From positions 57,376-121,375 of the forward strand of contig CAJTTN010000006.1 of assembly GCA_910579215.1 (NCBI GenBank): 64,000 nt of DNA, in the 5' to 3' direction. This document shows, one piece after another, positions 1 to 64,000 of this stretch (position 1 is its first letter; the number at the start of each line of letters is the position of its first letter). Position numbers and translations under genes: made by a program. The DNA comes from an uncultured Anaeroplasmataceae bacterium. Its GTDB lineage: Bacteria; Bacillota_I; Bacilli_A; Acholeplasmatales; Anaeroplasmataceae. The notes below the pieces were generated by a model. That model searched no databases and was not told where the DNA came from. It was given only the letters and a program-made list of their open reading frames with translations.

Positions 1-7904: not shown

Positions 7905-9899
7905 ATGATTTTGGATCTAAAGGATATTAAAAAAATTGGACCAGTTACATTAGAGCGCTTAAATGCAAATCATATTTATACGCCTAAAGATCTCCTTTTA
8001 TATTTTCCTAGAAAATATAATTATTATCAGGTGGACAATTCTAATGCCTTTTGTGGAGAGGCTTTATGCTTTAAGGCAAGGGTTGCTTCTCGACCCATAT
8101 GGATAAAGACGCATAAAAATTCTAGGGCATTTGTTTTCTATATTTTTGTAAATGAACGAAAAATAAAATGTGTAATTTATTCTAGTGATTATCTTCGGTT
8201 TAAGCTTCAAATTGGATTAGACATAATTTGTTTTGGAAAATATAAGGAAAAGGAAAATGAATTTAGTCTAAGTACAGTTTTTTTTGAAGATTTTTCTAGT
8301 CGAATTGAGTTAGATTATGGAATATTAGATATAAAAAATAAGATGCTACAAAATGCAGTAAAAAATGTTTTAGATTCGGGATTTAGTTTAGAGGATGATT
8401 TACCTATACAATTTATTGAAAAATACAGGTTAGGCTCTTTAAATGAAATTGTAAAGCTAGCACATTTTCCAAGAAATGTGCAGGATTGTGAAAGAGTTAG
8501 AAGAAGAATCCGTTATGAGGATTTCTTTTGGTATACTCTTTCATTAGAGGCTTTAAAAAAGCTTAGAAATGAAGATATAAAGCAACCTAAAATAATTAAT
8601 GAAAGTCTAATTGAAGATACAATTTCAAGTTTACCTTTTGAACTTACCATTGATCAAAGAAATGTAATTCAAGATTGCTTGCGTGATTTAAAATCAAATA
8701 AAACTATGAATCGATTGATTCAAGGAGATGTAGGTTCAGGTAAAACTATAGTAGCTTTTATTACAGCACTTGCTGCTATTACTGCTGGGTATCAGGTAGC
8801 TATAATGGTTCCTACAGAAATTCTTGCTAAACAGCATTTATTAACGATTAAAAGACTTTTTCCATTCTTGGCTTCAGAATTACTCGTTTCTTCCTTGAAA
8901 CAAAAAGAAAAAGAGGATATTTTATTTCGACTATTGCATGGGAGAGTTTCCATCTTAATTGGCACACATGCATTATTAGAGAATAAAGTTATTTTTAAAA
9001 ATTTGGGGTTAGTAGTAATTGATGAACAGCATCGTTTTGGTGTAAGGCAACGTCAAACCTTATTAAAAAAACTTAAGGGAGTTGATGCTCTATATCTCAC
9101 TGCAACCCCTATTCCAAGAACTTTAGGCTTAACCTCATTTGGTGATTTAGACCTATCCCTCATTCATACTATGCCAAAGAATAGGAGACCAGTGGAAACA
9201 AAGGTAATTTCAATGGAGGATATCTCTACCTTAGCACTGACTTTAAGAAGACATTTGGCATGTGATGAGCAAATCTATGTAGTTGTTCCCTTAATTAAAG
9301 AGAGTGAAAGCTTAGATTTTATTGATATGAATAAGGCTATGGAAATATTTGAACAGCTTTTACCAGAGGCAAAATTAGGAGTTCTCCATGGCAAAATGAA
9401 AGCAAACGAAAAAGATGAAATTATGTCTTCCTTTAAATCAGGTAAAATAGAATGTCTTTTATCTACAACGGTGATAGAGGTGGGAGTTGATGTTTCTAAT
9501 GCTACAGTAATGGTCATATTAGATGCAGAGCGATATGGACTATCTCAAATTCATCAGCTTCGTGGACGTGTTGGTAGAGGGGAAATTCAATCCTATTGTT
9601 ATCTAGTAACTACAAAAGCTTATGTGCAACGCCTAGATATTTTATCTAAAATTCAAGATGGATTTACACTTGCAGAAGAGGATTTCAAGCTGCGTGGACC
9701 AGGAGATTATTTGGGTGAAGAACAGTCAGGATTTATGAGTTTAAATTTTGATTATGAATCCAATGATGCGATTATTTGGAAATGTGCCTTAGAGGATAGC
9801 AGAGCCTATTTAGAGGAATATGGAAAGGATTTCCATAAAAATCAAAGAGTTGAAGATATTTTCAATCAGATTTCTTATAAAAAAAATAAAATAAACTAG
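7905..9899 (+). CDS. recG: ATP-dependent DNA helicase RecG
   Basis: Helicase motifs GDVGSGKT, DEQHRFG and QLRGRVGRG are present. Length 664 aa. Downstream of yloV. Confidence 0.9.
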   Translation: MILDLKDIKKIGPVTLERLNANHIYTPKDLLLYFPRKYNYYQVDNSNAFCGEALCFKARVASRPIWIKTHKNSRAFVFYIFVNERKIKCVIYSSDYLRFKLQIGLDIICFGKYKEKENEFSLSTVFFEDFSSRIELDYGILDIKNKMLQNAVKNVLDSGFSLEDDLPIQFIEKYRLGSLNEIVKLAHFPRNVQDCERVRRRIRYEDFFWYTLSLEALKKLRNEDIKQPKIINESLIEDTISSLPFELTIDQRNVIQDCLRDLKSNKTMNRLIQGDVGSGKTIVAFITALAAITAGYQVAIMVPTEILAKQHLLTIKRLFPFLASELLVSSLKQKEKEDILFRLLHGRVSILIGTHALLENKVIFKNLGLVVIDEQHRFGVRQRQTLLKKLKGVDALYLTATPIPRTLGLTSFGDLDLSLIHTMPKNRRPVETKVISMEDISTLALTLRRHLACDEQIYVVVPLIKESESLDFIDMNKAMEIFEQLLPEAKLGVLHGKMKANEKDEIMSSFKSGKIECLLSTTVIEVGVDVSNATVMVILDAERYGLSQIHQLRGRVGRGEIQSYCYLVTTKAYVQRLDILSKIQDGFTLAEEDFKLRGPGDYLGEEQSGFMSLNFDYESNDAIIWKCALEDSRAYLEEYGKDFHKNQRVEDIFNQISYKKNKIN

Positions 9900-9948
9900 T
9901 TTTTATTTGGGTAAAATGCTAAAATTATAATTAAGTTGGAGGAATTTT

Positions 9949-10965
9949 ATGATTAAATTAGCAATAGATGCCAATGGTGGCGATTATGGTGTAAATACTA
10001 CGGTACTTGGTAGTATGATGGCCATTCAAAAATTTAAGGATTTAGAAATAATACTATATGGAGATGAGGATAAAATAAAGCCTCTTTTGAAGGATTCCAC
10101 AAGAATTCAAATTGTACATACTCCTGAAGTAATTCCTATGGGAGAGCATGATCCAGTTAAAGCAATACGTACTCTAAAGAATGCTTCCTTATGTTTAGCA
10201 ATGAAAGCTTGTAAAAATGGAGATGCCGATGCTTGTGTGACAAGCGGTCCTACACAATGTGTTGTTGTAGGGGCTCATTTGTTAGTTCGTAGATTACCTC
10301 AAATGGAAAGAGTTGCGTTATGTCCTTTTGTTCCAAATTTGGATGGGCATCCAAGATTGTTATTGGATGTTGGAGCTAATGTGGAATTAAGAAAGGAGCA
10401 TTTAGGTAGCTTAGCCATTTTTGCCTCCGTTGTTTCAAAAGAGGTTTTAAAGGTTCAAGAGCCTAAAGTGGGATTGCTTAATATTGGATCAGAGCCTGGT
10501 AAAGGTAGGGAAATTGAAAAAGAAGCCTATGATTACCTGAATGACTTAAAGGAAATTAATTTTTATGGAAATATTGAACCTACAGAGATGATAAATTGTC
10601 CATGTGATGTTGTTGTTACGGATGGATTTTCAGGTAATATTTGCTTGAAATCCATTGAAGGAACTGCAAAGGGGATGGCTACTATGCTATCCGAAGAAAT
10701 CAAATCCTCCTTGGGTGGAAAAATAGGCTATTTATTTATGCGTAAAAATTTAAAAAGATTTAAAAAGCGTATGAGTACTAAGGAGGTTGGAGGTGCTATG
10801 CTATTTGGTCTTTCAAAGATTGTAGTAAAAGCACATGGTAACTCAGATCCTTTTGCTTACTTTCATGCCATACGCTTAGCCTATGAAATGGCTTCTGCTA
10901 AAATCATAGAAAAGGTAGTAGAAAAATTGCCTAAATTTGAGGAGAAGAATGAAGAAACGATATAG
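9949..10965 (+). CDS. plsX: Phosphate acyltransferase PlsX
   Basis: MIKLAIDANGGD...VVTDGFSGNI...VKAHGNSD motifs. Follows recG, as in Bacillus. Confidence 0.9.
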   Translation: MIKLAIDANGGDYGVNTTVLGSMMAIQKFKDLEIILYGDEDKIKPLLKDSTRIQIVHTPEVIPMGEHDPVKAIRTLKNASLCLAMKACKNGDADACVTSGPTQCVVVGAHLLVRRLPQMERVALCPFVPNLDGHPRLLLDVGANVELRKEHLGSLAIFASVVSKEVLKVQEPKVGLLNIGSEPGKGREIEKEAYDYLNDLKEINFYGNIEPTEMINCPCDVVVTDGFSGNICLKSIEGTAKGMATMLSEEIKSSLGGKIGYLFMRKNLKRFKKRMSTKEVGGAMLFGLSKIVVKAHGNSDPFAYFHAIRLAYEMASAKIIEKVVEKLPKFEEKNEETI

Positions 10966-11704
10966 AGTTTTAATATATATTGGATTAATTTTATATGTTA
11001 TTGGTGGATTTTTACTTACGGCGTATACAAAAAATATTATCTATATTATTATTGTATTTGCTAGTTTTTTCGTCCTAGCAATTTTGGCAACTCCTTTATA
11101 TATTATTAGAATTCGAAAGGAATTTAAAAGACAAGAAAAACTCTCTGTTGATGAGGCTATTGAGGAAATTAACGATAAAGAGGGATACAATCAATTGGAA
11201 TATAGTGTGCATCAAATCAAATCTGTGGTCGATACCTGGAAGCTTAGCAGTAAGGCTGATATTATAAAAGGTCTATTGTTTTTGATTTTCTTTATAGGTT
11301 GTATAATTGCTTTTGTCATCTTTATGTCTATGGAGAAGTTTGTTCTTGGGATTGTATTTTTTTGCTTGGCGGTAGGAGAAATTTTATGTGCTTTTATTGT
11401 GGTAAAGATTTTGGAAACGAAAGCCATTCTTCCTAAGAAAAAGGAAAAGCTTAGAAATGATATTGCTGTTGTGTTAGGCACAACAATATCAAGTCAATCC
11501 TCTACAGGAAATAGACATCATACTATTGGAGATACTACCTATAAGGTGTTTCTAAAAATAGGGGATCAAAGATTTGTTACTTATAGCAAAGAATATTATG
11601 AAATTGGAGATAAACTAAGGGTTTGTATAAATATAAAGAATGCGAAAAAAGTTTATATCGTAGAAAAAATAAAGGATATAGTAGATATTGAAGAAAATTT
11701 TTAG
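10949..11704 (+). CDS. Hypothetical membrane protein (N-terminal transmembrane bundle plus soluble C-domain)
   Basis: Several hydrophobic helices (ILYVIGGFLLTAY..., IIVFASFFVLAILATPLYII, LLFLIFFIGCIIAFVIFM, IVFFCLAVGEILCAFIVV). No recognisable motif. Occupies the position where fab genes lie in Bacillus. Confidence 0.45.
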   Translation: MKKRYRVLIYIGLILYVIGGFLLTAYTKNIIYIIIVFASFFVLAILATPLYIIRIRKEFKRQEKLSVDEAIEEINDKEGYNQLEYSVHQIKSVVDTWKLSSKADIIKGLLFLIFFIGCIIAFVIFMSMEKFVLGIVFFCLAVGEILCAFIVVKILETKAILPKKKEKLRNDIAVVLGTTISSQSSTGNRHHTIGDTTYKVFLKIGDQRFVTYSKEYYEIGDKLRVCINIKNAKKVYIVEKIKDIVDIEENF

Positions 11705-11716
11705 GAGATGATAAAG

Positions 11717-12382
11717 ATGGATTTATCCGAATTAGAAAATAAATTGCAGTATCAATTTCATAATCTTGATTTATTAAAGACAGCTTTAACACATTCCTCT
11801 TATGCAAATGAGCATGGAGTGGAATGTAATGAACGACTAGAGTATTTAGGAGACGCAGTTTTACAGCTATGCATGTCATATTTTTTGTATCAAAATCTTC
11901 ATTTGGATGAAGGAGCATTATCTAAGACAAGAGCAAAGGCTGTATGTGAGGAAGCACTAAATATTTATGCGGAAAAATTAGATCTTTCCCAATATTTATC
12001 CTTGGGAAATGGTGAGGAGCATAGCGGTGGACGTAATCGACCTGCTATTATAGCTGATGCCTTTGAGGCGATGCTTGGAGCTATTCTTTTAGATTCTAAT
12101 TTTGAGGTAGTTTATAAAATATTTAATCATATTGTTCTTCCCTATAAGGATATAGTTTTAAAATTTAAGGATTATAAGTCTACGTTTCAGGAAAAGGTTC
12201 AAGCAGATAAGCGAACACTTCATTATGAAATAGTTCATGAGGAAGGACCAGCGAATGATAAAACCTATGAGGCAGTTGTTTATATGGATGATATTTTAAT
12301 GGGACGTGGAAGAGGTAAAACAAAGAAAGAAGCAGAACAAAATGCTGCAAAAGAGGCTTTAAAGAAGGAAGCAAGAAGCTGA
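11717..12382 (+). CDS. rnc: Ribonuclease III
   Basis: ERLEYLGDAVL catalytic signature and C-terminal dsRBD (GPANDKTYEAVVYMDD...GRGRGKTKKEAEQNAAKEAL). Start at 11717 has better SD spacing than the track start at 11708. Confidence 0.9.
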   Translation: MDLSELENKLQYQFHNLDLLKTALTHSSYANEHGVECNERLEYLGDAVLQLCMSYFLYQNLHLDEGALSKTRAKAVCEEALNIYAEKLDLSQYLSLGNGEEHSGGRNRPAIIADAFEAMLGAILLDSNFEVVYKIFNHIVLPYKDIVLKFKDYKSTFQEKVQADKRTLHYEIVHEEGPANDKTYEAVVYMDDILMGRGRGKTKKEAEQNAAKEALKKEARS

Positions 12383-12412
12383 ATCCTTTCATATAATACA
12401 TTGGTGATGTAT

Positions 12413-13042
12413 ATGCAAATGGCCATTATTGGTATTTGTGGAAAGATGGGAAGCAATGTATATGAATATTATAAAGAGGAATTTGATATTGTAGGTATAG
12501 ATGTTAAGCAGCATCCTAAGGTTAAAACGTTTCATTCTGCTAAAGAAATTTTAGATAAGGTAGATGTTGTTGTAGATTTCTCTTCTCCAGATGCCTATGA
12601 GCTGTTGATAGAGTCTATGAATTTAGGGTGTCCTATTCTAAGTGGTACAACGGGCTATAGCTTTGCTCAAATTGAGCAGCTTTATGAGCTTGCAAAGCAA
12701 AAGGAAATTTCTTTTTTGTGGAAAGCAAACTATGCTAAAGGAATAGATTTATTTACTAAGCTACTGAAGGAGTGTCATAAGGAGTTTGAAATTTTAGATT
12801 TTGTAGAAATTCATGCTACGTCAAAGAAAGATGCACCTAGTGGAACAGCAAAGGTTTTAGCCCGTAGCTTAAATATATCAGAAGATAAAATCCAATCCTT
12901 ACGATTAAATCAGGCGCCTGCAATTCATGAAATTATCTTTTCCTCTTTGGATGAACGTGTTTATCTACGTCATGAAATTTTAAATAAAAAAGCCTTTTTA
13001 ACTGGATTTGATGAGGAATTAAGGAAAAGACTTAGGAGTTGA
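12413..13042 (+). CDS. dapB: 4-hydroxy-tetrahydrodipicolinate reductase homolog (DapB-like, short form)
   Basis: GICGKMG Rossmann motif, DVVVDFSSPDA, SGTTGYS and EIHATSKKDAPSGTA (the DapB E-x-HH-x-H-K-x-DAPSGTA region with the second His replaced by Ala). Start is ambiguous (12401-12419). Confidence 0.6.
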   Translation: MQMAIIGICGKMGSNVYEYYKEEFDIVGIDVKQHPKVKTFHSAKEILDKVDVVVDFSSPDAYELLIESMNLGCPILSGTTGYSFAQIEQLYELAKQKEISFLWKANYAKGIDLFTKLLKECHKEFEILDFVEIHATSKKDAPSGTAKVLARSLNISEDKIQSLRLNQAPAIHEIIFSSLDERVYLRHEILNKKAFLTGFDEELRKRLRS

Positions 13043-13047
13043 TGTAT

Positions 13048-13647
13048 ATGTTAGAAAAACTATATAAAAAGGGATATTTGAATTATGAGAAGCTTATTTT
13101 AGAAAATGCCAAGGCATTAGGTCTAAATGCAGAAGAAGGTTTTTTATTAATTCATATTTTAAAGAATTATTTGATAACAAATACATTAGCTATTTCTGAT
13201 ATAGCAAAGCAGGTATTGCTTACCCCTGCAAAGCTGGACAAGCTTATTGCCTCCTTAATGGAGCGAGGATATTATGAGGTTTATTTATCCTATGATAATG
13301 GGAAGGGAACAGAATGTATTTCTTTTCAACCTTTGTTTAAGAAATTAGAATATCTTTTAGAACAAAAAACAGTACCTGATACTTATAATATAGAAAAAAC
13401 AATACAGTACATTACAGCTAAAATGAATCGAGTGTTGATTGCATCTGAATTAGAAGCTTTACAGAGTCTTATGATGGAGGATCGTTATTCCTATGATCAA
13501 ATTGCTGCAGTGGTGGATTCTATTATTGCTTCTAAAAAAACTTTATCTATGAAAAGTATTTTACAGGGACTTTCTAATAAAGTATATGATGTTCATCCAT
13601 CTAAGGAGGCACCCCAAGCCTTTAAGGATTTTATAAAGAGGATATAA
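13048..13647 (+). CDS. dnaD: DnaD-domain replication initiation/membrane attachment protein
   Basis: ~200-aa helical protein immediately upstream of nth, the conserved dnaD-nth arrangement of Bacillus. SD AGGAG is 9 nt upstream of ATG at 13048. Confidence 0.65.
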   Translation: MLEKLYKKGYLNYEKLILENAKALGLNAEEGFLLIHILKNYLITNTLAISDIAKQVLLTPAKLDKLIASLMERGYYEVYLSYDNGKGTECISFQPLFKKLEYLLEQKTVPDTYNIEKTIQYITAKMNRVLIASELEALQSLMMEDRYSYDQIAAVVDSIIASKKTLSMKSILQGLSNKVYDVHPSKEAPQAFKDFIKRI

Positions 13648-13649
13648 AT

Positions 13650-14279
13650 ATGAATCAAGTGTGTTCTAATGAAATTTTAAATGAAATACGTAAAATTATC
13701 CCTAATCCAAAATGTGAGCTTAAGTATTCTAATTTATTTGAATTACTTTGTGCAGTTATGATTTCTAGTCAGACGACAGATAAGCGTGTGAATCAAGTAA
13801 CACCAACTTTATTTTTAAAATATCCTACGCCTCAGGCTTTATCCATGGCAAAGTATGAAGAGGTTTATGAGATTATTCAATCCTTGGGCTTTGCTAAAAT
13901 GAAAGCAAAAAATCTAATTGCAATGGCTAATCGCCTACATACAGTTTATAAGGATGAGGTTCCTAAAACCTTAGAGGAGCTTCAAACCTTAAATGGTGTA
14001 GGAAGAAAGACTGCCAGTGTCATATTAGCAGAAGGATATAAAATTCCTGCCATGCCAGTAGATACTCATCTAGAGCGTATGGCAAAGCGTTTTGGGTATA
14101 CAGATGAAACAGCAACTGTAGTGGAAGCAGAAGCAGCATATCGCAAATATATACCTGAAGAGGAATGGATTGAGGCCCATCATCTTTTGTTATTGTTTGG
14201 AAGGTATTATTGTAAAGCCTTGCATCCTGCATGTGACTCCTGTACATTAAAAAAATATTGTAATAAAATTGATAAGTAG
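13650..14279 (+). CDS. nth: Endonuclease III
   Basis: HhH-GPD motif LNGVGRKTASVIL, catalytic Lys/Asp region, and C-terminal 4Fe-4S ligands C-x6-C-x2-C-x5-C (CKALHPACDSCTLKKYC). Confidence 0.9.
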   Translation: MNQVCSNEILNEIRKIIPNPKCELKYSNLFELLCAVMISSQTTDKRVNQVTPTLFLKYPTPQALSMAKYEEVYEIIQSLGFAKMKAKNLIAMANRLHTVYKDEVPKTLEELQTLNGVGRKTASVILAEGYKIPAMPVDTHLERMAKRFGYTDETATVVEAEAAYRKYIPEEEWIEAHHLLLLFGRYYCKALHPACDSCTLKKYCNKIDK

Positions 14280-14335
14280 AAGAGGATTCTACTTTTTTTT
14301 CTCTTAATAGGTGATATGCTCATATTGGTGATTTT

Positions 14336-14509
14336 ATGAAAGCAAAATTATTTGATTTTGAGCATGAGGCTGATTTAGAAGAGGCCTTGAATAAATTTTT
14401 TTCCGAGCATCCGAAAATGGAGATAAAGAACATATCCTACCAAACCAGCCATTTTGCTATCAATGGAGAACAAATTTATTCTTTTTCCTGTTTATTGGTT
14501 TATAAGTAA
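14336..14509 (+). CDS. Small protein, Cse60-like (sporulation protein Cse60 family), 57 aa, missed by the ORF track
   Basis: MKAKLFDFEHEADLEEALNKFFSEHPKMEIKNISYQTSHFAINGEQIYSFSCLLVYK. The pattern K(L/V)FD-EHE-DLE...N-F......I..I.YQ...........GEQIY.FS recalls the Cse60 family. This is from memory of the family, not a search. Confidence 0.4.
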   Translation: MKAKLFDFEHEADLEEALNKFFSEHPKMEIKNISYQTSHFAINGEQIYSFSCLLVYK

Positions 14510-14619
14510 AATAAATTCAATAAAAAATTATTATTTTATCAAAACTTTTTTTCTTTTCTTCCCAATTTAATCAAGATATAATAGAAGTGCTAAAAAAGTG
14601 GGTAAAAAGGAGAATAAAA

Positions 14620-15801
14620 ATGAAGAAAAATATTTTTATTGATGAAATAAAACGTAGAGGAAAAGTAGATGAAAATGCCTATAGTATGATAGGGACAGAG
14701 TTAAAAAGAGTTAGAACAAGTCAATCTCAAACCCTATCTTCTATTGCAGGTGATTTATGTTCAGTATCCTATTTATGTAAAATAGAAAAGGCACAGTTAA
14801 AGCCAAATCGATACATGTTAAATGAGATATGTAAAAAATTGCATTTAGAATCTCCTAAATTAGATTTATTATTTGAATTAAAGAACTTGTTATTAAAACT
14901 TGTAAAATATTACTATGCAAGAGATTTTGAAGAAGTAAAAAAACTTTATGAGACCTGTAAGGATTTAGATAATTATAGAACCAAGCTTATTTTCTTAATC
15001 TATTATATAACCTTTTATATGCTTCAAGAGGCAAATGAGGTTTCAAAGGAATTGTTCAAAATAACTAGCGAAATGCTAGATGATGAGCTTAGTATATTTT
15101 TAGTTTTTTATTCTATTCTGAAATATTATGATGAATGTTATAATGAAACCATTGATAATCTTAAGCAGCTAAGCTCTATATATTATCTTGATGATACCTT
15201 AGGAAAAATAGCCTCTGTCCTGTGTTTGGAGTGCTATGTTAAAATCAATAGTCCAATGACCTTGCTTCATAGTCAAAAGCTTTTAGATTTGTTTTTAAAA
15301 TCATCTGAATTCTCAAAGGCTGAGTATGTTCGATATTTACAAACATTATATATGATTCATAATTCAATGCTTGAAAGTGCTGTTGTAGAGCTAGAATTTA
15401 TCAAGGATAAAGAATTTAAAAATACATTAGAGTTTTATTATGATATTAAAAATCAAACTCTACAAAATAAAGAGCATTATAAAAATTTACGACCCTTTGC
15501 AAGACTCATCTATATTCACTTGTTTGAGCCGAAAAAATATATAGAGGCATTTTTTAATCAAAATAAAAATGATTTTTATATGTGTGATTTTAGCTATAAT
15601 ATTGCAAACTATTTTACTTTTAGTGATGATAAGGAAAGGTATAAGGAATTAACGGATGTAATCATCCCTAATATATTGCAGACAAAGGATTATATTGATA
15701 AGCTCTTTTTTTTACGTGAATTTTGTCGAATTAGCAAGAAATATGGGAGATACAAATGCTTTTGTAACGCATATTCAGATTTAGAGGGAGAAATTTTATA
15801 A
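14620..15801 (+). CDS. XRE-family HTH transcriptional regulator with C-terminal TPR-like helical repeat domain (RNPP/NprR-like architecture)
   Basis: N-terminal HTH_XRE (IGTELKRVRTSQSQTLSSIAGDLCSVSYLCKIEKAQLKP). A ~320-aa Leu/Tyr/Phe-rich alpha-helical repeat C-domain. ATG at 14620 with AAAGGAG SD. The stop overlaps the start of the next gene (TAATG). Confidence 0.6.
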   Translation: MKKNIFIDEIKRRGKVDENAYSMIGTELKRVRTSQSQTLSSIAGDLCSVSYLCKIEKAQLKPNRYMLNEICKKLHLESPKLDLLFELKNLLLKLVKYYYARDFEEVKKLYETCKDLDNYRTKLIFLIYYITFYMLQEANEVSKELFKITSEMLDDELSIFLVFYSILKYYDECYNETIDNLKQLSSIYYLDDTLGKIASVLCLECYVKINSPMTLLHSQKLLDLFLKSSEFSKAEYVRYLQTLYMIHNSMLESAVVELEFIKDKEFKNTLEFYYDIKNQTLQNKEHYKNLRPFARLIYIHLFEPKKYIEAFFNQNKNDFYMCDFSYNIANYFTFSDDKERYKELTDVIIPNILQTKDYIDKLFFLREFCRISKKYGRYKCFCNAYSDLEGEIL

Positions 15802-17243
15802 TGAAAAAACTTTTATGTTTATTGATATTTTTACCTTTATTATCCTCAATAAAGGCTAATGCTTCCAATTGGAAGTTTATATGGGATGATACAACTACCA
15901 CTATAGAAATTCCTTTAGGAGATAATCTACAAAGCTACATTTTCACTCCAAAGGCAACCTTATATAGGGATGGAATTCCATTAGAGGATGCAGAAATTCA
16001 CTATGTGAGAACGGGAGACTGGCTATATTTATTGACAGATGTTGATACGCATAAAGAAGGGGAATATTTTGTTTGGTATAAAGCTACAGAACAAAAATAT
16101 AAGCCTGGACAATGTCAAGGATATAAAGTGTTAATTACTTTTAAAGTTGTTGATCAAACCAAGCCTGTCATTTTGGAATGTCCCTCAGAGGTAACGTATT
16201 GGATTGGAACGCCTATACCAGATTACAGTGCACTTATTATAGCTACTGATAATAGTGGATTTTGTGAAAAAGAAACAGATTTATCTTTGGTTAACTTTGT
16301 AATACCTGGAGAATATCAAGCCATTGCTCGAGCCAAGGATCGCCATTTTATTACGGAGCAATCTTTCACAATTTTTGTGAAGGATCCTATTGGACCAGTT
16401 GTAACCTTTTTAGGAGAAAACAAAAGAATTATACTTCCTAAAGGAGAGCCTCCTAGTTTGATTTCTTACTTTAAAGCTATAGATAAAACAGATGGAGATG
16501 TGACAGACTCCATTTCATATCCTGATTTTTCTACAGATGAGGAACAAAGCTTTGAACTTGAAGTTTCTTTTTCAGACAAGAATCAAAATATATCAAAAAT
16601 TAAAGTTTGGATAGAAATTGTTGATCAAGATGAAATCGTTATTGAACTATATAAATCCACCTTACTTTTAGAATTTAATAGTAATTTTGAAGAAGCCATC
16701 TTAAACAATATAAAAAGAGCAACGCATGGTAATATAAATATTTTTGATGAAATAAAAATAGATAGTGCGAAATTAGAAAATAAGGTAGGTAGCTATAAAG
16801 TTTTTTATCTTTATCAGCAACAGGATAAATTTAAAAAAATTGAATGTGAAGTCAAGGTGTTAGCTAGTCAGGCTCCAGTTTTATTAGTTGAAAATATAAC
16901 GACTAAGCTAAATGAAAAAGTAAATATTTTATCCTACATTATTGCGCAAGATCCTTCTGATGAAGAAATAGATAGAAAGGTAGAATATGATGACAGCCTA
17001 GTAGATTATACGAAACCTGGGGTGTATCCTGTTCGGATAAGTGTTACTAATTCATCTGGTCTATCCACAAGTGAAACACTTTTAGTTACAGTCTTTGAAG
17101 ATACCCAATCCAAATGGGAGCAAGTTCAGCCAATATATTATCTTCCAATGATTCTAGGTAGCTTAGGAATTATAGGTGGAGTTGTGTTATTTTTGTATAT
17201 AAAGAAAAAGAGAAATTGCAAAGCTGAGGAAAATCAACTATAA
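15801..17243 (+). CDS. Cell-surface protein with signal peptide, Ig-like (DUF5011-like DxTKPVI) modules and C-terminal TM anchor
   Basis: Signal peptide MKKLLCLLIFLPLLSSIKANA. DQTKPVILECPSEV and DPIGPVVTFLGEN motifs are typical of bacterial Ig-like folds. C-terminal hydrophobic anchor LPMILGSLGIIGGVVLFLYIKKKRN. Translationally coupled to the upstream regulator. Confidence 0.6.
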   Translation: MKKLLCLLIFLPLLSSIKANASNWKFIWDDTTTTIEIPLGDNLQSYIFTPKATLYRDGIPLEDAEIHYVRTGDWLYLLTDVDTHKEGEYFVWYKATEQKYKPGQCQGYKVLITFKVVDQTKPVILECPSEVTYWIGTPIPDYSALIIATDNSGFCEKETDLSLVNFVIPGEYQAIARAKDRHFITEQSFTIFVKDPIGPVVTFLGENKRIILPKGEPPSLISYFKAIDKTDGDVTDSISYPDFSTDEEQSFELEVSFSDKNQNISKIKVWIEIVDQDEIVIELYKSTLLLEFNSNFEEAILNNIKRATHGNINIFDEIKIDSAKLENKVGSYKVFYLYQQQDKFKKIECEVKVLASQAPVLLVENITTKLNEKVNILSYIIAQDPSDEEIDRKVEYDDSLVDYTKPGVYPVRISVTNSSGLSTSETLLVTVFEDTQSKWEQVQPIYYLPMILGSLGIIGGVVLFLYIKKKRNCKAEENQL

Positions 17244-17269
17244 TATAAGAAAGTATTTATAGAATAGGG

Positions 17270-20215
17270 GTGCAGCTAATGAAGGGCTTTTTATATGGTC
17301 AAACAGAATATAATTTATTAAATAATTCTATTCATTTAAAGGATTATATAGAGGCTGCTAAGGCTGCCAATTTTACTTTTCTTTCAATGACTGATAAATA
17401 TATGTATGGTAGCTATAAATTTTATCAGGAGTGTGTGAAAAATAATCTTAGTCCTATTATAGGTATTGAAATCGAATATATGGATGAGGATAGTCTTATC
17501 AGCAAGCTTTTAGCCTATGCTATGAATGAGGAAGGATACAAGAATTTATTGAAAATAAGTTCCTTTCTAGCTATAAATGAAAAACCTTTTGGATTGGATT
17601 TTCTTTCCTCCTACAAATCAGGTTTATCCTTTATAATGGTATTTAATGAGTCCATATTAGAAAGGTATCTGTATTCCAAGGCAACGAATGAACTGAAAAA
17701 TAAACTTATAAGCTTAAATCAAAGTTTTTCCTTTTATGTGGGATATTCCTATACAAATCGTTTGGATCGATTAAATGAGAATCAAAGCATATGCAAAATA
17801 GCTTTGGAGTTAGGTGTAAAAACTATTCCTTTGCATAATTGTCGATATTTGATTGAAGAGGACATTCAGGTTTATGAGGCTTTAACTCAAATAGGTGGAC
17901 ATGCTAAAGAAATTAAGGATTATGAAGATTATAGCTTTGATAATCACCCGTTAATAACAGAAGAGCTTACTAATTTTATTAATCAAATTCACTTGAATTT
18001 GTATCCTAAAAAATTTTATTTGCCCTCTTATCCGAATACAAAAGGAGAAAGTGCCATATCCTATTTAAATGCTTTATGTGCAAAGGGACTATACCGTCGA
18101 TGTCAAGGAAGAGTAAAACCAGAATATCAAAATAGATTAAATTACGAGCTTTCTGTAATTGAAAAAATGGGATTTAGTGATTATTTTTTAATCGTTTGGG
18201 ATTTTATTCGTCATGCGAAAAAAAATAATATTTTGGTGGGTCCTGGTCGTGGTTCTGCGGCAGGCTCCTTAGTATCCTATTGCTTAGGCATCACGGATAT
18301 AGATCCTTTAAAATATGATTTATTGTTTGAAAGGTTTTTAAATCCAGAGCGTATTAGTATGCCAGATATTGATACAGATTTTCCTGATACTTACCGCGAT
18401 GAAATTATTCAATATGTTAACCAATTATATGGAGCTAAGCATGTATGCTACATTTCAGCTTTCAATACATTTCAAATTAAATCCTCTATTCGTGATTTAG
18501 GTAGAATTCAGAAGATTGATACCTCAAGATTAAATGAAATTATTCGTATGGTTGAAGCTAATCCTAATTATGACGAGCTTTTACAGCAATTTATTTCAAG
18601 ACCAGAGCTTTATAAATTTCTCTATATTATTCGTGGATTAGATGGGCTGCCAAGGCATATCTCTACCCATGCTGCTGGTATTATTATTTGTTCTACACCA
18701 CTAGATGACATTATCCCTTTACAGTTAGGCTTGAATCATGTTTATCAATCTCAATTTGAAGCTACAGATTTAGAAAAAATCGGTTTGTTAAAGATGGATT
18801 TTTTAGGAATTCGTAACCTGACTATAATTGATGAAATTCTTAAGAATATTCCAGATTTTACTATGGAAAGACTTAGGGCTATTCCCTTAAATGATAAAAA
18901 TACATTTACATTGTTACAAAAAGCAGATACACTAGGGGTATTTCAATTAGAATCTGAGGGGATTCGTCGTGTATTATTAAATTTAAAACCTGAACGATTT
19001 GATGATATAGTAGCTGTTTTAGCTTTATATCGACCAGGACCGATGGAGAATATTGATGAATTTATTGCAAGGCGACATGGTAAGCCATTTACTTATGAGC
19101 ATCCAGTTTTAGAGCCTATTTTAAAAAGTACTTATGGCATTATAGTTTATCAAGAACAAATTATGCAAATTGCTCAAAGTTTTGCTAATTTTACACTAGG
19201 TCAAGCTGATTTGCTACGAAGAGCAATTTCTAAAAAGGATGAAGCTCAGCTAAAGGCACAAGAAACAGCATTTCTTAATGGAGCTATGAATCGTGGGCAC
19301 TCTTTAGAAACAGCCAAGCAAATCTACAGATATTTCTTAAAATTTAATAACTATGGGTTCAATAAATCTCATGCTGTTGCGTATGGTTTGGTTTCCTATC
19401 AAATGGCCTATTTGAAAGCAAATTACTTTAAAATTTTCATTTCTAAAATATTGAATAATGTCATAGGTGCTACTAAAACTATGGTAAGCTATATTCAATA
19501 TGCTAAGGCACATCATGTTATAACCTATAAGCCGAATATAAATATTTCTACGAATCAATTTGAGGTAACAAAATTAGGGATGTTTATGCCCCTGCAGGCA
19601 ATTCATTCTATAGGAGAATCAACTACTCAAGAAATTGTTAGAGAAAGAAAGAAAAATGGTTTATTTAAAAACATTTCAGATTTAAGGGAACGTACAAATA
19701 TCAATGAATCCATAATGGAAGCATTAATTTATAGTGGAGCCTTAGATGGGTTTGGTATGACGAAAAAGCAAATGATAGAGGCTAAGGATTCATTGAATGA
19801 AATTTTTGCAAGACATTTAGAAGATAAAATTGAAGATGTGACAGAATTTGAGTTTTCCCATCTGCAAAAAATGGAATTACATTATTTGGGCTTTAATTTG
19901 TCTTATGACATATTCATAAATTTAGAGCCTTTACAAAGAAGCTTTCAAGCAGGATATTTAAATCAAAAAACGGGGCGTGCTATTGGCGCTTTTGAGGATT
20001 CTAAGCAAATCATGACAAAAAAGAATGAACCTATGCTTGTTGGTAAATTTAAAGATAGCTTTTCTGTTTTAAATGTTGTAATATTTCCTACGGAATATAA
20101 AAGGCTGCAGTTTGAAATAAAGGAGAATAAATTATATTGTATAGACTATACTATTCGGTTAGATGAAAAGACAAAAAAAGAACAGCTTATTATTAAAAAT
20201 GTGATAGAGTGCTAG
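17270..20215 (+). CDS. dnaE: DNA polymerase III alpha subunit DnaE (short form, 981 aa)
   Basis: GPGRGSAAGSLVSYCLGITDIDP palm motif, PDIDTDF, fingers region. The N-terminal PHP region lacks the usual His cluster. Length is ~150 aa shorter than typical DnaE. Confidence 0.85.
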   Translation: MQLMKGFLYGQTEYNLLNNSIHLKDYIEAAKAANFTFLSMTDKYMYGSYKFYQECVKNNLSPIIGIEIEYMDEDSLISKLLAYAMNEEGYKNLLKISSFLAINEKPFGLDFLSSYKSGLSFIMVFNESILERYLYSKATNELKNKLISLNQSFSFYVGYSYTNRLDRLNENQSICKIALELGVKTIPLHNCRYLIEEDIQVYEALTQIGGHAKEIKDYEDYSFDNHPLITEELTNFINQIHLNLYPKKFYLPSYPNTKGESAISYLNALCAKGLYRRCQGRVKPEYQNRLNYELSVIEKMGFSDYFLIVWDFIRHAKKNNILVGPGRGSAAGSLVSYCLGITDIDPLKYDLLFERFLNPERISMPDIDTDFPDTYRDEIIQYVNQLYGAKHVCYISAFNTFQIKSSIRDLGRIQKIDTSRLNEIIRMVEANPNYDELLQQFISRPELYKFLYIIRGLDGLPRHISTHAAGIIICSTPLDDIIPLQLGLNHVYQSQFEATDLEKIGLLKMDFLGIRNLTIIDEILKNIPDFTMERLRAIPLNDKNTFTLLQKADTLGVFQLESEGIRRVLLNLKPERFDDIVAVLALYRPGPMENIDEFIARRHGKPFTYEHPVLEPILKSTYGIIVYQEQIMQIAQSFANFTLGQADLLRRAISKKDEAQLKAQETAFLNGAMNRGHSLETAKQIYRYFLKFNNYGFNKSHAVAYGLVSYQMAYLKANYFKIFISKILNNVIGATKTMVSYIQYAKAHHVITYKPNINISTNQFEVTKLGMFMPLQAIHSIGESTTQEIVRERKKNGLFKNISDLRERTNINESIMEALIYSGALDGFGMTKKQMIEAKDSLNEIFARHLEDKIEDVTEFEFSHLQKMELHYLGFNLSYDIFINLEPLQRSFQAGYLNQKTGRAIGAFEDSKQIMTKKNEPMLVGKFKDSFSVLNVVIFPTEYKRLQFEIKENKLYCIDYTIRLDEKTKKEQLIIKNVIEC

Positions 20216-20245
20216 GCTCTATCATATTTTTAATTAGGTGATAAA

Positions 20246-21334
20246 ATGGAAACTTGCTATGTTTATCGAAAAGAACTTTCTCATGAGGAATTGTTGCACA
20301 TTTATGAAACCAAGCTTCATGAAAATCCTAAATTTTCATATGAATTTGAGGCAAATCATATATCTATTGCACAAGGATTCTGGGTATATCCCATATTTGA
20401 TGCAAGTATTAAAAATTTACAATATCTAACCTTGAGAAATGGGAAACAGCAATCGGGAGTAATTGATATAAATTGTAATATGGTTTCGAGAGACTTTTTA
20501 ATTAGAGAATTATCAACAAAACAATTTACAATGGAAGAACATGCTATTCAAGAGTATGTTATTTTTAACCTGAAGGATGTTGAGGAGTATGAAAAAGAAT
20601 TTATCAATCGTATTCTTGAAAAGGCTAAAAAATCAATTTGCAAAAGACATAATTTAATTTATACCGATAGAGCTAATGATATGGATATTTCTCCTATTAA
20701 GGATTTTAAAATTTTAGATAAGAAATACATGTTAGAAGAAATCTATTGTATAGATTATTTTGAGAAGGGAAAGAAAAAGCCCTGGAAAAGCTTTTATTCT
20801 ACAATCCATGATGATTTCTATAGTTTAGATTATTGTAAATCAAAGGAATTTGAACTCTATTACAAAACCTTTAAAAGACCTGTTGTCTATATTCCTAAGG
20901 ATTACTATGATCTCTATTATGATTTATCTTTTCAGGTATATTTAGAAACTACAGAGGAACTCAAATATATCAAAACCTCTCAACTACTATCCAAGCTTAG
21001 AAAAAATGTAAAATTTAAAGAATATACAAAATATAAGGATTATTTAAATCAATTAATTTTTTATTATCGTAAAAAGGAGTACTTAAGAGAATTTCAAAAT
21101 CCTTTTACAGACTTTAGAGGTGAAATATTTTATTATTATTTGACTTTAAAATATAATTCGTTAAGTGGATATAAATTAGCTGAATTAGTTTCTAGTCATG
21201 TATTAGAGGATAATTATTTAAAATTATTAGAGATTTCTGCTAGACAGGAAAATACGCTAGCTAAAAAAACTCTTTTTGAATACTATTCAGAGCCGTATAG
21301 CTATAGTGATTATCAATTGAGACGCTATTCTTAG
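20246..21334 (+). CDS. Hypothetical protein (362 aa, Tyr/Lys/Glu-rich, no recognisable domain)
   Basis: Long ORF with an AGGTGA SD. No motif I recognise. Confidence 0.45.
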   Translation: METCYVYRKELSHEELLHIYETKLHENPKFSYEFEANHISIAQGFWVYPIFDASIKNLQYLTLRNGKQQSGVIDINCNMVSRDFLIRELSTKQFTMEEHAIQEYVIFNLKDVEEYEKEFINRILEKAKKSICKRHNLIYTDRANDMDISPIKDFKILDKKYMLEEIYCIDYFEKGKKKPWKSFYSTIHDDFYSLDYCKSKEFELYYKTFKRPVVYIPKDYYDLYYDLSFQVYLETTEELKYIKTSQLLSKLRKNVKFKEYTKYKDYLNQLIFYYRKKEYLREFQNPFTDFRGEIFYYYLTLKYNSLSGYKLAELVSSHVLEDNYLKLLEISARQENTLAKKTLFEYYSEPYSYSDYQLRRYS

Positions 21335-21362
21335 GTATTGCATATATTAAAATGGTGGTTCT

Positions 21363-21578
21363 ATGAAAATTACATATTTTATTTTTTGTCTAATTTGCTT
21401 ATTTCTTTTTATTTTTATAAATATGTTTCATCCATATTTTGTAATTCAGCGTATGCAAAGAAAAGTTTTACGGAAAGAATATCAATATAAGTGTATAATC
21501 CTTTTACCGAGTTTTATATTATTTTTCATGCTAGAGTGCCTGTTTATTTTTTTACTTATTTTAGAATTTTTTAAATAA
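21363..21578 (+). CDS. Small hypothetical membrane protein (71 aa, two hydrophobic helices)
   Basis: IFCLICLFLFIFINMF and ILLPSFILFFMLECLFIFLLIL. Weak call. Confidence 0.3.
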   Translation: MKITYFIFCLICLFLFIFINMFHPYFVIQRMQRKVLRKEYQYKCIILLPSFILFFMLECLFIFLLILEFFK

Positions 21579-21717
21579 GGTGAAAGAAAAAAAGAAGAAG
21601 GTAGAAAAAATAATTTTTTGTAATACGCTTTCTAATAATTTTATTTGAAATAAAAGCATAATAATGATATAATGAAGTGTAAAAAAAATAGCTTTATTTT
21701 TGGAGGAATAATTAAAT

Positions 21718-22908
21718 ATGGCTAAAAAAATTGTATCAGATTTAAATGTAAAAGGAAAAAAAGTTTTAATTCGTGTGGATTTTAATGTTCCAATGAAGGA
21801 TGGAGTAATCACAGATGACACACGTATCCGTGCAGCTTTACCAACGATTGAATATGTAGTAAATCATGGCGGTAAGGCAATTGTTTTCTCTCATTTGGGA
21901 CGCGTTAAAGAAGAAACTGATTTAGCAAAAAATGATTTGACCGTAGTAGCAAAAAGATTAGAAAGCTTATTAAACAAGCCTGTGAATTTTGTAAATGCGA
22001 CTCGTGGAAAAGCCTTAGAGGATGCAGCTTCTAAGCTTGGTGAGGGTGAAATATTAATGTTCCAAAACACCAGATATGAGGATTTAGATGGCAAGAAGGA
22101 ATCTAAAAATGACCCTGAGCTAGGGAAATATTGGGCTTCTTTAGGTGATGTATTTGTTAATGATGCGTTTGGTACTGCTCATCGTGCTGCTGCATCAAAT
22201 GTTGGTATTGCAGCAAATGTAAGTGAGACTGCAGCCGGCTTCCTTCTTGAAAAGGAAATTAAATATATTGGCGGTGCTGTTGATGAACCTGTTCGTCCTT
22301 ACATTGCTATTTTGGGTGGTGCAAAGGTTTCTGATAAGATTGGTGTTATTGAAGCACTTTGTGAGAAAGCCGATAAGATTTTAATAGGTGGTGCTATGAT
22401 GTTCACCTTCTTAAAGGCTTTAGGAAAAAATATTGGTGCCTCTAAATGTGAAGAGGATAAGCTTGATCTAGCTAAGGAGCTTTTAGCAAAGGCTGGATCT
22501 AAATTGGTATTGCCAGTAGATACTGTATGTGCTAAGGAATTTGCAGATGTACCTGGAACTGTGAAGTCTGTTGATGCGTTAGCTGCAGATGACATGGGCT
22601 TAGATATCGGACCTAAAACATTAGAGCTATTTGCTTCTGTATTAGCTGGTGCTAAAACGGTAGTATGGAATGGACCAATGGGCGTATTTGAAATGAAGAA
22701 TTATGCTGCAGGAACCATAGGAGTTTGTGAATTACTTGCGAATCTTGAGGGTGCTAATACAATCATTGGTGGTGGAGATTCTGCTGCAGCAGCTGAAAGT
22801 CTAGGCTATGCAGATAAGATGTCACATATATCAACTGGTGGTGGTGCTTCTTTAGAATATTTAGAGGGAAAGGTATTACCAGGAATTGCTTGTGTTGATG
22901 AATTATAA
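21718..22908 (+). CDS. pgk: Phosphoglycerate kinase
   Basis: RVDFNVP, FSHLGRP-like (FSHLGRV), GGGASLEY signatures. GGAGG SD. Confidence 0.95.
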
Positions 22909-22929
22909 AAAATAAGGAGAAATGGAAAA

Positions 22930-23178
22930 ATGCAAAAACAAATTGTAGTAAAAAGCACGGTAGGTTTACATGCGAGCTTGGCTGCGAAGGTGGTTCAGGC
23001 AGCATCTAAATATTCTGTAGATATTAATTTACATTATCATAATAAGGTAATAGATGTAAAATCAATATTGGGATTGATGTCTTTGGCTATACCTAGAGGA
23101 GAAAATGTTGTAATTGAGGCTACAGGGGATCAGGCTGAGGCTGCAATTCATGATATTGCATCTATCCTTGAAAAATAA
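22930..23178 (+). CDS. HPr-family phosphocarrier protein (HPr/Crh-like) embedded between pgk and tpiA
   Basis: 82 aa. VGLHASLAAK (His15 region, cf. GLHARPA) and KSILGLMSLAI (Ser46 region) are both conserved. Confidence 0.75.
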   Translation: MQKQIVVKSTVGLHASLAAKVVQAASKYSVDINLHYHNKVIDVKSILGLMSLAIPRGENVVIEATGDQAEAAIHDIASILEK

Positions 23179-23199
23179 TAGATTTAGAGGAAATAAGTT

Positions 23200-23955
23200 A
23201 TGAGAAAACCCGTAATGGCTGGAAATTGGAAGATGAATAAAACGCGTGACGAGGCTTTAGAATTCATTTATGCCGTAAGTGATAAGTTGCCAAGTCAGAA
23301 GCAATTAGATTCTATCATATGTGCTCCAGCAGTCATTTTAAGAGATTTAGTTAAAAGAAAGGGAGATTCATTAAAAATAGGCGCTCAAAATGTTCATTTT
23401 GCAGAAAGTGGTGCCTATACTGGTGAAATTTCACCTGCTATGCTTACAACTACAGGTGTAGAATATGTAATTATAGGACATAGTGAAAGAAGGGCCTATT
23501 TCAATGAAACAGATGAAACTGTAAATTTGAAAATAAAGGCAGCTTTAGCTAATGATTTAAAGCCTATTGTTTGTTGTGGAGAATCCTTAGAGGAAAGAGA
23601 AAGTGGTCAAACACATGAGGTGTTGAAAAGACAAATCTCTAAAGCCTTAGAAGAAATTTCTAGCGAAAGCTTAAGTAATGTTATCATTGCTTATGAGCCA
23701 ATTTGGGCGATTGGAACAGGAAAGGTTGCATCTGATGAAATGGCTGATGAAGCTTGTGGCTATATTCGTTCCTTGATTGCTTCCTTATATTGTGCAGCAT
23801 GTGCAGAAGAAATACGTATCCTTTATGGAGGGTCTGTATCTACAAAAACAGTAAGTGGTCTTATGGCACAGCCAAATATTGATGGTGGCTTGGTTGGTGG
23901 AGCTTCTCTTAAGGCAGATAGCTTTATAGAGCTTTGTGCAAAAGCAGCTGAATAA
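23200..23955 (+). CDS. tpiA: Triosephosphate isomerase
   Basis: MRKPVMAGNWKMN, IGHSERR, AYEPIWAIGTG, GGSV signatures. Confidence 0.95.
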   Translation: MRKPVMAGNWKMNKTRDEALEFIYAVSDKLPSQKQLDSIICAPAVILRDLVKRKGDSLKIGAQNVHFAESGAYTGEISPAMLTTTGVEYVIIGHSERRAYFNETDETVNLKIKAALANDLKPIVCCGESLEERESGQTHEVLKRQISKALEEISSESLSNVIIAYEPIWAIGTGKVASDEMADEACGYIRSLIASLYCAACAEEIRILYGGSVSTKTVSGLMAQPNIDGGLVGGASLKADSFIELCAKAAE

Positions 23956-23964
23956 AAATATAAG

Positions 23965-23994
23965 TCTAGTGTAGAAATGCACTAGATTTTTTTT
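23965..23994 (+). terminator. Rho-independent terminator after tpiA
   Basis: tctagtg...cactaga hairpin followed by T9. Confidence 0.6.
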
Positions 23995-24049
23995 ATTGAT
24001 TTTACTTAGAAATTTGCTATAATAAAAATAAGAAAGTAGGGAAATAATT

Positions 24050-26374
24050 ATGAAAAAAATAGGCATCCTTTGGATGATTTTTATGGGATTATTTTTTGTT
24101 GGCTGTACACAAAAAGGCTTTACTGTTCAATTTGAGACGAATGGTCATGGCACCTTAGTTCAACCTTTAGAGGAAGTAGTAGAGTTACCTGCTGATTTGC
24201 CTACATTAACCGAGGAAGGCTGGAATTTTGAAGGCTGGTTTTGGGATAATAATACCTTCCAAAATTCTGCTAAGCCAAATCAAAGGATAAATGCAAATAC
24301 AATAGTATATGCAAAGTGGGTAGAGGATATAAAAACCTATACGGTTACTTATGTTACGAATGGTCATGGAATAGCACCTACGATCTTAAGTGAAGTAACA
24401 GCATTGCCAGATCAATTACCAGTATTAGAAGAAACTGGTTGGAGCTTCGGTGGTTGGTTTATGGATAATGGTTCCTTTCAAAAGGAAGCTTCAGCTAATC
24501 AAATACTATCTCAGGATATAACTTTGTATGCCAAATGGACGCAAAGGACTTATACTATAAGTTTTGTAAATAATGGACATGGAGAAAATTTAGAAAGCTT
24601 AAAGGATGTAACTGCTGTTCCAGAGGAATTACCCGTTTTAACGGAAGAGGGTTGGAGCTTTGAGGGTTGGTATTTAGATAATGAATCTTTTCTTAAGCCT
24701 GTAGAATTACAACAAAAGCTAACTGGGGATTTAAAGCTATATGCCAAATGGAGCTGGGTAGATCCAGACTCTACGTTAGAGGGATATGATTCTATTAAAA
24801 TTTTAGATGCAAAAATAAAGAAAAATCTTTCTGTGGATGGGTATGCTCAATTTGGAATTGAGGATTTTAAGCAATATTTAAATACAGATGCTTATAGAGT
24901 AGTGTCTACACCATTAGAGTTTTTACAAGCTCTTTCTGATGCTAAATATGATTATACAAATACATGGGATGAGGAAACAAAGACAGTTACTCAAAGCTTA
25001 AATAAAGCAGGAAGTGTTCATGTAATTGAAATAGCGAATGATTTGAATCTGGGCTATTTTAAATTAGGAGCTTCAGAAAAGGCAACAAATCTAGTTACCG
25101 ACTTTGCGAGCAATATGAATAAATTGAGTTCCTCACTTTGTATGTCAGACATGCTAAAGGAGAATGGAATTTCTCAAATAAAGATTGAAAATACATCAAA
25201 TCTTTTAATTTATTCTAAACATGGTGCTAAATTAACGCATTGTGGCTTTAAACTAACAAGTGATACAAATGTAATCTTTAGAAATTTAGAATTTGATGAG
25301 CTATGGCAGTGGGAGGATGCATTTGTGAATACTGCATCCAAAATTGGAGATTATGATTGGTTTGGTTGGGCATATTTTAAAATTTCCTTTTGTGGATTTA
25401 TTTGGATTGATCATTGTACCTTTGGAAAATCCTATGATGGTCAGATTGATTATGCCAATCCCGTATATAATGCAAATGCAGGAACTGCATTTCGTGCACC
25501 ATATGGAGGGAATGGAGAAAATGGTCTTCATATTTCATGGTGTAAGTTCAATGCAGGAAGTGATGATTCTTCTGGTTATCTTTACAAGATGATGGAGCAA
25601 ATAGAAAAAGAGTATCAGGAGGGAAAAAAGAATTATTTGTATTATAATGCTTTAAGGGATGCGAATATCAGCTTTGAGGACATTTTATATGGGTTAGCAA
25701 TTCCTCAGAAAAAAGGATTCCTTTGTGGGGATGATGCTAAGTTCTCTGGCTCCTATGAAACGGCTGATGATTATAATTTTAATTTGAGACTTAAAGTTTC
25801 CTTTGCGAACTGTATTTTTAAAAATTTAGAGGATCGACTTCCTAAGCTTAGAGGAGGAAACGCCTATCTTTATAATTGCTTAGTTGATAGCTCAGAATAT
25901 TATGGATATAGAACTAAGCTATTAAATGCTAATGCTAGAGGCATTGTAACAAGGGTAAATAGTGGTTGGAAATGTGCTCTTGTTAGTCAGGGTATTGTCT
26001 GTGGAAATGGTGGAAGTGTACAAGCAGAAAATACAATTTTCCGTGGTATTGATACCTTAATTAAGCACAATGATACGAAGAATGTTTCACCCTATGTGGA
26101 TGGTGGCTTTAGAATAAAGAATTGTAGTTATCAAAGAACAAATAATTCTATTGTATATGTTGGTTCATCAGATGATCCAGGTACAGCTTTTATTTCAAGT
26201 ATTCCTTCAAAATTAAACACAGCCAATTTTTCTTGGAAAACAGAGGATGAGTTGCCTCCATATGAGGTTCAATGCTTTGAATTAAATGAATTAGAAGCAA
26301 TTTTAAATCATTCTATCTATGGTTGTGGAACAACAATAGCATTACAACAGATGCTTTTAAAAAAACAATATTAA
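24050..26374 (+). CDS. Lipoprotein with three Listeria-Bacteroides (Flg_new) repeats and a C-terminal PL1 pectate-lyase-like beta-helix domain
   Basis: Lipobox FFVGC after the signal peptide. Three ~67-aa tandem repeats each ending ...LP.L.EEGW.F.GW..DN..F......(L)YAKW. Catalytic-region motifs WIDHCTF and RLPKLRGGNAYLYNCLV match the PL1 pectate lyase vWiDH / R.PR.R.G..H..NN signatures. Confidence 0.65.
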   Translation: MKKIGILWMIFMGLFFVGCTQKGFTVQFETNGHGTLVQPLEEVVELPADLPTLTEEGWNFEGWFWDNNTFQNSAKPNQRINANTIVYAKWVEDIKTYTVTYVTNGHGIAPTILSEVTALPDQLPVLEETGWSFGGWFMDNGSFQKEASANQILSQDITLYAKWTQRTYTISFVNNGHGENLESLKDVTAVPEELPVLTEEGWSFEGWYLDNESFLKPVELQQKLTGDLKLYAKWSWVDPDSTLEGYDSIKILDAKIKKNLSVDGYAQFGIEDFKQYLNTDAYRVVSTPLEFLQALSDAKYDYTNTWDEETKTVTQSLNKAGSVHVIEIANDLNLGYFKLGASEKATNLVTDFASNMNKLSSSLCMSDMLKENGISQIKIENTSNLLIYSKHGAKLTHCGFKLTSDTNVIFRNLEFDELWQWEDAFVNTASKIGDYDWFGWAYFKISFCGFIWIDHCTFGKSYDGQIDYANPVYNANAGTAFRAPYGGNGENGLHISWCKFNAGSDDSSGYLYKMMEQIEKEYQEGKKNYLYYNALRDANISFEDILYGLAIPQKKGFLCGDDAKFSGSYETADDYNFNLRLKVSFANCIFKNLEDRLPKLRGGNAYLYNCLVDSSEYYGYRTKLLNANARGIVTRVNSGWKCALVSQGIVCGNGGSVQAENTIFRGIDTLIKHNDTKNVSPYVDGGFRIKNCSYQRTNNSIVYVGSSDDPGTAFISSIPSKLNTANFSWKTEDELPPYEVQCFELNELEAILNHSIYGCGTTIALQQMLLKKQY
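24119..24751 (+). repeat. Three tandem in-frame ~200-nt coding repeats (Flg_new modules) inside the lyase gene
   Basis: Repeat units at nt 24119-24319, 24338-24538 and 24551-24751. They encode FTVQFETNGHG...YAKW / YTVTYVTNGHG...YAKW / YTISFVNNGHG...YAKW. Confidence 0.8.
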
Positions 26375-26381
26375 AATAGAA

Positions 26382-26428
26382 GCAAATCTTTTACTTGTAT
26401 TGTAGAGGATTTGCTTTTTCTTTTTTTT
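26382..26428 (+). terminator. Rho-independent terminator after the lyase gene
   Basis: gcaaatc...gatttgc hairpin plus a long T-run. Confidence 0.6.
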
Positions 26429-26507
26429 AAAATAACAAAATAAAATTTAAATGAAACATAAATAATGTTACATTTTTGGTTAGAATATAAGTGAAGGAGC
26501 TGGAATT

Positions 26508-27737
26508 ATGTATTTGTGTATTGATATGAAATGCTTTTTTGCCTCAGTAGAATGTGCAGAGCGTGGCTTAAATCCTATGAATACTCCTTTACTTGTAGCG
26601 GACCCAGTAAGAGGCAAAGGAGCGCTATGTTTGGCAGTTAGTCCTTATTTAAAACAATTGGGAGTGAAAAATCGATGTAGATTATATGATATTCCGAATC
26701 ATATTCCTTACATAACAGCTAAACCTCGCATGAAAAAATATATTGAATATGCGGTGCTTATTCATCGAATATTTTTAAGATTTGTGGAGGCTTCTGATAT
26801 TCATACCTATAGTATAGATGAGGCTTTTATTGATGTTTCAGACTATTTGCATTTATATAATGGCGTTTCTGATATAGCTTTTCGTATAATGCGGAGTATT
26901 AAAGAAGAATTAGGCATTACATCGACCTGTGGGGCAGGAGAAAATTTGTTTTTAGCAAAAATTTCCTTAGATTTATTGTCTAAAAATAAATATCCTTATT
27001 TTCATTTTCTTTCCTTAGAAGAATTTTATAATAAAGTATGGTATCATAAAAATTTGAAAGATATCTGGCAAATAGGAAATGGAATTCAAAAAAGATTACA
27101 TCGGATGGGTATATATACCTTACATGATTTGGCAATGACAGATGTGGAAATACTAAAGAAAGAGTTTGGTGTTATAGGGTTAGATTTATATGAGCATTCT
27201 TGGGGAAAGGATGCTACTACAATAGCCGATATTAAGGGCTATGAGCCTCTTTCTAAGAGCTTTTCAAGAAATCAAATTTTAATGAGAGACTATACAAAAA
27301 AGGAAGCTTGGACACCATTAATTGAAATGCTATTTGTTTTATCTATTGAACTTATTGCTAAAAAAATAAAAGCTAGGCATCTTTCAATTTATATAGGGTA
27401 TAGTCATAATCAAGAATCCTATCATAAGAGCACTACACTTTATTTTTATACGGATGACTATTATTTTTTAAAAGAAGAGTTAAAAAAATTATATGAGCCC
27501 GTACCTAAAGGCGAAATAAGAAGAATTGGGATTTCTTTTTCAGATTTTATACAAAAGGGCAAAGAGCAGAATACTTTATTCTTTGAGAATAATGTAAAGC
27601 ATGAGCGATTAGAAAAAACAATACAAGAGATATGGCAGAAGCATGGAAAAAATCAGCTAGTTTTAGGAACATCCTTGTGTGAAGAATCAACCTTATTCGA
27701 AAGAAATAAACAAATAGGAGGACATAACAGTGAATGA
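26508..27737 (+). CDS. Y-family translesion DNA polymerase (UmuC/YqjW-like)
   Basis: N-terminal IDMKCFFASVE (the D-x-x-x-F-[FY]-ASVE motif), SIDEAFIDVS catalytic motif, and little-finger region. Confidence 0.8.
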   Translation: MYLCIDMKCFFASVECAERGLNPMNTPLLVADPVRGKGALCLAVSPYLKQLGVKNRCRLYDIPNHIPYITAKPRMKKYIEYAVLIHRIFLRFVEASDIHTYSIDEAFIDVSDYLHLYNGVSDIAFRIMRSIKEELGITSTCGAGENLFLAKISLDLLSKNKYPYFHFLSLEEFYNKVWYHKNLKDIWQIGNGIQKRLHRMGIYTLHDLAMTDVEILKKEFGVIGLDLYEHSWGKDATTIADIKGYEPLSKSFSRNQILMRDYTKKEAWTPLIEMLFVLSIELIAKKIKARHLSIYIGYSHNQESYHKSTTLYFYTDDYYFLKEELKKLYEPVPKGEIRRIGISFSDFIQKGKEQNTLFFENNVKHERLEKTIQEIWQKHGKNQLVLGTSLCEESTLFERNKQIGGHNSE

Positions 27738-28056
27738 TCGAGAAAGAAGAGCAGCAAAATATTTACCTTTTGATTCGTTAAAAGGACTAAAGGAAGCAAT
27801 AGATTTGGAGGACCATAAGTCCAATGGTAAGCTTAAGCTACCTACTATTACAGAAGAGGAAAAGCTTCAAATGAATCTTATTCTTTTTGAATGCTTCAGT
27901 AAAAATAGAGCGATACGGTTATTTTATTTGGAAGAAGGAGAGCTTTTAGAATATAGTGGAGTTATCAAAAATATAGATGTTTTAAATAAGCAAATTACAC
28001 TATTACCAAAAAAGAAATTTTCTATCGATTCTATCTATCGGTTAACCATAAAGTAA
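27730..28056 (+). CDS. YolD-like protein (UmuD-analogous accessory of Firmicute Y-family polymerases)
   Basis: ~108 aa. GTG start overlaps the polymerase stop, with AGGAGG SD. Size and operon context match the YolD family. Sequence-level assignment is from context. Confidence 0.5.
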   Translation: MNDRERRAAKYLPFDSLKGLKEAIDLEDHKSNGKLKLPTITEEEKLQMNLILFECFSKNRAIRLFYLEEGELLEYSGVIKNIDVLNKQITLLPKKKFSIDSIYRLTIK

Positions 28057-28132
28057 GGACTCAAAAGAGTCCTTTTCTCTTGTAACTTTTTCAAAAAAAT
28101 GGTATGATAATGAACGATAGGAGCTGAGGGAT

Positions 28133-30016
28133 TTGTATGATGTTGTTGTTGTAGGTGGTGGTCATGCAGGCTGTGAAGCATGTTTGGCGACAAGCCAAAT
28201 GGGCTTTAAGACCCTACTAGTTACAGGTAATCTTAATATGTTGGGTTCCATGCCCTGCAATCCATCTATTGGTGGACCAGCAAAAGGAGTTGTGGTTCGT
28301 GAAATAGATGCACTTGGTGGATATATGGGGAAAAATGCAGATTTATGCCAAATCCAAACCAAAATGTTAAACAGCTCCAAAGGTCCTGCTGTGCGAGCAT
28401 TACGATTTCAAGAGGATAAGCTTTTGTATATGGAAATGATGAAAAAGCATTTAGAAGAACAAAAGCATTTGGAACTATTAGAAGGTATAGTAGAGGATAT
28501 CATTGTTGAAAATGATCAAGTTCAGGGTGTGGTTTTGGAAACAGGGAAAATAATACTTGCTAAAACTGTGATTTTAACTACAGGAACCTATTTAGATAGT
28601 CGCATTTTGCGTGGACATTGGACTTCTAAGGAAGGACCAGATGGGCAAAAGACCTCTAAAGGAATTTCTAATGCCTTACGTCGATTGGGATTTGAAATTC
28701 AAAGACTTAAAACAGGGACTCCACCACGTATTCAAGCCTCTTCTATTGATTTTTCAAAGGTCAAATTAGAACCGGGGGATGATAAGGTTTGGCAATTTAG
28801 TTTTGATAAGGGTTATCATTCTTTATTAAATACGAAAATCCCATGCTATTTAACCTATACTACTAAGGAAATTCATGACCTGATCATGAACAATTTGGAT
28901 CAATCAGCCATGTATGGAGGCATAGTAGAGGGAGTAGGTCCTAGATATTGTCCCTCCATAGAGGATAAGGTTGTTAAATTCAGTGATAAGGAAAGGCATC
29001 AAATCTTTTTTGAACCAGAATCTTTACAATTAGATCAAGAATATATACAAGGATTTTCAACTTCTATGCCTATAGAGATTCAAGATCAAATGATTCGCTT
29101 GCTTCCAGGCTTAGAAAACTGTAAGGTCATACGATATGCTTATGCAATAGAATATGATGCAATTAATCCTTTAGAAATCCATCCTAGCTTAGAAACAAAA
29201 CGAGTTCAGAATCTTTTTACTGCTGGACAAATCAATGGCACTTCTGGCTATGAGGAGGCTGCTGGTCAAGGGATAGTAGCGGGAATTAATGCAGGTAAAA
29301 AATTAAAAAATGAGGCTCCACTTATTTTGAAACGTGATGAAGCTTATATAGGTGTTATGATTGATGATTTGGTAACTAAGGGAACGAAGGAGCCTTATCG
29401 TTTGCTTACCTCTAGAGCAGAATATCGCTTATTATTGCGTCACGATAATGCGGATTTAAGATTAAGAGAATATGGATATGAGGCTGGTTTGATTAAAGAG
29501 GAAGACTTTCAGCTTCTTAAAAAAAAGAAGGCTTGTATTCTAAAGCTATGTCAAGAATTTAAAGTATTAAAAGTAAAACCTGTGGCTTATGTAAATGATA
29601 TTTTAAAAAGTGCTAATTCTGCACCTATTTCTGAAGGTGTTTCTCTTTATTCTTTATTAAAGCGTCCTGAAATATCCTATAAAATTATAGGAGAGCTTTA
29701 TCCGGAAATTCAGGTGGATTATCCTTATCCAGAGGAGGTCCTAGAGCAAGTGGAAATAGAAATTAAATATGAGGGGTATATCTCTAAATCCTTACTTCAA
29801 GCTCAAAGAATGCATAATTATGAAAGAAAAATAATTCCTGAAGATATTGATTATGATCTTGTAGATAATATCGCGATAGAAGCAAAAGAAAAGCTTAAAA
29901 AAATAAGACCCGTAACCATTGGACAGGCATCGCGAATAAGCGGTGTAAATCCTGCGGATATTTCTGTTTTGGTTGTTTATATAGAGCATTGGAAAAATCA
30001 AAGAGAGGCAAAATAG
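28133..30016 (+). CDS. mnmG: tRNA uridine 5-carboxymethylaminomethyl modification enzyme MnmG (GidA)
   Basis: YDVVVVGGGHAGCEA FAD motif and conserved C-terminal domain. TTG start at 28133 after AGGAG. Confidence 0.95.
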   Translation: MYDVVVVGGGHAGCEACLATSQMGFKTLLVTGNLNMLGSMPCNPSIGGPAKGVVVREIDALGGYMGKNADLCQIQTKMLNSSKGPAVRALRFQEDKLLYMEMMKKHLEEQKHLELLEGIVEDIIVENDQVQGVVLETGKIILAKTVILTTGTYLDSRILRGHWTSKEGPDGQKTSKGISNALRRLGFEIQRLKTGTPPRIQASSIDFSKVKLEPGDDKVWQFSFDKGYHSLLNTKIPCYLTYTTKEIHDLIMNNLDQSAMYGGIVEGVGPRYCPSIEDKVVKFSDKERHQIFFEPESLQLDQEYIQGFSTSMPIEIQDQMIRLLPGLENCKVIRYAYAIEYDAINPLEIHPSLETKRVQNLFTAGQINGTSGYEEAAGQGIVAGINAGKKLKNEAPLILKRDEAYIGVMIDDLVTKGTKEPYRLLTSRAEYRLLLRHDNADLRLREYGYEAGLIKEEDFQLLKKKKACILKLCQEFKVLKVKPVAYVNDILKSANSAPISEGVSLYSLLKRPEISYKIIGELYPEIQVDYPYPEEVLEQVEIEIKYEGYISKSLLQAQRMHNYERKIIPEDIDYDLVDNIAIEAKEKLKKIRPVTIGQASRISGVNPADISVLVVYIEHWKNQREAK

Positions 30017-30017
30017 T

Positions 30018-30722
30018 ATGGATTTTGTAAAAGAAATAGAAGCATTAGGTATGACGATAACTAAAGAAAATTTAGAAAAATTTTCTATTTATTATGAAAC
30101 TTTAATTCAAGTAAATCAGGTTATGAATTTAACAGCTATTACGGAAAAGGATGAGGTATATCGTAAGCATTTTTTAGATTCCTTAGAAATTAAAAGAGTT
30201 TTACCAACCACTCCCTATTCCTTATGCGATGTTGGAAGTGGTGCTGGCTTTCCCTCAGTACCTTTAGCTATTTTAGATTCTAATATAAAAGTTACAATTA
30301 TTGATGCCTTAAATAAAAGAATTCAATTTTTAAATACATTAACTGAAAAATTAGATTTGGCGCATGTTTGTGCTATACATGCGCGAGCAGAGGATTACGT
30401 AAAAGAGAAAAGAGAAGCCTTTGATGTTGTTACTGCTCGGGCAGTTGCACGTCTTTCTATATTAGCTGAATTATGTCTTCCATTAACTAAGGTTGGTGGA
30501 CTATTTATAGCTATGAAGGGCTCTTCTGGAGAAGAAGAAATGAAAGAAGCTAACAGAGCTATTGAGCTACTAGGAGGAAGAGTAAAGGAAATAGTTTCCT
30601 TTACGTTACCTGATGAAGAAGAGATGCGTCAACTCATTGTAATAGAAAAGATTAAAGCAACACCACTTAAATATCCTAGAAGTTATGGAAAAATTAAGGA
30701 GAAACCATTATGTACGCTTTAA
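30018..30722 (+). CDS. rsmG: 16S rRNA (guanine527-N7)-methyltransferase RsmG (GidB)
   Basis: DVGSGAGFP SAM motif. Immediately follows mnmG. Confidence 0.9.
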   Translation: MDFVKEIEALGMTITKENLEKFSIYYETLIQVNQVMNLTAITEKDEVYRKHFLDSLEIKRVLPTTPYSLCDVGSGAGFPSVPLAILDSNIKVTIIDALNKRIQFLNTLTEKLDLAHVCAIHARAEDYVKEKREAFDVVTARAVARLSILAELCLPLTKVGGLFIAMKGSSGEEEMKEANRAIELLGGRVKEIVSFTLPDEEEMRQLIVIEKIKATPLKYPRSYGKIKEKPLCTL

Positions 30723-30874
30723 ATGATATTATTAAGACAAGGAAGCCTCATGTCTGTGGGTGTAATAGCTGGAGAGTTCTACGTATTGGTGCTGATATAA
30801 AGCTAGAATGCTGTGAATGTAAAAGGGTGATTATGCTTGCCTCTTATGAGCTAGATAAAAGGATAAAAAAGTAA
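30710..30874 (+). CDS. Small zinc-ribbon-like protein, DUF951-like (54 aa), missed by the ORF track
   Basis: MYALNDIIKTRKPHVCGCNSWRVLRIGADIKLECCECKRVIMLASYELDKRIKK. The four-Cys pattern K-P-H-x-CG and GADIK resembles the small DUF951 proteins that follow rsmG in Firmicutes. AAGGAG SD. Overlaps the rsmG end. Confidence 0.5.
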   Translation: MYALNDIIKTRKPHVCGCNSWRVLRIGADIKLECCECKRVIMLASYELDKRIKK

Positions 30875-30875
30875 A

Positions 30876-30910
30876 GGTGTCAAGAAAAAATACTTGACAC
30901 CATTTTATTT
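30876..30910 (+). terminator. Rho-independent terminator
   Basis: ggtgtcaag...cttgacacc hairpin plus T-run. Confidence 0.6.
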
Positions 30911-30958
30911 TATGTTATAATATATAACGTATATTGAAAAAGAAGGAGTGTAATTATC

Positions 30959-31207
30959 ATGGTAAAAATTAGATTACAAAGATTTGGTGCACATAAGGCT
31001 CCTAAATATCGTATTGTTGCTGCTGATTCCAGATCACCTCGTGATGGTAAATTCCTAGAAATTTTAGGAACTTATAATCCATTAACTGAACCTGCAACAA
31101 TCACATTGGATGCTGAAAAGGTAACTAAATGGTTAGCAAATGGTGCACAACCAACAGTCACTGTAAAAAATATATTAGAAGCAAACAATATCAAGACTAC
31201 TAAGTAA
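30959..31207 (+). CDS. rpsP: 30S ribosomal protein S16
   Basis: [42 protein letters not shown]. Confidence 0.95.
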
Positions 31208-31217
31208 GAGGTGGGCG

Positions 31218-31463
31218 ATGATAAAGTTTGAAGAGTTAATTAAGAATTTAATTCTTCCTTTGGTAGCTTATCCTGAAGATGTTGAAATTATTAAGGTGAA
31301 AGATGAAGCAGAAGATCTTGAATTTCAGGTGAAGATTAACCCTAATGATTTTGGTAGAGTTATTGGTAAGGATGGCTATATAGCAAGAGCAATTCGTACA
31401 ATTCTTTATGCAGGCGCTTCAAAAGAAGGAAAAAGAATTCACTTAGATATTAATAGTAAATAA
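31218..31463 (+). CDS. KH-domain RNA-binding protein (YlqC-like)
   Basis: VIGKDGYIARAIRTIL is the KH GxxG motif. Conserved position after rpsP. Confidence 0.8.
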   Translation: MIKFEELIKNLILPLVAYPEDVEIIKVKDEAEDLEFQVKINPNDFGRVIGKDGYIARAIRTILYAGASKEGKRIHLDINSK

Positions 31464-31493
31464 AAATAGGTATATATTTTTAAGAAGATTAGG

Positions 31494-31528
31494 TTCACTT
31501 TGGATAAAGTGGGCTTTTTCTTTTTTTT
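31494..31528 (+). terminator. Rho-independent terminator after rpsP-KH operon
   Basis: cacttt-ggat-aaagtg hairpin followed by gctttttcttttttt. Confidence 0.6.
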
Positions 31529-31650
31529 ACTAATTATTGCTAAAATAAGAAAGGTCAAAAAAATCTTTATAAATCTTTATAAATTTTTATGAATTTTGTT
31601 GAATTTTTATTAATTATCGTATATAATACCATTATAAGGAGGTAAATAAT

Positions 31651-32028
31651 ATGCTAGAATTTTTCGAATATGATGATTCTAACGGTTATGCAAGTGTTTA
31701 TGATAGTCATATTACCCTTAATAAAACACTTCTAAAATATCTTAAGGATGCATATCGTGTTAGAGTAGCAGTAGATAAGGTTAAGGATAATATTCATATT
31801 TATGTGATCAATAAGGATTATGCATTAAGTGGTGAATTAAAGGAATCCTCTTTATTACCTGTTTCTATTTCTAAATCCTATGCAAGAATCTGTTCTAGAC
31901 CATTAATAGAGTATATTTCTAATGTTTTTGGCCTAACGATTGCTAAAAAAGAATTTAAAAGATTTAAGGCGTGTTATGATGATGTAAAACAGGTTATACT
32001 AATAGATATGAAAGGAGAGGTATCCTAA
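31651..32028 (+). CDS. Hypothetical protein (125 aa)
   Basis: ORF with GGAGG SD. No recognisable motif. Confidence 0.4.
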   Translation: MLEFFEYDDSNGYASVYDSHITLNKTLLKYLKDAYRVRVAVDKVKDNIHIYVINKDYALSGELKESSLLPVSISKSYARICSRPLIEYISNVFGLTIAKKEFKRFKACYDDVKQVILIDMKGEVS

Positions 32029-32471
32029 TGGAAGCTTATATGGTTTGGATTTGGCTGAGTGCCTTTATTATCACTCTTGTTATAGAATCCATAACACAGG
32101 ATTTAGTAGCAGTGTGGTTTTCTCTAGGTTCAATTATTGCTTTAATATTATCAGCCTTTCCAGCAATTGATTGGTATATTGAGGTCGTTGTTTTTGCTGT
32201 GGTTTCTTTCTTGTCTTTAGGCTTGACTAGACCATTTGCTAAAAAATTATTATTTAATGCTACTAGATATACTAATGTTGATGAATTTGTAGGGAAAAGG
32301 GTAAAGGTTATTTCTGACATTTCAAAGTATGAGAATGGAGAAGTAAAAATTCATGATATTATTTATAATGCAAGTCTAATGGAGGAAGAGACGGAAACCA
32401 TTCATAAGGATGAAATTGTAGAAATTGTGACCTTGAAGGGGAACAAAGTAGTAGTAAGAAAAATTCAGTAA
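32028..32471 (+). CDS. NfeD-family membrane protein (short form, OB-fold C-terminus)
   Basis: N-terminal TM helices and a C-terminal beta-rich domain (GKRVKVISDI...GEVKIHD...VEIVTLKGNKVVV). Immediately upstream of an SPFH gene, the classic NfeD-SPFH pairing. Confidence 0.7.
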   Translation: MEAYMVWIWLSAFIITLVIESITQDLVAVWFSLGSIIALILSAFPAIDWYIEVVVFAVVSFLSLGLTRPFAKKLLFNATRYTNVDEFVGKRVKVISDISKYENGEVKIHDIIYNASLMEEETETIHKDEIVEIVTLKGNKVVVRKIQ

Positions 32472-32492
32472 AGGAAAGGAATAGTTTAATAT

Positions 32493-33434
32493 ATGAATAC
32501 AGGAATTATTGTTGCTATTGTATGTAGTGTAATTTTAGTTGTTATTGTTATTTTATTGATTACGAGAATAAAAATTGTTCGTCAAACACAGAAGTTGATT
32601 GTTGAGCGTTTAGGGGCCTATCACGCTACGTGGTCTGTAGGATTTCATTTCTTGGTACCATTTATTGATCGTGTAGCTCAGGTAGTATCTATGAAGGAGC
32701 AGGTTAACGATTTTGATCCACAGCCTGTGATTACAAAAGATAATGTTACTATGCAAATTGATACCGTGGTTTTCTTTCAGGTTACAGATCCAAAGCTATA
32801 TTCCTATGGTGTAGAAAATCCAATTGCCGCTTTAGAAAACTTATCTTCTACAACTTTACGTAATATTATTGGTGAATTAGATTTGGATGAAACTTTAACT
32901 TCACGAGATATTATAAATACAAAGATGAGATCTATTCTAGATGAAGCAACAGATCCTTGGGGTATTAAGGTTAATCGTGTAGAGGTTAAAAATATTTTAC
33001 CACCAAAGGATATTCGAGATGCTATGGAGCGTCAAATGCGTGCTGAGCGTGAACGTCGTGAGAAAATTTTGCTTGCAGAAGGTGAAAAAAGAAGTCAAAT
33101 ACTTCAAGCAGAGGGAGAAAAAGAATCTCAAATCTTAAGAGCAGAGGCAGAAAAGGAAGCCACAATTAAAAAGGCAGAAGCAGAGGCAGCTGCAATTCTT
33201 AAGGTAAGAACAGCAGAGGCTGAAGGTGTTAGACTTACTCGTCAGGCACAAGCAGAAGGATATAGAATGCTAGTAGATGCAGGCTTAACAAAAGAGGTTT
33301 TAGCAATTAAATCCTTTGAAGCTCTAGAGAAGGTTGCTGATGGGCAGTCTACTAAACTAATCATTCCATCTGATATGCAAAATTTAGCTGCTACTATTGC
33401 AAGTTTAGCAGAGGTTGTTAAGGATAAGAAATAA
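32493..33434 (+). CDS. SPFH/band-7 (stomatin/FloA-like flotillin) protein
   Basis: N-terminal TM, SPFH core (VPFIDRVAQVVSMKEQV...ITKDNVTMQIDTVVFFQV), Ala/Glu-rich coiled coil. Partner of the upstream NfeD. Confidence 0.85.
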   Translation: MNTGIIVAIVCSVILVVIVILLITRIKIVRQTQKLIVERLGAYHATWSVGFHFLVPFIDRVAQVVSMKEQVNDFDPQPVITKDNVTMQIDTVVFFQVTDPKLYSYGVENPIAALENLSSTTLRNIIGELDLDETLTSRDIINTKMRSILDEATDPWGIKVNRVEVKNILPPKDIRDAMERQMRAERERREKILLAEGEKRSQILQAEGEKESQILRAEAEKEATIKKAEAEAAAILKVRTAEAEGVRLTRQAQAEGYRMLVDAGLTKEVLAIKSFEALEKVADGQSTKLIIPSDMQNLAATIASLAEVVKDKK

Positions 33435-33445
33435 GAAATCAAATG

Positions 33446-33475
33446 ATGCCAAGTGTAAAACCTGGCATTTTTTTG
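33446..33475 (+). terminator. Rho-independent terminator after SPFH gene
   Basis: atgcca...tggcat hairpin followed by T7. Confidence 0.55.
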
Positions 33476-33569
33476 TCTTTAAAAACTTGTATTATTTATT
33501 TTTGACAAAAAATGGTAAAATTTACCAATTTATGATATAATGAATAACATAAATCATAAGAGGTCAAAA

Positions 33570-34892
33570 ATGAAAAAGAAATATTTAGAACTAGATGTCT
33601 ATGAAAGCCTAATGAATAGATTAAAATTTATATTTGAAGAATTTGAAAATATTTTTGTTTCTTTTTCTGGTGGAAAGGATAGCGGACTTTTATTAAATTT
33701 AGTTTTAGATTATAAAAGAAAGTATTATCCAGAACGTGTAATAGGTGTTTTTCATCAGGATTTTGAAGCACAATATGACTATACAACTAAATATGTAGAA
33801 AGTACCTTTGAGCGAATAAAAAATGAGGCAGAGCTCTATTGGGTTTGTCTTCCAATGGCTACTAGAACGGCGCTAAGTAGCTATGAAATGTATTGGTATC
33901 CTTGGGATGATAGGCTTCAAGACATTTGGGTAAGACCTCTACCTCAGCATGAATATGTTATTTCATTAGAAAACAATCCTATTACGACTTATAAATATAA
34001 AATGCATCAAGAGGATTTGGCAAAGCAATTTGGAAGATGGTACCGCGCAGTGCATGGAGAAACGTCTACAATATGCTTATTAGGAATTCGTGCTGATGAA
34101 TCCCTACATCGTTACAGTGGATTTTTAAATAAAAAAAAGGGATATAAGCATAAATGCTATATCACACAGCAATTTAAAAATGTATGGTGTGCCTCTCCTT
34201 TATATGATTGGAGTGTTCAGGATGTTTGGCATGCAATAGCGATGCTAGGATATGATTATAATCCTTTGTATGATATTTTTTATCAGGTTGGACTTAAGCC
34301 CTCTATGATGAGAGTTGCCTCTCCATTTAATGATTATGCAAAGGACAGCCTGAATTATTATAGAGTTATTGAACCTGAGACCTGGACAAAGCTTTTAGGT
34401 CGTGTACAGGGTGTTAATTTTGCAGGTATTTATGGTAGAACTAAGGCCTTAGGGTATAGGAGTGTTACCTTACCTGAAGGACATACTTGGGAATCCTATA
34501 CAAAGTTTTTACTTGCCACCTTACCAACAAGAATTAGAAATGGATATTTGAAAAAATTTAAAACCTCTATCGATTTTTGGCATAATGTTGGTGGAGGCTT
34601 AGAAGAATCCACCATTCAAGAATTAGAGGAAAAAGGATATAATATTCAAAGAAATGGTGTTTCAAACTATACTATATTTAAAAATACTAGAATAATTTTT
34701 ATAGGTAAAATACCTGACCATACCGATGACATCAAATCCTCTCGTGATATACCTTCGTGGAAAAGAATGTGCTATTGTATTTTGAAAAATGATCATTTAT
34801 GTAGAAGTATGGGATTTGGTTTGACTAGAGATCAACAAAGAAATTTAGATGTTATAAAGCAAAAATATCTTGCTTTGGAGGAAATAGAATGA
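33570..34892 (+). CDS. IbrA-like protein: PAPS-reductase/PP-loop ATP pyrophosphatase domain plus DUF3440-like C-terminal domain
   Basis: SFSGGKDS PP-loop (SGGxDS). ~440 aa. AAGAGG SD 6 nt before ATG 33570. Stop overlaps the start of the ParB-like partner (ATGA). Confidence 0.7.
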   Translation: MKKKYLELDVYESLMNRLKFIFEEFENIFVSFSGGKDSGLLLNLVLDYKRKYYPERVIGVFHQDFEAQYDYTTKYVESTFERIKNEAELYWVCLPMATRTALSSYEMYWYPWDDRLQDIWVRPLPQHEYVISLENNPITTYKYKMHQEDLAKQFGRWYRAVHGETSTICLLGIRADESLHRYSGFLNKKKGYKHKCYITQQFKNVWCASPLYDWSVQDVWHAIAMLGYDYNPLYDIFYQVGLKPSMMRVASPFNDYAKDSLNYYRVIEPETWTKLLGRVQGVNFAGIYGRTKALGYRSVTLPEGHTWESYTKFLLATLPTRIRNGYLKKFKTSIDFWHNVGGGLEESTIQELEEKGYNIQRNGVSNYTIFKNTRIIFIGKIPDHTDDIKSSRDIPSWKRMCYCILKNDHLCRSMGFGLTRDQQRNLDVIKQKYLALEEIE

Positions 34893-35455
34893 GTTCAAAA
34901 AGTCCAGTTTATAAAATTAAGGCAGTTCCAATAGAGAAAATTAATCCTAATTCCTATAATCCTAATTCTGTGGCACCACCAGAAATGAGATTACTTTATG
35001 ATAGTATCAAAGAGGATGGGTATACGATGCCTATCGTTTGTTACTATAATCCAGAGGATGATACATATATCATAGTCGATGGATTTCATAGATATAGAGT
35101 TATGCTTGATTATAAGGATATTTATGAGCGAGAGGGAGGCTGTCTTCCTGTAACTGTAATAGATAAGCCCTTAGATAAACGTATGGCTAGTACAATTCGA
35201 CATAATCGTGCAAGAGGCTCTCATAATGTTGATTTGATGAGTAATATAGTTAGTGAATTGCATGAATTGGGAAGATCTGATGCTTGGATATGTAAGCATT
35301 TAGGTATGCAAAAAGATGAGGTTTTAAGACTAAAACAAATTACAGGATTAGCATCTTTATTTAAGGATATAGACTTTAGTAAGGGCTGGATTCCAGAAGA
35401 TGATTTTGAAACGGAATTTAAGCAATTGGAAGCAGCGTATGTAAATAGAAAATAG
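34889..35455 (+). CDS. IbrB-like ParB/sulfiredoxin-fold nuclease-domain protein
   Basis: ParB N-terminal-like motifs (IEKINPNSYNPN..., IIVDGFHRY, IRHNRARGSH). 188 aa. Translationally coupled to the upstream PP-loop protein. Confidence 0.7.
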   Translation: MSSKSPVYKIKAVPIEKINPNSYNPNSVAPPEMRLLYDSIKEDGYTMPIVCYYNPEDDTYIIVDGFHRYRVMLDYKDIYEREGGCLPVTVIDKPLDKRMASTIRHNRARGSHNVDLMSNIVSELHELGRSDAWICKHLGMQKDEVLRLKQITGLASLFKDIDFSKGWIPEDDFETEFKQLEAAYVNRK

Positions 35456-35580
35456 TTTATTTCTTAAATTAAATTTTAATAAGGTTATCTATAGTGAACC
35501 CAATTATTTTTATCTTAAGGAATTAAGAGAAGATAATTGTGATTTTATAATGTAGGGAACAATAGAAAATAAAGCTAATA

Positions 35581-35607
35581 AAAACAAAAAAAGCCAATCA
35601 TCTGGCT
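35581..35607 (-). terminator. Terminator for the tRNA-Asp/tRNA-Arg transcript
   Basis: agccaatcatctggct hairpin. On the minus strand it is followed by a T-run (complement of the 35581-35591 A-run). Confidence 0.55.
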
Positions 35608-35618
35608 ATTATTAACTA

Positions 35619-35695
35619 TGGCGCACCCTAGAGGATTCGAACCCCTAACCTTTTGATCCGTAGTCAAACGATCTATCCAATTGATCTAAGGGTGC
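35619..35695 (-). tRNA. tRNA-Arg (anticodon ACG)
   Basis: The reverse complement folds as a canonical cloverleaf: acceptor GCACCCT/AGGGTGC, D-stem GATC/GATC, anticodon stem TTTGA/TCAAA with loop CTACGGA (anticodon ACG), T-loop TTCGAAT, 3' GCCA. 77 nt. Confidence 0.85.
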
Positions 35696-35709
35696 ATATG
35701 ATTTATTTT

Positions 35710-35785
35710 TGGCGGTTCGGACGGGACTTGAACCCGCGATCTCCAGTGTGACAGACTAGCATGTTAACCACTACACCACCGAACC
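35710..35785 (-). tRNA. tRNA-Asp (anticodon GTC)
   Basis: Reverse complement GGTTCGG...CCGAACCGCCA. Anticodon stem CTAGT/ACTGG with loop CTGTCAC (anticodon GTC). T-arm GCGGG-TTCAAGT-CCCGT. 76 nt. Confidence 0.85.
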
Positions 35786-35894
35786 ATATCTGTAACGCTT
35801 GATTATTATATCACAAATATAGACAGAAAAACAAGTACTTTTTTTCTTTTTTTAAAAAGCGTATAATTAGAATCATAGGAAAAGAGGGATATTT

Positions 35895-36932
35895 ATGGAT
35901 ATGAATTATATTAGAGATATTGCTATGCAGTTGTTTCTTTGTGATTCTCCAACAGGATATAGTAAAGAGATTAATTTACTTTTACTAAAATTTCTTAATG
36001 AGCTTGGCTATCAAGCAGAATTAACTAATAAAGGAAATGTTAAACTATTCATAGAAGGAAGGAGTCATGAAAAGCGAATTGCCACTAGTGCTCATGTAGA
36101 TACCTTAGGTTTAATGGTACGTTCTATAAATGGAGATGGGACTCTAGCTATTACTAATGTTGGAGGACCTAGTATTCCAACATTAGATGGAGAATATTGT
36201 AAAATAGTAACCAGAGAAGGAAAAGTATTTACAGGAACAATTTTATGTAATAGTTCCTCTGTGCATGTGTATGAGGATGCAAAAAATAAGCCTAGAACGT
36301 TAGATTCTATGTTTATTAGAATAGATGAAAAAGTGCATTCTAAAGAGGATGTTAAAATTCTTGGAATTGAGCATGGAGATTATGTATGTATAGATCCTAA
36401 AATAGTTTTTACAGAGCAAGGCTTTTTAAAAAGTCGTTTTATTGATGATAAGGGAAGTGTATGTGCTATTTTAGGTGTATTAAAGGAACTTAAGGATAAG
36501 AGTATTTTACCTACCTATGATACCTATGTTTATTTTGTTAACCAAGAAGAAGTTGGACATGGGGCAGCAGCTGTTGATATAAGCATTGATGAATTTGTTA
36601 CAGTTGACATGGGATGTATTGGTAAGGATTTAGCCGGAAATGAATTTAATGTATCTATTTGTGCAAAGGATTCAGGAGGTCCCTATAGCTATGAATTAAC
36701 CTCAAAATTGATAAGCCTAGCTAAGGAGAATCATATTGGGTATGTAGTGGATATTTTTCCTTTCTACGGCTCTGATATTGGAGCTGCATGGAGAAGTGGA
36801 GTAGATTGTGCAGGCGCATTAATTGGACCTGGTGTGCATGCTAGTCATGGAATGGAACGTACACATTTAGATGCTATTGAAAATACAATGAAACTATTAT
36901 TTTTATATTTAACTACAAAAGGAGAAGCGTAA
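35895..36932 (+). CDS. M42-family aminopeptidase (glutamyl aminopeptidase/FrvX-like)
   Basis: TSAHVDTLGLMV and downstream metal-ligand regions (D..G, EEVG.GA) are typical of M42 peptidases. Confidence 0.8.
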   Translation: MDMNYIRDIAMQLFLCDSPTGYSKEINLLLLKFLNELGYQAELTNKGNVKLFIEGRSHEKRIATSAHVDTLGLMVRSINGDGTLAITNVGGPSIPTLDGEYCKIVTREGKVFTGTILCNSSSVHVYEDAKNKPRTLDSMFIRIDEKVHSKEDVKILGIEHGDYVCIDPKIVFTEQGFLKSRFIDDKGSVCAILGVLKELKDKSILPTYDTYVYFVNQEEVGHGAAAVDISIDEFVTVDMGCIGKDLAGNEFNVSICAKDSGGPYSYELTSKLISLAKENHIGYVVDIFPFYGSDIGAAWRSGVDCAGALIGPGVHASHGMERTHLDAIENTMKLLFLYLTTKGEA

Positions 36933-37756
36933 TGAAACGAGTATTAACAATTCAAGATATTTCTTGTGTGGGACAATGTTCCTTAACAGTTGCCCTTCCT
37001 ATCATTTCATCCTTTGGTATTGAAACTGCGGTAATTCCTACGGCAGTTCTATCAACACATACTGCCTTTACAGGGTTCACGTTTGCTGATTTAACAGAAG
37101 AACTACCAAAGATAGAAAAGCATTGGGAAAAGGAAAAGATAAAATTTGATGGCTTTTATACGGGCTATATTGGTTCAATCCGACAAATTGAGTATATCAT
37201 TTCCATTATGAAACATTTAGGAAATGACAAAGCTTTAAAGGTTGTTGATCCATGCATGGCGGATCATGGAAAGCTTTATACTGGATTTTCTAAGGATTTT
37301 CCAAACTATATGCTTGCTCTATGCAAGGAGGCAGATGTCATTCTTCCTAACCTTACAGAACTATGCTTATTACTAGACCTACCTTACAAGGAATACTCAA
37401 AATTGGAGCTTGAGGGTATGGTAAAACAAATTAGTACTATCACAGGAGCCTCTGTCGTATTAACTGGAGTGAGCTTTAAGGAAGATGAATTAGGAGCAAT
37501 GACCTATGATAAAACAAAAGATGAATTAAGCTATTTTTTTACAGAACGAGTTCCAATGCTTTTTCATGGTACTGGGGATTGTTTTGCAAGTGCCTTTTTT
37601 GGAGCTGTACTCAAAGGGTACACCTTTGCAAAAGCGGCTGAAGTTGCTTGTACATTTACATATTTGTCTGTTAAAAATACTAGAGAGGATGCAAAGGAAC
37701 ATTGGTATGGTGTGCATTTTGAATCAGCTTTAGGCTATCTCAATAGTTTAACTTAA
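36932..37756 (+). CDS. pdxK: Pyridoxal/pyridoxine/pyridoxamine kinase (PdxK/PdxY, ribokinase fold)
   Basis: ISCVGQCSL..., VVDPCMADHGKLY, C-terminal HGTGDCFASAF anion-hole motif. Confidence 0.75.
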   Translation: MKRVLTIQDISCVGQCSLTVALPIISSFGIETAVIPTAVLSTHTAFTGFTFADLTEELPKIEKHWEKEKIKFDGFYTGYIGSIRQIEYIISIMKHLGNDKALKVVDPCMADHGKLYTGFSKDFPNYMLALCKEADVILPNLTELCLLLDLPYKEYSKLELEGMVKQISTITGASVVLTGVSFKEDELGAMTYDKTKDELSYFFTERVPMLFHGTGDCFASAFFGAVLKGYTFAKAAEVACTFTYLSVKNTREDAKEHWYGVHFESALGYLNSLT

Positions 37757-37866
37757 AATTATCGATTTTTATTGGGAAATTATTTATAATTTCCTTTTTT
37801 TATTGTATAATAGATTTAGCATTATAATTATATATAATTTTAAAAAAGGAAAAGAGGTTGATTTTT

Positions 37867-39381
37867 ATGGAATTCCCAATACTTATTACAATTATAGTAG
37901 TGGCAGTAGTAATTTTTTTAGTGATTCTTTTCGCTTTATCTTATGTTAAGGCAGGTCCTGATACGGCAATTATGGTAACAGGAGCAGGAAAAAAGAAAAT
38001 TTTAATTGGTAAGGCGGGCTTTAGAATACCCTTTTTTCAAAGAACCGATTCCCTTTCTTTAAAAGCCTTTCAAGTAGATATTAAAACAGAGGAAGCCATT
38101 CCAACTAAGGAATTTATAAACATTAATGTAGATGGTGTAGCTAATTTAAAAATATCTTCTGATACGGAGATGCTAGAAAAGGCATTTGAATCTATTTTAA
38201 ATATGGCTGAATCTGAGCTTCAAAATCAGCTCCAGCAGGTATTGCAGGGAAACATGCGTGAAATTGTTGGTACAGTTGAAATTAAAGAGCTAGTAAGAGA
38301 TCGTCAAGGAGTTGCAAATAAGGTTAAGGAAAATGTTGTACCTGATATGGCTAAGCTTGGAATAGAGGTTGTAAACTTCAATATACAGTCCTTTTCAGAT
38401 GATAATAAGGTTATTGAAAATCTAGGTATAGATAATATTAGTCAAATTTCTAAGGATGCCTCAATAGCTAGAGCGAATGCTGAGCGAGATGTAGCTATTG
38501 CCTCAAGTGCAGCAAGTGAAGCAGCTAATAAAGCTAAAGTAGAATCTCAAATGAAGATTGTGCAGCAAAATACAGATTATGAGCTTCAGGCTGCAGCATT
38601 GAAGCAAAAATCAGATACGGCAAAGGCTGTTGCAGATGCTGCCTATGATATTGAAAAGCAGAAGCGTTTAGAACAGATTAATGTTGCCGAGGTGAACGCA
38701 AATATTGCTAAACGCGAAAGAGAAGTTGAGCTTGGAAATCGTGAAGTTGAATTAAAGGAAAAGAAGCTTCAGGCTGAGGTAAATAAGGTAGCAGATTCAA
38801 AAAAATATGCTGACCAAATGGCTGCAGAAGCGGATTTATTCACGCGTCAAAAGGCTGCAGAAGCAAAGAAATATGAATTAGAACAAGAAGCAGAAATGCA
38901 AAAGATAAAAGCAGAAGCAGATAAAATTGCAAGACAAAAATCAGCAGAGGCTTTTAAGATTCAAGCAGATTTAGAGGCTGCAGCGCAAATTGCGAGAGCA
39001 AACGCAGCTAAAGAAGCAGCTTTAGCTGAAGCCCAGGGAATAGAGGCTAAGGGTAAAGCAGAAGCGGATGCAATACGTGCTAAAGCAGAGGCTATGAAAC
39101 AATATGGAGAAGCTGCAACCTTACAGTTAATTTTAGATTCAGGTGTACTTCCTGAAATGGTTAAGGCTTATGCAGAACCAGTGGCTAGTGCAATGAGTAA
39201 GATAGATAGTATTACTATGTATGGAGAAGGAAATACAGCTAAGCTTACGGAGGAGATATCTAAAAATGGAACCCAAATTTTTGCAGGACTTGAAAAGGCA
39301 ACAGGACTAGATATAAAATCCTTACTTGCAGGTTTTTTGGGTGGTAAGCTGATAGAAAAAAGCAAATCTGACAAAGAATAA
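37867..39381 (+). CDS. Flotillin (FloT/YuaG-like SPFH protein with long Ala/Glu/Lys coiled coil)
   Basis: N-terminal TM helix, SPFH domain, ~250-aa AEA/KAE-rich coiled coil. ~500 aa, as B. subtilis FloT. ATG 37867 after AAGAGG. Confidence 0.8.
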   Translation: MEFPILITIIVVAVVIFLVILFALSYVKAGPDTAIMVTGAGKKKILIGKAGFRIPFFQRTDSLSLKAFQVDIKTEEAIPTKEFININVDGVANLKISSDTEMLEKAFESILNMAESELQNQLQQVLQGNMREIVGTVEIKELVRDRQGVANKVKENVVPDMAKLGIEVVNFNIQSFSDDNKVIENLGIDNISQISKDASIARANAERDVAIASSAASEAANKAKVESQMKIVQQNTDYELQAAALKQKSDTAKAVADAAYDIEKQKRLEQINVAEVNANIAKREREVELGNREVELKEKKLQAEVNKVADSKKYADQMAAEADLFTRQKAAEAKKYELEQEAEMQKIKAEADKIARQKSAEAFKIQADLEAAAQIARANAAKEAALAEAQGIEAKGKAEADAIRAKAEAMKQYGEAATLQLILDSGVLPEMVKAYAEPVASAMSKIDSITMYGEGNTAKLTEEISKNGTQIFAGLEKATGLDIKSLLAGFLGGKLIEKSKSDKE

Positions 39382-39454
39382 AATCAGTTGAGGAAGCCAT
39401 AACGCTTCCTTTTTGTTCCTTTAACGAGTATAGGTATTTATTATTAAGGAAAGG

Positions 39455-40549
39455 ATGAAGAATATGTTAAAATCGTTGATTTTGGAAAATGAAAATAAAA
39501 TAGAAACCTTTGATATCTCCTATTATGAGGCACAAAGGAATCATCCTGTAATGGCAGCTATTTCTGCCCTTGAGACAACCAATGAAATTCAAAAGTGCTA
39601 TTTTGATTTAGAGGACTCTAGTTTGGACTTTAATGCTTTAAAATTGTATGCCTTACTTCAAAGCCTATTTGTCTCTGTTGACTCCTTATATGCTTTATCC
39701 ATCTCCTTGACTAAGTCTAAAAATTTAATCAATATAAATAGAAATCCTGTATTAAGAGAATTAAAATACATAAGAAATGATGTGGTTGGACATCCTGCAA
39801 ACAGGATGTTTAATTCTACAACCTTGGCATATTGCATTTTAGATATAGAGAGTATAAATAAATATGAATTCTCATATAATATTTTTTCTGGACAAGGAAT
39901 AGAAAGAAAAAAAATAAATCTTACAGAGCTTGTAGAAAACTATTATATAGAATGTAATAGCTTTTTAGAGGAACTTCATCGTGTAGAAGTTAAAGAAAGA
40001 CAAACCTCAAATTTTTCTAAATTATCCTTGGAGGCATTAAATCTTTTTGATATGAGAGGAGATTACTATGCTTGCTTAGCTAAATTGAAAAAGTTATATT
40101 TAAAACATTATCCAACAGCGACGCCAAGTCAGCATAGGTTTTTATGGAGAATGGAGCTGATTGATGAGCTTAGAGACTTTTCCTACCAAGATTTTGATAT
40201 TCAGGATTTAAAAGAGTATGCCATAGGGCTGGAAATAATAAAAATATATCAGTCCTTTTCGGGGAAGGAATATTCTGTATTTTTAGGTAGACGAAAGCCA
40301 TCGCTAATCTCAGAATTTTACCGTTTTTTAAAGAAAAATAAAAAAAGCTTACCATTGATTGATAAAATTAATGATATAAAGCAGCCCTTATTAAAGGATT
40401 CCTTAAATCAGCTATTTCAATTAGCAAAAGAAAAGAATGCCCATGGGGTTATAAAGTATTTAAATTTTTTGAAAACATTATATGATAATAAGGAAGCTAC
40501 CTTATTATATGCCTTTGCTTTGCCACTCAAAGATTATAAAAATAAGTAA
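39455..40549 (+). CDS. Hypothetical protein with possible HEPN/Abi-like (AbiD/AbiF-type) R-x5-H motif
   Basis: 364 aa, helical. LRELKYIRNDVVGHP contains R-N-x4-G-H (Rx5H), resembling the Abi_2/HEPN catalytic motif. Size matches AbiD/AbiF (~340-370 aa). A single gene with its own SD, inserted between core genes floT and typA. Confidence 0.5.
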   Translation: MKNMLKSLILENENKIETFDISYYEAQRNHPVMAAISALETTNEIQKCYFDLEDSSLDFNALKLYALLQSLFVSVDSLYALSISLTKSKNLININRNPVLRELKYIRNDVVGHPANRMFNSTTLAYCILDIESINKYEFSYNIFSGQGIERKKINLTELVENYYIECNSFLEELHRVEVKERQTSNFSKLSLEALNLFDMRGDYYACLAKLKKLYLKHYPTATPSQHRFLWRMELIDELRDFSYQDFDIQDLKEYAIGLEIIKIYQSFSGKEYSVFLGRRKPSLISEFYRFLKKNKKSLPLIDKINDIKQPLLKDSLNQLFQLAKEKNAHGVIKYLNFLKTLYDNKEATLLYAFALPLKDYKNK

Positions 40550-40613
40550 GATTTCTATAGATATATGCTTTATTTTGGTGTATAATTAGGTTTGTTTTGT
40601 TGGAGGTTATTTT

Positions 40614-42446
40614 ATGGATATAAGAAATATTGCAATTATAGCACACGTTGACCACGGAAAAACCACTTTAGTAGATAAGCTTTTGAGAAGCTCACACACC
40701 TTTAGAGATAATCAAGTGGTAGAAGAACGTGTAATGGATTCTAATGCTTTAGAGAAAGAGCGAGGAATTACCATTCTAGCAAAAAACACGGCAATTACCT
40801 ATAAGAATACAAAGATAAATATTTTAGATACTCCAGGACATGCTGATTTTTCTGGGGAAGTTGAACGAATCATGAAGATGGTTGATGGTGTTGTCTTAGT
40901 TGTAGATGCATATGAGGGGACTATGCCACAAACTAGATTTGTTCTAAAAAAAGCCTTTGAAGAACATTTAAAGCCTATTGTAGTTATTAACAAGGTGGAT
41001 AAACCCTCTGCTAGACCACTTGAGGTTATTGATGAGGTCTTAGAGCTATTTATAGATTTGGGATGTGATGTGGAAGAATTAGATTTTCCTGTTTGTTATG
41101 CCTCAGCAGTTAATAATACCTGTTCCTTATCCAGTGATTTGGCAACACAGACTAATGGGATGGAGCCATTGCTAGATATGATTATAAAATATATCCCTGC
41201 TCCTAATATGGATAAGGAAGCTCCTTTACAGCTCCAGCCTGCATTATTAGATTATACAGATTTTGTTGGACGTATAGGAATTGGTAGAATAGCTAGAGGA
41301 ACGATTCATACGGGAGAGGTTGTTTCATGTTGTCGTGTAGATGGCTCCATTAAATCCTTTCGCGTACAAAAGCTTTATGGATTTTTAGGGTTGGACCGTA
41401 TAGAAATCAAAGAAGCATCTGCTGGAGAAATAGTTGCTGTCTCTGGCTTGGGAGACATTTCTGTAGGAGAAACGATTTGTACGTTAGGGCAAGAAGAACC
41501 ACTAGAAAAAATACACATTTCTGAACCAACTGTACAAATGACCTTTGGAACAAATACCTCTCCTTTTTGTGGAAAAGATGGGAAAAATGTGACTGCAACC
41601 AAAATTGAAGAACGCCTTTTTCGTGAGGTTCAAAAGGATGTTTCCTTAAGAGTGAAACGTCTTGAGGCTTTAGAGGAATGGTTAGTATCTGGTAGGGGAG
41701 AGCTTCATTTAGGGATTTTAATAGAAACTATGAGAAGAGAGGGCTATGAGTTTCAGGTATCTAGACCACAGGTTATAATGAAAGAAATTGATGGAGTTCT
41801 TTGTGAACCTTATGAATATTGTGTGATAGATGTTCCTAATGAATCCGCAGGAGCTATCATTGAAATGATGGGAAATCGTCATGGAACTATGGAAACCATG
41901 AGTAATACAGAAACACAGACGAGATTGATTTATAAAATGCCGTCACGTGGATTGATAGGTTTTAATACAAATTTTATGACCTTGACAAAAGGCTATGGAA
42001 TAATCAATCATAGCTTTCTAGAGTATAGACCTGTTGAGTCTATTAATATTGCAGAACGACCTACAGGAGTTTTAGTATCTATGGCACAGGGACAATCTAC
42101 GGCCTATTCTATTGGGGCATTGGAGGATAGAGGCTCTATGTTTATTGCTCCAGGAGAAGAAATTTATGAAGGTATGATAGTTGGAGAGGCAAATAAGCCC
42201 CTAGATCTTGCTGTTAATGTTGTAAGAGCAAAACAGCAAACAAATACACGCTCCTCAAACAAGGATATGACAGTTGTATTGAAAACACCAAGAGTTCTTA
42301 CCCTAGAAGCATGCTTAGAGTTTATTAATGAAGATGAGCTTGTGGAAATCACACCTAAAAAAATAAGATTACGTAAAAAGATTTTAGATACGGTAGAACG
42401 CAAGAAATATGATGCGAAAATGAGAGCTTCTAAGGAAGAAAGTTAA
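40614..42446 (+). CDS. typA: Translational GTPase TypA/BipA
   Basis: NIAIIAHVDHGKTTLVD, DTPGHADF, NKVDK G-motifs plus EF-G-like C-terminal domains. Confidence 0.95.
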   Translation: MDIRNIAIIAHVDHGKTTLVDKLLRSSHTFRDNQVVEERVMDSNALEKERGITILAKNTAITYKNTKINILDTPGHADFSGEVERIMKMVDGVVLVVDAYEGTMPQTRFVLKKAFEEHLKPIVVINKVDKPSARPLEVIDEVLELFIDLGCDVEELDFPVCYASAVNNTCSLSSDLATQTNGMEPLLDMIIKYIPAPNMDKEAPLQLQPALLDYTDFVGRIGIGRIARGTIHTGEVVSCCRVDGSIKSFRVQKLYGFLGLDRIEIKEASAGEIVAVSGLGDISVGETICTLGQEEPLEKIHISEPTVQMTFGTNTSPFCGKDGKNVTATKIEERLFREVQKDVSLRVKRLEALEEWLVSGRGELHLGILIETMRREGYEFQVSRPQVIMKEIDGVLCEPYEYCVIDVPNESAGAIIEMMGNRHGTMETMSNTETQTRLIYKMPSRGLIGFNTNFMTLTKGYGIINHSFLEYRPVESINIAERPTGVLVSMAQGQSTAYSIGALEDRGSMFIAPGEEIYEGMIVGEANKPLDLAVNVVRAKQQTNTRSSNKDMTVVLKTPRVLTLEACLEFINEDELVEITPKKIRLRKKILDTVERKKYDAKMRASKEES

Positions 42447-42501
42447 ATTTTTCTTGTAATACATAAGAGTTTGATGTAGAATAGAATTGGAGGGAAAGGC
42501 T

Positions 42502-42831
42502 ATGGAAAAGAGAGACATTATAGTTGTAATTTTGTTAGGTCTATTTACCTGTGGTATCTATTCCATTTATTGGTTCTATGTAAATGCTGAAGCTTTAAAT
42601 AAAGAAGTAGAGGATGACGAGCCATTAATGAATTATATACTAGCTGTTCTATTAGGAATGGTAACTTGTGGCATCTTTATGCTATATTGGTTATATAAAT
42701 TCTATCTTAAAGTGGATAAATATACAGGTGAAAATAATGCCATTTTAAATTTCTTGCTAGGTATTATTGCTACACCTATTGTTGGAATGGCTATCGCACA
42801 AAATTCAATTAACAAAAAATTAGAAAATTAA
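42502..42831 (+). CDS. DUF4234-like small membrane protein with internal duplication
   Basis: Two copies of the L(L/G).(F/V)TCGI(Y/F)..YW(F/L)Y motif (LLGLFTCGIYSIYWFY and LLGMVTCGIFMLYWLY). Confidence 0.5.
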   Translation: MEKRDIIVVILLGLFTCGIYSIYWFYVNAEALNKEVEDDEPLMNYILAVLLGMVTCGIFMLYWLYKFYLKVDKYTGENNAILNFLLGIIATPIVGMAIAQNSINKKLEN

Positions 42832-42898
42832 AAAAAATTCACTTGCTTGGTTTGGCAAGTGAATTTGTTTCTTTTTGGGGAAAGGAGGAGGTAAGGGT

Positions 42899-43330
42899 AT
42901 GAAAAAACCTTTATTAAACATAATGAGTTTTATTAGTAGATTTAATATTCCAATCTGTTTATTTGGACTTTATGTATTCCTTACACGTGCAATGGAAATT
43001 CAAAATTGTGTTATTAAGTGGATAATAGGATACCCTTGTCCAGGCTGTGGCATGACAAGAGCAGTCTTTTCCCTAATCCAATTTGATTTTATTCAAGCTT
43101 TTAGATATAACCCCTTTGTCTATCTTTTACCCTTTCTTTTTCTTGGTATAGCCTTTCAGCACATAGACTTTGTAAAAAAAATCATTTCAAACAAATGGTT
43201 GGCCATTGGTATAGCTTCCTTGATTTTAATTGCTTATATTTTACGTTTTGTATATATCTATCCTGCTCCCCCTATGGATTTTTATGAGCATAACTTACTT
43301 TCTTATATTTTAAAACTGTTTAGTTCTTAA
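42899..43330 (+). CDS. DUF2752-like membrane protein
   Basis: CPGCGMTRA motif characteristic of the DUF2752 family. ATG 42899 after AGGAGG. Confidence 0.55.
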   Translation: MKKPLLNIMSFISRFNIPICLFGLYVFLTRAMEIQNCVIKWIIGYPCPGCGMTRAVFSLIQFDFIQAFRYNPFVYLLPFLFLGIAFQHIDFVKKIISNKWLAIGIASLILIAYILRFVYIYPAPPMDFYEHNLLSYILKLFSS

Positions 43331-43336
43331 TGTATT

Positions 43337-43368
43337 AAAACAGCCTGAATTTTTTCAGGCATTTTTTT
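43337..43368. terminator. Bidirectional rho-independent terminator shared by the convergent DUF2752 gene and pepT
   Basis: gcctgaa-ttttt-tcaggc hairpin flanked by A4 and T8. The pepT stop codon lies within the stem. Confidence 0.6.
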
Positions 43369-44572
43369 CTATTTTAGCAATTTCTATTAAAATTTTTGTA
43401 ACTAGTTCCATTTCTTCTAAACAAGCAAACTCATAAGGACCATGACAATTATATCCGCCTGTTCCTAGATTGGGAGTTGGAAGTCCCATAAAGGTTAATC
43501 TTGCACCATCTGTTCCTCCACGAATAGGAGAAGTAGTAGGAGCAAGATTTAATCTTTCCATTGCCCTTTTTGCTTGTTCTACACAAACGGGATGCTTAGT
43601 TATAATATCAGACATATTTTTATAAGAATCTTTTATTGTTACAGATATTGTAGTTTTTCCATATTTTTGATTTAAATAGACTTCTGCCTCTTTTAAAAGT
43701 TTTTTCTTGGTTTCTAATAAGGATTTATTATGATCTCTTATAATATAGTGTAATGTAGCTTCCCCAACAGCTCCCTCTATATTTGTTAGATGGATGAAAC
43801 CTTCATAGCCTTCTGTATATTCAGGCTTTTGTTCCTTAGGGAGCATGGAGGCAAATTCCATTGCTATTTCGCTTGCATTTTTCATTTGATTTTTTGCGGA
43901 ACCAGGATGAATATCTAAGCCTTTTATTTTGACAGTTGCCGAAGCTGCATTAAAGTTTTCATAATTTATATCATGATATGCTCCTCCATCTACTGTATAA
44001 GCATAGGAGCAAGGAAATTTGGATAGATCAAAATGCTCAATTCCACTCCCTATTTCCTCATCAGGTGTAAAGGCTACATGAATTTCAGCATGGGGAGCTT
44101 CTGTAGTGGTATAATACCAAAGCATAGTCATTATACACGCAATTCCAGCCTTATCATCAGCTCCAAGAACAGTGGTTCCATCTGTAGTGATTAAAGTTTT
44201 CCCCTTTAATGTCTTTAAAACAGGAAATTGCCTTGGGTTTAATTCAATAGAGTTTAAGGAAATTGTTTTTCCATCATAATCGTTAATTACCTGTGGATTA
44301 ACATTTGTGCCACTGAAGTCAGGGATTGTATCCATATGAGCAATAAAGCCTATGGCGTCACTAGTGTCCTTCGTATTTGCAGGTAGTGTAGCATAAACAA
44401 AGCAATCCTTAGATAGGTAGACATCCTTTAGTCCTAGCTCTTTTAGTTCTTCACATAAAATTTCTGCCAATTGAAATTGCTTTTCTGTGGAGGGAGTTTT
44501 TGCTATACTATCATCTGACATAGTATCTATTTTTACATATTTTAAAAAATTATGGAGTAATTTAGTTTTCAT
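43355..44572 (-). CDS. pepT: Peptidase T (tripeptide aminopeptidase, M20B)
   Basis: MKTKLLHNFLKYVKIDTMSDDS... N-terminus, HMDT, DDKAG and GGTDG motifs. Confidence 0.9.
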   Translation of the reverse strand: MKTKLLHNFLKYVKIDTMSDDSIAKTPSTEKQFQLAEILCEELKELGLKDVYLSKDCFVYATLPANTKDTSDAIGFIAHMDTIPDFSGTNVNPQVINDYDGKTISLNSIELNPRQFPVLKTLKGKTLITTDGTTVLGADDKAGIACIMTMLWYYTTTEAPHAEIHVAFTPDEEIGSGIEHFDLSKFPCSYAYTVDGGAYHDINYENFNAASATVKIKGLDIHPGSAKNQMKNASEIAMEFASMLPKEQKPEYTEGYEGFIHLTNIEGAVGEATLHYIIRDHNKSLLETKKKLLKEAEVYLNQKYGKTTISVTIKDSYKNMSDIITKHPVCVEQAKRAMERLNLAPTTSPIRGGTDGARLTFMGLPTPNLGTGGYNCHGPYEFACLEEMELVTKILIEIAKIEKNA

Positions 44573-44724
44573 AAACGTTCCGCCTTTCTATAAGATATTA
44601 TAACGCAATCCTTTAAAATTTTCACTAAATCATGGTAAATTTAACCAAAAAATAAGAAAATTCTTGCCTGTTTACAATTTCTGCGTTATAATCTATATGT
44701 AGAAAAGTTTGAAAGGAGTCTCTG

Positions 44725-44922
44725 ATGAAGGGTAAAGTTAAATGGTTTAATGCTGAAAAAGGCTACGGCTTCATTGTATCTGAAGAAGGCAAAGAAGTTT
44801 TTGTTCACTTTAGTTCAATCTGTGCTGATGGTTATAAAACATTAAATGAAGGCGAAGAAGTTACCTTTGACGTAGTTGAAGGTGAAAAGGGTCAGTTAGC
44901 AAAGGAAGTTTATAAAGCTTAG
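44725..44922 (+). CDS. Cold-shock protein (CspA family)
   Basis: [19 protein letters not shown]1 and VFVHF RNP2. Confidence 0.95.
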
Positions 44923-44929
44923 TCATCCT

Positions 44930-44961
44930 AAGGAGATTTTAGTATCTCCTTTTCTTTTTTC
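44930..44961 (+). terminator. Rho-independent terminator after csp
   Basis: aaggagat...atctcctt hairpin plus T-run. Confidence 0.6.
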
Positions 44962-44985
44962 TTCATATTATATATTGGTGATAAA

Positions 44986-45861
44986 ATGTTAAAAGGAAGT
45001 ATTGTTGCTCTTATAACTCCTTTTACTGAGCAAAATGAAATAAATTATGATGAGCTTTCAAAGTTATTAGACCATCATATTGAAAATAAAACAGATGGAA
45101 TTTTATTGTTGGGAACTACTGCAGAGGCTGAAAGTCTTTCAGATGAAGAAAAGGTTTCTTTAGTTTCTTTTTCTTTAAATTATTTGAATGGAAGAATCCC
45201 TGTCATGATAGGGATTATTTCTAATCATCCAAAAAAAGTGGTAGAATTAGCTAAACTTTTTGAAAATTTTGAGTTTGATAGTTATCTTGTGAGTGCTCCT
45301 TTTTATATTAAAGGCAATACAGAGGGTATCCTTGGGCATTTTCGTTATATAGCTGATCATGTTGATAAGCCGATTGTCTTATACAATGTTCCTAAAAGAA
45401 CTGGTATGGAGATTCCATATGAGGTTGTAAGAATTTTATCTTATCATCCTAATATAATTGGAATTAAGGAAGCTTCTGGTGACATAAGCTATCAAACGAA
45501 AATCGCTTCTCTATGTAAAGAGGGATTTGTACTATATGGGGGAGATGACATGACAATGCTTGCCTCTTTAGCCTTAGGTGCTCAGGGTATGATTTCTGTT
45601 ATAGCAAATGCATATCCAAAAGAGGTTAAGCTTATTTTAGATTCCTTTTTAAAAAATATAGAAATTTCTCGTCTAGTCTTTCATAGACTTTTAATTTTAA
45701 CAGAGGATATCTTTAAGGAGACATCTCCTATCCCTGTAAAATATCTTCTTTATTTACAAGGCTTTCAAACAAAAAAGCTTAGACTACCTTTAGCAGAAGC
45801 CTCCATCCAATTAAGAAGAAAGCTTGAAGAGGATTATTTGCTTTATCAAGAGGAAGAATAA
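44986..45861 (+). CDS. dapA: 4-hydroxy-tetrahydrodipicolinate synthase family (DapA/NAL-family lyase)
   Basis: IVALITPF, GILLLGTTAEAESLS, YNVPKRTG. The Schiff-base Lys region is present. Confidence 0.8.
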   Translation: MLKGSIVALITPFTEQNEINYDELSKLLDHHIENKTDGILLLGTTAEAESLSDEEKVSLVSFSLNYLNGRIPVMIGIISNHPKKVVELAKLFENFEFDSYLVSAPFYIKGNTEGILGHFRYIADHVDKPIVLYNVPKRTGMEIPYEVVRILSYHPNIIGIKEASGDISYQTKIASLCKEGFVLYGGDDMTMLASLALGAQGMISVIANAYPKEVKLILDSFLKNIEISRLVFHRLLILTEDIFKETSPIPVKYLLYLQGFQTKKLRLPLAEASIQLRRKLEEDYLLYQEEE

Positions 45862-45887
45862 TAATAACTATATAATGTATACTTTTT

Positions 45888-45920
45888 GTGATAAGATGCT
45901 TTATTTTATCACATTTTTTA
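45888..45920 (+). terminator. Rho-independent terminator after dapA
   Basis: gtgataa...ttatcac hairpin plus T-run. Confidence 0.5.
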
Positions 45921-46205
45921 TTATGAAAAAGAAAGAATAAATGTGTTAAAATTTAGAAGAAAAAATTATAAAGTTTATAATAAAATAATTTGTTTAATTT
46001 CTCTTCTAAATAAAGAAATAGTGCTTTACTAAGTAAAAAAGAGTGTAGCATAAAGTAGAAAATTGTAAAACGTTTTTAATTATGATAAAAAAGTTACAAA
46101 AAAACAAAAAAAATTGGTTAGTTCGTTGGTTATTAGTTGATAAATCATATTAAAAAGATTATAATAGAGACGTATGAAAATATTTTATCTCATTAGGAGG
46201 AAATT

Positions 46206-49200
46206 ATGAGTGAGAAAAAGAAAAGAATGGCGATAGATGGTAACTATGCTGCCGCATATGCATCTTATGCGTTTACAGAGGTTGCAGGAATCTATCCTAT
46301 TACTCCATCATCACCAATGGCGGAGTATACTGACGAATGGGCTTCTCAGGGTAAGAAAAACTTATTTGGAATGCCTGTTAAAGTTGTTGAAATGCAATCT
46401 GAAGGAGGAGCTGCTGGTACAGTTCATGGTTCACTACAGGCTGGTGCTTTAACTACAACTTATACTGCATCTCAAGGTTTATTATTAAAAATTCCTAACA
46501 TGTATAAGATTGCAGGTGAATGCTTACCTGGTGTAATTCATGTATCTGCACGTACGTTAGCTGCACAATCTCTATCTATATTTGGTGATCATCAGGATGT
46601 TATGGCATGTCGTCAAACAGGTTTTGCAATGCTATGTTCTGGTTCTGTTCAGGAGGTTATGGATTTAGGTGGTGTTGCACATTTATCTGCAATTGAATCT
46701 AGTATTCCATTCCTACATTTCTTTGATGGCTTTAGAACTTCTCATGAAGTAAATACGATTGAGCCAATTGATTATGAAGTGTTTGATAAGCTGCTTGACC
46801 GTGAGGCTGTAGCTAGATTTAGAGAAAATGCTTTGAATCCTGCGCATCCTAAAACACGTGGAACTGCACAAAACGATGACGTTTATTTTCAAACTAGAGA
46901 GCTTCAGAATTTTAAATATGAGGGCTTATATGATGTAGTAGAAAAATATATGAAAGCTATATCTAAGGCTACTGGACGTAAATATCAACCTTATACTTAT
47001 TACGGAGCAAAAGATGCTAAATATGTAATTGTTGCTATGGGTTCTGTAACAGAGTGTGCTGAAGAGGTTGTAGATTTCTTAACAGCAAGAGGAGAAAAGG
47101 TTGGTATCTTAAAGGTTCATCTTTATCGTCCATTTGTTGTAGATAAGTTCTTAAAGGCTATGCCAAAAACTGCAAAGAAAATTGCTGTTTTAGATAGAAC
47201 TATTGAGCAAGGTGCTTTATATGAGCCATTATGCTTAGATGTTAAGGCTGCATATTTTGGCGCAAAAGATGCTCCTGTGATTGTAGGTGGACGTTATGGT
47301 CTATCTAGTAAGGATACTACACCAGATATGGTTAATGCTGTATTCTCTAATTTAAAGAAATCAAAACCAAAGGATCATTTCACTCTTGGTATTTATGATG
47401 ATATTAAGTATACATCTTTAGATGTGACTGAGAAGATTGATGTTGCAGATGCAACTACAACAGAATTATTGTTCTTTGGATTAGGATCTGATGGTACTGT
47501 TGGTGCTTGTAAGAATATTTCAAAGATTGTAGGAGATTATACCTCTTTCTATTCTCAAAGCTATGCTGCATATGATTCAAAGAAGTCAGGTGGTTCTACA
47601 AGATTACATTTACGCTTCTCTAAGAATCCAATTCGTTCTACTTATTTAGTAAATAAGCCTCACTTTGTATCTTGTTCTTTAGATGCTTATCTTGATAAAT
47701 TTGATATGATTTCAGGCTTACGTGATGGTGGTACATTCTTATTAAATACAGTTGTTGATGCGAAAAATATTGAAAAGCGTCTTCCTAACCGTTATAAGAG
47801 ATTATTAGCAGAAAAGCATGCTAAATTCTATATTATTGCTGCAAATGCTGCCGCAAGAGAGTGTGGCTTCCGTCCAGGCTTAGGTGTAAATACAATTATG
47901 CAATCTGCATTCTTCAAATTAAATGAACAAATTATGGATTATGAAGAAGCAAAAGAGCATATGAAGGAATTTGCTACTAAGACCTATTTAAGAAAGGGTC
48001 AAGAATTAGTAGACCAAAACCATAAAGCAATTGACATGGGTGGTACTAAGCTAGTTGAAGTTGAGGTAAAACCTGAATGGGCTGCTTTAGAGGATGAAGA
48101 GAAGAAGGTTGATATGAAGAGACCTGCTTTCGTAAGAGAAATTGCAGATGTTATTAATGCAATTGATGGAGACTCTCTACCATTATCTGTATTTGCTAAG
48201 TATGGGGATGACTGTCATATGCCTCAAGGAACTGCTGCATATGAAAAGCGTGGAGTTGCAACCGATGTACCTCTATGGAATTCCGAAAATTGTATTCAAT
48301 GTAACCAATGTGCATTTGTATGTCCACATGCATGTATTCGTCCTTTCCTTTGTACAGAGGAAGAAGTTGCTAAAGCTCCTAAGGGTGCTCAATTCTTAGA
48401 CGCAACTGGATTTAAGGGATATAAATATACCTTACAGGTATCTACTTTAGATTGTACAGGCTGTGGTGTTTGTTTATCCGTTTGTCCTGGTAAGAAGGTT
48501 AAGGATGAGACAGGTGCTATGGTACAACGTCCTGCGTTAACTTCTCATTCTATGGCTGAATCTAACAAAAATAAAGAAGCAAAGGTTTGTGAGTATTTCT
48601 ATAATAAGGTAAGCTATAAGGGCGATTTAGCAGGAACTAATAATGCTAAGAATGTACAATTCTCTAAGCCTTTATTTGAATTCTCAGGAGCATGTGGCGG
48701 ATGTGGTGAAACTCCTTATGTTAAGGCAGTTTCTCAGTTGTTTGGAGATCGTATGCTAGTTGCTAATGCAACAGGATGTACCTCAATCTATTCTGGTTCT
48801 TATCCATCTAGTCCATATACAACAAATGCGGAAGGACGTGGACCAGCTTGGGCAAACTCTTTATTTGAAGATAATGCTGAATTTGGCTTTGGTATGCGTA
48901 TGGCTGTTGAAACCTTACGTGATAGAATTCAAAATGTTATGGCACTCAATATGGAAGAAATGCCTGTTGCAGCACAGAAGCTATGTACTGAGTGGATGGA
49001 GAATAGAACTTCTGGTGCTAAAACAAAGGAATTAGCTCCTAAAATTGTAGAAGCGATGAAGGGGATTGATGCTCCTTATGCAAAAGAAATTCTATCTTTA
49101 AAGGATTATCTAGTTAAGGTAAGCCAATGGATTATCGGTGGCGATGGTTGGGCTTATGATATTGGCTATGGTGGACTTGACCATGTTATTGCTAACAACG

Positions 49201-49784
49201 AAGATGTAAATATTTTGGTTGTTGATACTGAGGTTTACTCAAATACAGGTGGACAATCCTCTAAGTCTTCAAGAACTGGTGCTATCGCTAAATTTGCAGC
49301 TGCAGGTAAGCCAACCTTCAAGAAGGATCTAGCTTCCATTGCGATGTCCTATGGACATGTTTATGTTGCGACAGTATCTCATGGATATAATCAAAATCAA
49401 GTGATTAAGGCTTTAAAGGAGGCAGAGGCTTACAATGGACCATCTATTGTAATCTGCTACTCTCCTTGTATAGCACATAATATAAAGAAGGGCTTATATA
49501 TGAGTCAAATGGAGGCTAAGAAGGCTACAGAATGTGGATATTGGCCAACCTTCAGATATAATCCTGATTTAGCTAAGGAAGGTAAAAATCCATTCACAAT
49601 GGATTCTAAGGAGCCAGATTGGACAAAGTATAATGATTTCTTAATGAATGAGGGACGTTATGCACAATTGGTAAAGATAAATCCTGAAAAAGCACAGGAA
49701 TTACTTGAAATGAATATGAAGGATGCTCAAAAGCGTTTTGCAAATTATACACATTTAGCAAATATTGAATATCCTAATAAGTAA
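46206..49784 (+). CDS. nifJ: Pyruvate:ferredoxin (flavodoxin) oxidoreductase, homodimeric NifJ-type
   Basis: 1192 aa. Two ferredoxin-like CxxCxxCxxxCP motifs (CIQCNQCAFVCP, CTGCGVCLSVCP) and TPP-binding GDGW...D region. Confidence 0.95.
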   Translation: MSEKKKRMAIDGNYAAAYASYAFTEVAGIYPITPSSPMAEYTDEWASQGKKNLFGMPVKVVEMQSEGGAAGTVHGSLQAGALTTTYTASQGLLLKIPNMYKIAGECLPGVIHVSARTLAAQSLSIFGDHQDVMACRQTGFAMLCSGSVQEVMDLGGVAHLSAIESSIPFLHFFDGFRTSHEVNTIEPIDYEVFDKLLDREAVARFRENALNPAHPKTRGTAQNDDVYFQTRELQNFKYEGLYDVVEKYMKAISKATGRKYQPYTYYGAKDAKYVIVAMGSVTECAEEVVDFLTARGEKVGILKVHLYRPFVVDKFLKAMPKTAKKIAVLDRTIEQGALYEPLCLDVKAAYFGAKDAPVIVGGRYGLSSKDTTPDMVNAVFSNLKKSKPKDHFTLGIYDDIKYTSLDVTEKIDVADATTTELLFFGLGSDGTVGACKNISKIVGDYTSFYSQSYAAYDSKKSGGSTRLHLRFSKNPIRSTYLVNKPHFVSCSLDAYLDKFDMISGLRDGGTFLLNTVVDAKNIEKRLPNRYKRLLAEKHAKFYIIAANAAARECGFRPGLGVNTIMQSAFFKLNEQIMDYEEAKEHMKEFATKTYLRKGQELVDQNHKAIDMGGTKLVEVEVKPEWAALEDEEKKVDMKRPAFVREIADVINAIDGDSLPLSVFAKYGDDCHMPQGTAAYEKRGVATDVPLWNSENCIQCNQCAFVCPHACIRPFLCTEEEVAKAPKGAQFLDATGFKGYKYTLQVSTLDCTGCGVCLSVCPGKKVKDETGAMVQRPALTSHSMAESNKNKEAKVCEYFYNKVSYKGDLAGTNNAKNVQFSKPLFEFSGACGGCGETPYVKAVSQLFGDRMLVANATGCTSIYSGSYPSSPYTTNAEGRGPAWANSLFEDNAEFGFGMRMAVETLRDRIQNVMALNMEEMPVAAQKLCTEWMENRTSGAKTKELAPKIVEAMKGIDAPYAKEILSLKDYLVKVSQWIIGGDGWAYDIGYGGLDHVIANNEDVNILVVDTEVYSNTGGQSSKSSRTGAIAKFAAAGKPTFKKDLASIAMSYGHVYVATVSHGYNQNQVIKALKEAEAYNGPSIVICYSPCIAHNIKKGLYMSQMEAKKATECGYWPTFRYNPDLAKEGKNPFTMDSKEPDWTKYNDFLMNEGRYAQLVKINPEKAQELLEMNMKDAQKRFANYTHLANIEYPNK

Positions 49785-49802
49785 TTAAATAAGAGAATAA
49801 AA

Positions 49803-49836
49803 ATGCTATTGGAGAGATCTAATAGCATTTTTTTCT
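49803..49836 (+). terminator. Rho-independent terminator after PFOR
   Basis: atgctattgg...ctaatagcat hairpin plus T7. Confidence 0.65.
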
Positions 49837-49973
49837 TAAATGTATGAATGTCTTTCTTTTGTAAAATATAAAAATGAAGAAGCAGATCATAGAATGCTAA
49901 AAATAAAAACATTCTTTGACAAATTTATTCTTTTTTATAACAAATTATGATAAAATAAAAATTGGTGATTCGT

Positions 49974-50564
49974 ATGAAAATACTTTTAACTGGATTTAAG
50001 CCATTTGGTAAAAATAGTAGTAATCCAACATTAAAATTAATAGAAGAATTGAAAAAAAGAAGAAAAGAAAATATAGATACACTTAATCTTGAGGTTGTAT
50101 ATGGATTAGACGGAGAAAAGGCTGTGGAAAGAATAAGAGATACTCAGCCTAATCTTGTTCTTTCCTTTGGCTTGGCTGGTGGACGCGAAGCAGTTTGCTT
50201 AGAAACTCGGGCTGTAAATTCACGAGATTCTCATATGAGAGACAATCAAGGACAAATCTTTACAAATGAAAAGATTAGTGATGGCCCCTTATTTTATGAG
50301 ACAAATTTAAATGTTGAACATTTGCAAAAAAGTATAAATCTGAGAAACTTTATGATTTCTACTTCTGCAGGAACATACGTTTGTAATGATGTTTATTATC
50401 AAGAGCTTGATTACATCTATCAAAATCATTTAAATATTCTTTGTGGGTTTATTCACATTCCATATATTGAATCCAATAATGGAATGCCGTTTCTTGAGTT
50501 TGAGATAGTTTATCAATTGGTTTCTACTATAATAGATTTAATTTTGGAGGAATATGATGTTTAA
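49974..50564 (+). CDS. pcp: Pyroglutamyl-peptidase I (pyrrolidone-carboxylate peptidase, C15)
   Basis: MKILLTGFKPFG N-terminus. Catalytic Cys in GTYVCND. ATG at 49974. Confidence 0.85.
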   Translation: MKILLTGFKPFGKNSSNPTLKLIEELKKRRKENIDTLNLEVVYGLDGEKAVERIRDTQPNLVLSFGLAGGREAVCLETRAVNSRDSHMRDNQGQIFTNEKISDGPLFYETNLNVEHLQKSINLRNFMISTSAGTYVCNDVYYQELDYIYQNHLNILCGFIHIPYIESNNGMPFLEFEIVYQLVSTIIDLILEEYDV

Positions 50565-51390
50565 AATAGGATGTCACTTATCTATAGCGAATGGATTTTT
50601 AAAAGCTGGGAAAAATATAATGGAGTTGGGTGGAAATACATTTCAGTATTTTTCTAGAAACCCTCAAGGAGGCAGAGCTAGACCATGGGATCAAAAGGAT
50701 TTTGAGGGCTTTATGCAATATGCTTCTTTTGTGGGGATAGAGGGGTTACTTTGTCATGCACCATATACCTTAAATGCCTGTTCTGCAAATCCACAAACGC
50801 GTGAATTTGCTAGAATGGTTTTTAAATCGGATTTGGAAATGTTAGAACATTTTCCTAATGCTTTATATAATTTTCATCCTGGCAGTCATACAGGACAAGG
50901 TGTTGAGATTGGGATTAAGCAAATTGTAGAAATTTTAAATGAGGTTATTACTCCCGATATGTCTACTACCATTCTTTTAGAGACTATGTCAGGAAAGGGA
51001 AGTGAAGTGGGTAGAAGCTTTGAAGAGCTTGCAGAAATTATTTCTTGTGTAGAGCATAAGGAAAAGCTAGGTGTTTGTTTAGATACCTGTCATGTTTATT
51101 CGGCAGGCTATGATATTGTAAATCATTTGGATGATGTTTTAGAGGAGTTTGATTCTATCGTTGGGCTTGAAAAATTAAAGGCAATTCATTTGAATGATTC
51201 TATGATGCCCTTTGCATCGAATAAAGACAGACATGCAAAGATAGGTGAGGGCACAATTGGATTAGATGCAATCGTTAGAATCATAAATCATCCCAAATTA
51301 AAGGATTTACCTTTTTATCTAGAGACTCCGAATGAGGATGAGGGCTATAAAAAGGAAATTACATTATTGAAAAATTGTCGAACCTATTAA
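50554..51390 (+). CDS. nfo: Endonuclease IV (deoxyribonuclease IV)
   Basis: Xylose-isomerase-like TIM barrel with HAPY, LET(M)SGKG, CLDTCH and HLNDS metal-ligand motifs. Confidence 0.9.
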   Translation: MMFKIGCHLSIANGFLKAGKNIMELGGNTFQYFSRNPQGGRARPWDQKDFEGFMQYASFVGIEGLLCHAPYTLNACSANPQTREFARMVFKSDLEMLEHFPNALYNFHPGSHTGQGVEIGIKQIVEILNEVITPDMSTTILLETMSGKGSEVGRSFEELAEIISCVEHKEKLGVCLDTCHVYSAGYDIVNHLDDVLEEFDSIVGLEKLKAIHLNDSMMPFASNKDRHAKIGEGTIGLDAIVRIINHPKLKDLPFYLETPNEDEGYKKEITLLKNCRTY

Positions 51391-51469
51391 TTTTTGTGCA
51401 AATTTTTCCTTTTATTCTTTGGCATTTTTAACTATAATAATACTATATGAGAAAAGGAGGAGTTAGCCT

Positions 51470-53218
51470 ATGTTTAAATTTATTAAGAGCCTATGGTGGT
51501 TTATCTCTAAAAACTGGTATCATTATATTGCGATTTTAATTGTAGGGTTACTCCTACCAATTTTAAATCTTGCTCCAGCAGCAATAGTAAAACTATTAAT
51601 TGATGCAGTAGGTAAAGAGGATAATATCACAATGGCTTTTTTATTATGGTATATTATTCTTCCATATGCAGTAACGATGCTATTGATTTATGTAGTTGCA
51701 ACGACAAAGAGACTATTACAAAATCGCCTAAAGATTAAATTATATTATGCTTTACAGGTTCGCTATATGGAAAACATTTTAGTTCAGGATGCAACCTTTT
51801 TTGAACGATTCCAATCTGGAGACCTATTAACGAGAGCCTTAGGAGATGTTAAAAGTGTCAATTTTAGTGGAGGAAACCGTTTATTAAATATCATTTTGGA
51901 ATTTTTGACTGTTATAGTAACTCTAGTTGCCATGATTTGGATTGATCCTGTTTTGGCTGTATTATGCTTTATTCCTTTAAGTTTTATTTTTATAGCCAAT
52001 CTGATATTAAAGAGAAAAGTAAAAAGAAATTGGCAATTGGTAAGAGAAAAATCCTCTTTAATGGGAAATGTTATTTTAGAAAGTATAACAAATGTTCGGA
52101 CAATCCGTGCTTTTTCTAAAGAAGAAGAAAATTATCAAAAGAATTTAAAGTTTTCTAAAGATACCTATGATGTGGAAAAGGCAAATTTAAAGATAAATGT
52201 AATATTTCAGCCTATGTTTCAGTCAATTGTTGCTGTTGCGACGATCATTGCCTATGGTTTAGGTGCTTATTTTTGTTATTTAGAAAAGATAGAAATACCT
52301 GAGCTTGCTCAATTTATATTATATTTAAATCTTTTCCAAGCTCCGCTAACGAATATTGGCAATATGATCAATAATTTTTATCAATCCTTGATTTCTGCTG
52401 ATCGTATTAACGAAATCTATGATTCAAAGAGTAGCGTTATAGATAAAAGTGATGAGGAAGTGGAAGAAATTAAAACCATTGAATTTAAAGATTTTTCTTT
52501 CCGATATATGGGAGATAATGATGATGTGCTAAAGCATATTAATCTTACAATTAAGGAAGGTCAAACTTTAGGTATTGTGGGAAAAACAGGAAGTGGCAAA
52601 TCCACCTTAGTACGTCAGCTTGTTAGACAGCTTCCGATTGAAGAAGGTAAATTATTTATAAATGGAGAAGAGATTGAGTCCTATGATCAGCAAGATGTTC
52701 GTAAGCATATTGGATATGTTCCGCAGGAGCATATGCTATTTTCTCGTTCTGTATTAAAAAATGTGTTGATTGGAGATTCAACTGCCTCCTTAGAGGAAGT
52801 CAATGAGGCTGTTCTTATGGCAGATTTTGAAAAAGATATTGCTGAGCTTTCAAATGGATTTGAAACAGTTGTGGGAGAATATGGAGTTACCCTATCTGGA
52901 GGGCAGAAACAAAGACTTGCCATTGCGAGAGCTTTTCTTAAAAATGCAGATGTATTAATTCTAGATGATTCCTTGTCTGCAGTAGATGGTAAAACAGAAT
53001 CTAATATTATACATTCCTTACGTAAGTTTAGATCAAAGCGTACGAATATCATAGTAGCGCATCGTCTATCTGCGGTAATGAATGCGAATCTAATTATTGT
53101 ATTAGATCAAGGAAAGATAGTTGAACAGGGTACACATGAGGAGCTTATGCAAAACAAGGGTTGGTACTATGAGCAATTCTTAGCACAACAGATGGAAGAG
53201 GGTGAAGACCATGAGTAA
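51470..53218 (+). CDS. ABC exporter permease/ATPase half-transporter (subunit with degenerate Walker-B E to D)
   Basis: 6-TM domain plus NBD. Walker A GKTGSGKST, signature LSGGQKQR, Walker B ILDDS (Asp replaces the catalytic Glu). Confidence 0.85.
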   Translation: MFKFIKSLWWFISKNWYHYIAILIVGLLLPILNLAPAAIVKLLIDAVGKEDNITMAFLLWYIILPYAVTMLLIYVVATTKRLLQNRLKIKLYYALQVRYMENILVQDATFFERFQSGDLLTRALGDVKSVNFSGGNRLLNIILEFLTVIVTLVAMIWIDPVLAVLCFIPLSFIFIANLILKRKVKRNWQLVREKSSLMGNVILESITNVRTIRAFSKEEENYQKNLKFSKDTYDVEKANLKINVIFQPMFQSIVAVATIIAYGLGAYFCYLEKIEIPELAQFILYLNLFQAPLTNIGNMINNFYQSLISADRINEIYDSKSSVIDKSDEEVEEIKTIEFKDFSFRYMGDNDDVLKHINLTIKEGQTLGIVGKTGSGKSTLVRQLVRQLPIEEGKLFINGEEIESYDQQDVRKHIGYVPQEHMLFSRSVLKNVLIGDSTASLEEVNEAVLMADFEKDIAELSNGFETVVGEYGVTLSGGQKQRLAIARAFLKNADVLILDDSLSAVDGKTESNIIHSLRKFRSKRTNIIVAHRLSAVMNANLIIVLDQGKIVEQGTHEELMQNKGWYYEQFLAQQMEEGEDHE

Positions 53219-54977
53219 ATCTAATAAAAGTTACTCTAAAACTACATTATTTAAAAAGACATTGCCTTATATCAAAAGAGAAAAATGGGTAGTCTTGTTA
53301 AGCTTACTCCTATCCATAGGAGTTGCTGTATTGACGACAATATCACCCTTGCTTACAAAACGAATTATTGATGAATTCATTCCAAATAATAATTTTGATG
53401 GTATATTAAAATATTTAATTCTTTATTTTGTGCTGATTATCATTGTTGTCATCATGCGTTATTTTGGACAATATTTTCAGACGCTTACAGGAATGCATAT
53501 TGAGCGACGTTTAAGAGAAGAGGCAATTCGTAAAATAGATTATCTACCAGTAGATTACTTTGCTTTAGAGCCAGACGGAAAAATTGTTGCTAAGATTACC
53601 TCTGATAGTAATGGAGTAAGAACCTTTTATATGACGATGTTTTCTATAGTAAACTCTTTATTAAATATAGCTATCGTCTATGTGGGCTTGATTATATTAG
53701 AACCAATTCTAGGCTTAATTATACTTGCAGTTGTTCCAATCATACTCATTTGGATTACAGTATATCGGAAAAAGGTTCATGGATATTATTTAGATTTGCG
53801 AGAAACAGGATCAAGAATTACAGGTAAATTGAATGAATTGATAAGTGGTGCCTTAATTATTCAGGATTTTAATCAAGAAGAAAATATGCTAAATGAATAT
53901 AAGGAGCTTGTGAATCGTTATAATTATAATGATAAGAAAGCTAATACAATAAATATATATTTTGGTTGGGAGCTATTGGTTGTTGTTAGAAGGCTTGCAG
54001 AGACAGGAATCTTATTTTTCTTAGGATTTCAAGCTACGCAAATAGGTGGTATTGTTGTTACTGCTGGTTTAATTACGACTTTTATAGATTATATAAGCAG
54101 AATGATTAATCCAATCAATGCAATTTTTAACAATTTAAATGAATTAGAGGATTCCTTAGTTGCTGCAAATCGCGTTTATATGTTTATGGATGAGGCTAAT
54201 GATACAAGAATTTTAGATGGTAAAGAGGCTCCAGAGACTATAGAGGGAGCTGTAGAATTTAAAAATATTAAGTTTGCATATATAGAGAATAATTATGTTT
54301 TAAAGGATTTATCCTTGAAGGTAGAAGCAGGGAAAAAGATAGGAATTGTTGGACATACAGGGAGTGGAAAATCCTCCTTAATGAATTTATTATTAGGCTA
54401 TAATGATTATCAAGAAGGAAGTCTTTTAGTAGATGGAGTTGATATTAAGGAATATAATAAAGCCTCATATCGGAAGAATCTAGGTATTGTTTTACAAACG
54501 CCAGCATTATTTGCAGGTACTATTCGTTCAAATGTAACTATGGAAAGAGATTGCTATACGGATGAGGAAATAGCTAAGGTTCTTGAAGAGGTTGGAGCTG
54601 GATATATGCTGCAAAAAAATGAATTAGGCTTAGACACGCCAATTTCATTTAAAGGAGATAACCTATCCTTAGGAGAAAAACAACTATTGTCTTTTGCAAG
54701 AATTCTCCTTAGAAAACCTAAAATTTTAGTATTGGATGAAGCGACAGCTAATATTGATAGTGAAACAGAAATAAGGATTAAACATGCTATGGATGTTGTT
54801 GCCAAAGGAAGAACAACATTTATAATCGCACATAGATTATCAACAATTAAGGATGCTGATGAAATAGTTGTTCTAGATCATGGCATTATCGCAGGACAGG
54901 GTAGTCATAGTTCATTATATCAAGAATGTCCTATTTATAAGGATATGTATGATTCACAATTTGAACAAAAATCATAA
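53202..54977 (+). CDS. ABC exporter permease/ATPase half-transporter (partner; degenerate signature)
   Basis: Walker A GHTGSGKSS, Walker B LVLDEAT, signature degenerated to LSLGEKQ. Overlaps the upstream partner by 17 nt. Confidence 0.85.
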   Translation: MKTMSKSNKSYSKTTLFKKTLPYIKREKWVVLLSLLLSIGVAVLTTISPLLTKRIIDEFIPNNNFDGILKYLILYFVLIIIVVIMRYFGQYFQTLTGMHIERRLREEAIRKIDYLPVDYFALEPDGKIVAKITSDSNGVRTFYMTMFSIVNSLLNIAIVYVGLIILEPILGLIILAVVPIILIWITVYRKKVHGYYLDLRETGSRITGKLNELISGALIIQDFNQEENMLNEYKELVNRYNYNDKKANTINIYFGWELLVVVRRLAETGILFFLGFQATQIGGIVVTAGLITTFIDYISRMINPINAIFNNLNELEDSLVAANRVYMFMDEANDTRILDGKEAPETIEGAVEFKNIKFAYIENNYVLKDLSLKVEAGKKIGIVGHTGSGKSSLMNLLLGYNDYQEGSLLVDGVDIKEYNKASYRKNLGIVLQTPALFAGTIRSNVTMERDCYTDEEIAKVLEEVGAGYMLQKNELGLDTPISFKGDNLSLGEKQLLSFARILLRKPKILVLDEATANIDSETEIRIKHAMDVVAKGRTTFIIAHRLSTIKDADEIVVLDHGIIAGQGSHSSLYQECPIYKDMYDSQFEQKS

Positions 54978-55152
54978 TATGATTGATTAGTAAAAAGCTT
55001 ATTAACTATTTGTTAGTAAGCTTTTTAAAATTCTATTTTAAAAAAATAATGTCGATATTTGTAATTTTTTCGGATAAATAAAATGTTGAATATTACTATA
55101 ATTTCATATAAAATCATAGTAAAGGAATATTTATTTTAAGGAGGGCAGTACA

Positions 55153-56391
55153 ATGAAAAGAATTTGTTTGATATTTGTGTGTTTGTTATTTTTAGTATCT
55201 TGTCAAAGTTCTCAAAATAAGGATAATAGAACAAATAGTAATTATGGATCAGAAAGTAATGAAAAGGAAATTTTAACAAAACTTAATCAATTTTCGTTTC
55301 AAGCATCAGAAAAATATTTTAACGAAGTTAAAGAGGATAATGATGCATTTTCTCCATTATCATTTTATTTTAATTTGGCAATGATAAACTCAATGGCAAA
55401 AAATATAGTTTCAAAAGAAATTGCAGATGTTCTCTCCATGAGTCAAAATGATATTGAAATAATTGCTGAGAAATTTAAGAATAATAAACTGTTTTATGGA
55501 GATGAAATAAAAGAGTCAAATGAAGGAAAATTAGAAGCAATTGAAGAGGGATTTTTTGGGTTAGATAATAGTTTTTGGATAAATGAAAATCAGTCTATTA
55601 ATAACAAGATATTACCAAAATTAATCAATACATTTAATGCTAATGTTTATAAAATAGATTTTTCTAATCAAAAATTTTTAGAAGATTATACTCGAAATTT
55701 TATGAAAAACGATAAAATTATTCTTCCAAAATTTGATGTGTCCTCTATTTTTACAATTATGAATTTGCTAAGTTTAAAGGATGTATGGTCTTTCGGTGAC
55801 TTAAAGGAAAGTACAGAAGATTATCAATTCAATACGATTTCTTCAAAAATGCTATTAGGAAATTATGAAGATGGTAAAATATATGAAGAAGATGATTTTA
55901 AATCTTTCTATATTAATACTAAAAATGGATATATATTAACATTTATTCTTCCAAAAAATAATACGTCTTTGCAAGATGTAATGTCTAAAAAGACTATAGA
56001 AAAAGTAATTAACATCAACTATACTATGTCTAATGAAAAAACAAGTTATAAAACAAGATGTATTTTCCCTAAGTTTACTATTTCTAATTCTAAGTCTTTA
56101 AAAAAATTATGTCAAAACCTTGGAATAAAAGAAATGTTTCTTCCTTCTACAGATTTTTTAATTTTTAATGAAAATAGTAGCTTTGTCCATGATGTAATAC
56201 AAAATATTTATATTGAGGTTAATAAAAATGGTATTGACGCAGGTGCTATAACTTATACTTCATTTTTTGGGAATAATTCACAACAAACAGAGTATTTTGA
56301 TTTTGTTGTAGATCGTTCCTTTGGTTTTGTTATAACGGATGTTAAGGCTAATAATTTACTTTTTTCTGGCATAGTCCAAAATATAATTTGA
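55153..56391 (+). CDS. Serpin (serine protease inhibitor) lipoprotein
   Basis: Lipobox LFLVSC. FSPLSF and AMINSMA N-terminal serpin motifs. Hinge/RCL region EVNKNGIDAGAITYTSF. C-terminal serpin signature FVVDRSFGFVI...LLFSGIV. Confidence 0.8.
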   Translation: MKRICLIFVCLLFLVSCQSSQNKDNRTNSNYGSESNEKEILTKLNQFSFQASEKYFNEVKEDNDAFSPLSFYFNLAMINSMAKNIVSKEIADVLSMSQNDIEIIAEKFKNNKLFYGDEIKESNEGKLEAIEEGFFGLDNSFWINENQSINNKILPKLINTFNANVYKIDFSNQKFLEDYTRNFMKNDKIILPKFDVSSIFTIMNLLSLKDVWSFGDLKESTEDYQFNTISSKMLLGNYEDGKIYEEDDFKSFYINTKNGYILTFILPKNNTSLQDVMSKKTIEKVININYTMSNEKTSYKTRCIFPKFTISNSKSLKKLCQNLGIKEMFLPSTDFLIFNENSSFVHDVIQNIYIEVNKNGIDAGAITYTSFFGNNSQQTEYFDFVVDRSFGFVITDVKANNLLFSGIVQNII

Positions 56392-56485
56392 TAGATTAAA
56401 TTTCTAAAAAATCTGTTCTTTTGTTTGTTCAACAATGAAAGCTTGGACTAGTGAAAAAGCAAGGTTAAAGAACTGTATGATAATT

Positions 56486-56520
56486 GGGCATTTCTTTTGA
56501 AGTGCCCTTTTCCTTTTTTT
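56486..56520 (+). terminator. Rho-independent terminator downstream of serpin gene
   Basis: gggcat...gtgccc hairpin plus ttttccttttttt. Confidence 0.5.
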
Positions 56521-56588
56521 GCTTTTCTTGAATATACCTTTATTTTGTGATAAAATGTTAATAATATAGATATAGTGAGGTTTTATGT

Positions 56589-57602
56589 ATGATTATTAAA
56601 ATGAAAGAATCAATTTCTAATAAGGAATATCAAAACATTATAGATTATTTTAAAATGCGTGGACTTGAAATTAAAGATGCAAGTAGTGGAGATGTAAAAG
56701 TTATAGGTATAATTGGAGATACTACTAAAATTATGGATAGTGATGTCTATGCTCTTTCAGGTGTGGAAAATATTACGAGAATACAAGTGCCATATAAAAA
56801 GGCCTCTAAAGCGTTTCATCCTGAGCCTACAGTAATTGATGTGTGTGGTGTAAAAATTGGTGGTAAAAATTTTACAGTAATGGCAGGTCCATGTTCTGTT
56901 GAAAATCATGATCAAATTGTTAGTGTAGCCCAAAGTGTAAAAGAAAGTGGTGCCCACGTTTTAAGAGGTGGTGCTTACAAGCCTAGAACCTCTCCCTATG
57001 CGTTTCAGGGTTTAGAACTAGAAGGGTTAGACTTATTAATGGAAGCACGTGAAGCGACTCATTTACCTATTATTACAGAAATTCAATCGGAGGATATGAT
57101 AGAACGATATGTTAAGGATGTAGATATCATTCAGGTTGGTGCTAGAAATATGCAGAACTTTCATTTATTAAAGGCATTAGGTAAAATTGATAAGCCAATT
57201 TTACTTAAGCGTGGATTATCTGCAACAATAGAGGAATGGTTAATGGCAGCAGAATATATTCTTGCTGGTGGAAATGATAAGGTAATTCTATGTGAGCGCG
57301 GTATTCGTACATTTGAAAAATATACTAGAAATACGTTAGACTTATCTGCAGTTCTTGCAGTAAAGGAATTATCGCATTTGCCTGTAATTGTTGATCCATC
57401 TCATGCAGCAGGAAAATGGTCTATGGTAGAGGATTTATCTAAAGCAGCCTTAGCTGTAGGTGCAGATGGTATTATAGTTGAAGTACATAATAATCCAGAA
57501 TGCGCATTGTGTGACGGAGCTCAAAGCTTAAAGCCAGAGCGCTTTGATCATATGATGAAGCAGTTAAAGCAAATTGCTCCTATTGTGGATAAGAAGCTAT
57601 AA
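56589..57602 (+). CDS. 3-deoxy-7-phosphoheptulonate (DAHP) synthase, type I-beta with N-terminal regulatory domain
   Basis: KDO8PS/DAHPS I-beta core (VMAGPCSVEN, LRGGAYKPRTSPY, VDPSH). ~70-aa N-terminal ferredoxin-like regulatory extension. Confidence 0.85.
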   Translation: MIIKMKESISNKEYQNIIDYFKMRGLEIKDASSGDVKVIGIIGDTTKIMDSDVYALSGVENITRIQVPYKKASKAFHPEPTVIDVCGVKIGGKNFTVMAGPCSVENHDQIVSVAQSVKESGAHVLRGGAYKPRTSPYAFQGLELEGLDLLMEAREATHLPIITEIQSEDMIERYVKDVDIIQVGARNMQNFHLLKALGKIDKPILLKRGLSATIEEWLMAAEYILAGGNDKVILCERGIRTFEKYTRNTLDLSAVLAVKELSHLPVIVDPSHAAGKWSMVEDLSKAALAVGADGIIVEVHNNPECALCDGAQSLKPERFDHMMKQLKQIAPIVDKKL

Positions 57603-58432
57603 TGAAAATTTGTATTGTTGGTCTAGGATTAATTGGAGGTTCTTATGCTATGGGCCTTTCAAAGAAGGGGCATAAGGTTTATGGTATTGATAAGAATATT
57701 CAAGCGATTCAGTTTGCAAAAGATAAGGGTTTTATCTTAGAAGGCTTTAATAAAGAAACTGCGATTATAGAGGAATGTGATTGTATAATTTTAGCAATTT
57801 ATCCTCAGGCTATTCTAGATTTTTTATATAAAAATCAAGCACATTTTAAAGAAAATCAGATAATTACTGATGTTTGTGGTGTCAAGAATTCATTTGTTAG
57901 AAAGGCAACTCTTCTTGCAAGAAAAGCTACCTATTTGTCTCATCATCCTATGGCTGGAAGGGAGAAGTTAGGAATAGAATATGCAGATGATAAAATTTTT
58001 AATGGAGCAAATTTTATTATCACTCCCTTAGAAGAGACTCCACAACAAGCTATGGATGTTTTGAAAGAAATTGCTCAGGATTTAAATTTTGGTAAAATAA
58101 CAACAGTTTCTTTAGATAAGCATGATCAAATGATTGGGTTTACAAGTCAGCTTACCCATGCGATTGCAGTATCTTTAGTTAATAGTGATTATGCAGAAGA
58201 TACGCAACGCTTTATCGGAGATTCCTATCGTGATTTGACAAGAATAGCAATGATTAATGAAGTTTTATGGAGTGAGCTTTTTTTGGAAAATCGAGAGACT
58301 TTATTAAAGCATATTGAAAATTTTGAGTCTGAATTGAATGTATTAAAATTAGCTTTAAAACAAGGAGATCGTGCATTGTTACAGGAGCTTTTCATAAAAT
58401 CAACGAATATAAGAAGGAAGATGGAAAAATGA
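57602..58432 (+). CDS. tyrA: Prephenate dehydrogenase
   Basis: IVGLGLIGGS Rossmann motif, SHHPMAG catalytic region. Confidence 0.85.
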   Translation: MKICIVGLGLIGGSYAMGLSKKGHKVYGIDKNIQAIQFAKDKGFILEGFNKETAIIEECDCIILAIYPQAILDFLYKNQAHFKENQIITDVCGVKNSFVRKATLLARKATYLSHHPMAGREKLGIEYADDKIFNGANFIITPLEETPQQAMDVLKEIAQDLNFGKITTVSLDKHDQMIGFTSQLTHAIAVSLVNSDYAEDTQRFIGDSYRDLTRIAMINEVLWSELFLENRETLLKHIENFESELNVLKLALKQGDRALLQELFIKSTNIRRKMEK

Positions 58433-59439
58433 AATCTCTAAGAATCAATTTACAGGAGGATTCCTATAACATATTTATAGAGGATGATTTGCTTTTGCAT
58501 CTTTCTTTTTATATTAGACAGATTTTTAAAGGTGATAAAATTTATATTATTACAGATGATATTGTAGAAGCACTTTATTTAAAGGTGGTTCAGGAAAGCT
58601 TAAAGGAATTTACTATCCAAACGGTAATTGTACCTCATGGCGAAGGAGCTAAAAGCTTAGATACGTATGCTGAGGTTTGCCAAAAGCTTTTAACGATGGA
58701 TATTAGAAGAAATGAGCTTCTGCTAGCCTTAGGTGGAGGTGTTGTTGGTGATTTAACGGGATTTATTGCTGCGACCTTATTTAGAGGATTACCTTATGTT
58801 AATGTACCAACTACCCTGCTGAGTCAAATGGATTCCTCTATTGGAGGGAAAACTGGAATAGACTTTGCAGGCAGGAAAAATATGATTGGCTGCTTTAAGC
58901 AACCTAAAGTTGTTTTAATAGATCCTAAAGTGCTTAGAACATTACCTAAGCAGGAATGGAATAATGGTATGGGAGAATTAATAAAGCATGCCATAATAGG
59001 AAATCCTACCTTATTTGAGATGCTTTTGCAAAAACCAGAAATTGATGAAATTATGATTTTTGAAAGCCTAAAGGTAAAGCAAAAGGTTGTGGAGAAGGAT
59101 GTATATGATACAGGAGAAAGAATGCTTCTTAACTTTGGGCATACCTTTGGTCATGTGATAGAATTAGAAATGAATTTAAAGCATGGAGAAGCTGTAGCCT
59201 TAGGAATGCTGATGATGCTACGTTTTGGTATTGATAAGGGGATTACAGAAGAAGTATGCTATACAAGAGTAATGGATATTTTACGACTTTATGAGTTACC
59301 ATTCATGGAAGTAGATTATCATAGATATCTTAATGAAATTTTTAAAGACAAGAAGAATCTAGCGGGAAAATTATCCTTAGTCTTGATTAAGAATATTGGA
59401 GAAGCTTTCTTATATGTATTAAACGAAAATGAAGTATAG
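58429..59439 (+). CDS. aroB: 3-dehydroquinate synthase
   Basis: GGGVVGDLTGF, NVPTTLLSQMDSSIGGKTGID, FGHT.GH metal ligands. Confidence 0.9.
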   Translation: MKSLRINLQEDSYNIFIEDDLLLHLSFYIRQIFKGDKIYIITDDIVEALYLKVVQESLKEFTIQTVIVPHGEGAKSLDTYAEVCQKLLTMDIRRNELLLALGGGVVGDLTGFIAATLFRGLPYVNVPTTLLSQMDSSIGGKTGIDFAGRKNMIGCFKQPKVVLIDPKVLRTLPKQEWNNGMGELIKHAIIGNPTLFEMLLQKPEIDEIMIFESLKVKQKVVEKDVYDTGERMLLNFGHTFGHVIELEMNLKHGEAVALGMLMMLRFGIDKGITEEVCYTRVMDILRLYELPFMEVDYHRYLNEIFKDKKNLAGKLSLVLIKNIGEAFLYVLNENEV

Positions 59440-59451
59440 GAGATATGAAGT

Positions 59452-60717
59452 ATGAATGTAACTATTTTTCCAAAAAAGCTAAAGGGTAATGTGAATATTC
59501 CTCCCTCTAAAAGCCTTTCTCATCGTGCTATTATAGCCGCTTGTCTTGCAGAAGGCGAAAGCATCCTATCTAATGTTATGTTTTCTAAGGATGTTTTAGC
59601 AACCATTTCAGGTATGGAGGCTTTAGGAGCAAGGGTAAGCATTGTTGGAAATACGCTTAGAATACAGGGGAGTAAGGTTCTTCGTAAGGAAAGTGAAATA
59701 CATGCAAATGAGTCTGGCTCTACTTTACGCTTTTTAATTCCAATTGCGTTAGTAAATCCTGAACCAATATGTTTTTATGGGAAAAATAACTTAGTTAATC
59801 GTCCATTGGACTCCTATTTTACTTTATTTGAAGCCTATAATATTTCTTATCATCATCCTAAGGAGGCTTATTTGCCTTTATCTATTAAAGGGGGCTTACA
59901 ACCAGGAAGCTATGAGATGAAAGGTAATATTTCCTCTCAATTCATTACAGGGTTATTATTTGCTTTACCCTTGCTAGATGGAAATTCTAAAATAATTGTG
60001 ACTACACCTCTTGAGTCTAAGGGATATGTAGATTTGACTTTGGACATTTTAAAGAAGTTTGGGATCCAAATAACGCATAGGAATTACGAAGAATTTTATA
60101 TTTTAGGAAATCAAAGCTATAAGCCTTACTCCTATAAAATAGAAGGAGATTATTCTCAAACAGCCTTCTTTTTAACAGCTGGCGCCATGGGAGCAGAGCT
60201 GAAGCTTTTAGGAATGTCTAGCTGCTCCTATCAAGGAGATAAAAAGATTTTAAAGGATATGGAGGCTTTTGGAGCTAAGCCTATCTTTACAGATATGGAA
60301 TTGTACTGTAGTCCAACAAAGACGAATGGAGCTACAATTGATTTTTCTCAATCGCCAGATTTAGGACCTGCTCTTACAGTTTTGGCTAGTGTTTCAGAAG
60401 GAGAATCTCACTTTATTAATGCTGGTAGATTAAGGATTAAAGAATGTGATAGAATCACTTGTATGAAAGATGAACTTACTAAGCTAGGCGCACAAATAGA
60501 AGAAACAGAGGATACGATGTACATAAGGGGTGTTTCAATGCTTCGAGGTGGTATTGTAGATTCACATAATGACCATCGAGTTGCGATGGCACTTGCAATG
60601 GCTACTTTAAAAATGACAGAGCCCTTAACAATTTTAAATGCAGAATGTGTTTCTAAATCCTATCCTGAATTTTGGGAAATATTTGAATCCATTGGAGGAA
60701 ACATTAAGTATGAATAA
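59452..60717 (+). CDS. aroA: 3-phosphoshikimate 1-carboxyvinyltransferase (EPSP synthase)
   Basis: PPSKSLSHRA, LGARV, NAGRLRIKECDR, DHRVAMALA. Confidence 0.9.
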   Translation: MNVTIFPKKLKGNVNIPPSKSLSHRAIIAACLAEGESILSNVMFSKDVLATISGMEALGARVSIVGNTLRIQGSKVLRKESEIHANESGSTLRFLIPIALVNPEPICFYGKNNLVNRPLDSYFTLFEAYNISYHHPKEAYLPLSIKGGLQPGSYEMKGNISSQFITGLLFALPLLDGNSKIIVTTPLESKGYVDLTLDILKKFGIQITHRNYEEFYILGNQSYKPYSYKIEGDYSQTAFFLTAGAMGAELKLLGMSSCSYQGDKKILKDMEAFGAKPIFTDMELYCSPTKTNGATIDFSQSPDLGPALTVLASVSEGESHFINAGRLRIKECDRITCMKDELTKLGAQIEETEDTMYIRGVSMLRGGIVDSHNDHRVAMALAMATLKMTEPLTILNAECVSKSYPEFWEIFESIGGNIKYE

Positions 60718-60976
60718 ATTAGAGGAAGCAAGAAGCATCATTCAGAATGTGGATCAGCAAATCATAGAATTATTTTTAAAGCGTATGCAAGCTGCAAAAA
60801 TGGTTGCAGAATATAAAATGGAAAATCAATTGCCAGTAGAGGATAAGCTAAGAGAACAAGAACTTTTAAAGAGAAATCTAAGGGCAGTTCCATTAGAGCT
60901 TCAGAAATACTATATACTATTTTTTGAAGGCATCCTTAAGGCATCTAAAGCCTATCAGGAGGATTTAATGGGATGA
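60710..60976 (+). CDS. Chorismate mutase (AroQ class)
   Basis: LEEARSIIQNVDQQIIELFLKRMQAAKMVAEYK is the CM_2 helix-1 pattern. GGAGGA SD before ATG 60710. Confidence 0.75.
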   Translation: MNKLEEARSIIQNVDQQIIELFLKRMQAAKMVAEYKMENQLPVEDKLREQELLKRNLRAVPLELQKYYILFFEGILKASKAYQEDLMG

Positions 60977-62391
60977 AGCAGTATGGCTTATTAGGAGAAA
61001 AGCTTGCTCATAGCTATTCAAAATGTATCCATACTTATATATTTCAAGCTCTGCATATAGAGGCTGAATATCATTTATTAGAGTGTAAAGAAGCAGAACT
61101 TCCTAAGTATATTGCAAAGCTTCGAAGAAAAGAATATAACGGATTTAATGTAACGATTCCTTATAAGAAAGTTATTATGAAGTATTTAGATGAAATCGAT
61201 GCTAAGGCAAAAAAAATTGGTAGTGTAAATACGATTTATATTAAGAAGGATAAGGTTATTGGAACAAATACAGATTATGATGGATTTTTTGAAACTATAA
61301 AGAAATATAAGATTGAAGTTAAAAATAAAGATTGCTTTATACTTGGTACGGGTGGAGCTTCTTTGGCGATATCACAGGTTTTATCGGATTTAGGAGGGAA
61401 TTGTCATTTTGTTTCTCGCACTCCAAGAGGGTCTGTTTTAGGATATCCAGATTTAGAAGCTAAAGAAATTGATCTTTTAGTCAATACGACGCCAGTAGGG
61501 ATGTTTCCTACTATTGATGAAAGTCCTGTAAGTAAGGAAATTGCGCAAAAAGCAAGGGTTGCGATGGATATAATTTTTAATCCTAGACAGACGAAGTTTT
61601 TAAGCTATGCCAATTCCTCTATTGATGGCTTTTACATGCTGATTATGCAGGCTATAAAGGCAGAAGAAATATGGCAAAATCAAATACTATCCTTAGATAT
61701 TGATAAAATGATTTCTATGATAAGTATACATCTTGTTCTTCCTTATAAGATTTGGTCTATTGTAAAGGATTTGAACTTTAATAAAATTACGGATGGCTGT
61801 AGTGAGGATGAGGTATACAATTTTGATAGTCAATATATATTGAAAATATCTTCTTATCCAGATAGACTCTTAAGAGAAAAAGAAAGAATGGATTGGCTTC
61901 AGAATAAAATTCCTACTGCTAAAAGTGTAGTCTATGAGGAATATAATTCTAGGTATTATTTTTTAAGAACCTGTATTCAAGGAGATAGCTTAGCTGCAGA
62001 ACGTTTTTTAAAGAATCCAAAAGTATTAATTGAAATTTTACCAACAATTATAAAGGTATTGAGAAGCTTAGATACTACCCAATGTCCCTTTAATTCTATA
62101 GAGAGTCAGGGCAATACATTTGTCCATGGAGATTTATGCTTGCCCAATATTTTAGTTAATAAAAAAAATGAGTTTGTCGGTTTTATTGATTTGGATAATG
62201 CAGGCTTAGGAGATTGCTGGTATGACTATGCTTGGCTATTGTGGAGTGTGGCATATAATCTAAAAACTAAAGCTTGGATTCCCTATCTATTAGATGTGTG
62301 TCAGCTCAAATTTGACGAAGAAAAATTTCGAAAATATATTCCTAAGTGTAACCTAGAGGAATTAGAAAAGGTGTTGCAGGAGAACATATGA
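60973..62391 (+). CDS. aroE: Shikimate dehydrogenase (AroE) fused in-frame to a C-terminal APH(3')-like phosphotransferase domain
   Basis: N-terminal ~245 aa carry SDH motifs (LAHSYS, NVTIPYK, NTDYDG, ILGTGGA). Residues ~250-472 align motif-for-motif with aminoglycoside 3'-phosphotransferases: Gly-loop TDGCSEDEVY, Lys in ILKIS, REKERMDWL, catalytic HGDLCLPNILV, IDLDNAG, CWYDYAWL. Confidence 0.8.
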   Translation: MKQYGLLGEKLAHSYSKCIHTYIFQALHIEAEYHLLECKEAELPKYIAKLRRKEYNGFNVTIPYKKVIMKYLDEIDAKAKKIGSVNTIYIKKDKVIGTNTDYDGFFETIKKYKIEVKNKDCFILGTGGASLAISQVLSDLGGNCHFVSRTPRGSVLGYPDLEAKEIDLLVNTTPVGMFPTIDESPVSKEIAQKARVAMDIIFNPRQTKFLSYANSSIDGFYMLIMQAIKAEEIWQNQILSLDIDKMISMISIHLVLPYKIWSIVKDLNFNKITDGCSEDEVYNFDSQYILKISSYPDRLLREKERMDWLQNKIPTAKSVVYEEYNSRYYFLRTCIQGDSLAAERFLKNPKVLIEILPTIIKVLRSLDTTQCPFNSIESQGNTFVHGDLCLPNILVNKKNEFVGFIDLDNAGLGDCWYDYAWLLWSVAYNLKTKAWIPYLLDVCQLKFDEEKFRKYIPKCNLEELEKVLQENI

Positions 62392-62933
62392 AACAAATAA
62401 AGATACAGGATAAAGCTTACACGATAATAAAGCTTTTGGGTAAGGGCAAAGGTGGCTACTCTTATCTTGTTACAGATGGGGCTAAGCAATATGTTTGTAA
62501 GCAAATTCATCATGAGCCCTGCTCCTATTATACCTTTGGGGATAAATTGGCATCAGAGCTTAGGGATTATGAGATTTTAAAAAATATAGGAATCCCTGTG
62601 CCAGAGTTACTAAGTGTGGATGAACAACAGGAACGCCTACTAAAGGAGTATATTGAGGGCCCTACCCTATATGATTTAGTAGTTGATGATAAAGTAAAAG
62701 ATGAGTATCTTACCCAAATTAAACAAATGTGTAAATTGTTATATGCCTCAAATATCAACATTGATTATTTTCCGACAAACTTTGTTGTACAGAAGGAAAT
62801 GCTTTATTATATTGATTATGAATGTAATTCTTATATGGAAGAATGGAATTTTGAAAATTGGGGTATTAAATATTGGTCAAAGACGCAAGAATTTATGGAT
62901 TATTTTAAGTCCTTAGAGAAAGGAGAATCATAG
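62388..62933 (+). CDS. Minimal APH/protein-kinase-like protein (181 aa)
   Basis: Gly-rich loop LLGKGKGGYSY, Lys in YVCKQI, ILKNIGIPVPELL (cf. APH ...LP.P.VL), catalytic-loop-like IDYFPTNFVV and YYIDYE (cf. IDWE). Confidence 0.5.
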   Translation: MKQIKIQDKAYTIIKLLGKGKGGYSYLVTDGAKQYVCKQIHHEPCSYYTFGDKLASELRDYEILKNIGIPVPELLSVDEQQERLLKEYIEGPTLYDLVVDDKVKDEYLTQIKQMCKLLYASNINIDYFPTNFVVQKEMLYYIDYECNSYMEEWNFENWGIKYWSKTQEFMDYFKSLEKGES

Positions 62934-62934
62934 T

Positions 62935-63927
62935 ATGAATCATTTTGGAAGATTATTTCAAATGACTTTATTTGGAGAAAGTCATGGAAGCTCTGTTGGC
63001 GTAGTACTAGATGGCGTCCCTGCTGGATTACCTCTTACTGAAAAAGATTTTCAAGCTGATTTATTAAGGAGAAAGTCTGGTGGTTTAGGAACAACTCCTA
63101 GAATAGAAGCAGATGAGATTCTACTAGAAACAGGCATTTTTGAGGGTAAAACGACAGGAGCTCCAATAATGATTCGTTTCTTGAATCAAAATACGAGAAG
63201 CAAGGATTATACTCAGCTACTAGCTCATCCTCGACCTTCACATGCAGATTATGTAGCCAATGTAAAATATCAAGGCTTTCAGGATTATAGAGGTGGAGGA
63301 GCATTTTCTGGCAGACTTACCTTAGGATTAGTTTCGGCAGGAGTGATTGCTAAAAAGATTCTTAACAAGTATGTTTTTTCAACAACAATAATTAATTTAG
63401 GGGGGAATACTGTACCATCTGAATTTGATAAAGTACTAAGGGATGTTGTTTTAGAAAAGGATTCTATTGGTGGGATAGTAGAAATTAGAGTTGCTAATGT
63501 TTTGGCAGGCTTAGGAGAGCCCTATTTTGATTCTTTGGAATCAACTATTTCTCACCTTTTATTTTCTGTTGGTGGTGTAAAGGGTGTTTCCTTTGGTGCT
63601 GGCTTTTCAGGTGTTACTTTAAAGGGAAGTGCCTTTAATGATTTAATTATTGATGCTTCAGGAAAGACGAAAACAAATCATAATGGTGGTATTAATGGTG
63701 GTATATCTAATGGAAATGAGCTTATAGTATCTGTTTTTGTCAAGCCAACCCCTTCTATAGGAAAGCCACAACAAACCTTTAATTTTCAATCCAATCAAAT
63801 AGAGGAGCTTGTCATAGAGGGAAGGCATGATGCTGCAATAATTTTAAGAGCACAGGTGGTATTAGAGGCTTGTGTAGCGATTGCTTTAGCAGATGCTTAC
63901 CTGATTCATAAAGCATATAAAGATTAA
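62935..63927 (+). CDS. aroC: Chorismate synthase
   Basis: MTLFGESHG, GRSSARET-like RRKSGGLGTTPR, and C-terminal FMN-binding region. Confidence 0.9.
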   Translation: MNHFGRLFQMTLFGESHGSSVGVVLDGVPAGLPLTEKDFQADLLRRKSGGLGTTPRIEADEILLETGIFEGKTTGAPIMIRFLNQNTRSKDYTQLLAHPRPSHADYVANVKYQGFQDYRGGGAFSGRLTLGLVSAGVIAKKILNKYVFSTTIINLGGNTVPSEFDKVLRDVVLEKDSIGGIVEIRVANVLAGLGEPYFDSLESTISHLLFSVGGVKGVSFGAGFSGVTLKGSAFNDLIIDASGKTKTNHNGGINGGISNGNELIVSVFVKPTPSIGKPQQTFNFQSNQIEELVIEGRHDAAIILRAQVVLEACVAIALADAYLIHKAYKD

Positions 63928-64000
63928 ATAAAAAAGAGCTAATGAATAAAATAGACCCTATAAAGTAGACACGAATAAAAAAAGGTGTAGATTCTACTTT

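Follow-up and report, generated by a model that had tools for sequence, protein, structure and literature searches.

The stretch of DNA analysed here (the window) comprises 64,000 nucleotides of the genome of an uncultured Anaeroplasmataceae bacterium. Between a flotillin operon and two tRNA genes, it carries a pair of overlapping genes for a PP-loop protein and a ParB-like protein (Table 1). A first-pass annotation, made from the sequence alone, had likened the pair to E. coli IbrA/IbrB, placed it on an island inserted at the tRNA genes and left its role between a DNA-modification or defence module and a regulatory pair. The locus thus raises the questions to which family the pair belongs, how it came to lie where it does and on what its products are likely to act.

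The gene pair and its relatives

The two genes are co-oriented on the plus strand and the stop codon of the first overlaps the start of the second by 4 nt (ATGA), in agreement with the coupling proposed earlier. The pair is a genuine two-gene cassette of the IbrA/IbrB (E. coli YbdN/YbdM) family. The module had been taken to begin at 33540, and the ORF list does give ibrA in its longest form as 33540..34892 on the plus strand; the in-frame ATG at 33540 is, however, unused by homologues. As these are 440 aa long and align from the second ATG, the true start is most likely at 33570. The sequence AAGAGG (33558-33563) lies 5' of this codon, and GGAGGA (34877-34882) lies ahead of the start of ibrB.

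Table 1. Features in and around the ibrA-ibrB cassette (positions are those of the window)
Feature	Position	Strand	Description
NfeD gene	32028-32471		Upstream of the cassette
SPFH/flotillin-like gene	32493-33434		Upstream of the cassette
Hairpin and T-run	33446..33475	+	ATGCCAAGTGTAAAACCTGGCAT then TTTTTTTG; also found by terminator scan
Cassette promoter and operator	33502..33541	+	Conserved TTGACA box, palindrome and extended -10
TTGACA box	33502-33507	+	Conserved upstream block
Palindrome	33513-33527	+	TGGTAAAATTTACCA; perfect 7-1-7
Extended -10	33533-33541	+	TGATATAAT; TGnTATAAT type
ibrA/ybdN-like gene	33570..34892	+	440 aa; PAPS_reduct PP-loop domain (SGGKDS, residues 33-38), then DUF3440
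ibrB/ybdM-like gene	34889..35455	+	188 aa; ParB/sulfiredoxin-fold N-domain, then C-terminal helical, HTH-like region
Terminator-like hairpin	35592..35607	-	Downstream of tRNA-Arg; terminator scan
tRNA-Arg(acg)	35619-35695	-	ARAGORN
tRNA-Asp(gtc)	35710-35785	-	ARAGORN

The description of IbrA as an SGGKDS protein with a DUF3440 tail was confirmed by Pfam matches to PF01507 (1.5e-13, 51.6 bits against a cut-off of 22.5) and to PF11922, DUF3440 (2.4e-84, 282 bits against a cut-off of 25), the latter covering positions 1-181 of the 182 in the profile, and by an intact PP-loop. In homologue alignments, SGGKDS, D-x-E and GxRxxES are invariant in relatives at 29-93 % identity. C93 is the sole near-invariant cysteine; a conserved cysteine cluster was not found in 24 diverse IbrA homologues, and a C-terminal CxC...C is limited to the close subfamily. 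The closest folds in a structural comparison were FAD synthase, APS reductase, CysD and TilS. A phmmer search of the PDB gave only a marginal FAD-synthase match for IbrA, so that no close homologue has a solved structure there. DUF3440, which makes up half of the protein, had no detectable structural or sequence relative that would hint at the substrate specificity of IbrA. Longer family members contained no informative domain fusions, and none with ParB, SNF2 or methylase domains. Matches to its own family aside, the second-best PHROG match of the module was to phrog_498, annotated as a DNA methyltransferase (4e-13), which we count towards a DNA direction of the module.

The partner had been called a ParB/sulfiredoxin-fold protein, and IbrB does possess the fold of a ParB N-terminal domain at the level of the ParB/Srx superfamily. 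KorB was the top structural match of the IbrB model, which is of moderate confidence (pLDDT 71), and SbnI was matched as well. SbnI, a ParB-fold enzyme, also regulates its own operon. The N-domain carries the motifs DGFHR and TIRHNRARG, the first of which is as close to the small-molecule kinases SerK and SbnI and to sulfiredoxin as to DNA clamps. A canonical ParB partition CTPase was considered and rejected: where ParB-CTPase clamps of the KorB/ParB/PadC group have GERRxR (in ParB), IbrB has DGFHRYR, of the Srx/SerK/DndB-like 'DGxHR' type, and parA was not found beside the pair at any locus. From these clamps, and likewise from SbnI, SerK and sulfiredoxin, IbrB differs in having no ParA partner, in ending after the HTH-like helices without a C-terminal dimerisation domain and in its obligatory PP-loop enzyme partner.

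The proposed IbrAB-like architecture was borne out by full-length homology to the E. coli proteins. In BLASTP, IbrA was 30 % identical to YbdN over residues 6-432 (E 3e-62) and IbrB 48 % identical to YbdM (2e-51). E. coli K-12 YbdN/YbdM (b0602/b0601) and E. coli IbrA/IbrB share gene order, overlap and two-gene architecture with the pair in the window; they likewise consist of a PAPS_reduct plus DUF3440 protein followed by a ParB-like protein, with conserved catalytic motifs. Compared with the window proteins, YbdN lacks a segment of approximately 35 residues in DUF3440 and YbdM has an N-terminal extension of approximately 40 residues. The label 'co-activator of prophage gene expression', under which databases list the pair, could be traced to genetics in E. 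coli ECOR-9, where IbrA and IbrB reportedly activate prophage (eib) gene expression, both genes being required. The E. coli ybdNM genes are under tight repression by the adjacent LysR regulator CitR/YbdO (PMC9068703). This is a precedent for regulation of the pair, although the means differ, the Firmicutes cassette having an operator of its own.

The family extends from E. coli K-12 through many gut Firmicutes to over 700 plasmid and over 220 phage records, and the phage homologues are themselves annotated as IbrA/IbrB. The phage-encoded operons that were compared came from Streptococcus thermophilus Moineauvirus CHPC877, Lactobacillus helveticus phage CR28, Listeria, Mycobacterium phage Gaia (gp103) and Flavobacterium phage FCL-2. 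Their domains and gene order are those of the window pair, to which their IbrB is 60-72 % and their IbrA 40-45 % identical. The Streptococcus and Lactobacillus phage versions and a streptococcal-type chromosomal copy (L164) have in addition a compact SNF2-family ATPase of approximately 400 aa, translationally coupled directly upstream in the same operon, which also occurs in one Listeria record; such a partner is absent from the window copy and its 80 closest relatives. The recurrence of the SNF2 partner in phages points to DNA as the substrate.

Promoter, operator and mobility of the cassette

The block of TTGACA box, palindrome and extended -10 is invariant across eight aligned upstream regions, including some from other genomic contexts, and the adjoining sequence diverges. 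Homology to two copies in other contexts (L002 and L005) starts at 33478-33500 and stops at approximately 35410-35415. It takes in the promoter region; the operator travels with the cassette into differing contexts. The TTGACA box and the TATAAT at 33536 were rejected as a canonical -35/-10 pair on account of their 28-nt spacing, and the TATAAT is better read as part of an extended -10 (TGnTATAAT).

The strict paired half-site motif was found in 36 of 78 ibrA upstream regions as against 6 of 950 other genes. When related sequences were collapsed, paired TGGWAA half-sites were present in 20 of 54 lineages with the strict definition (background 0.7 %) and in 33 of 54 with the relaxed one (background 9.3 %). 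TGGAAA and TGGTAA were the top two enriched 6-mers upstream of ibrA (p about 1e-13). From co-inheritance only, the palindrome is a candidate IbrB site for autoregulation, or a parS-like site. E. coli ybdN, the streptococcal-type three-gene operon and the Clostridium perfringens plasmid copy all proved to lack the TGGWAA motif in their upstream regions, and the operator is therefore specific to the two-gene Firmicutes subfamily. One palindrome in phage CHPC877 (L081 4208) was within chance expectation. A second near-perfect palindrome in the window is intergenic and lies upstream of a cold-shock gene.

The position assigned to the pair, between a flotillin operon with its own terminator and the 3' ends of two tRNA genes, was upheld by the gene, hairpin and tRNA calls. 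The hairpin and T-run behind the SPFH gene close the NfeD-SPFH operon and form the left boundary of the cassette region. Both tRNA genes are on the minus strand and their 3' ends therefore point towards ibrB; the second hairpin lies within the 163-nt spacer between ibrB and the tRNA genes, outside the cassette. The tRNA genes, which together with the M42 peptidase gene are conserved chromosomal neighbours, lie outside the module and bound a variable region on the right. At this tRNA-Arg/Asp locus, ibrAB is present in the window (L083) and in L001, L003 and L004 and absent from L084, L086 and L106, all of which retain tRNA-Arg, tRNA-Asp and M42. The pair is accessory in this Anaeroplasmataceae lineage, as the first-pass annotation had anticipated.

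The same annotation had seen in the locus a classic island at a tRNA gene, and this part did not hold. Presence is variable as in a tRNA-targeted integrative island, but at none of 80 loci did a Pfam scan reveal an integrase or transposase immediately beside the pair, and around the pair there was neither an att-type direct repeat nor a duplicated tRNA fragment, the longest direct pairs being chance-level AT-rich matches. Anomalies in GC content or skew were absent (GC 0.29-0.38 in the cassette and 0.26-0.39 in the flanks). The cassette boundaries given by homology to copies in other contexts, approximately 33480 and 35415, lie away from the tRNA, and tRNA genes adjoin ibrB at only 8 of 81 loci, with differing tRNAs in both orientations. 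As the cargo at this position varies in L001, L004, L084, L086 and L106, the adjacency is better explained by recombination hot spots beside tRNA genes.

Of 80 related genome loci, 79 have ibrA and ibrB side by side, and when the 1,091 ORFs of 80 loci were clustered all-vs-all, no third gene proved to be conserved. A Pfam scan of the 138 immediate neighbours identified assorted housekeeping families and no defence or mobile-element context; in L001 a NERD nuclease gene adjoins the pair. Identities across bacterial classes are 70-80 %, with IbrA of Anaeroplasmataceae and Lachnospiraceae sharing 70-75 %, whereas GidA reaches only 63-65 % in relatives that share approximately 72 % in M42. Copies on plasmid records of C. 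perfringens, Enterococcus faecalis and Subdoligranulum were found at 69-73 % identity. Because of the high identity across classes and the plasmid copies, the cassette appears to have spread horizontally among gut Firmicutes. Promoter, palindromic operator, ibrA and ibrB form a compact, self-contained cassette of approximately 2 kb; what is new here is that this mobile unit carries its own conserved promoter and operator.

Possible functions of the pair

The explanation that we tentatively favour is that the pair forms an ATP-dependent complex that is directed at DNA, has a modifying or regulatory role and is autoregulated. IbrB, as a nucleotide-binding ParB/sulfiredoxin-fold protein with an HTH-like tail, would bind paired TGGWAA half-sites, among them the promoter palindrome of the cassette, whereby the operon would be autoregulated, and would recruit or activate IbrA on the DNA. 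IbrA, with its intact SGGKDS and a fold of the CysD/FAD-synthase/DndC type, would use ATP to adenylate an oxygen nucleophile with release of PPi, the acceptor being most likely on nucleic acid (DNA). This would leave the DNA either covalently modified or in a nucleoprotein state, and in both cases expression or protection of the target DNA would change. Such a mechanism would account both for the 'co-activator' label and for the use of the pair by phages together with an SNF2-like translocase. Points counted against it are the operator missing in three relatives, DUF3440 giving no clue to the substrate, the window copy lacking SNF2, the ambiguity of DGFHR and the pLDDT of the IbrB model.

A bolder and rather doubtful form of the DNA-directed reading is that IbrAB constitutes a previously unrecognised sequence-directed nucleic-acid modification system, in which IbrB would load at TGGWAA-type sites and IbrA would install a new covalent DNA mark. 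PP-loop adenylation chemistry would place this mark on base or backbone; it would be epigenetic in bacteria (E. coli ybdNM, the Listeria core pair, gut Firmicutes), and phages and plasmids would mark or protect their own genomes with the help of the SNF2 translocase.

A purely transcriptional pair, without any nucleic-acid modification, seems unlikely but deserves to be taken seriously. IbrB would then be a KorB- or SbnI-like DNA-binding repressor or activator. IbrA would assist it as an enzyme or sensor, for instance by producing or using up a ligand that controls IbrB. The conserved operator in the promoter of the cassette, the structural matches of IbrB to KorB and SbnI, the database label and the second palindrome upstream of the cold-shock gene all agree with this. 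An enzyme of 440 aa whose catalytic motifs are fully conserved would, however, be a costly co-regulator, a conserved regulated neighbour is lacking, and carriage by virulent phages and plasmids, sometimes with an SNF2 ATPase, suits an activity on DNA better than a host-specific control of genes.

A function in small-molecule sulfur or nucleotide metabolism ('cysH/cysD-like'), with IbrA adenylating sulfate, phosphate or a metabolite and IbrB acting as an Srx/SerK-like phosphotransferase, is quite improbable. It is suggested by the closest folds of IbrA (FAD synthase, APS/PAPS reductases, CysD) and by the resemblance of IbrB to SerK, SbnI and sulfiredoxin. The literature on viral auxiliary metabolic genes (AMGs) moreover files the DUF3440 clade under CysH (bioRxiv 10.1101/2021.01.05.425418), and a differential-expression table lists ybdN (5.5) and ybdM (2.5) with cys-regulon genes upregulated alongside, which is a correlation only (PMC9068703). 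Against it, IbrA scored 19.1 bits with TIGR00434 (cut-off 165), 18.7 bits with NF002537 (154) and 17.2 bits with TIGR02055 (235), which are CysH and APS-reductase models, and CysD is among the models that remained at 17-19 bits against cut-offs of 154-235; the CysH-type matches span only a stretch of approximately 45 residues. None of the six reading frames of the window contains the catalytic cysteine motif ECG[LI]H, IbrA has no Fe-S cysteine cluster, and the 64-kb window holds no CysH or second PP-loop signature. The first protein is thus not CysH proper, in line with the first-pass annotation. With CysH, CysD and FAD synthase only approximately 170 of the 440 residues of IbrA align; the insertion at approximately residues 96-145 and DUF3440 are unique to IbrA. 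A cys-operon context is missing, neither cys nor other metabolic genes are linked to the pair across 80 loci, and the HTH-like tail of IbrB, the operator and the SNF2 partner of relatives point to DNA.

An anti-phage defence module of the Dnd/Ssp/BREX-4 type (in phages, anti-defence) that marks self DNA, for instance by phosphorothioation, we consider very improbable. IbrA is distantly homologous to DndC and BrxP; the DndC/DndB, SspD and BrxP systems also combine a PP-loop protein of the PAPS-reductase superfamily, with SGGKDS in common, with a ParB-superfamily protein (DndB) or a DNA-modification context; and DNA-modifying enzymes have ParB-superfamily partners in DndB and DpdB (PMC12839542). 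The pair is also accessory and horizontally mobile, occurs on phages and plasmids and in L001 has the NERD nuclease gene at its side. The echo of such systems noted earlier nevertheless proved to be a distant family resemblance. For DndC, TIGR03183 gave 27.3 bits against a cut-off of 290, the cysteines of the [4Fe-4S] cluster are missing and dnd neighbours were found at none of the 80 loci. For BREX type 4 BrxP, whose Cys/Fe-S elements IbrA equally lacks, PADLOC gave 22.6 bits over approximately 60 residues only, and the neighbours are unrelated housekeeping genes. For Ssp (SspD), PADLOC returned no match and SspABC are not among the neighbours. Overall, PADLOC produced weak partial matches for IbrA, none at family level, and nothing for IbrB. 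DndA/D/E, PglZ, BrxC, BrxL, a restriction or effector partner, a cysteine desulfurase and defence-island genes were all absent from the 138 flanking genes, and the desulfurase partner that had been suggested earlier left no IscS/NifS/SufS signature within the 64-kb window. The extreme conservation of the pair, 70-88 % identical across classes and core in L. monocytogenes (PMC7020466), is unlike that of fast-evolving arms-race genes, and a nuclease-free, modification-only module gives no defence by itself. By profile, motif and neighbourhood, the pair is neither an assimilatory PAPS reductase nor a Dnd, Ssp or BREX component.

A role for IbrA in modifying tRNA or other RNA, as a PP-loop enzyme like TilS, TtcA or TtuA and with a functional meaning for the adjacent tRNA genes, is barely plausible, since these genes vary in identity and orientation, approximately 90 % of the loci have none, and hot spots account better for their proximity. 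IbrA is also obligatorily paired with a ParB-fold DNA-binding protein, joined in relatives by an SNF2 dsDNA translocase, and it lacks the Fe-S cluster or catalytic cysteine pair typical of thiolases. An addiction pair of ParB-like antitoxin and DUF3440 toxin (TASmania guilt-by-association) is hardly credible: a two-gene, overlapping, autoregulated operon on plasmids and phages would suit it and the L. monocytogenes pair is listed as a putative toxin-antitoxin (TA) system, but that assignment was made by neighbourhood alone (PMC7020466), and the gene sizes, conserved enzymatic motifs and very high conservation are atypical of such systems.

Implications for the family

IbrA/IbrB (YbdN/YbdM, DUF3440 plus ParB-like) is one of the widespread 'y-gene' modules. 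A search of the literature found no mechanistic study of IbrAB/YbdNM, only annotations, the regulation by CitR, the TA guess and the AMG mislabel, and annotators routinely, and wrongly, call members of the family CysH, 'auxiliary metabolic gene' or ParB partition protein. Although the system in the window is not new in kind, comparison with its relatives supplies concrete handles: a minimal cassette of approximately 2 kb, a conserved operator as a testable candidate IbrB site, the clear placing of the pair outside CysH, Dnd and BREX, and a phage SNF2 partner pointing to a DNA substrate. If the DNA-modification reading were true, the pair would represent a new epigenetic chemistry common to bacteria, plasmids and phages.

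Gene pair and protein families

The ibrA and ibrB genes of the window specify full-length homologs of the E. coli K-12 proteins YbdN (30 % identity, 3e-62) and YbdM (48 %, 2e-51), respectively. The two-gene module described in the first-pass annotation was recovered with its overlapping genes, its flanks, and the nearby tRNA 3' ends; its start codon probably has to be moved. Alignments with the nearest database proteins, which are 440 aa long, begin at the second in-frame ATG of ibrA, so that translation likely starts at 33570 and not at 33540. ARAGORN detected only two tRNA genes in the 64-kb window, Arg(acg) and Asp(gtc), and since both are on the minus strand their 3' ends point toward ibrB. 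A gene for an M42 peptidase is present downstream of the tRNA pair. In the stretch 31651-33434, the NfeD and SPFH genes are preceded by a small gene of 125 aa without a Pfam hit, which is conserved and syntenic in two related contigs (L004 and L106). Two other ORFs were seen in the wider surroundings: a longer one (37858-39381), 4 kb downstream, is flotillin-like as judged by reading it, and one of 54 aa (30710-30874), overlapping the end of rsmG, contains two Cys pairs (CGC...CCEC) and might specify a small zinc-ribbon protein.

Features of the ibrAB locus in the window and in compared loci (L numbers; each in its own coordinates)
Sequence	Feature	Position	Strand	Basis or remark
Window	Hairpin and T-run	33446-33475		End of upstream NfeD and SPFH/Band-7 genes
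Window	Perfect palindrome TGGTAAAATTTACCA	33513-33527		Upstream of ibrA, within conserved putative promoter/operator 33502-33541
Window	Extended -10 TGATATAAT	33533-33541		Immediately downstream of TGGTAAAATTTACCA
Window	ORF 1 (ibrA, longest form)	33540..34892	+	ORF call
Window	ibrA likely start	33570	+	Second in-frame ATG; AAGAGG ahead at 33558-33563
Window	GGAGGA	34877-34882	+	Upstream of ibrB start
Window	ibrB	34889..35455	+	ORF call; ATGA overlap with ibrA end
Window	tRNA-Arg(acg)	35619-35695	-	ARAGORN
Window	tRNA-Asp(gtc)	35710-35785	-	ARAGORN
Window	Second palindrome copy TGGTAAATTTAACCA	44633-44647		1 mismatch; between M20 peptidase 43355-44572 (-) and cold-shock protein 44725-44922 (+)
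L084	In place of ibrAB	238-1939		Putative GGDEF membrane protein, read by eye
L086	In place of ibrAB	about 3580-8728		Two putative LuxE/LuxC-like genes, read from sequence
L106	In place of ibrAB	5846-8688	-	Three ORFs, read as putative uridine kinase, aminotransferase, and uncharacterised protein
L004	Extra cargo beside ibrAB	4709-8001		Radical-SAM/SPASM gene and two unannotated genes
L001	Extra cargo	2086-3471		NERD nuclease gene between ibrB and tRNA
L164 (streptococcal-type chromosomal copy)	Three-gene variant	2754-5831		SNF2 gene translationally coupled upstream
L081 (S. thermophilus phage CHPC877)	Three-gene variant	5773-8762		SNF2 gene translationally coupled upstream
L082	Three-gene variant	5833-8789		SNF2 gene translationally coupled upstream

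IbrA matches the Pfam families DUF3440 (PF11922, 2.4e-84) and PAPS_reduct (PF01507, 1.5e-13). Its scores with the specific NCBIfam models of the superfamily (CysH, APS reductase, CysD, DndC, TilS, LarE) were all 15-32 bits, against cut-offs of 94-1086, while PADLOC returned only weak partial matches of IbrA to DndC and BrxP and none for IbrB. In an alignment of 24 homologs with 29-46 % identity, the SGGKDS PP-loop, D64/E66, C93-x-P95, G172-x-R174-x-x-E177-S178, and D213 are invariant or nearly so and a conserved cysteine cluster is absent; W214 is also invariant in one homolog alignment (A3). The ECG[LI]H motif was not found in the window. The scores, the conserved motifs, and the missing cysteines mark IbrA as an enzyme of the PAPS-reductase fold whose ATP-pyrophosphatase loop is complete. 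This loop sets it apart from CysH and aligns it with CysD, FAD synthase, and DndC, enzymes that adenylate an oxyanion. The superfamily matches span only some 170 of the 440 residues, and no structural or sequence relative was found for an insertion near residues 96-145 or for the entire DUF3440 half.

IbrB has a ParB/Srx fold and scores slightly below the Pfam threshold for ParB_N. Its nucleotide-pocket motif DGFHRYR, followed by TIRHNRARG, is a "DGxHR" of the Srx/SerK/DndB type, whereas canonical ParB has GERRxR. Among the PHROG families it matches its own, phrog_2159 (3.8e-82), and second best phrog_498 (4e-13), which is annotated as DNA methyltransferase. A homolog of 323 aa (P0391) matches ParB_N in two stretches and GmrSD_N weakly, suggesting that it is a variant of IbrB formed by duplication or fusion.

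Distribution and variable presence at the tRNA locus

Homologs are widespread: when 1.84 billion representatives were searched exhaustively, 319 clusters matched at E<=1e-30, a number that rose to 1,133 at E<=1e-10. They occur in 224 phage records, with hosts including Flavobacterium, Mycobacterium, Streptococcus thermophilus/equinus, Lactobacillus, and Listeria, where they are annotated as IbrA/IbrB or as "PAPS reductase"/"ParB-like," and in 721 plasmid records, the copies from C. perfringens, E. faecalis, and Subdoligranulum being 69-73 % identical. Eighty genome loci with an IbrA of 70-93 % identity were compared, from Anaeroplasmataceae, other Bacilli, Erysipelotrichaceae, Lachnospiraceae, Blautia, and Oscillospiraceae. 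ibrB directly follows ibrA in 79 of them, and clustering of their 1,091 ORFs revealed no other gene common to more than seven loci. The 138 immediate neighbors are assorted housekeeping genes, among which integrases, transposases, and defense genes are not enriched. Only 8 of 81 loci have tRNA genes immediately downstream; these loci fall into five independent contexts, in which the tRNAs differ and both orientations occur.

When metagenome contigs were searched with the M42 peptidase as anchor, the source contig (L083, 99-100 % identical) was recovered together with several relatives. The pair is located beside tRNA-Arg/Asp in the window/L083 and in L001, L003, and L004. In L084, L086, and L106 it is lacking while both tRNA genes and the M42 gene are retained, together with NfeD-SPFH in L106. 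The presence of ibrAB in some relatives and of other genes in others makes the interval from SPFH to tRNA-Arg (window 33435-35618) a hot spot of variable cargo and ibrAB accessory; such variable presence is the result that would speak for the reading in the first-pass annotation. The annotation's view of the locus as an island at a tRNA is at best weakly borne out: no integrase, tRNA-derived repeat, or compositional signal was detected at the ibrAB locus, where the GC content of the pair (0.29-0.38) is the same as that of the flanks, and no recombinase was visible in the cargo intervals of L004, L001, L106, L086, and L084.

Within the lineage sharing this locus, the divergence of ibrAB parallels that of its neighbors (in L004, IbrA 83 %, IbrB 79 %, SPFH 91 %, NfeD 82 %, and M42 77 % identical), which fits a single acquisition followed by vertical descent. 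In other Anaeroplasmataceae (L002, L005, and L039) the pair occurs in wholly different contexts. Between classes, IbrA remains 70-75 % and IbrB 71-80 % identical, whereas GidA is only 63-65 % identical to that of relatives with about 72 % M42 identity, and the identity of IbrA to its relatives in E. coli and in phages is no more than 30-45 %. Combined with the plasmid copies, these identities argue for a fairly recent horizontal spread of ibrAB among gut Firmicutes.

A control region carried by the cassette

The extent of the mobile cassette is apparent from a comparison of the window with L002 and L005, in which DNA homology runs from 33478-33500 to ~35415 and thus covers the promoter, ibrA, and ibrB only. 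Eight aligned upstream regions contain the invariant block AAAwTGGTAAwwTTTrCCAATT-TrTGmTATAAT, on both sides of which the sequences cannot be aligned. In Lachnospiraceae, TGGWAA/TTWCCA half-sites occur as direct or inverted pairs ~10 bp apart, often 3' of a conserved TTGAAT...TGCTAAATT promoter. The strict paired motif was present in 36 of 78 ibrA upstream regions, as compared to 6 of 950 regions upstream of other genes and to 0.2 % of shuffles; the two 6-mers most enriched upstream of ibrA are TGGAAA and TGGTAA (p about 1e-13). When related upstream sequences were collapsed into 54 lineages, the strict pair was found in 20 and the relaxed pair in 33 of these (background 0.7 % and 9.3 %, respectively). 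E. coli ybdN, the three-gene operon of the streptococcal type, and the plasmid copy of C. perfringens lack the motif in their upstream regions.

As the position of the motif relative to the promoter varies, the conserved element fits a DNA operator better than an RNA element. Of the DNA-binding candidates only IbrB invariably accompanies it, which makes IbrB the parsimonious predicted binder of the TGGWAA sites. The presence of a control region within the cassette is a new observation. The second copy in the window, TGGTAAATTTAACCA, could be another IbrB target or a chance match, with ~0.4 matches expected by chance and two or more in 5 % of shuffles.

Possible role of the pair

In phages of S. 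thermophilus and L. helveticus, a compact SNF2-family ATPase gene (~400 aa) precedes ibrA-ibrB in one operon, which has the lysis genes on one side and cro on the other. A chromosomal subfamily (P0306, 56 % identical, thousands of contigs) also has SNF2, IbrA, and IbrB in this order, with overlaps of 4 nt, and SNF2 is adjacent to ibrA-ibrB in a Listeria record as well. No SNF2 gene was found beside ibrAB in the window or in close relatives. Three features point to DNA as the place where IbrAB would act: the partnership with an SNF2 dsDNA translocase, that with a ParB-fold protein, and the operator.

No mechanism for IbrAB/YbdNM was found in the literature searched. The best reading, offered tentatively, is an IbrB-directed action of IbrA on DNA: IbrB would bind the TGGWAA sites, autoregulate, and target or activate IbrA on DNA, after which IbrA would adenylate an oxygen carried by nucleic acid, the outcome being either a modification or a nucleoprotein state with a regulatory role. 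Annotation notes of database records call the pair "co-activator of prophage gene expression," a label that reportedly goes back to genetics in E. coli ECOR-9. Action on DNA would bring these genetics into line with the fact that virulent phages and plasmids carry the pair. That the pair is a regulator only, KorB/SbnI-like, is rather unlikely.

A function in small-molecule or sulfur metabolism is improbable, and CysH and CysD scores below threshold and the missing catalytic Cys speak against sulfate assimilation. In E. coli, ybdNM is repressed by the neighboring LysR regulator CitR/YbdO, and a differential-expression table with ybdN (5.5) and ybdM (2.5) also lists several genes of the cys regulon, cysD, N, C, J, I, A, W, and U, as up ~2-3-fold (PMC9068703). 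This is a correlation, which might reflect sulfur or ATP-sulfurylase-related chemistry or be unrelated. Defense or anti-defense of the Dnd type is a shade less probable still; the Dnd/Ssp-like framing proposed earlier is at best weakly supported in view of the very high conservation, the housekeeping neighborhoods, and the lack of an effector. A role in tRNA modification is very improbable.

The DUF3440 clade has been counted among viral "cysH" auxiliary metabolic genes (bioRxiv 10.1101/2021.01.05.425418), and the L. monocytogenes pair lmo1309/lmo1310, which is core, has been entered as a putative toxin-antitoxin pair by neighborhood (PMC7020466). Neither label seems to be borne out by the motifs and score thresholds examined: by its sequence the viral clade is IbrA-like and not CysH, and a toxin-antitoxin function is hardly credible.

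In conclusion, the pair in the window exists as the first-pass annotation accurately described it and belongs, as an authentic and unremarkable member, to a known family. Membership in CysH, Dnd, or BREX is explicitly excluded; what is gained is a delimited cassette, a conserved operator, and a link to SNF2 in relatives.
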